Assembly (NCBI GenBank): GCA_049966395.1
Contig: JBMFUT010000006.1
Span: 1-30,019, forward strand
Reading direction: 5' to 3'
Length of the DNA stretch: 30,019 nucleotides
Origin: Candidatus Micrarchaeia archaeon
GTDB taxonomy: Archaea > Micrarchaeota > Micrarchaeia > Micrarchaeales > CABMGC01
In this document: piece after piece, positions 1 through 30,019 of the stretch
How the letters are laid out: the number at the start of each line of letters is the position of its first letter
Numbering within the stretch: the first letter of the stretch is position 1
Notes under the pieces: generated by a model
The model's input: only the letters and a program-made list of their open reading frames with translations
What the model was told of the DNA's origin: nothing
Databases searched by the model: none
Position numbers and translations under genes: made by a program

Positions 1-17
1 AAATAAGTGATATCTAA

Positions 18-1157
18 ATGCCTGGAGACAAGGATTACTACAAGATACTTGGGGTATCGAAGAGCGCAAGCCAGGACGAAATAAAGAAGGCATATAGAGA
101 GCTTGCGCTCAAATACCACCCTGACCTGAACAAGGGAAGCAAGGAGGCCGAGGAAAAATTCAAGGAAATAAACGAGGCATATGCCGTTTTAGGAGACCCG
201 GAAAAACGTAAGCAGTACGACGCGTATGGACCTGAGCAGTTCAGCAGAGAGTACACTACTGACGAGATATTCAGGAACTTCGACTTCGGCAACATATTCA
301 AAGATCTTGGAATAAACATGGGCTTCGGGCAGGAGGATTTCGGGGACATAAACGACGTTTTCGACAGCTTTTTCGGGGTCGGGGGGCGCAGAAGAGGCAA
401 TTTTGGGCAGAGCATACTACACAGCATAGACATAACGCTGGCTGAAGCGGCGGAAGGCGTCGACAAAAATCTTACAATCAAGCACATAAAGAAATGCCCT
501 AACTGCAACGGCACCGGGGCAGAGCCAGGTTCTAAGCTCGTGAAGTGCAAGACATGCAACGGCAGCGGAAGCGTGAGAGCCACGAGAAGAACCTTCTTCG
601 GGATAATGCAAACAGTAAGCGTGTGCCCCACATGCAACGGCAGCGGAAAGGTATATGAGAAGCTCTGTCATGTTTGCGGGGGCAAGGGAGGCGTTGTAGC
701 CACTGATGAAATAACCCTTAAGATACCGCCAGGGGTAATGGACGGAATGCGTCTCAGGCTAAAGGGAATGGGAGACTATGGAAAGGATGGCGCAGGAGAT
801 CTTTTCGTAGAAGTCCACATACTCAAGGACAAGACCTTCGAGCGCATAAACGATGACCTCCTCACCGAGGTTGAAATTCCGTTCTACACCGCCATACTCG
901 GGGGAAGCATAAGCGTGCCCACACTGCACGGCGCAAAAACCGTACAGATATCGCCGGGCACGACGCATGGCACAGAGATAGTGATTAAGGGGGAGGGCAT
1001 AAGAAATTTCAGGAGCGGCAACAGGGGGAACGAAATAGTAAGGGTAAAAATAAGTATTCCTAAGAATCTCTCTGGAGAAGAGAGGGAGCTCATTGAGAAA
1101 TTCAAGGATATAGACAGCAAGGGGGGCAAAGACAAAAAGCATTTTGGAATATTTTAG
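18..1157 (+). CDS. dnaJ: Molecular chaperone DnaJ (class A)
   Basis: N-terminal J domain with HPD (KYHPDLN), G/F-rich region, four CxxCxGxG zinc-finger repeats, C-terminal substrate-binding domain. Confidence 0.98.
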
Positions 1158-2197
1158 CTTGCTGCCCTTTTAGCGCCGAAAAGTATCAGCACCAGGAATG
1201 CGAGCCACGACGCCAGCATTATGCCGGTAAGCTCTGCGCCATAACCGCCAATGAAGAATGCCACAGCAAGAGCAAGGCTTACAAATGAGATTATTGGTGG
1301 TATTGCAGGGAGAGGTATCTGGTACTTTCTAAGCACTAGCATCGTGAAAACTATTCCTGCCGCAGAACCTGCAACTACAACAAAGCCGAAGAAGAAGCTG
1401 TTCATACCTCCGGCTGCGCTTATTGCCATCATCAGGGGTATCCCCAAATCACCTGCGCCCAACTGTATCTGGCTTACTATCGGCAGCCTGCCGGTGCTTA
1501 GCACCCTCTTGAGCGTAGCGTTTTTTGAATGCTTAACCTCACTTATGTACTTGCTGTAGTTTCTAATCTCGCTTGCGCTCAGGTAGCTTTTTGGCACAGC
1601 TTCGACGTCTGTGCTGCTTATCAGGAAAGCGAGGTTCCTGCTTGAGAGGGCCTTTGCCATGGTTATCATGTGTTTTGTTATGAAGACAGCCACGAAGTCG
1701 TAGATTGCTATTATGAAAAACAGGAAAAATGCTGCGGCGAAGCTGAAGCTTACGCCGAGCACTATGCCTACCCCCATGCTTGCTATGACTGTCACGGTGT
1801 TGCGCAGGGATGGAACTTTATTCTTTGCAAGTATCATCAGCACGGCGCATACCAGAGCGGCAAACATATCTATGTTGGCGTAGCTTGGCAAAGCGTAAGA
1901 AATCACAACAAGGAAGACGAAGAAAGACGCCGTTATTACAACGAATGCCTCTATGATCTTGAAAAGCATTTCCCCGTGGTAAATCCTCAGCACAAGCACA
2001 AGTATGAGCGCTGCAAAGACTATGTAAAGCGCGTACCACAGACTTTGCATTGGCGTGCTCACTATCGCGGCTTGCGGCGTGGCGTTTGCTGGCGCGCCGC
2101 TCGGAAGCATCACTAGGAGCAGACCGCCGAACTGGACTATGAGAAAGAGGGAGAGTATTTGTATTAGTTGCCTGTTTTCTATGCGCCTGAACTCCAT
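1154..2197 (-). CDS. Presenilin/signal peptide peptidase family (A22) intramembrane aspartyl protease
   Basis: Multi-pass hydrophobic protein with YD (AIYDFVAVF), GxGD (LGAGDL) and PAL-like (LPAIP) motifs in the canonical order. Confidence 0.9.
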
Positions 2198-2198
2198 G

Positions 2199-4271
2199 CT
2201 ACTCCTCTTCGTGCTTGACTATCTTCACTATGCCTGGCTTCGGGCTGTATATGTCCCCGCTCCTTTCCAGCTCGTTGATGTATTTTGTTGTTGTAGCCCT
2301 GTCTATTCCTGATTTTTCTGCTTCTTCGAGTATTCTCACTATCTTTGCCGATTGCTCTTCAGCCTCAAGCTTCTTTATTATGCCTATTATTGCGTTGATC
2401 TTGTCTACTTTCTCTCTTGGCATGCCTGTTATCAGCGTGTCTATGTCCATGCGGCCTCCTCTGTCTATTGCAAGGGTTCTTAACATGTATTCAAACAAGA
2501 AGATCGCGAGCTCGGCATCGCTAAGTAGTATCTTGTTTGACAGCCTTGCCTTCGCGCTGGCCTCGGCGAGCCTCACAAGACCTTCTATCTGCCTAGGAGT
2601 CATTGGCACTGCTCCCTGCTTTATGCCCAGCTTTCTCAGCTCTATGTAGTAGTCCTGTATCCTGCTGCTTGCCTCTTGCGTAAGCACGGGCCTGACATTT
2701 TGCTTTGCGTAGGCGATGTACTTCCTGAGCAGCTCCGAATCTATCGGAGGCACTGCTGCTTCTAATTCCTTGTTGCCTATGAGCGATTCCGGAGACGCGG
2801 CGGCAGCTTCATGTTGCATCAGTATGTGCCTAGCTATTTTCTTGTCGCGCTCCTCGTCGAGTATGTCTCTTATAGGAAATATAAGGTCGAACCTGGAGAG
2901 CAAAGTAGGAGGTATGTCAAACTGCTCTGCAGGGTATGTATTCTCGTCGAACCTGCCGAATTTAGGGTTTGCTGCGGCGAGCACGGACGTCTTGGTATTG
3001 AACCTGGCGACTATGCCTGCCTTTGCTACGCTTATTGTCTGGGATTCGAGAGCCTCAAGCAATGCGGACTTGTCATCGGCGCTTATTTTGTCGAATTCGT
3101 CTATACTCACTTCTCCTCCTGAACCTAGAACGAGCGCGCCGGCCCTGAGCGTCCATCCACCCTCTGATATTTCGTCCCTCTCCGCGCTTGCAGTGAGACC
3201 TGCGGAGCTTGTGGACTTGCCGCTCACATATATGCCCTTTGGCACTATGCTGCTCACAGCCTGCAAAAGCCTTGTCTTTGCCGAACCTGGGTCTCCTATG
3301 AGCAGTATGTGTATGTCGCTCCTTATCAAGCCTCCGTCTATGAGCCTTTTGTCAGGAGTGCCCCCGAAGAGCTGCAGCGCCAATGCCTTCTTTATCTCGT
3401 CGTAACCGTATATAGAAGGGGCTATAGACTGGGCTATCTTGTCAAGTATGCGTGGGTCCTTTGACAGTTCCAGTATTTCCTTTTCTTCTTCAGCGGATAT
3501 TTCGAGCGCAGTAAACTCCTTCTGTTTTGGCACTATCGATACAACGTCGAGGAACATTGTGAAGAGGGACTTTTCCTCCTTGCCCTTGAATGTGCGCCTC
3601 GGTTTTATTCTCAGTACTCCTGTGATGCTGGCCCTGTCTCCAGGGGACATTGAATTTACTATGTCGTCTTCAAGCCACATTTCAAGCTGCCATGTTGGCA
3701 TGCTACCCTTGAGCTTTTCAAGAGGGTCCTGCACAGCTATTTTCTGCAGGTTTATGAATTCCGATTCGTCGTTTATCTGCTTTAGGGAGCGGCGTCTGCA
3801 TTGCGGGCAGACTTCCGGGACGTCTTCCTTGTCTATGTCAACCTTCACGACGGTGCCGCAAAAGCTGCACTTGAAAACCCCTATGTGCACTTTTGGTATT
3901 ATCTCTGATCTCTTGACCACTAGGGAGTCGAGAGTAAGAAGCTTGCCTATGTACTGCGATCCGACATCCTGTATAAGCAGATTTTCAGTGTCGAGGCCGA
4001 AAAACCTGGCGAAAGTGCGTTCCGTTGCCTCCCTGTTAGGATTCATTGAAGCAAGGGCGCTGTTTGCAGCCGGCAGCACTATGTCGGGTTGGTTTATCAG
4101 CTCGTTGGCCATCTCTACGTCGAATTTTTCAAGATCTTTTATGTCTACGTTTATGCTGCGCTTCTTCGGGTAACTGATGTACATGTCGTTAATTTTGTCT
4201 ATGTAATATGAATTGAAGAACTCTATGAACTTGTTCTTCATTTCCTCCGCAGCAAGATCGTCCATAGGCAT
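2199..4271 (-). CDS. mcm: Replicative helicase MCM
   Basis: Zn finger (CSFC..CPQC), Walker A GDPGSAKT, Walker B SIDEFDK, arginine finger SRFD, C-terminal winged helix. Start more likely 4271 or 4265 than 4331. Confidence 0.97.
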   Translation of the reverse strand: MPMDDLAAEEMKNKFIEFFNSYYIDKINDMYISYPKKRSINVDIKDLEKFDVEMANELINQPDIVLPAANSALASMNPNREATERTFARFFGLDTENLLIQDVGSQYIGKLLTLDSLVVKRSEIIPKVHIGVFKCSFCGTVVKVDIDKEDVPEVCPQCRRRSLKQINDESEFINLQKIAVQDPLEKLKGSMPTWQLEMWLEDDIVNSMSPGDRASITGVLRIKPRRTFKGKEEKSLFTMFLDVVSIVPKQKEFTALEISAEEEKEILELSKDPRILDKIAQSIAPSIYGYDEIKKALALQLFGGTPDKRLIDGGLIRSDIHILLIGDPGSAKTRLLQAVSSIVPKGIYVSGKSTSSAGLTASAERDEISEGGWTLRAGALVLGSGGEVSIDEFDKISADDKSALLEALESQTISVAKAGIVARFNTKTSVLAAANPKFGRFDENTYPAEQFDIPPTLLSRFDLIFPIRDILDEERDKKIARHILMQHEAAAASPESLIGNKELEAAVPPIDSELLRKYIAYAKQNVRPVLTQEASSRIQDYYIELRKLGIKQGAVPMTPRQIEGLVRLAEASAKARLSNKILLSDAELAIFLFEYMLRTLAIDRGGRMDIDTLITGMPREKVDKINAIIGIIKKLEAEEQSAKIVRILEEAEKSGIDRATTTKYINELERSGDIYSPKPGIVKIVKHEEE

Positions 4272-4479
4272 CCCAATCGGCTTTGAGGCGTTTCTAGATG
4301 CTAGAAATAAGCTTCTCCTTGGCCTGTGCATATATTGCCTGTAGAATTATATAAATCTTTCATGCCCGCGCTTTGACACTGATGGCTGCAGCGCAGCCAA
4401 TATTTATATGTTTATTTGCAAATTTAAATTGTATGCCGCTGCACGGCGATTGTGATCAAAAGTTTTTGCACTTGGTGTT

Positions 4480-5187
4480 TTGATAAAAATAGAACCGCAA
4501 TTCATAAGGGTTGGCAAGGAATTGATAGGAAAGGCGGCAGTGATAGCAGGGGATACTGAAAGAGTGAGATACCTCTCGCGCTTTTTGTCAAAGCCAAAAT
4601 TGGTAAGCAAATCCAGGTTCCTAGTGTACACCGGCTACTACAAAGGTAAGAAATTGAGCATTGCTTCGCACGGAATAGGAATGCCTTCAGCTTCCCTTGC
4701 AATTGAGGAGCTGCACGCTTTGGGAGCCCAGACTATTATCAGGCTTGGCACTGCTGGCGGCATTTCCAAGGAGCTTGCATACAGAGATGTGGTAATTCCT
4801 ACTTCGGCGGGCTACACGCCAGGAGGCACAATAGCGGAATACTTCGGCAGCATCAGTAAAAAATTTGCGCCTAATGGAAAAATTGTGCAAAAGCTTGGCA
4901 AAAGGCTTGAGGCTGAAGGTATAACGCCTTATTACGGGAGCGTCTTTTCAAGCAGCGCCTTCTATTCTGAAGGGCACATAGGCAAGGGTTATATTGCGGT
5001 GGAGATGGAATGCGCCGCGCTTTTCGCACTCGGAAAGCTCAGGAAATTCAGGGCTGGGGCAGTGCTAGTAATATCTGACAGCATATCTAACAAGAACATG
5101 AGCAGGGTGCTCTCTAGCTCGGAAGTGAACAGGCGCATGGGCAAAGTGGCGAAGAGCGTTTTAGACACAGCATCGGAATACGCATAG
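4480..5187 (+). CDS. Purine/uridine nucleoside phosphorylase (PNP_UDP_1, DeoD-like)
   Basis: GDTERV, HGIGMPS, IRLGTAG and VEME motifs; TTG start. Confidence 0.9.
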   Translation: MIKIEPQFIRVGKELIGKAAVIAGDTERVRYLSRFLSKPKLVSKSRFLVYTGYYKGKKLSIASHGIGMPSASLAIEELHALGAQTIIRLGTAGGISKELAYRDVVIPTSAGYTPGGTIAEYFGSISKKFAPNGKIVQKLGKRLEAEGITPYYGSVFSSSAFYSEGHIGKGYIAVEMECAALFALGKLRKFRAGAVLVISDSISNKNMSRVLSSSEVNRRMGKVAKSVLDTASEYA

Positions 5188-5190
5188 GCG

Positions 5191-5496
5191 CTAGCGGCGC
5201 AGTTTCAATATGACATAGACGTTGCCATCTCCTATTTCTACCACTCCCCCGGTATTGTTGAAAGTCATGCCTTCCAGTCTTGAAATGTAGTCAACTTCTC
5301 CCACAGTGAGATTTTGGGAATATGCCACATTTGCAAGTGATTCAAGCCTTACTGCGGCTGCGCTCCTTTCAGCATATGAGCTTATTGCCATGGATTGCTG
5401 CAGGGCAGAGCCTAGCCATGCAGTGTAAGACAAAGCAACTGCGATTGTCGCTACGATCACTAGCCCGTAGAAAGACATGTTGGCACTATGTTCCAA
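5191..5496 (-). CDS. Small pilin-like/membrane-anchored protein, last gene of the pilus operon
   Basis: N-terminal hydrophobic helix and overlap with the upstream pilin gene; class III cleavage motif is atypical. Confidence 0.6.
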   Translation of the reverse strand: MEHSANMSFYGLVIVATIAVALSYTAWLGSALQQSMAISSYAERSAAAVRLESLANVAYSQNLTVGEVDYISRLEGMTFNNTGGVVEIGDGNVYVILKLRR

Positions 5497-5866
5497 CTTC
5501 TATGCATGCTTCCAAACCTTTAATTGGGATGCATCCTATTTCGTAAGGTTCTGCGGCATTTCCTATAGTCGCACTCCCTACTACGAAAGCCGTGCCGGGG
5601 TTTCCGTATACTGAATTGTAGTAGCTGATGTAGCCCTGCATGCAGGTGCTGTTGCCGCGCATTGCTGAAACTATACATGAGTAAAGACTTGAGTTTGAAT
5701 AGGCGTCGCTTGTTATGTCGTAAATCTCGGCAGAAGCGAGCATTTGCCTATATGCTAAGTTGCTGTTTGCATTGTAGCTGTTCAGCATAGCTGATGCAGA
5801 TGCCATTGTTGCAACTCCAAGGGCAAGCGAAAGAATGGCTTCCACTGTTGCGAATTGGGATTTCAT
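5486..5866 (-). CDS. Class III signal peptide minor pilin
   Basis: MKS-QFATVEAILSL followed by a hydrophobic stretch; cysteines in the C-terminal part. Confidence 0.8.
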   Translation of the reverse strand: MKSQFATVEAILSLALGVATMASASAMLNSYNANSNLAYRQMLASAEIYDITSDAYSNSSLYSCIVSAMRGNSTCMQGYISYYNSVYGNPGTAFVVGSATIGNAAEPYEIGCIPIKGLEACIEVGT

Positions 5867-7143
5867 TATGATGCACCGATGCTTATTTCAGAGCCTTCAT
5901 AGTCAACAGTAGTGTTCTCAACAGGCATGGAAATTCTGGCGTCTATTCCGTAGTCAAAAGGATGGGATGGCGCGCACGTTAGCGAGGAATTTTCTAAGCT
6001 GCAACCTTCCAGGGAATGCCGCGTGCTTATCAGATTGCTTACGCTCTTTGTATATGCAGCTATGCTTGCCTGTATCAGCGATTGCACTGAACCGGATATC
6101 GCTGTAGAATTGTAGTAAGAAAGCAGAGAAGACATGCTTTCCATTGCCTGGGCGTATTCTGAGTAGGCTGTTGAGTTCGCAACGCTTAGCGCGGTGCCGT
6201 TCTGGATAATTTGCATTCCTCCTGAAGCCGAGCTTCCGCTGACCCATTCGACGCTTGCGTTTCCCACGCTTTCGCTGCCGATTGTTACATTGGAATTTAC
6301 CTCGCCGCTTTTCAGCTGCGAGTTAAGCGAATATCCGGGCATCGATATAGACAAGCCTATGCTGTAAATGTAGCTTGATGGATATTGCGCCGTGGAAATC
6401 ACGTTGTAGCCAGTGCTTACAGGTACAATGCACGTCGTGGAATCCGGGCCCTCGTTCATTGTATAGCAATAGTTTGAAAACATCATGTAGCTCCATGCAT
6501 CGCTCGTTCCGCACTGCACGCTTACTGGAAGGGGGTTGTACCAGAAATTGTATATTGTGCAGTGGCTCCACGTTTTTATGCCATACACGTCGCCGGCTGC
6601 CGAAGTCGCGTAGGCGATTTTTTCGCTTCTGTTGTATATTGCAGCATATGGCGTGATCCCTTGCCACGAGGAAGGGTATGATGAGAATGTTGACTCTTCC
6701 ACGCTACCGTTATGATACCCTCCGCAGATTGCATTATATGTGACTACTATTGTGTCCACCCCGCTTTTGATTGGCTCAAAGCCTATGTTGGCTATACCTA
6801 TGTTGGATATCTGAAGCTTTTCTGAGACGCCCTGTATGAGAACTGAATTTGAATAGGAGTTCACTTCCGCGGTGCCGTTGCCGCAGCCGTAGAATGCTAA
6901 TTGCATGTTGTTTTCTTCTCCCACTGTGCTGTTTGAAGGCATATAAGCAATGTAGCCAAAATCTGATTCCGCGCTGACGTTGGCTTGCATTTTTGTGGTG
7001 CTTTCGTTTTGCAGTATCGCACCGACCAGAGCGCGCTGCTTAGTTATGCTGTTTCCGTATACGGCCACAGCGCTTGCAATCAGCAGCCCCACGACGCTTA
7101 GAGCAAGAAGAAATTCAAGAGATGTTTGAATTCTCATTTTCAT
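5866..7143 (-). CDS. Large class III signal peptide pilin-like protein (candidate adhesin)
   Basis: MKMRI-QTSLEFLLAL (QxSxE motif) and a Ser/Asn/Tyr-rich, Cys-containing ectodomain with many N-x-S/T sequons. Confidence 0.82.
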   Translation of the reverse strand: MKMRIQTSLEFLLALSVVGLLIASAVAVYGNSITKQRALVGAILQNESTTKMQANVSAESDFGYIAYMPSNSTVGEENNMQLAFYGCGNGTAEVNSYSNSVLIQGVSEKLQISNIGIANIGFEPIKSGVDTIVVTYNAICGGYHNGSVEESTFSSYPSSWQGITPYAAIYNRSEKIAYATSAAGDVYGIKTWSHCTIYNFWYNPLPVSVQCGTSDAWSYMMFSNYCYTMNEGPDSTTCIVPVSTGYNVISTAQYPSSYIYSIGLSISMPGYSLNSQLKSGEVNSNVTIGSESVGNASVEWVSGSSASGGMQIIQNGTALSVANSTAYSEYAQAMESMSSLLSYYNSTAISGSVQSLIQASIAAYTKSVSNLISTRHSLEGCSLENSSLTCAPSHPFDYGIDARISMPVENTTVDYEGSEISIGAS

Positions 7144-7519
7144 ATTTCACCACCAGTATGCGCACGCTTCCTCTTACAGAAATCGCCCTGCATATGTATT
7201 CCGTACCGCATCCGCCCGGGGCAGCGTCCTTAGGACTGAGCAGCTTTATCCTGACGCCGCTATAAGAACTCAGTGAATATGAGACGCTTGAAATTTCTGA
7301 AGAATTTAAGGCGCCTGCAATTGAAGAGATCTCCTGCGACTCCGCATAAAGATATAGCAGCTTTGATGCGTGGCTTGCTGATCCTCCGATATACCTCTGG
7401 CTTGCAAATATGCCGCTTGCCATGGCAAGCGACAGCGCTAGCACTGTAGAAAGACCTAACAGCGCGTCTGCCGATATCAAGAATGCCCTCTTGCCATTTT
7501 GCTTGGATTTGTTTGTCAA
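7115..7519 (-). CDS. Class III signal peptide minor pilin
   Basis: GKRA-FLISADALLGL basic leader plus hydrophobic helix; probable TTG start at 7519 overlapping the upstream stop (TTGA). Confidence 0.72.
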   Translation of the reverse strand: MTNKSKQNGKRAFLISADALLGLSTVLALSLAMASGIFASQRYIGGSASHASKLLYLYAESQEISSIAGALNSSEISSVSYSLSSYSGVRIKLLSPKDAAPGGCGTEYICRAISVRGSVRILVVKYENENSNIS

Positions 7520-7722
7520 TTGCGCACCCATATAGCACAGCGCGTGCATAGCGCAGATATGCTTGAAAAGCTTCTGCCTGCCGAAATTACTGAGTTGTTG
7601 ATTGAGACTGACACTGACAAGGCTCTCGAGCTTGCAAACGACGCCTGGGATAGCATCAAGGCGAGAAGCATAAGGGAAATCGCCATGGTGAAAAGTATCT
7701 CAAGCGAAACTTGCAAGCGCAT
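7516..7722 (-). CDS. Small class III signal peptide pilin
   Basis: MRL-QVSLEILF QxSxE motif; tightly packed in the operon. Confidence 0.75.
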   Translation of the reverse strand: MRLQVSLEILFTMAISLMLLALMLSQASFASSRALSVSVSINNSVISAGRSFSSISALCTRCAIWVRN

Positions 7723-7723
7723 G

Positions 7724-8101
7724 CTATCGGCCTTCTTCCAGTCTTATTGCAGAGCCGCTTTCGACAAGGCTTAAGCGCTCTGTCATGCCCCCTGGGCAGA
7801 TTATTTCGCGTCCTATCGAAATATTCTCGACAAGGTAAAAGGCGCCGTAGGGTGTATACAGTGTGCTGCCGTCTTGCGAAGAATTGCATATCCCGCTTGG
7901 CACGAATGCGCTGAATTGCTCGTCTATTGCCCCGGAAAGCGCAGCTCCATTTATTGACTGAACAAACTCATAAGTTTCGTACTTTGCCACTCCCGAAAGT
8001 ATCGAGCTTGAGTATTTTGCATAGATTCCTACCGAAGCAGCCATCGAAATTGCCGCCAGCGCCGCGTATGCCATGAGCTCCAGCGAAAGTTGCGCCCGCA
8101 T
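7724..8101 (-). CDS. Class III signal peptide pilin
   Basis: MRA-QLSLELMAY QxSxE motif; start placed at ATG 8101. Confidence 0.8.
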   Translation of the reverse strand: MRAQLSLELMAYAALAAISMAASVGIYAKYSSSILSGVAKYETYEFVQSINGAALSGAIDEQFSAFVPSGICNSSQDGSTLYTPYGAFYLVENISIGREIICPGGMTERLSLVESGSAIRLEEGR

Positions 8102-8114
8102 CGCCGCACCTGCC

Positions 8115-8333
8115 TTATGCCGCAGAGCTGGAAAGAGCAGAGAGTTCATGCGCTATCGCCTGCGCAACGCTCACGTTGGTGCCGTTGATTGCTATGCTGC
8201 TTACTACAGCACCCTTAAGGTTTACTACCATTGCCAGCGCTATGGCTATGACTATGCTCGCCGCGGCGAGCATCATTATGTACTCCAGAGATCCCTGCGC
8301 TTTCATTTTTCTGTTTTTACCCATTTGATTCAC
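8115..8333 (-). CDS. Small class III signal peptide pilin (candidate major pilin)
   Basis: KMKA-QGSLEYIMMLAA canonical QxSxE motif, 72 aa, first pilin after the platform genes. Confidence 0.87.
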   Translation of the reverse strand: MNQMGKNRKMKAQGSLEYIMMLAAASIVIAIALAMVVNLKGAVVSSIAINGTNVSVAQAIAHELSALSSSAA

Positions 8334-9104
8334 CTATATCATTTTTGCGAGAAAGTTAGATGTCAGGAAGAACAAAATAGCAGCCGTTACTATCGTGGGC
8401 ATTGCCTTGTATAGCACGTCATATGCGCTACGAACGCCTTTCGAAAGGGACGAATGGATCAGCGACACTATGAGAATATAGGCAATGGATACGGCGCCCA
8501 GTCTTGCCGCTGCTGCAGGATCTGCGTGCGCCATGCTTGCTGAGCCTATTATGGCTGCGGATATCCCGCTGAACATTGGAAAGAAAAACATTGTGCCCAT
8601 TCTAGAAACAGCTTCCATGCCTTCCACCTTTGATATTATGGAGTTCCTTCTCCATTCTGCATCTTCTATAGTCTTTTCGAGAAACGCCAGACGCGGAACT
8701 ATGTTTTTGCCCTGACTGAGCCCTTCCGAAAGTATTGAGAGGAGACCTCCAAGCTCTGGAGTTATTCCAGTAGCCCATTTGTGCGAGAGATTTTGATCGT
8801 AAAAACTCCCTCCCATAGAATAGCTTGCCATAAGGCGGCAGACGAGACCTGAAAACGTATAATCAGAATTTGCCGCGCGCGCTATTGCGTTCCTTAGGGA
8901 TCCTGAACGTGCGTAGTTCTCCCTGACGCTGCGCGAAAAGTTCACAATTTCTGAAGCTTTGCAACTTTTTTGCTTGCGCGTGCCTAGCGCGTATGCGGCA
9001 GCTGCAATCGCAATTGAAGGCAGCGCCAAAATGAGCATTCTTGCCAGTATCGACAAAGAAAGCAAAGAAGCAACTATGGCAGCTATTTTTCTGTAGTCAG
9101 CCAA
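8334..9104 (-). CDS. Pilus platform membrane protein (TadB/TadC, T2SSF-like)
   Basis: TM - helical cytoplasmic domain - TM layout; position between ATPase and pilins (context inference). Confidence 0.72.
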   Translation of the reverse strand: MADYRKIAAIVASLLSLSILARMLILALPSIAIAAAAYALGTRKQKSCKASEIVNFSRSVRENYARSGSLRNAIARAANSDYTFSGLVCRLMASYSMGGSFYDQNLSHKWATGITPELGGLLSILSEGLSQGKNIVPRLAFLEKTIEDAEWRRNSIISKVEGMEAVSRMGTMFFFPMFSGISAAIIGSASMAHADPAAAARLGAVSIAYILIVSLIHSSLSKGVRSAYDVLYKAMPTIVTAAILFFLTSNFLAKMI

Positions 9105-9783
9105 TTAACCGCCTCGCGAAAGCAAAAGAGCCGAATGAGTATGCCAATGGAAGAGCGACAAGGAGAACCATCGATATTGCAAGCATGCTTGCGCTGCTTC
9201 CCGCCACTATAGTGCTTCCGACGAAAATAAAGACTATGAATGACGGTGCTATCGCTGAAAGAAACATGTTCAATGTTGCGTATCTCTGCAATGCAGAGCC
9301 TCTCTTTGCCTCCTCGGCCTTGGCAGAATAGTTGTAGTCTTCTATTAGATTGCCAATTGATGCATAAATGTCGGAGTTCCATGGCAACTTGGTGCCTTTG
9401 CACCCGCACTTTGCCATTGCATACTCGAAAGCCGAAGGAGCGTCGTCTCCAAGCATTATGCGCCCGTATGCGCACCTTAGCATTGCTTTAGCCTTTCGAT
9501 CTTTTTGAAGATCAATCGCTTTCCTGACGCTTTGAAGCAGCGGCATGCTGCCTTTGCTTGATAATATGTAATTGAATGAATTGATAGTTTCCTGAAACTC
9601 CGCGCTGCGCTCCTCCTCGCTCTTCAGGTAATAATATGCTGCTACAGAAAAGTAGGGCATTGGAAGGCAAAGTACTGAAAGCAAAGGTATCCAGAAGATC
9701 CCGGCGAGCCCGTTTATTTTGATTATGAAAATCTCCAAGATCGCCGATGAAATTACAACTAATGCGACGCCATGAGCATTCAT
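9097..9783 (-). CDS. Pilus platform membrane protein (TadB/TadC, T2SSF-like)
   Basis: Same topology; start overlaps the ATPase stop. Confidence 0.72.
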   Translation of the reverse strand: MNAHGVALVVISSAILEIFIIKINGLAGIFWIPLLSVLCLPMPYFSVAAYYYLKSEEERSAEFQETINSFNYILSSKGSMPLLQSVRKAIDLQKDRKAKAMLRCAYGRIMLGDDAPSAFEYAMAKCGCKGTKLPWNSDIYASIGNLIEDYNYSAKAEEAKRGSALQRYATLNMFLSAIAPSFIVFIFVGSTIVAGSSASMLAISMVLLVALPLAYSFGSFAFARRLIG

Positions 9784-11279
9784 TTCGATTCACCGTATTC
9801 ATATATCTTTTCTATAAAACTGAGAGTGTCTGCTGAGGCTGCGCCAATGTTCTTCAGATACGAAGACCTTGATTGTATTTCCTTTATTGCTGCGCTCTTT
9901 GGCACTGAATGCAGCCGGGAATATGCCGATATTACCCTGGAGTTTTTAAGCAATTCAGTGTTGAGTTCGCCGTTTTCAACAATTTGCGTTATGTTCACTG
10001 AATCATCGCCAAAAGGCTCCGCGCCATCAATGTCCTCGCCGCGGCTTAGCCATTTGTATTCTGATATGCTTGAAATCACACGGCCGACGGCGCCCTGCTT
10101 CACGTATACCGCGAGGTCTAGGGAAGAAAGCGCCTGCATATCTACTTCCATTGGCTTTGATACCAGCCTTTTCAGCACTGCGACTCCACCCTCGTTGCTG
10201 TGCAGGGTGGTCATGAACGGCACGCCTATGTTGGCTCCAGAGAAAAGCTCCTTTGTTTCTGCGGCCCTGATTTCCCCTACTACAAGCCTGTCAGGCCTCA
10301 TTCTCAAGGCATTCACAACCTGCTCGCGAGTTTGCACCATGTTGTAGTAGCGGGAACCATAAAGCGATACAACATTAGTCACGTTGGGGTAGAACTTAAG
10401 CTCGTTTATGTCCTCTTCTATGGTTATTATGCGCTTGTATCTTGGCACAAATGAGAGCAGTGATGACATCAGTGTCGTTTTTCCGCTGGCTGGGGCCCCT
10501 GCAATTATTATGTTGAGATTTGATTCCACTGCAAGCCAAAGGTATGACATTACGTATGCGTTTGCCATGCCCCTTTCGATGAGCGCGGCAGGGCTCATGT
10601 CCTTCCTGCCCCCAAGCCTTATCGTTGCGGCGGGGCCGTTTGGCGCGTAAGGCTTTGCTTGGGCGTGCACCCTGGCGTTGTCAAGCTGCGCGTCTATTAT
10701 TGGCGTCCCTTCGGTAAGTTCCTTGTCTGAAGCCGCTATGAACTTGTTCAGCATTCTGTAAAATTCATCCTGGCCTGAGAAGCTTATGTTTGTTGTGCAG
10801 TGGCCGTACCTGGCGTGGTATATTTTTATTGGCATTGTTGGTTCGTTAACCTCTATTTCCTCTATTCCCTGCCTGTCTTCCAGTAGTATCCCTATTGCAC
10901 CGAAGCCTACGGTATCGTAGACCAGCAGACGAGAAAGATATGATGCCCTTTCGAGTGGAATGCTTTGCGAAAGTTCCCTTTTCGCAAAATCGTAGACTTT
11001 TTGTTCTAAATAACCCAATGCGTCAATCGAATTATCTTCGGTAAATGCTGCTATTATCTTTGCCTTTATCTGCGACATCAGCTTCGATTCATATGCTGAC
11101 AAAGGTTTGAGGTTGTATCCGACTACGTAAAAATAAGAACCGTTGCGCCTTGTTATTGCACGAGGAACCTGGAAGCTTGCTTCTTCTATTGGGGCACCGT
11201 AGTCGGCGCTGTCGATTTTGAAAGTTATTGGCGATTCCGCCTGTTCTTCTGGCCTGCGCCTGCCGAAAATCCCAATCAT
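9780..11279 (-). CDS. Type II/IV secretion ATPase (VirB11/TadA/ArlI family), pilus assembly ATPase
   Basis: Walker A GAPASGKT, Asp box ITIEED, ALRMRPDRLVVGEIR Walker B, His box TTLH. Confidence 0.95.
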   Translation of the reverse strand: MIGIFGRRRPEEQAESPITFKIDSADYGAPIEEASFQVPRAITRRNGSYFYVVGYNLKPLSAYESKLMSQIKAKIIAAFTEDNSIDALGYLEQKVYDFAKRELSQSIPLERASYLSRLLVYDTVGFGAIGILLEDRQGIEEIEVNEPTMPIKIYHARYGHCTTNISFSGQDEFYRMLNKFIAASDKELTEGTPIIDAQLDNARVHAQAKPYAPNGPAATIRLGGRKDMSPAALIERGMANAYVMSYLWLAVESNLNIIIAGAPASGKTTLMSSLLSFVPRYKRIITIEEDINELKFYPNVTNVVSLYGSRYYNMVQTREQVVNALRMRPDRLVVGEIRAAETKELFSGANIGVPFMTTLHSNEGGVAVLKRLVSKPMEVDMQALSSLDLAVYVKQGAVGRVISSISEYKWLSRGEDIDGAEPFGDDSVNITQIVENGELNTELLKNSRVISAYSRLHSVPKSAAIKEIQSRSSYLKNIGAASADTLSFIEKIYEYGESK

Positions 11280-11318
11280 GCTATCATAGTATACTTATGT
11301 TTATTTAAGTAAACTAAT

Positions 11319-11340
11319 TATATTATGCTATACTAATATA
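11319..11340. promoter_or_regulatory. AT-rich inverted repeat upstream of the pilus operon
   Basis: TATATTA-N8-TAATATA, 40-60 nt upstream of the ATPase start, in the divergent promoter region. Confidence 0.3.
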
Positions 11341-11546
11341 TATACTTTGCGCATTGCAAAGCACGATAACAAGATAGGGCACCATTTGGCAAGCGCGGCG
11401 CTTATTTCGGCAAATTCGCGCAAATGATATCGCGTAGATTTGATATGAGCGTCGAAGAATAGATGCCATTTGGTAATTGCAGCAGAGCTGCATTTGCATA
11501 AGCGTTAAGTATAAAAATGTATAATGGCATATATGTGCGGGTATTT

Positions 11547-11867
11547 ATGGCTGTCAAAGAAAAAGACAACATATGGCTTATAAGGAAGCTTCTGAGCAGG
11601 CCCAACTATGCCGTATTAAGGCTTCTTCTTGAAAAATCTCCGAGGACGACAAGAGAAATATACGCCGTGCTTGGGAAGAAATTTACTAGGAAGACGCTTA
11701 TAATAACGCTTAGGGAGCTTTCAATGGACCTTAACGTGCTTCAGCCCACGCACATAAGGACTGACAGAGGGTATGGCCTTGGCTATGGAATAAACCCGAA
11801 GGTAAAGGAAGTCGTAAAAGGCGTAGAAAAATTGGAAAGCATTTTGGAAGAAACCACAAAGCTTTGA
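11547..11867 (+). CDS. Putative winged helix-turn-helix transcription regulator
   Basis: About 106 aa, basic; VLRLLLEKSPRTTREIYAVL...RKTLIITLREL helix pattern followed by a beta wing; start likely ATG 11547. Confidence 0.6.
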   Translation: MAVKEKDNIWLIRKLLSRPNYAVLRLLLEKSPRTTREIYAVLGKKFTRKTLIITLRELSMDLNVLQPTHIRTDRGYGLGYGINPKVKEVVKGVEKLESILEETTKL

Positions 11868-11871
11868 ATTC

Positions 11872-12342
11872 TCATCTTTTTGGCAATATTGGTTCGCCGT
11901 CCTTCAGAGTTCTCGATATAAATTCTACTTCCATCTCCTCCAGCGGAAGTTTTGAAATCTCTTCGCCTATTATGTGATCGAGGTCTTCTATGCCTGATGA
12001 CCTCACTTTTATAAGGTAGTTCCATCTTCCTATAGGTACATATACCGACTCGACGCTTTCTATCTCAGAAAGCTTCTTTCCTATTTCTTCCTTTTCATCC
12101 TTGCTTATGTTCCTTTGAAGCTTGAGGTATATGAAAGACTGCAATCCTTTTCCGACCAGTTTGCCATCTATTCTTGTCGTGTGCCCTATTATGACTCCTT
12201 CCTTCTTGAGCGCATCTATCCTTCTGTAGACAGTCGCATTTGTTGTGCCCAGCACTTCTGCAATCTTGGAAAGCTTGGGAGTCAGCATGTCAGAGCGCTG
12301 TATTATCTCGATTATTTTAACGTCAAGTTGGTCTAGTTTCAC
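11872..12342 (-). CDS. Lrp/AsnC family transcription regulator
   Basis: LDQLDVKII..IAEVLGTTNATVYRRIDALKKEGVI HTH plus C-terminal RAM domain. Confidence 0.93.
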   Translation of the reverse strand: MKLDQLDVKIIEIIQRSDMLTPKLSKIAEVLGTTNATVYRRIDALKKEGVIIGHTTRIDGKLVGKGLQSFIYLKLQRNISKDEKEEIGKKLSEIESVESVYVPIGRWNYLIKVRSSGIEDLDHIIGEEISKLPLEEMEVEFISRTLKDGEPILPKR

Positions 12343-12379
12343 CGAATCGCCTCAGCCTTTTAATTATCTCAGCAAACGC

Positions 12380-13282
12380 TTATACGCTTTTTTCAGACAG
12401 GTAAAGCAGTATCGCCTTCTCCAGCAGCATCTTGTTCTTTGCCTGCTGCCAAACAACGCTCCTTGGCCCGTCAAGCACTTCAGCGGTTATCTCTTCCCCC
12501 CTATGCGCAGGAAGGCAGTGCATTACTATCGCATCGCTTGCGGCATATGATAGCATCTTATCGTTAACCTGGTAAGGGGCAAACATTTCGAGGCGCTCCT
12601 TTGCCTCTGCTTCCTCGCCCATGCTTACGAACGTGTCTGTGTATATCACGTCGGCGTCGCGAACGCCCTCTTTTATATCGGAATAAAATTCCACGGTTGA
12701 ATATTCCCTTGCCTTTGTGAAGTATAGGCTGTTGGGTATGCATTTCTTAGGGCCCACCAGGGCTATCTCAAGCCCCATTTTTGCGCCTGCGAGCATGAGG
12801 GAGTTTGCAACGTTGTTTGCCACGTCCCCAGCAAAAACGAGCTTTAGACCGCGCAGCTTTTTCTTTATCTGCTGTATGGTGTATATGTCGCTGAGCGCCT
12901 GGCATGGGTGCTCTAAGTCTGTAAGCGCGTTTATCACAGGTATTGTGGAGTTGTTTGCAAGCTCTACGAGGTCGCTGTGCTTGTAAAGCCTAGCTGCTAT
13001 GAAATCAACATAGCTGCTGAGCACCTTGGCCGTGTCTGCTATGGTCTCGCCCCTGGAAAGCTGCGATGTCCTGGCGTCTATATATATCGAGTGGCCGCCG
13101 AGCTGCGCCATCGCGGCTTCGAAAGAAACTCTAGTTCTTGTGGAAGGTTTTTCGAAAAGCAGGGCAAGTGTAGAACCTTCCTTTAGCGACATTTCTTCTG
13201 AGCCTGACTCTATGCTTTCTGCTATCTCGAATATCCTGGTTATCTGTTCTCTGGTAAAGTCATCAACACTCAGGAAATTCAT
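12380..13282 (-). CDS. argF: Ornithine carbamoyltransferase
   Basis: STRT, HPCQ, SMG and HCLP motifs. Confidence 0.93.
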   Translation of the reverse strand: MNFLSVDDFTREQITRIFEIAESIESGSEEMSLKEGSTLALLFEKPSTRTRVSFEAAMAQLGGHSIYIDARTSQLSRGETIADTAKVLSSYVDFIAARLYKHSDLVELANNSTIPVINALTDLEHPCQALSDIYTIQQIKKKLRGLKLVFAGDVANNVANSLMLAGAKMGLEIALVGPKKCIPNSLYFTKAREYSTVEFYSDIKEGVRDADVIYTDTFVSMGEEAEAKERLEMFAPYQVNDKMLSYAASDAIVMHCLPAHRGEEITAEVLDGPRSVVWQQAKNKMLLEKAILLYLSEKSV

Positions 13283-13290
13283 TCAATTAC

Positions 13291-13674
13291 CTATCCAAAT
13301 ATTGCGCCGAAGCCCTCCTCCGCCTTTGTGCGCTCGTCTTCTATAGTTTCTATGACCTTCCTCTCGCTCTCCTGATCGAGGCGCTTGATGCTCTTTATGT
13401 TTTTTTCAAGTTTCTTCTCTGCTGCATTGAGAAAATCCTCGCCTGCGCTGAGGTAAAGGAAATACTTCGAGCTGTCAAGGGAAAGGGATGCACCGTCCCT
13501 GAGCAGATAGTCTTGCCTAGCAAATATTACGTTGGCTTCTGGATCGCCCTTTATCTTCTTAAGGTCGTCTTCTGTGAGCGACTTGTCAAGATACGGGTCG
13601 TATTCCAGCATTTTCTTGAGCGCCGGCATTTCCGAAGCATCGCATTGATATACTCTGGCAGGCATTTTGATCAC
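13291..13674 (-). CDS. Hypothetical protein with P-stalk-like C-terminus (EEGFGAIFG)
   Basis: Fills the gap between rps8e and argF, overlapping the rps8e stop. Confidence 0.8.
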   Translation of the reverse strand: MIKMPARVYQCDASEMPALKKMLEYDPYLDKSLTEDDLKKIKGDPEANVIFARQDYLLRDGASLSLDSSKYFLYLSAGEDFLNAAEKKLEKNIKSIKRLDQESERKVIETIEDERTKAEEGFGAIFG

Positions 13675-14066
13675 TTTAAGAGCTTGGCGTTTATGCTTCC
13701 TTCTCTGCCCGGCCTGTTTATCACTACCGCCTTGCCGGCCTCGGTCTCTATTACGCTGCCCTTTGTTATTATGTTGAGCCTTGCGAAGTTCCTGTTGTCC
13801 TTTGATTCTAGCACGCCTATTATCTTTACTTTCTTGTATCCTGAATCCGTCAACATGTTGGCGAAAGCGGCGTGCTTGAGCTTTGTCAGAATCGCCCCGC
13901 CCCTTGCCCTTGTGTGCTTTATGAGATTGCTGCTCCCAAGCTTCGTGGCGACAAAATAGTTGCCTGTCTCGTGCCTTCTCTTGTCCCTGCTCTTTTCTAG
14001 CTGCTTGCCGTTGCCGGTTGACTTCCTGTTTGATTTTACGTGTAGCTGTACGCCAAATTGTGCCAT
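13671..14066 (-). CDS. rps8e: 30S ribosomal protein S8e
   Basis: Basic protein; RARGG, NRNFARLNIITKGSVIET and RPGREGSINA motifs; start ATG 14066. Confidence 0.96.
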   Translation of the reverse strand: MAQFGVQLHVKSNRKSTGNGKQLEKSRDKRRHETGNYFVATKLGSSNLIKHTRARGGAILTKLKHAAFANMLTDSGYKKVKIIGVLESKDNRNFARLNIITKGSVIETEAGKAVVINRPGREGSINAKLLK

Positions 14067-14149
14067 ATTACCATCTGCATGTTGATTATTTTGCAAATAA
14101 ATTATAAATATGCAAGTTTAATAGGTTAACTGTCAAGGTAGGGAGGCGC

Positions 14150-14590
14150 ATGACAGGCAAAAGACTTTTTGATTTCAGAATGCCTGCTGCGGCGGTCTGC
14201 AGTGCAGCGCACAACATAGAGGATGCGCTTAAAATTGCAAAATCGCTATCCAATGGGGAAGACTTCGTTCAGCTCATGGCTTACAGCGTCAGAATGCCAA
14301 AAAGGCTGCTGCCTGCATACTTGAATGTCATGCTTAGATTAAGGGAAGGCTCCATAACAAGCAAGAGCACAAGCATGGAAATGCTTTTGCTCGCGTGCGG
14401 CAAGTCCGACATACGCGCTGCCATAAGCAAATGCGGCGCAAAAGAGGGCAAAATGGCGATAGTTTTCGCTTCCGCGCCATCCCTGCTTAGCAATTTCCTT
14501 GATTTGGCCGGCATGAAGGCCATAAAGCAGATAAAGCTAAAGATCGACTTCAAGGAGGCTAACGCCGTTGCGTTGGCGCAGCTCCGCTAG
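14150..14590 (+). CDS. cgi121: KEOPS complex subunit Cgi121-like
   Basis: SKSTSMEMLLLACGKSDIRAAISKCG resembles the Cgi121 E-x-L-L-x-x-x-G-x-x-Q-I-x-x-A-I-x-x-x-G pattern; size fits. Confidence 0.72.
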   Translation: MTGKRLFDFRMPAAAVCSAAHNIEDALKIAKSLSNGEDFVQLMAYSVRMPKRLLPAYLNVMLRLREGSITSKSTSMEMLLLACGKSDIRAAISKCGAKEGKMAIVFASAPSLLSNFLDLAGMKAIKQIKLKIDFKEANAVALAQLR

Positions 14591-14592
14591 CT

Positions 14593-15513
14593 TCAGACCA
14601 GCACTGCTGCAGAGGCATAAGCAAGGATGAAGCCAAGCGCCGCTATTCCAATCCATGTGCCCACTATCGTCAACAGCGGCCTGCGGAGCATTAGCCTGTG
14701 CTCGTAGCTCATTCCCGTTCCGTATACGCCGGCTGTGAACGCCTGCGTGTTTGAGAGAGGCACACTGAAAAGAGTCGCGGCTTCTACTACCAGGAGGGAA
14801 GAAACCTGCGTGCTTACAGAGCTCATGTACCTTATAGGTATAATCTCATTGCCAATTCTCCTGAGCTCAGCTGCGCTCAGCGCGTAGCTTCCTACTAATA
14901 TAGCTATTATTACCAGGAGCACGCTGTAAGCGCTCTCTGGTATTGAAGCGTACATGAAACCTATGGTATTGGCGCCTAGGGTGAAGGCGGTAAAGAAAGC
15001 AGATATTATTGAAACGAGCTTGAGGTTCCTAACAGTGTCCCATATTCGCCTTTTGTTGACAGACCTTTTGAGGAGCCTCATCAATATTATTGCAATGGCG
15101 AAAGCTGCGACTGGCGCCAGCACCCAAAATAGGAACATCTTTGCCAAGTACAAAATGCTTATGCTTGAGCCTTCGGCCACGCTTATGCCGAGCACTATGC
15201 TTGCGAAGCTCATTGAGAGCGACTGTGGCACGCGCGCCTTGTGAGCTATTATGAATATAGCAGTGGCTATGGCAAGGGCGTCGAGGACCAGCAGCTCTGG
15301 CTTGTATGGCATCAGCGCCTCTATCCCTGCTTTAAGCATGTGCCCCTGAGCCAAAAAACCCGCTATGTAGCCAAGCGCGGCTATTGTGACGCCGCTTCTC
15401 CTGCTCACGATTCTGCTGCCCACTATGCCTCCTGCGCAGGCTGAGAGATTGTTGCCGGAAACAAATGCTACCAAAACGAAAGAGACAGCGAATATCAGCA
15501 GCAGTAGCAGCAA
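14593..15513 (-). CDS. Inorganic phosphate transporter, PiT family (divergent)
   Basis: Two-repeat membrane protein with SGNN/GANT signature positions and P-x-S (PQSLS, PLSNTQ) motifs; adjacent to DUF47. Confidence 0.85.
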   Translation of the reverse strand: MLLLLLIFAVSFVLVAFVSGNNLSACAGGIVGSRIVSRRSGVTIAALGYIAGFLAQGHMLKAGIEALMPYKPELLVLDALAIATAIFIIAHKARVPQSLSMSFASIVLGISVAEGSSISILYLAKMFLFWVLAPVAAFAIAIILMRLLKRSVNKRRIWDTVRNLKLVSIISAFFTAFTLGANTIGFMYASIPESAYSVLLVIIAILVGSYALSAAELRRIGNEIIPIRYMSSVSTQVSSLLVVEAATLFSVPLSNTQAFTAGVYGTGMSYEHRLMLRRPLLTIVGTWIGIAALGFILAYASAAVLV

Positions 15514-15520
15514 CTAATCA

Positions 15521-16180
15521 TCACGATATTATCGAATCCATTATCGATACGAGCACGTCTGATGCGTCTTCGCAGTTGTCAAGCATGTTGTCGGCATAGT
15601 GCGCTAGCTGCGAAACGTGGTAGAACGTCTTGAAATCGTCTATGCTGCGGTAGGCAAAATCGAATATGCCGTCTTTCACTTCGTCGCCGCGCTCCTCAAG
15701 CTTCTCTATCTCCGCATGAAGCCTTTTTGCCTCGTACAAGCTGCTTTCGTGCTGCATCTTGTAAAGCGATGACATTGCAAGCGAGCCTATGTCGCTCATC
15801 TCCAGCAGCTGCGCCTTCATGTAGTGTCTTATCCTCTTGCTCTTTGGCTTGTATCTAAGGAACTCCCTTGCAAGGTTGTATATTGAATCCACTATGCTGT
15901 CCTCCTTGTCAAGGTATTCAAGGAAATCGTCTATCAGGTTAGGGGCTATTGCACCTGATGTCACCATGTCAGATATGCGCAGGACCTCCTTGTCGGATTT
16001 CCTCTCGAAGTTCCTTATCTCGCTTATCACAGTAGGTTCTTCTATGAGGGCTTTCATCCTCGAATTAGCATCCATAGCTATTCTTACTATTGCGCTGCTC
16101 TTGCTTATTATGCTCTTTTCGCCGCTGCCCAGCGCCCTGTCCAAAAATCCCATGCGCGACTTTTTTTCAAACATTGTCAT
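15521..16180 (-). CDS. DUF47/PhoU-like phosphate transport regulator
   Basis: Repeated ERKSD / EERGD and D-x-x-x-D motifs in an all-helical protein directly upstream of PiT. Confidence 0.85.
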   Translation of the reverse strand: MTMFEKKSRMGFLDRALGSGEKSIISKSSAIVRIAMDANSRMKALIEEPTVISEIRNFERKSDKEVLRISDMVTSGAIAPNLIDDFLEYLDKEDSIVDSIYNLAREFLRYKPKSKRIRHYMKAQLLEMSDIGSLAMSSLYKMQHESSLYEAKRLHAEIEKLEERGDEVKDGIFDFAYRSIDDFKTFYHVSQLAHYADNMLDNCEDASDVLVSIMDSIIS

Positions 16181-16589
16181 TGCCCTCCGAAACCACTTTT
16201 CTCATTTGCCTTGCAAGCTCCTTGATTTTTTCTATGTCCTGCCGCTCCTCCCCGTTGAGCCCCGATTCTCCAATGCTTATCCTCTTTTCTATAGCTTCGA
16301 TAAGGGATACCCACTCCTCGGACTCCACGCCCATGTAAGAGAATATTTTCTTGTAGACAAGCAGCTGCTCCAGCAGCTTTACTATTTCCTTGTTTTCGGC
16401 ATCCTCCTTCGCGGCGACAGGCGCCCTTTCCTTTATGTCTGCAATTATCTTTCTAACCTCTTCTGATGGAGCTTCTAATTCCATTCTGCTTGCAACATTT
16501 TCAATATCCTTTGCAAAAGACTTTATTATGGATGAAAGCCTGGAAAAAAGGTCCTTTATGCCGAGGCCCTGTAAGTTTTCGCCAGCCAT
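16167..16589 (-). CDS. Hypothetical charged helical protein
   Basis: 140 aa ORF co-oriented with its neighbours and overlapping the DUF47 start. Confidence 0.7.
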   Translation of the reverse strand: MAGENLQGLGIKDLFSRLSSIIKSFAKDIENVASRMELEAPSEEVRKIIADIKERAPVAAKEDAENKEIVKLLEQLLVYKKIFSYMGVESEEWVSLIEAIEKRISIGESGLNGEERQDIEKIKELARQMRKVVSEGNDNV

Positions 16590-16616
16590 TCAATCATAAT
16601 AAAATATGCGTGCATC

Positions 16617-17279
16617 CTATTTTATACTTTCTGCATCTTCTGTATCTCCATCGTATTCTGCTGCCAAGACTTCCTCTATGCGCGCAGCCTTCTTCTTCCC
16701 TATCTTGTCTACTGTTGTGAGGGCTTCCTGGCCTGCATTTATTACGCCCCTTACGCTCCTGAACTTGCGCAACAGCGTTCTCGCAATCTTAGGCCCTACC
16801 CCAGGTATCGATTCGAGTATGAGAAGCTGCCACTGGTATGTGGAATACGCTTTCTTCGTTCCAAGGAGCCTTGGCTCGTGCTTGCTGCCTTCCTGCTCCA
16901 TCCTGGCTATCTTTTCTATAAGCTCTGCTGTCTCCTCCTGGCCGTTGGAAAAAATAACCTGAACTCCGTATTCCAAGTATACCCTTAGAACTGCTCCTGT
17001 TATGGCGTTCCTGTTCAGCCTGAAGTCATCGCCCTGTTCTATAAGCAGCATTGGTCTAGTAAAGCTTCCCTTGAGCCTCTCAAGCTGGTCGAATAGTCTG
17101 GAGTTCATTATTGAATTCTCGAAGTCTTCTGAGGACTTTCTCTCGATGCAGACCCTGTCTGAAAGGATGTAGTCCCCCGCAGGCACAGTTGCAAATTCCA
17201 CGTATACGCCGCGCTCTGAAAGGCGCTCTGGTATTACCATGCTCCTTTCCCTTGTGTCTATTATTACCTTGACCTGCAT
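16617..17279 (-). CDS. XPF/ERCC4 structure-specific endonuclease, short form
   Basis: IIDTRE, GDY and ERKS..DF nuclease motifs plus tandem HhH (IPGVGPK, VDKIGKK); start likely ATG 17279. Confidence 0.93.
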   Translation of the reverse strand: MQVKVIIDTRERSMVIPERLSERGVYVEFATVPAGDYILSDRVCIERKSSEDFENSIMNSRLFDQLERLKGSFTRPMLLIEQGDDFRLNRNAITGAVLRVYLEYGVQVIFSNGQEETAELIEKIARMEQEGSKHEPRLLGTKKAYSTYQWQLLILESIPGVGPKIARTLLRKFRSVRGVINAGQEALTTVDKIGKKKAARIEEVLAAEYDGDTEDAESIK

Positions 17280-17350
17280 AGTACTATTTTGCATCGCATG
17301 TAATAAATAAGTGTCAGTGCATAGATGCATAACGATTATAAGGTGCCTAA

Positions 17351-18115
17351 ATGGCGCAGAGACGAAGCAAGAAGAAAAGGCCTTCAAGAGAGGAATACAT
17401 GCTAAAGGAGCAGCTCAAAATAGAGAGCGAGGCTTTCGATGACAGGACTGCAATGAGGCTTAAAGACCTCTTTACTCATGGAGTCATATCAAGGATGCAT
17501 TTTCTTGTTGCAAGAGGCAAGGAGGCCGACATCTATTTGGCGGATCCAGGAGAAAAGGTGGAGGGCGAGCTTGTGGTAGTCAAGATTTTCAGGATAGAGA
17601 CTTCTGGGTTTGACAATAGGATAGAATACATTATAGGAGACCCGAGGTTCAGCAGGATAAAGCGCAACATTTACTCTGTTGTGAACGAATGGTGCAAGAA
17701 AGAGTTCGGCAACCTTAAAATAGCGCAGCAGGCGGGCGTCGACGCGCCGAAGCCGTACATGTTTTCAGGGAATGTACTTGCAATGGAATTTATAGGGAAA
17801 GACGGAGTGCCGGCGAGCATGCTCAAGGACGTCGTACTTGACCAACCAGAAGAAATGCTCAAAATGATATTTTCCGGAGTTAAGAAGCTTTACGAAGCAG
17901 GGCTTGTTCACGCTGATCTGAGCGAATATAACCTGCTAGTCAGCGGCGGAAAGCCCTTTTTCATAGATTTCGGCCAGGCTGTGGTACTTAGGCACCCTAA
18001 TGCGATAAGTTTCCTTGAAAGGGACGTGCGAAACATCCTCTACTACTTCCAAAAAACATATGGCGTGTCATACAGCTACGACAAAGCCATAGGAGATATA
18101 ATGACAAAGGATTGA
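17351..18115 (+). CDS. rio1: RIO1 family serine kinase/ATPase
   Basis: GKEADIY, VKIF, W..KEF.NL, LVHADLSEYN and IDFGQAV motifs. Confidence 0.95.
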   Translation: MAQRRSKKKRPSREEYMLKEQLKIESEAFDDRTAMRLKDLFTHGVISRMHFLVARGKEADIYLADPGEKVEGELVVVKIFRIETSGFDNRIEYIIGDPRFSRIKRNIYSVVNEWCKKEFGNLKIAQQAGVDAPKPYMFSGNVLAMEFIGKDGVPASMLKDVVLDQPEEMLKMIFSGVKKLYEAGLVHADLSEYNLLVSGGKPFFIDFGQAVVLRHPNAISFLERDVRNILYYFQKTYGVSYSYDKAIGDIMTKD

Positions 18116-18120
18116 GAGCC

Positions 18121-18969
18121 CTATAGCTTCTGGGATTCTAGCAGCGACTTTACTATTATGTTGAGATGTCCTGCTTCCCTCAGCCTTCTATATGCGTAAT
18201 CGACCCACCTGCTCCCGAATGGCACGTATATTGCAACATTGTTTTCCTTTGCTAGCTCCACAGCAAGCTTGTTCCTTATGCCATTAAGCATAGCGTAAGT
18301 AACTTGGCCATTGTAATTCCTGCCGATCCGAAGAGCAGCGTCTATCATCTTGATGTCGTGCGTCGCAACCATGAATTTCCGCGAATTTGAGAACAAGTAG
18401 CGCAGAAGGGAGAGGTAATTACTGTCTATCTCTGCTTTTTTCTTGTAGGCTACAGTTTGGGGTTCGTTGTATGCGCCTTTCACCAGCCTTATTACACCTC
18501 CCCAATTTGTTATTTTGGCAACGTCATTCCTGCTTCTCTTAAGATACGCCTGTATGCACACGCCGGAGTTGCCTGAATGGAAATGCTTCTTGTAGATGCG
18601 CAGGGTAAAATCCACGTCCCTTGATGTCTCCATGTCAAGCCATACAAATATTTTTTTGGCATAGGCGCTACGTAATATCCTTGCGTAATTCGACTCAGCC
18701 AGCGAGGGGCTTATGCGCAGCCCAAGTTGCGTTGGCTTAAGAGATATAGCTGATGGCACGCCCTCTTTGGATATGCTCCTTATGAGAGAGAGGTATTTAT
18801 CCACTGTTTCGTCAACATCCTTGCGGCTTTTGAACTCCTCGCCAAGGTAGTTGAGAATTGTCGAAATGCGCTTCTTGCTGAATTTTTTTGACAAAGCTAT
18901 TGCATCTTCTATGCTCTCCCCTGCAATCCACCTACCGGCAACCAGCTTTTCCAAGATGCTTCCTGACAT
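18121..18969 (-). CDS. Monofunctional proline dehydrogenase
   Basis: IAGE, LGE, SLKPTQLG, DME, QAYL, RLVKGAY, ATHD and YVPFG..Y..RRLRE motifs; start likely ATG 18969. Confidence 0.93.
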   Translation of the reverse strand: MSGSILEKLVAGRWIAGESIEDAIALSKKFSKKRISTILNYLGEEFKSRKDVDETVDKYLSLIRSISKEGVPSAISLKPTQLGLRISPSLAESNYARILRSAYAKKIFVWLDMETSRDVDFTLRIYKKHFHSGNSGVCIQAYLKRSRNDVAKITNWGGVIRLVKGAYNEPQTVAYKKKAEIDSNYLSLLRYLFSNSRKFMVATHDIKMIDAALRIGRNYNGQVTYAMLNGIRNKLAVELAKENNVAIYVPFGSRWVDYAYRRLREAGHLNIIVKSLLESQKL

Positions 18970-19005
18970 TGAAACACATATTAGCATATGATTATATATA
19001 TTTGA

Positions 19006-19584
19006 ATGCCAATTAAAATTATGCAAGACGGGGGAATCGTTTTTGCAAAGCAGCGCGCCAAAGAGGACATAGCTGCCAGAAGGCTCTCTCGAGAAACGCA
19101 TGTTGTCAATGACTACGAAAGGCTTATGAAGGAAGTGCTTCTGGAGAGAGGGATTGACTCCTATTATGAATTGCATCTATTTCCTGTCAGTAACAACAAT
19201 GGATACTTGCCGGATTTTGTAACGTGCATGCGCGTCGACGGGAGGTTTGTGGTTTTTGAAATGCATTCTTCTGCTGAATGGAGTTACATATTAAAACTCG
19301 AGAAATTCAGCGCCATCTACCAGTTTTACACCGTGCTTGTAAGCAAGCACGGCTATGACAGACGGTCAGAAAAAATAAGCAATGAAATAGGCGGCTACTG
19401 GTATCTTCCAAATGGAGTGAGCGACCCCGCAGAGTACTCAAAGAAGAAAAAAGAGCTTGCGGGAATGGTCGAAGAATTCATAAGAGAAAAGAATCCAGAA
19501 ATCTTGACTTACGCGGAAGCGGAAAATGAGCTAAAGAGAAGGATAGATTTCATAGAAGTGCTGTTTGGGCAGCGCAGAAAGTAG
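19006..19584 (+). CDS. Hypothetical protein, possible PD-(D/E)xK-like nuclease fold
   Basis: YLPDFV...VVFEMH motif; fills the gap between ProDH and aIF1A. Confidence 0.55.
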   Translation: MPIKIMQDGGIVFAKQRAKEDIAARRLSRETHVVNDYERLMKEVLLERGIDSYYELHLFPVSNNNGYLPDFVTCMRVDGRFVVFEMHSSAEWSYILKLEKFSAIYQFYTVLVSKHGYDRRSEKISNEIGGYWYLPNGVSDPAEYSKKKKELAGMVEEFIREKNPEILTYAEAENELKRRIDFIEVLFGQRRK

Positions 19585-19585
19585 G

Positions 19586-19897
19586 CTAAGGTATTGCATA
19601 TCCCTTTTGCTTCAGAAGATCCTTGTCTATTATGCTGTAGCGCCAAATGACGTCGCCACGCTCGTTGCTCTGCACGACCCACGGTTTAACTATGACAAGG
19701 TCGCCCTCTTTTATCCAGAACTTTCTTCTGAGCCTTCCTGGTATGGAGCATACGCGCTCGTTGCTGTCAGAGCACAAGACCATGAATTTTGAGGCGCCCA
19801 GCGTTTTTGTCACCCTGCCTATGAATTCCCCCTGCATCGGAAGCTTGAGCTGATGCACAGGCGCCTGGCCGTTGTTCTTGTTACCGCCGTAACCCAT
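19586..19897 (-). CDS. eif1a: Translation initiation factor aIF-1A
   Basis: LG..F.V.C.D..R.C.IPGR.R...WIKEGD.V.V.PW OB-fold signature. Confidence 0.96.
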   Translation of the reverse strand: MGYGGNKNNGQAPVHQLKLPMQGEFIGRVTKTLGASKFMVLCSDSNERVCSIPGRLRRKFWIKEGDLVIVKPWVVQSNERGDVIWRYSIIDKDLLKQKGYAIP

Positions 19898-19904
19898 ATT
19901 ATCA

Positions 19905-20330
19905 TCAATAGTGCTTTATTGTATACCTTGCGCCGCAAGCCTCGCAAACTATAGTTACAAATCCCCTGCCTGCCGATTCAACATGCGTATCCGGCTTGTG
20001 GCACTCCCTGCATATAACGTAAGTAGCAAAATACTTGTTTATCTTTTCGTCAAGCGCTTCGCTTGAGAACCTTCCGCTTATGATGAGTCGCTGGTCGCTC
20101 GTCTCGACAGGCGTGGCGAGCTCCCTGGTAAGATATTTGGATAGCTCCTCCTCGCTCCTTCTTGCAGTCTTTGCTATTTCGGAAAAGTTCCTTATTATTG
20201 TCTTGGATCCCTGGATTATCGAATCGACCTTAGGCACTTTGAAGTCCACCTTTTCCTCTGAGAGGCTAGGCAAGGACTTGAAAGCCCTGTCCAAAAGTTC
20301 TGAATACTCGTCTGCCAAATAAACACGCAT
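19905..20330 (-). CDS. eif2b: Translation initiation factor aIF-2 beta subunit
   Basis: YSELLDRA, TIIRNF, ELAT, and C-terminal CRECHKPDT..CEACGA zinc ribbon; true start may be TTG 20318. Confidence 0.95.
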   Translation of the reverse strand: MRVYLADEYSELLDRAFKSLPSLSEEKVDFKVPKVDSIIQGSKTIIRNFSEIAKTARRSEEELSKYLTRELATPVETSDQRLIISGRFSSEALDEKINKYFATYVICRECHKPDTHVESAGRGFVTIVCEACGARYTIKHY

Positions 20331-20361
20331 CGCTGGCTTATATCGTTAAGTTATATGGGGC

Positions 20362-20375
20362 AAAATATATTAAAT
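20362..20375 (+). promoter_or_regulatory. TATA-like element in the aIF2-beta / SRP RNA divergent promoter
   Basis: aaatatattaaata about 25-30 nt upstream of the predicted SRP RNA 5' end. Confidence 0.5.
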
Positions 20376-20396
20376 AAGAGCATTCATTTATATACC

Positions 20397-20660
20397 GCAG
20401 CAGTAAGGCCGGGAAGCTGGGGGTTTCCCGCTTGCAAATCCCCCTCATGGCAGGCCGCAAGCCGGCGGAGTGCTGCATTGACATGCAAGGAATATGCATA
20501 AGCCGTGATGCTCAGCCTTCGGTGGTGGCCCTATGCACGAACCAGGCCAGGCCGGAAGGAGCAACCTTAAATGCACTGGGCTATGCTCTGAAGATACGGG
20601 GCGGAGTGGAAGCGTATCAAACCTTTCATGCTGGTGCAGTGCAACGCCAGTTGCTGCTGC
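20397..20660 (+). ncRNA. ffs: Archaeal signal recognition particle (7S) RNA
   Basis: Helix 8 motif GAACCAGGCCAGGCCGGAAGGAGCAACC (20539-20566); 10-bp terminal helix GCAGCAGTAA/TTGCTGCTGC; Alu-like GGGGG/CCCCC loop complementarity; followed by TTTTT. Confidence 0.92.
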
Positions 20661-20703
20661 TTTTTGGCAAAACTATAAAATATGGTTGGCGGAATAATAT
20701 TGA

Positions 20704-20805
20704 GCTGGGGTCGCCTAGTGGTAAATTGGAAATTCACTAAAGGGCGGCAGCCTGCTAAGCTGTTTGGCTGAATAGCCTCCGTGGGTTCGATTCCCACCCC
20801 CAGCG
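20704..20805 (+). tRNA. tRNA-Ser(GCT) with an 18-nt intron in the D-loop (20723-20740)
   Basis: Acceptor GCTGGGG/CCCCAGC, discriminator G; anticodon arm GCAGC-CTGCTAA-GCTGT; long variable arm; T arm GTGGG-TTCGATT-CCCAC; bulge-helix-bulge around the insertion. Confidence 0.95.
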
Positions 20806-20812
20806 CTTCCGC

Positions 20813-21532
20813 TTATGCCATGCGCAGCCTTCCAACCGTGCCGAAGTCTATTGTTTCGCCGAAGCCTACAGCTATGGCGTGCATTTTGTCTATGTCTATG
20901 CGCTTGAAAACCGGGGACAGAAGCGCGCTCTTCGGCTGCACGTTGACTTCTGTTCCTGATGCGAAATAATTCATAGCGGGAAGCACCAGAAGGTGGCTGC
21001 TTTCATATTTCCCGTAAAGAAAGCAGCGCAGCTTCTTTCGCATGCCCAGAGCGTTGGATATGCCTATAGCAGGGTGCTCGTGACCCATCACTAGCATTCT
21101 TGCGCCGTTGTGGTTGCGGGGAAGCTCCTCGCCATGAAAGAACAGATAATCGCCAACCCTTGCCTCCTGTCTGGCTATCTCTATGCCGAAGGATCCTTTG
21201 TACCTGTCGACAAAATTGTCGTGGTTGCCTTTCACCAGAAGAAGCTTGGCGCCTATGCCCTTGAAGAAGTCCATGAGCTCGTAGAGCTCGTTGAACTCCT
21301 CCACATCTACGGTAGAGAATTCGTTCTTTATATCGCCGTCTATGACAACTTTGGATGCGCCGGTAGCCTCTATAGCCTTGCCTGTGCTCTCTTTTATCTT
21401 TCTCAGATTTATTTTAGGTATGAATGTTCCGCGCTTCGACATCACGCCCTCATAACCGAGGTGGAGATCCGCAATAGTTATAGCGTTGAGGCTCTTTATG
21501 TATGCGATTGGCATTCCTTCCAATAGCGTCAC
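20813..21532 (-). CDS. Calcineurin-like metallophosphoesterase (Lhr-associated MPE family)
   Basis: DLH, GD, GNHD, HG and GHEHP motifs; directly downstream of Lhr; start uncertain (GTG 21532 or ACG 21550). Confidence 0.92.
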   Translation of the reverse strand: MTLLEGMPIAYIKSLNAITIADLHLGYEGVMSKRGTFIPKINLRKIKESTGKAIEATGASKVVIDGDIKNEFSTVDVEEFNELYELMDFFKGIGAKLLLVKGNHDNFVDRYKGSFGIEIARQEARVGDYLFFHGEELPRNHNGARMLVMGHEHPAIGISNALGMRKKLRCFLYGKYESSHLLVLPAMNYFASGTEVNVQPKSALLSPVFKRIDIDKMHAIAVGFGETIDFGTVGRLRMA

Positions 21533-21550
21533 GTCGCTGTCTAGCTGCGT

Positions 21551-24229
21551 TCAGCCACCTTTTATTTTTTCCATCACCTGTCTGTGCAGCAGTTGCAGGT
21601 ATTTGAGCCTGCCCTTCATCTCTATGACATCGGCATGGCCGAATGTTATGAGTGTGTGGGCGAAGGGGCTTGGCGAACTAGTTTCTATGAACTTGTATTT
21701 CATCTCGCCGTCCCTTATCTTGCGCAGTATCAGTTCTGCCTTGGGCAAGTCCATCACGTCGTTGAGCACCTCCCTATAGGCTTCCTTTATTATCGGAAAG
21801 TTGGAATCTGTCTCTTCCGCTGCCTTGAATATGAGCTGCGAGCTTACCTGCTGCTTTCCTACAGCTATCTTCCATCCCTTGTAGTTCTTGAGTATGAGGA
21901 AACTCCTAGCGGCGACGTGCCTGAAATGCCTTTTCATCAGCTCGGTGTTTCTTATGTTGCTCTTCAGGAGCACTGGAAGGTTCTCGCTGTAAGTGGCCTC
22001 AACGAGCGAAGAAATGTAAGCCTTGCTCAGGCTTTCATTACCTTCAGGCAGAAGCATGAAACCGTTGTCGTTCACCATTATACTCACGTCTTCGCCGAGC
22101 ATTTCGCCGAGCTTTACTGCAAATGCCCTAGAAAGCGCGTCATTTATTCTTCTCCCGAAAAGCGCGTGGAATATCAGATAATGGTGTCTCGAATGCACGT
22201 CGTAGCTCTGTTCTATCAGCAGCAGCGAGCTGTTTGGCACAGTCCCTGAGAAAAGAAACTGCTCCATGAAATACTTGAATATTGCGGATTTTGCATTTCC
22301 GTCTACAGGCAGCTTTCCGAGGTATTCTTCGGCCGCCTTTGGAAGCCTGCCAAGCTTGAAAGCCTTCCTGAAATCCTTTTCGTTTTTTTCTATGAGGCGA
22401 AGCATCCCCTGCCTGAAATCTCCTATCCAATTTGCGAGCTCGTAGCTCAAAGGCAACTGCTCTGAGAACCATGGAGGGATAGTTGGAGACGAACTCTGCG
22501 CGATTGTGACGAAGCACTTCATGCCCCTAGAATACTCGAACTTATAAAGCCTCCCTCCAAGTGCAAATATGTCGTTAGGCTTCATCCTAGACAGGAATTC
22601 CTCCTCTATGTTGCCTATCCACTTCTTTTCGGGAAGCAGAAGTACGTTTACTGCGACTTCATCTGGTATTGTGCCGAGGTTGAGCATGTATATCACTCTG
22701 GAATTGCCTCTCTTGCCGAATATCTGCTCCTTTTCGTCGTACCATATCTTGCCATACACATGCCTGCTTTCAAGGCCTACGTAATTTCCTGCAAGATATT
22801 CTACCAGCGACATGAAGTCCTTTTTTTGTAGGTTGTGGTATGGATACGCCCTGCGCACGGTTTCAAAAGCCTCGTCAACGCGCCATTTCTTGGTGAGCGA
22901 CATTCCGACTATGTGCTGGGCAAGCACGTCGAGGGCATTTTGAGGAACCTCGAAAGAATCTAGGCTCTTCTCCAGGGCTTTCTGCGCCATGACGGAGCAT
23001 TCTACCAGATCGTCCCTGTTTAGCACTATCATGATACCCTTTGCAGTCATCTTGAAGCTGTGGCCAGCTCTGCCCACTCGCTGCACCAGCCGCGTGACGC
23101 TCTTTGGAGAGCCGAGCTGCACTACGCTTTCTATGGAGCCTATGTCTATTCCGAGCTCCAGACTCGTCGAAGAGACTGCGCACTTCAGCGATCCCTTCTT
23201 CAGCGTTTCCTCTACTTCCAGCCTGGACTCCCTGGAAAGAGAGCCGTGGTGCGCGGCTATGTCCTCGCCATAATTGAAGCGCTTCTTGAGGTTAAATACA
23301 ACCCTTTCTGTGCCGCTTCTCGTATTGGTGAAAACAAGGGTTGTCTTGTTGCTCTTTATTATGCTGTTTATTTCCTTGTACATGGAGTCTTCTATTTTCT
23401 TGTCAGGGGAATATATCAGGTCTTTCACTGGGCTCTTTGTAATTATGGAAAGCTTCTTTGACCATGATGCGTCCACTATTGTGCAATCTCTAGGATTGCC
23501 GTTCTCGAATCCCGCTAAGTATTTTGCCGCTTCTTCGCTTGGGTTCAGCGTGGCACCAAGGCCTATCCTGGTGAAGTCGTGGCCTATTATCTCTGCAAGC
23601 CTCTCTATCGTTAGGGCGAGATGTACGCCGCGCTTGTTGTTGGCAAGCTCGTGAATTTCATCGATGATGACGTACTCCAGATCTTTCATTTTCTCTATGA
23701 ATTTCTGCGAATTGAGGATTATGGCAAGGCTCTCTGGAGTAGTGACCAGTATGTTAGGGGCGTGCGCCAGCATTCGCTGCCTATCTTTTGAAGGCGTGTC
23801 TCCAGTTCTTACACCTATCGTAACCTTGCTTATGCTTGCGCTCTGCACTAGCTGCGAGCCTAGTTGGAGGTACTTGTCCTTCTCTATCGATGAGTATATC
23901 TCTTCCAGGGGCTTTGCAAGATTCCTGTAAATGTCGTTGTTAAGGGCGCGGAGCGGGGATACGTATATGCAGTATACTTTCTCCTCAAGGCTGCCTGATA
24001 TCGCCTTTTCGAAAAGCCTGCTCAGTATTGACACAAAACCGGCCATCGTCTTCCCTGATCCTGTTGGCGCGGTAATAAGGACGTTCTTCTTAGAGCTGAT
24101 AAGCTTGAATGCGAACTTCTGGGGAGGCGTGAGCTCGGAGTAGTTAGAAGTGAACCACTTCCTGACATAAGGATTCAGCACCGAAAGGCTTTCTTCGTCT
24201 GTGAATGGCGATTTCAGTGTTTCTATCAT
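21551..24229 (-). CDS. lhr: Lhr family ATP-dependent SF2 helicase
   Basis: APTGSGKT, SPLRAL, DEIH, HHGSLS, LELGID and QRVGRAGH motifs, GTIPD, Lhr C-terminal domain ending in PSPFA. Confidence 0.96.
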   Translation of the reverse strand: MIETLKSPFTDEESLSVLNPYVRKWFTSNYSELTPPQKFAFKLISSKKNVLITAPTGSGKTMAGFVSILSRLFEKAISGSLEEKVYCIYVSPLRALNNDIYRNLAKPLEEIYSSIEKDKYLQLGSQLVQSASISKVTIGVRTGDTPSKDRQRMLAHAPNILVTTPESLAIILNSQKFIEKMKDLEYVIIDEIHELANNKRGVHLALTIERLAEIIGHDFTRIGLGATLNPSEEAAKYLAGFENGNPRDCTIVDASWSKKLSIITKSPVKDLIYSPDKKIEDSMYKEINSIIKSNKTTLVFTNTRSGTERVVFNLKKRFNYGEDIAAHHGSLSRESRLEVEETLKKGSLKCAVSSTSLELGIDIGSIESVVQLGSPKSVTRLVQRVGRAGHSFKMTAKGIMIVLNRDDLVECSVMAQKALEKSLDSFEVPQNALDVLAQHIVGMSLTKKWRVDEAFETVRRAYPYHNLQKKDFMSLVEYLAGNYVGLESRHVYGKIWYDEKEQIFGKRGNSRVIYMLNLGTIPDEVAVNVLLLPEKKWIGNIEEEFLSRMKPNDIFALGGRLYKFEYSRGMKCFVTIAQSSSPTIPPWFSEQLPLSYELANWIGDFRQGMLRLIEKNEKDFRKAFKLGRLPKAAEEYLGKLPVDGNAKSAIFKYFMEQFLFSGTVPNSSLLLIEQSYDVHSRHHYLIFHALFGRRINDALSRAFAVKLGEMLGEDVSIMVNDNGFMLLPEGNESLSKAYISSLVEATYSENLPVLLKSNIRNTELMKRHFRHVAARSFLILKNYKGWKIAVGKQQVSSQLIFKAAEETDSNFPIIKEAYREVLNDVMDLPKAELILRKIRDGEMKYKFIETSSPSPFAHTLITFGHADVIEMKGRLKYLQLLHRQVMEKIKGG

Positions 24230-24690
24230 TTTAACGCCTTCCTCGCGGCGCCCTCTGAAGCAATCTCGCGCAAAATGTGCTTGTAAATTCCCTTTGGGTA
24301 AACATTGTCCTTCATCCTTTCAAGTTCCTTCAGGGGCACCCAATATGCCTTAAGCTTTTTGCCATCCTCATCGCGCTCCATCACGCGCCTGGAGTAAAGG
24401 CTCTTTTTAGCTAGTTTCCCAGAATAAATAAACACTATTTCATGGCCCCTCTTCCTATTGTATGTGAATATGTTTTCGATAACATCCACGAGCTTCAGGT
24501 CAGAAATGCCGCTGTGGAGTTCTTCCATTATTTCCCTTCGTACCGCGGTTTCGCTCCTTTCGAATGGCTCGACGTGCCCCCCAACAAGCCTGTAAAACTT
24601 GCCGCTTTCAATGCTGCTTCCAATCTGCATAAGCGCCCTGCCGTTGTTTACACATAGCAGATATGCTTTGACCGATATTTTGGAGTACAT
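24226..24690 (-). CDS. Nudix hydrolase
   Basis: Nudix box GGHVEPFERSETAVRREIMEEL; stop overlaps the Lhr start (ATGA). Confidence 0.92.
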   Translation of the reverse strand: MYSKISVKAYLLCVNNGRALMQIGSSIESGKFYRLVGGHVEPFERSETAVRREIMEELHSGISDLKLVDVIENIFTYNRKRGHEIVFIYSGKLAKKSLYSRRVMERDEDGKKLKAYWVPLKELERMKDNVYPKGIYKHILREIASEGAARKALK

Positions 24691-24727
24691 GCTAACACTT
24701 TTTGCAGCGCAAATGCAATTACGCAGA

Positions 24728-25705
24728 CTACTTCATTTTGGCTAGCATTATTATGCGCTTGTAAGTTGGTGGATGCGTCATGAACATACTTGTAACATAA
24801 TAATGCCTGCCGCGCTCTCTTTTGGTAGCTTCCTTTAGCGCTTCTATGTCAATCTCAGGTACTAGCTTCTTTATCTCAGCCGCATGAGCCAATATTTCCT
24901 TTATGTCTTTTTCTACTGTTACATTGTCTGCTATGTAAAGCGCCCTTGTGCCTGCTGAGGCTGCGTTTTTGCTTGGCTGCGCATTGCTGCGCGATATGCC
25001 GTAGGTTATTTTTGCTAGGGCCCTTGCAAGGTTCTCTGGTTTTTTGGTAGCCGATGCTGAATAGGAGTCGGCGTAAATTTCCCGAATCCTTGAAAGTGAA
25101 AGCATGAGGAGTTCCGTCACGAAGTACACAGCGAATGCTGCCATGCCTATCAGCATAAGGTAAGAAAACTGGTTCCTGTTGCCAGAATAGAATCCTCCGA
25201 AGAAGAAATTCTCCGCGATTATGTATGCCAGGAGTGGTATGAAAGAAACTAATGTTATTATTACGACGTCGTTGTGCTTCAGATGGCCTATTTCGTGAGC
25301 GAGAACAGACTCAAGCTCGTCGTTGTCGAGCATGTCCAGCAATCCCTGGTGCACTACTAGCGTTGCGCTTTTTCTAGTCCTTCCAAAAACGAATGCGTTT
25401 GGCTCCTTGCTTGGGCTTATGGCAATTCTAGGCTCGGGCACATTCGCGCCATTGGCGAGCTTTTTTACCATCTCGTGAAGTTCTGGGTATTCACCATCTT
25501 TAATGTAGCGCAAATGCGAGGCAATACGGAGAAGAATTGGGGATATGTACCACTGCAACAGGAAGAATATAAGCGCAATTAAAAGTATGCCTATGAACGG
25601 CGCGCCGAAAAGGGCGAGAAGGACATATATTATGGCGAAGCCTACCGCCAGCACCAGAAGCAGCGTTAAATACATCCTTGATTTAAGGGCAAAAAGGCTT
25701 TGCAT
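24728..25705 (-). CDS. htpX: Zinc metalloprotease HtpX (M48)
   Basis: PNAF, HEIGH, SRIREIYAD and THPP motifs with TM helices; start likely ATG 25705. Confidence 0.95.
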   Translation of the reverse strand: MQSLFALKSRMYLTLLLVLAVGFAIIYVLLALFGAPFIGILLIALIFFLLQWYISPILLRIASHLRYIKDGEYPELHEMVKKLANGANVPEPRIAISPSKEPNAFVFGRTRKSATLVVHQGLLDMLDNDELESVLAHEIGHLKHNDVVIITLVSFIPLLAYIIAENFFFGGFYSGNRNQFSYLMLIGMAAFAVYFVTELLMLSLSRIREIYADSYSASATKKPENLARALAKITYGISRSNAQPSKNAASAGTRALYIADNVTVEKDIKEILAHAAEIKKLVPEIDIEALKEATKRERGRHYYVTSMFMTHPPTYKRIIMLAKMK

Positions 25706-25830
25706 AACTTTATTTATCACATGCAAAATATTTATTTATTCTCCTTCCGCGCTGATATAATATATGCAACAGTATGGCCTTTTAGTAAAAGGGTTAATAA
25801 TTTTTCTATAGTAACAATTAAGTGATTAGC

Positions 25831-27375
25831 ATGGCCTCAAAAGCTGTAATAGCCGGTTTGATAGTTATTCTAATTGCAGCAATAATCTCGATTGTCATTT
25901 TTGTGCCAGCTAAGGCGCCCGTTACTTCACCGCCTCTTGCAACGCTGGCGGTGCAGCTCACAGATCCTGCGCAGGTGCCTTATGGTACTGAAGCACTAAA
26001 CGTTAACTACTCTTCGGTGCAGGTGCACTACATATATGGCAACTCGTCAGGTTGGGTGAACGCGGGGGGTTCCGGGAGCGTGAACCTTCTTTCGCTTGTA
26101 AATCTTTCAAAAACGATAGGGAGCGCATCGCTGCCTGTCAACGCTACTATTGACATGGCGAGGTTTAACATCACTTCTTCAAGCATAATGATAAATGGCA
26201 CGACCTATCCAGTGACAATTCCTTCGCAGCAGATAACAGCGCACATCACAAGCAAAGGCATGGGCAGCGGCTACACGGGACTGCTACTTGACTTGTCGCC
26301 ATCGGTAGCCACAATATACACATTAAATTCTACTATTTTCGTGATGGTGCCGTCAATAAAAGCAGTAGTGGTGCCTGGGCTTAATGCAAGCTCGGCAAGT
26401 TTAGATAATGAAGCGCACATAAATGCAAAGGCAAGGGAACAGCTTGATTCTGCAGCCCCGAACATCACAATAACAAGCGCAAGTCTTTCGGCAAACGGCA
26501 ATTCTACCGACTTCTCAGTTACAGTGAAGGACAATTCCAACAGCACTGTAGTCATAAACCACATAATGATTTTTGGCAACACCTCCATTGCGATGGCATT
26601 CGGAGGCGCTGTGACGCAGCGTGACATGCAGATGCCTGCCGGCTATGGCGGAGTTGGAGATCACGGTGTTGGAGCTGGGAGCTACGGCAACATAAGCGCT
26701 GCGCTTGGCACTTATTTCAACTCTTCTTCGGGCGCTGCCATTAACGAATCCACCATTCTGAAGATAATGAGGAACAAAAATATCACAGACTTGATAGAGC
26801 ATTACGCCAATGTAAGCATAGGCGCAAATGCTACGCAGGAGAACGTTTCAATGATGGTCGGGGAAGTTGAAAAACATTTCGAAGGTGAATTCGGAAACAT
26901 AAGCGCAATGGCAAACATATCTGCTTCGGCCGAAGCAAACCTGAGCTACGTAGAAAAGAACTGGGAGAGCATGAAAAACCTGTGGGATTCCATCAAAGAC
27001 AACATGACTGCGCTAGGCCTTAATTCAAGCGCCCTAGAAAGCAGATGGCACGAGATAGAGGCAAGCCACATAGCCATAGAGCAGAGCCACTTCAAGGTAA
27101 TCAACTTCGTAGTAGAAAGCAACGGCACGCTAGTACTACCTTTCGCCGAAGCGGAGTTCGAAGGCCCTGGATATACGCTTGCCGCTGGCCAGTCGGTAAC
27201 ATTCAGCTTTGACAATGTAGTTGGCTACGGAGCAAGGGGAAGCGTGGAGGCCGACAATTCTACGTTCGGATTTGGAGCGCATGTGGTGGCTAAACCAATA
27301 AGCGGAAACACATACAAGATTGTCATTTCTGGTGAGGAGGGCGTGCGCGCAAGCACAAATGTCACTGCCAGCTGA
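25831..27375 (+). CDS. Membrane-anchored/secreted surface glycoprotein, DUF4382-like N-terminal domain
   Basis: N-terminal signal/TM; LAVQLTDP..ALNVNYSSVQVH..VNLLSL pattern; very many N-x-S/T sequons. Confidence 0.75.
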   Translation: MASKAVIAGLIVILIAAIISIVIFVPAKAPVTSPPLATLAVQLTDPAQVPYGTEALNVNYSSVQVHYIYGNSSGWVNAGGSGSVNLLSLVNLSKTIGSASLPVNATIDMARFNITSSSIMINGTTYPVTIPSQQITAHITSKGMGSGYTGLLLDLSPSVATIYTLNSTIFVMVPSIKAVVVPGLNASSASLDNEAHINAKAREQLDSAAPNITITSASLSANGNSTDFSVTVKDNSNSTVVINHIMIFGNTSIAMAFGGAVTQRDMQMPAGYGGVGDHGVGAGSYGNISAALGTYFNSSSGAAINESTILKIMRNKNITDLIEHYANVSIGANATQENVSMMVGEVEKHFEGEFGNISAMANISASAEANLSYVEKNWESMKNLWDSIKDNMTALGLNSSALESRWHEIEASHIAIEQSHFKVINFVVESNGTLVLPFAEAEFEGPGYTLAAGQSVTFSFDNVVGYGARGSVEADNSTFGFGAHVVAKPISGNTYKIVISGEEGVRASTNVTAS

Positions 27376-27410
27376 AGCATTGAATGCGTCCCTCCAAGAA
27401 GAGCGATAGA

Positions 27411-28469
27411 ATGAACTATACGCTGAAGTGTCTGAAATGCGGCAGAGAGTATTCCAGTACATATCCAAGCCAGGTCTGCGAATGCGGAGGGCTTCTCGAA
27501 GTAGTTTATGAAGACAACCCGGCAAAGCATCTTAAGAGGCACAGGTCCTTCTGGGACTACGAGCCGCTGCTGCCAAAGAGCAGCTACAGCAGGTATGTGC
27601 TTGGATCTACAAGGCTTGTGAGAAGCCACGAAAGCGAATCCCTTTTCCTCAAGCTTGAGATAGACAACCCAACAAGGTCGTTCAAGGACAGGGGCTCCGT
27701 AGTAGAGATAGCCAAGGCTTTCGAATACGGCTACGACGAGATCGTGTGTGCTTCCACGGGAAACATGGCCTATTCTGTTTCCTATTATGCAAAAATAGCA
27801 GGCATAAGGGCAAGGATATTCATAAGCAACAATGCCAACGCCGACAAGCTGCGCGACATAAGGTCAACAGGAGACGCAAAGATAACCCAAGTCAAAGGAG
27901 ATTTCAACATGGCGCTGAAGGTTGCTGAAAAATACGCCAAGGAGAACGGGGCATTCCTTGCAGGCGATTACTGCTACAGGAAGGAAGGGCAGAGGACAGT
28001 CGCTTACGAAATTATGGAGCAGCTCCCTGAAGCGACGCACATCATTGTACCGGTGGGAAACGCCACGCTCATAAGCGGCATGCTCAAGGCACTGAAAGAG
28101 ATGAAAAGCGCAGGCATCATAAAAAGGTATCCGAAAGTGGTTGCGGTGCAATCAGAGGAATGCAAGCCATTCGCAAGCGCTTTCAAAAGCGGCAGAGGGC
28201 TGAAATACGAAAGACCAATGACGAAGGCAGACGCCATAGCTGTAGGGATGCCGACATTTGGGCCGCAGGCGATGGCTGCATTGAAGGAAATTGGGGGAGA
28301 AGCTGTCACTGTCAGCGACAAGGACATGCTGCGAGAGCAGAAGAAATTCTACGAAGAATACGGGCTCATAGCAGAGCTGGCCGGGGTGGCGAGCGTCGCT
28401 GCTTTCAGGAAGCTTGACATTGAAGAAGGCGCCAAGGCGGTCGCAATCGTGAGCGGTGGAAACGTCTAG
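27411..28469 (+). CDS. thrC: Threonine synthase-like PLP-dependent enzyme (fold type II)
   Basis: N-terminal CxxC..CxC, NPTRSFKDRG (PLP lysine), ASTGN, PVGNA; substrate not proven. Confidence 0.85.
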   Translation: MNYTLKCLKCGREYSSTYPSQVCECGGLLEVVYEDNPAKHLKRHRSFWDYEPLLPKSSYSRYVLGSTRLVRSHESESLFLKLEIDNPTRSFKDRGSVVEIAKAFEYGYDEIVCASTGNMAYSVSYYAKIAGIRARIFISNNANADKLRDIRSTGDAKITQVKGDFNMALKVAEKYAKENGAFLAGDYCYRKEGQRTVAYEIMEQLPEATHIIVPVGNATLISGMLKALKEMKSAGIIKRYPKVVAVQSEECKPFASAFKSGRGLKYERPMTKADAIAVGMPTFGPQAMAALKEIGGEAVTVSDKDMLREQKKFYEEYGLIAELAGVASVAAFRKLDIEEGAKAVAIVSGGNV

Positions 28470-28684
28470 GCGCGCTTCTGCTGCACCAATACATTTGAAA
28501 TTCCGATTCCTGCAAGCGATATGCCTAATCCTATTTCTACAAAATTGTAGAAGGTGTATGGCGATACAAAGGCTGCCGCAGCCAAAGCCGCGCCGATTGT
28601 TATTTCTGTCGCTCCTTCTGCGAATTTCCTGCGACGCAAGCTCTTCAGCTCCACTGCGTTTTTTTGAAGATTTTCGGACTCCAT
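28466..28684 (-). CDS. Small two-TM membrane protein
   Basis: 72 aa with two hydrophobic segments; fills the gap between thrC and the esterase. Confidence 0.55.
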   Translation of the reverse strand: MESENLQKNAVELKSLRRRKFAEGATEITIGAALAAAAFVSPYTFYNFVEIGLGISLAGIGISNVLVQQKRA

Positions 28685-28730
28685 CGATTAAGATTTATAT
28701 CAGCATAGCAATAAAAATAGTGTGGTTTTT

Positions 28731-29702
28731 ATGCAGTACCTCAAAAGGGACGATATCCTTTTCGAAAGCGCTGCGCTTAAAGGCAATCCACTGCGTGATC
28801 CGCACAAGAGAGAGATTGCAATACTAGAGCCTGCGGAGAGCGAGGGCAGACCTATAATGATTTTCCTTTCTGGCTACGGTGGATCGAGCCTCGACATGCT
28901 GAACCGCGATCCGCTCGGAGAGGATATGAAGCGCAAGGCCGAGAGGCTGATCAAGAGAAAATTGATGAAAGGGTCAGTGATGATCTTTCCAGACACATTT
29001 ACCAGGGTGGGGGGAAACCAGTACTTGAATTCCACCGCAGTGGGCATGTATGAGGATTTCATAATAAAAGAGCTCGTGCCTTACTTAAAGGAGAAATACT
29101 CGTCTGAAAGCGTTGCGCTGCTGGGCAAGTCTTCCGGCGGCTATGGCGCGATCACTCTTGCAATGAAGCATCCAGGAGTCGTATCGGCCGCGGCAGACCA
29201 CTCAGGCGATGCATATTTTGAATATTGTTACATTAGGGATTTCCCTGATGCCTGCAGGGAAATATCAAAATACGGCAGCGCGGAAAAATGGCTCAATGCC
29301 TACTGGAAGAAGGAGAACAAAAGGTTGCAATCAGACATGGCGCCGCTAGGCACAATAGGGATGGCGGCTTTCTACTCTCCTAATGGCACTCGCATAGAGC
29401 TGCCTTTTGAAATGGATACGTGCGAGATCAGGAATGAAGTTTGGCGAAAGTGGATAGAAAAGGATCCCGTAAGGATGGTGGGCAAATACTACGGCAATTT
29501 GAAGAAGCTGAAGATGCTGATGATAGACGTAGGCACGGAGGACGAATACGGCCTGAACTGGGGCAACAGGATACTGCACAAAAGGCTGATTCGGCATGGC
29601 GTCAAGCACGTGTATGAAGAATTCGAAGGAGGACATCGCAACACAAGCTACAGGTACGACAGGTCAATGCCGCTCGTTGAGAAAGCCCTGTACCAGCAAT
29701 AA
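28731..29702 (+). CDS. Alpha/beta hydrolase, putative esterase (Fes-like)
   Basis: GKSSGG nucleophile elbow, DVGTEDE acid, GGH histidine. Confidence 0.88.
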   Translation: MQYLKRDDILFESAALKGNPLRDPHKREIAILEPAESEGRPIMIFLSGYGGSSLDMLNRDPLGEDMKRKAERLIKRKLMKGSVMIFPDTFTRVGGNQYLNSTAVGMYEDFIIKELVPYLKEKYSSESVALLGKSSGGYGAITLAMKHPGVVSAAADHSGDAYFEYCYIRDFPDACREISKYGSAEKWLNAYWKKENKRLQSDMAPLGTIGMAAFYSPNGTRIELPFEMDTCEIRNEVWRKWIEKDPVRMVGKYYGNLKKLKMLMIDVGTEDEYGLNWGNRILHKRLIRHGVKHVYEEFEGGHRNTSYRYDRSMPLVEKALYQQ

Positions 29703-29732
29703 TATATATTATTTTGCACAATTCTACTCTGT

Positions 29733-29858
29733 GCCAGGGTGGCGGAATCTGGTAACGCGCCGGTCTTGAGTCTTTGCTCAAGAGCTGATTAGTGATGCGA
29801 AAATGGCAAGTTAACCGGTGCCCTTACGGGCTTTAGGGTTCAAATCCCTACCCTGGCG
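29733..29858 (+). tRNA. tRNA-Ser(TGA) with a 42-nt intron at canonical position 37/38 (29771-29812)
   Basis: Acceptor GCCAGGG/CCCTGGC, discriminator G; spliced anticodon arm CCGGT-CTTGAGA-ACCGG; long variable arm GCCC-TTAC-GGGC; T arm TAGGG-TTCAAAT-CCCTA; central helix CTTG/CAAG. Confidence 0.95.
29771..29812 (+). ncRNA. Candidate intron-encoded box C/D-like guide RNA targeting U34 of tRNA-Ser(TGA)
   Basis: Guide CTCAAGA, box D-like CTGA (29785-29788), box C-like GTGATGC (29792-29798). Confidence 0.6.
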
Positions 29859-29936
29859 CATATTATTGAGTTAAAAGCCCACGCCCCAGAACACTGCAAG
29901 GTATTTATAGTTTTTTTTAATATTATCAGTGATAGT

Positions 29937-30019
29937 ATGCAGAAGTGGGCAAGGAAATTAAAGCATAGAAAAGCCCAATCTGCAATGGAGTACCTTATGA
30001 CCTATGGCTGGGCCATTCT
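29937..30019 (+). CDS. Class III signal peptide protein (pilin-like), truncated by the window end
   Basis: My translation: MQKWARKLKHRKAQSAMEYLMTYGWAI...; TATA-like tatttata about 30 nt upstream; too short for the ORF track. Confidence 0.85.
   Translation, partial: MQKWARKLKHRKAQSAMEYLMTYGWAI

Follow-up and report, generated by a model that had tools for sequence, protein, structure and literature searches.

The described systems closest to the element reported here are box C/D methylation guides that lie in archaeal tRNA introns or reach the wobble base from separate genes, and they are presented as given in the openly accessible parts of the cited papers. In Haloferax volcanii and Pyrococcus, the intron of the euryarchaeal tRNA-Trp is a box C/D guide for Cm34 and Um39 (PMC4090602, PMC11408192, PMC7994747); it was called a 'unique example' in a 2014 review, and the accessible text of a 2024 review cites no other archaeal case (PMC4090602, PMC11408192). 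The elongator tRNA-Met of Nanoarchaeum equitans gives rise to a stable intron RNA of 66 nt that carries a single box C and a single box D and was proposed to be a methylation guide (Randau 2012, PMC3491384), and neither a target nor methylation is demonstrated in the available portion of that report (PMC3491384). Archaeal C/D guides have repeatedly been found to target position 34 (PMC6009581, PMC7994747), and these guides require a Watson-Crick pair at N+5 (PMC6009581). Free-standing C/D sRNAs directed at the wobble base include sR27 (U34 of tRNA-Gln) and sR46 (U34 of tRNA-Thr) of Pyrobaculum and the Pyrococcus guides for tRNAs Leu, Met and Trp, and no tRNA-Ser target is found among those described in the accessible text of the same sources (PMC6009581, PMC7994747, PMC7668247). 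In the open-access papers cited here, including PMC11213020 and PMC3239211, intronic guides are reported only for tRNA-Trp and, tentatively, for the N. equitans tRNA-Met.

Here we describe a 42-nt intron of a tRNA-Ser(UGA) gene which, judging from comparative sequence analysis, is probably a box C/D-like half-mer guide with a single K-turn that directs Nm34 formation on the precursor, ahead of splicing. An initial annotation of this DNA had proposed a minimal C/D guide aimed at the wobble base U34 of its own tRNA and had known of no description of such a guide for tRNA-Ser. The predicted function is supported by conservation, by covariation between the guide and the wobble base, by sister introns and by the protein genes of the lineage; as to novelty, no report of such a guide was found in the open-access literature searched.

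The gene lies near the end of the window, by which we mean the whole stretch of 30,019 nt that was analysed; it belongs to contig C6 of a genome assembly of 693,655 bases in 34 contigs that is 89% complete. Rfam assigned positions 29733-29858 to tRNA with 46 bits (gathering score 29, E 1e-08) and a 45-nt insertion in the anticodon loop. With introns allowed, aragorn called a tRNA-Ser(tga) with an intron, tctttg...caagtt, of 42 nt, the length given in the initial annotation; without the intron option, the same program returned 0 tRNAs across the window. In tRNA numbering, C32 is 29765, U33 is 29766, U34 is 29767, G35 is 29768, A36 is 29769, G37 is 29770 and A38 is 29813. The AT-rich stretch upstream of the gene is a possible archaeal promoter. 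The features are collected in Table 1.

Table 1. Features of the tRNA-Ser(UGA) gene and of its intron; positions are those of the window, and arrows mark the splice cuts.
Feature	Position	Strand	Basis
AT-rich TATA-like stretch, 18-33 nt upstream of tRNA start	29700..29715	+	sequence only
tRNA-Ser(UGA) gene with intron, discriminator G29858	29733..29858	+	Rfam tRNA, aragorn -i
5' exon, positions 1-37	29733..29770	+	sequence reading; intron placement by aragorn
Anticodon stem, 5' strand CCGGT	29760-29764	+	sequence reading
Anticodon loop C32-G37	29765-29770	+	sequence reading
Anticodon UGA; U34 = 29767 = proposed methylation target	29767..29769	+	counted by N+5 from CTGA at 29785
5' splice-site bulge AG↓T, cut after 29770	29769..29771	+	standard BHB geometry
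Canonical 37/38 intron, 42 nt	29771..29812	+	aragorn -i; orthologous introns 31-48 nt
Guide g8..g1, CTCAAGAG	29777..29784	+	sequence reading
Box D' CUGA, non-bulged K-loop strand	29785..29788	+	invariant in 66/66 aligned genes, 62/62 in alignment A1
K-loop loop TTAGT	29789..29793	+	length and sequence variable among relatives
Box C' core GAUGC	29794..29798	+	TGATG invariant in relatives
CAAG, 3' strand of 4-bp central bulge-helix-bulge (BHB) helix; pairs with C32-G35 (29765-29768)	29807..29810	+	sequence reading
3' splice-site bulge TT↓A, cut after 29812	29811..29813	+	standard BHB geometry
3' exon: A38, anticodon stem 3' strand, long variable arm, T arm, acceptor	29813..29858	+	sequence, Rfam, aragorn

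The motifs from which the initial annotation had built its case (TCTTGAG, CTCAAGA, CTGA, a 3-nt spacer and GTGATGC) all lie where it had placed them, and its register, with A29780 opposite the wobble base, is borne out by the sequence. TCTTGAG occupies 29764-29770, and its exact reverse complement CTCAAGA occupies 29777-29783. In the resulting duplex g7 to g2 pair with A36 to U31 and g8 pairs with G37, and g5 (A29780), which is the fifth base upstream of CTGA, pairs with T29767, that is, with U34. The last guide position, g1 (G29784), pairs instead with C29798 in the stem of a K-loop: the spacer TTA at 29789-29791 is followed by GTGATGC at 29792-29798, and GAUGC set against CUGA forms G.A and A.G, U.U and G-C, and then C29798-G29784. 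As a whole, GCUGA-UUAGU-GAUGC at 29784-29798 has the anatomy of a C'/D' K-loop, and a K-loop or K-turn of the form GCUGA-loop-GAUGC is a standard binding site of L7Ae. Among relatives, 55 of 61 distinct rows close this motif with G-C and the other 6 with G-U. The spacer measures 4-5 nt in most genes, giving a K-loop; spacers of 9-10 nt (L017, L049, L055, L088-L090) fold into a 2-bp stem capped by a triloop or a UUCG-like tetraloop, after which come a G/A-A-U bulge and then GA, and since these longer loops form a mini-stem, a true K-turn with its own C-stem is predicted in those relatives.

Read directly, the 42-nt intron has CUGA only once and lacks a box C upstream of the guide (none 12 nt upstream of D'), and neither a second guide nor a box D downstream of C', so that a guide for position 39 is absent; the Rfam C/D families gave no match on the intron at E up to 10. 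Lacking a terminal box C/D pair, a second guide and a box C, the intron fails the canonical two-K-turn architecture, and the description given in the initial annotation, of a single guide and a single K-loop with no terminal C/D pair, is accurate. In some reconstituted archaeal systems, methylation is efficient only with the two-K-turn architecture. The duplex formed by the guide is short as well, with six invariant pairs and a g8-N37 pair formed in 43 of 64 genes. Compared with a canonical guide of ~10-12 nt bracketed by C and D', there is no bracketing box C, and the placement of U34 at N+5 is exact and fixed.

Taken singly, the box motif is unremarkable. The window contains 4 instances of CTGA N3-10 TGATG where 2.74 are expected, a count of 4 being reached in 32 of 100 shuffles, and the whole genome contains 42 where 42.3 are expected; a box motif in a single sequence is thus not beyond chance, and the case rests on conservation and covariation. 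We searched the whole 126-nt gene by BLAST against 61 genomes (its own and 60 relatives, from one order and three families). Matches were obtained in 60 of the 61 and full-length intron-bearing genes in 57 of the 61, and the alignment comprised 66 of the 67 full-length places, the omitted one belonging to an unpublished genome. C[A/G]AGAG-CTGA, a loop and TGATG were present in 66/66 aligned genes, with T at g7 in 65/66, and no aligned gene had an indel between the guide and CTGA. The flanks varied: the 64 unique genes showed 54 distinct versions of the segment before the guide, 32 of the loop and 45 of the segment after the boxes, in introns of 31-48 nt. The alignment of orthologous introns that the initial annotation had suggested as a check therefore shows boxes, guide and spacing kept in every one of the 66 genes amid variable flanks. 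Twenty core positions were fixed across two families and at least 45 genera, and the surrounding intron had diverged in both sequence and length. In the BLAST-found set, Watson-Crick pairs with the anticodon loop were formed by g2, g3, g4 and g6 in 64/64 genes, by g7 in 63/64 and by g5 in 62/64. In alignment A1, which is restricted to 62 genes from published genomes, 97.1% of the cells of the named structure paired, and this fraction dropped to 23-51% once the 3' partners were slid by 1-3 columns; the observed paired fraction or covariation score was attained in 0 of 500 shuffles, a count that is not a probability and overstates significance because the sequences are related.

The predicted target base and the guide nucleotide opposite it change together. 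For the covariation analysis we pooled 161 unique genes; the pool was found partly through a pattern that left the combinations of N34 and g5 free, and the invariance of the boxes within it is therefore partly by construction. Where position 34 was U (n = 122), g5 was A in 121 genes and G in one; where it was C (n = 39), g5 was G in 33 and A, a mismatch, in six. Without two genes from unpublished genomes, the counts were 119 U34-A, 1 U34-G, 33 C34-G and 6 C34/A. Overall, g5 and N34 formed a Watson-Crick pair in 154 of the 161 genes and a G-U pair in one. The splicing-helix partner of the same base, on the other hand, paired with C34 in only 15 of 39 genes, and the splicing helix was looser elsewhere too, with G-U at U33 in 24/64 and a mismatch at G35 in 15/64 of the BLAST-found genes. 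Hence g5 tracks N34 more tightly than the splicing partner does, as predicted by the N+5 Watson-Crick requirement in the accessible description of archaeal guides (PMC6009581). L106 and L123, paralogues of a single genome, have the same 10 nt before the guide and differ in N34, in g5 and in the splicing partner. N37 and g8 covary as well (G-C in 25, A-U in 8 and G-U in 8 of 61). On the best tree of 156 genes, built with the three trait columns masked, N34 changed 18 times and g5 19 times; only three U34/C34 contrasts fall on supported branches, about 2.6 of them going the same way and none the opposite way, and with three contrasts a sign test cannot reach significance, so that the number of independent events is not established.

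The guide has to be reconciled with splicing. In bulge-helix-bulge geometry, two 3-nt bulges are separated by a 4-bp helix, and cleavage follows the second base of each bulge; the splicing motif of this gene, CTTG/CAAG with bulges AG↓T and TT↓A, is canonical. Among the 161 genes of the pool, four pairs of this helix are possible in 94, three in 62 and two in 5. The guide helix and the splicing helix both occupy the exon bases C32-G35 and compete for them, which upholds the mutual exclusivity claimed in the initial annotation. Two further assignments, a box role for the UGA of the anticodon itself and a second splice motif formed from the guide helix, were rejected, since the 3' exon must resume at A38. 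When 161 anticodon arms were folded under constraint, the guide conformer proved more stable than its splicing counterpart in 127 of them, and it was the minimum-energy fold of the window's own precursor.

From these observations a mechanism may be proposed. The 5' half of the intron would turn back onto the anticodon loop in its own 5' exon; g7-g2 (UCAAGA) would pair with A36-U31, and 1-3 further pairs often lengthen this helix into G37 and the first bases of the intron. Immediately 3' to the helix, a K-loop or K-turn with tandem sheared G.A pairs, U.U and two Watson-Crick pairs would be recognised by L7Ae; Nop5 and fibrillarin would then assemble on the single K-turn, and fibrillarin would 2'-O-methylate the base opposite g5, U34 or, in the CGA isoacceptor, C34. 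As the guide conformer is usually the more stable one, we read the element as a cis-acting half-mer C/D-like RNP; action would be in cis rather than between two precursor molecules, a precursor-to-precursor mode being conceivable too. Because the two helices share C32-G35, the RNP form would have to open before the endonuclease cuts, and the predicted order is modification first and splicing second.

Other tRNA introns of the same genome, which the initial annotation had suggested inspecting for analogous guides, yielded two anticodon-matched candidates in the same N+5 register. The intron of tRNA-Met consists of a pre-hairpin, the guide GAUGAGU, G, AUGA, the hairpin GCAAUUUGC and UAUGA, and its G opposite C34 is the fifth nucleotide upstream of AUGA. 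Order and register are kept in 29 aligned genes from relatives, in which the guide is mostly UAUGAGU and the D'-like box is degenerate (AUGA, ACGA or AGGA), the pattern being G, xxGA, a hairpin or loop, and xAUGA. The intron of tRNA-Trp has a guide of 12 nt between UUGA-hairpin-GAUGAUGA and xUGA; its g5 faces C34, and the layout is kept in the 29 genes aligned. In this lineage, three tRNAs (Ser, Met and Trp) would accordingly carry putative intronic guides aimed at position 34. The self-targeting intron design is not unique to tRNA-Ser in this genome. A strict regular expression for canonical C/D sRNAs gave only 2 candidate matches in the genome.

The exact pattern TCRAGAGCTGA N3-14 TGATG was present in 165 of the 401 genomes of a phylum sample, namely in 74/82 genomes of family f1, 89/94 of f3, 0/1 of f2, 1/76 of f9 and 0/147 of the other families; a reversed-pattern control gave one match in the sample. 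The f9 match and five further sites in f1 and f3 fall outside tRNA genes. We re-searched 14 genomes of f1 and f3 without the exact pattern, 13 from the phylum sample and one relative that BLAST had not matched (G035). In three the element is there with a single g7 substitution, in two the tRNA-Ser(CGA) lacks an intron, and in the remainder the search found other serine tRNAs only, or nothing. Among the genomes searched, f1 and f3 yielded no tRNA-Ser(UGA) without an intron, and in the other families of the class (66 genomes searched) the 10 tRNA-Ser(UGA/CGA) genes that were read are intronless or have unrelated introns. In a public genome collection at least 120 loci match; those listed comprise 107 tRNA-Ser genes and 13 bacterial chance matches. 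Among the 107 listed tRNA-Ser loci, 97 are titled Micrarchaeota, Micrarchaeia, Micrarchaeales or Micrarchaeaceae, and the others are titled 'Marsarchaeota' (8), 'archaeon' (1) and 'Methanothrix sp.' (1, on a 3.4-kb contig). Within the genomes searched, the element is confined to two families, f1 and f3, labelled Micrarchaeota in public records, and the placement in Micrarchaeota/DPANN that the initial annotation had assumed agrees with the record titles. One of the carriers (L189) is the public record titled Candidatus Micrarchaeota archaeon ARM-1, an organism described in the accessible text of its report as cultivated in co-culture, its host being a Metallosphaera (PMC8784108), which makes the prediction directly testable.

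All three core protein genes whose presence the initial annotation had proposed to confirm were found, one of them in an unusual form. Fibrillarin (226 aa, Pfam 239.5 bits) and L7Ae (TIGR03677, 159.4 bits against a cut-off of 134.6) are ordinary, and Nop5 (Nop domain 164.8 bits) is atypically short at 263 aa. Its alignment with the Sulfolobus solfataricus protein (388 aa) spans residues 139-369 of the latter, and it covers positions 136-371 of the 417-position aNOP56 profile (NCBIfam NF011121); with coverage starting at 136 of 417, the canonical N-terminal fibrillarin-binding domain is missing. The spacer upstream of the gene is too short to hold that domain, and no separate N-terminal piece was found by a six-frame search of the 89%-complete genome. 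The Pfam model NOP5NT (PF08156) gave no match here and none in any control genome either, so its blank is uninformative, and NF011121 and an alignment to PDB chains were used instead. Nop5 homologues lie in short open frames in most of 81 genomes of the class, the short form thus being the rule across it. Long open frames around Nop5 in two relatives were considered as carriers of the missing domain and rejected, their N-terminal extensions being junk-like by eye. No mention of an N-terminally truncated archaeal Nop5 was found in the open-access papers cited here. In a predicted complex, fibrillarin sits on the N-terminal helix of the short Nop5 (residues 9-25) with a score of 0.72, the best of three controls reaching 0.03; the runs agree in at least 93% of contacts, and the partner pLDDT is at least 89. 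The mark used was reached by 51 of 78 solved complexes and by 2 of 108 mismatched pairs, and since Nop5-fibrillarin complexes have already been solved, a pass may reflect likeness to them and not binding by this copy. Taking the introns and the proteins together, we tentatively suggest, as a possibility that we rate somewhat below even, that Micrarchaeales have a family of minimal single-K-turn cis guides in at least three tRNA introns (Ser-UGA/CGA, Met and Trp) that would direct Nm34 formation before splicing with an N-terminally truncated, Prp31-like Nop5.

The truncated Nop5 also bears on the strongest of the alternatives, according to which the K-loop binds L7Ae, perhaps together with the short Prp31-like Nop5, and no methylation takes place, the element serving to sequester the anticodon loop, as a folding chaperone for the precursor or to delay splicing until the remaining maturation steps are complete. 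A Nop5 without the canonical fibrillarin-binding domain, a single K-turn beside a short helix, and alternative guide and splicing helices of which the guide form is usually the more stable would all suit such a role, as would the g5 mismatch tolerated in 6 of 39 C34 genes. Yet the helix-to-box spacing is invariant and puts N34 exactly at N+5, a register that recurs in tRNA-Met and tRNA-Trp; g5 follows N34 by Watson-Crick pairing (154/161, with a single G-U), even though the splicing helix beside it often has G-U; fibrillarin is retained in a genome of 0.69 Mb; and the model places fibrillarin on the N-terminal helix of the short Nop5 (0.72 against 0.03), with the reservation that this may reflect likeness to solved complexes. 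On balance we regard a non-catalytic role as unlikely and favour methylation of position 34.

Far less probable is that the excised intron, linear or circular, acts in trans as a small RNA on some other target such as rRNA, the anticodon match being secondary. Covariation of g5 with the anticodon of its own gene argues against this, and so does the distribution of possible sites: in a test made on three single-contig relatives, the assembly of the window's genome being without rRNA, the 7-nt CTCTTGA was absent from 6/6 rRNA genes, and the 6-mer TCTTGA occurred in 3/6, at differing positions. Finally, that the motif is a chance one, or passively conserved by recent common descent without function, is scarcely credible, for although the box motif alone occurs at chance frequency and relatedness inflates the shuffle tests, the intron has diverged around the fixed core across both families, compensatory changes are seen at N34/g5 and N37/g8, and the aligned genes are not near-identical, as recent copies would be.

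If the suggested family of cis guides working with the truncated Nop5 is real, a half-mer C/D RNP with a guide of 6-8 bp would be a natural active enzyme, and the symmetric two-K-turn architecture would not be obligatory. The tRNA-Ser element, as a guide, would provide a minimal natural substrate with which to find the smallest set of RNA elements that a C/D enzyme needs, and it would link wobble modification to the order of precursor processing. Together with its sister elements in tRNA-Met and tRNA-Trp, it would give a functional reason for reduced DPANN genomes to keep such introns, and it brings to light a lineage in which Nop5 is without the usual fibrillarin-binding domain.

Among known systems, the free-standing wobble sRNAs, as far as their accessible descriptions go, resemble the tRNA-Ser element in targeting position 34, including U34, and in usually having one functional guide; they differ in being separate genes with both K-turns and guides of ~10-12 nt that act in trans. 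With L7Ae-bound C'/D' K-loops the element shares CUGA, a short loop, UGAUG, the tandem G.A pairs, U.U and the closing G-C pair, whereas its K-loop stands alone, with no terminal K-turn in the same RNA. The euryarchaeal tRNA-Trp intron is likewise a 37/38 intron of its own target with a guide upstream of D' whose N+5 is position 34, and there too the methylation and splicing structures compete. The tRNA-Trp intron of the present genome has that layout as well. With its boxes C, D', C' and D, the euryarchaeal intron holds two guides and spaces C from D' by 12 nt; the tRNA-Ser intron, in contrast, has D' and C' alone, a single guide of 6-8 pairs without a box C, and belongs to a different tRNA, with U34 or C34. 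The intron of tRNA-Met from N. equitans, in the accessible account of it, provides a further instance of a tRNA intron in a DPANN archaeon put forward as a guide. Within the lineage itself, the tRNA-Ser intron differs from the tRNA-Met intron in the tRNA and the anticodon and in having boxes near consensus (CUGA/UGAUG) where the D'-like box of the latter is degenerate, and it shares with the tRNA-Met introns of this genome and 28 relatives the same order and register of pre-hairpin, 7-nt anticodon complement, G, xxGA, hairpin or loop, and xAUGA.

The layout and register of the tRNA-Ser(UGA) intron element are common to it and to a second intron of the same genome, that of tRNA-Met(CAU), a gene wrongly labelled Ser(cga) by aragorn. 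This intron carries, in order, the guide GAUGAGU, a G, AUGA, a GC hairpin and UAUGA; the layout is kept in 29 aligned relatives, in most of which the guide is UAUGAGU. In the tRNA-Trp(CCA) intron, the K-turn has the order UUGA-hairpin(GCC..GGC)-GAUGAUGA, the D-like box lying upstream of box C, and it is followed by a 12-nt guide and then xUGA, which places C34 at N+5, the target base paired to the fifth guide nucleotide upstream of the box. This layout is likewise kept in 29 aligned relatives; a clear terminal box D could not be made out in the intron.

Genes and candidates located in the window's own genome (G000) and in two related genomes
Feature	Location	Strand	Remarks
tRNA-Met(CAU) with intron	G000:C2:32346-32462 (L293)		
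tRNA-Trp(CCA) with intron	G000:C19:13961-14105 (L292)		
Apparent tRNA-Ser(GCU)	window 20704-20806	+	aragorn: tRNA-Phe(aaa) with intron
tRNA-Ser(GGA)	G000:C12:1833-1943 (L071)		missed by aragorn
tRNA-Ser(CGA)	L382 (G217:C37)		intronless
tRNA-Ser(CGA)	L364 (G108:C5)		intronless
Canonical C/D sRNA candidate	G000:C1:72009-72063	+	top regex candidate in G000
Nop5	G000:C3:44188-44976 (L002:1489-2277)	-	263 aa

Other serine tRNA genes were also found. Judged by eye, the gene that aragorn called tRNA-Phe looks like tRNA-Ser(GCU): its anticodon loop reads CTGCTAA, its variable arm is long and its D-loop bears an insertion of ~18 nt. The tRNA-Ser(GGA) gene appears to contain an 11-nt intron at 37/38 plus a 13-nt T-loop insertion. 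Two genomes from families in which the intron element is otherwise present have an intronless tRNA-Ser(CGA).

The best canonical C/D sRNA candidate picked out by regex in the genome reads GTGATGA, 12 nt, CTGA, 9 nt, ATGAAGA, 12 nt, CTGA. At 29516-29591 (+) of the window, two C/D families of Rfam, sR35 (E 1) and sR19 (E 3.6), match weakly within the upstream ORF, at its 3' end; the spacing of the boxes is wrong, and the matches are probably due to chance.

Among three relatives, the SSU rRNA match spans ~2007 nt in G051 (L355) and G044 (L356) versus 1486 nt in G017 (L354), suggesting that some members have introns in their rRNA.

The Nop5 of this genome has no N-terminal fibrillarin-binding domain: on the 417-position aNOP56 profile its match covers positions 136-371, and in the S. 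solfataricus Nop5 it corresponds to residues 139-369. A search of the genome turned up no separately encoded N-terminal part, and Nop5 in short open frames is the rule in 81 genomes from the class. The domain architecture of this short Nop5 is similar to that of eukaryotic Prp31.
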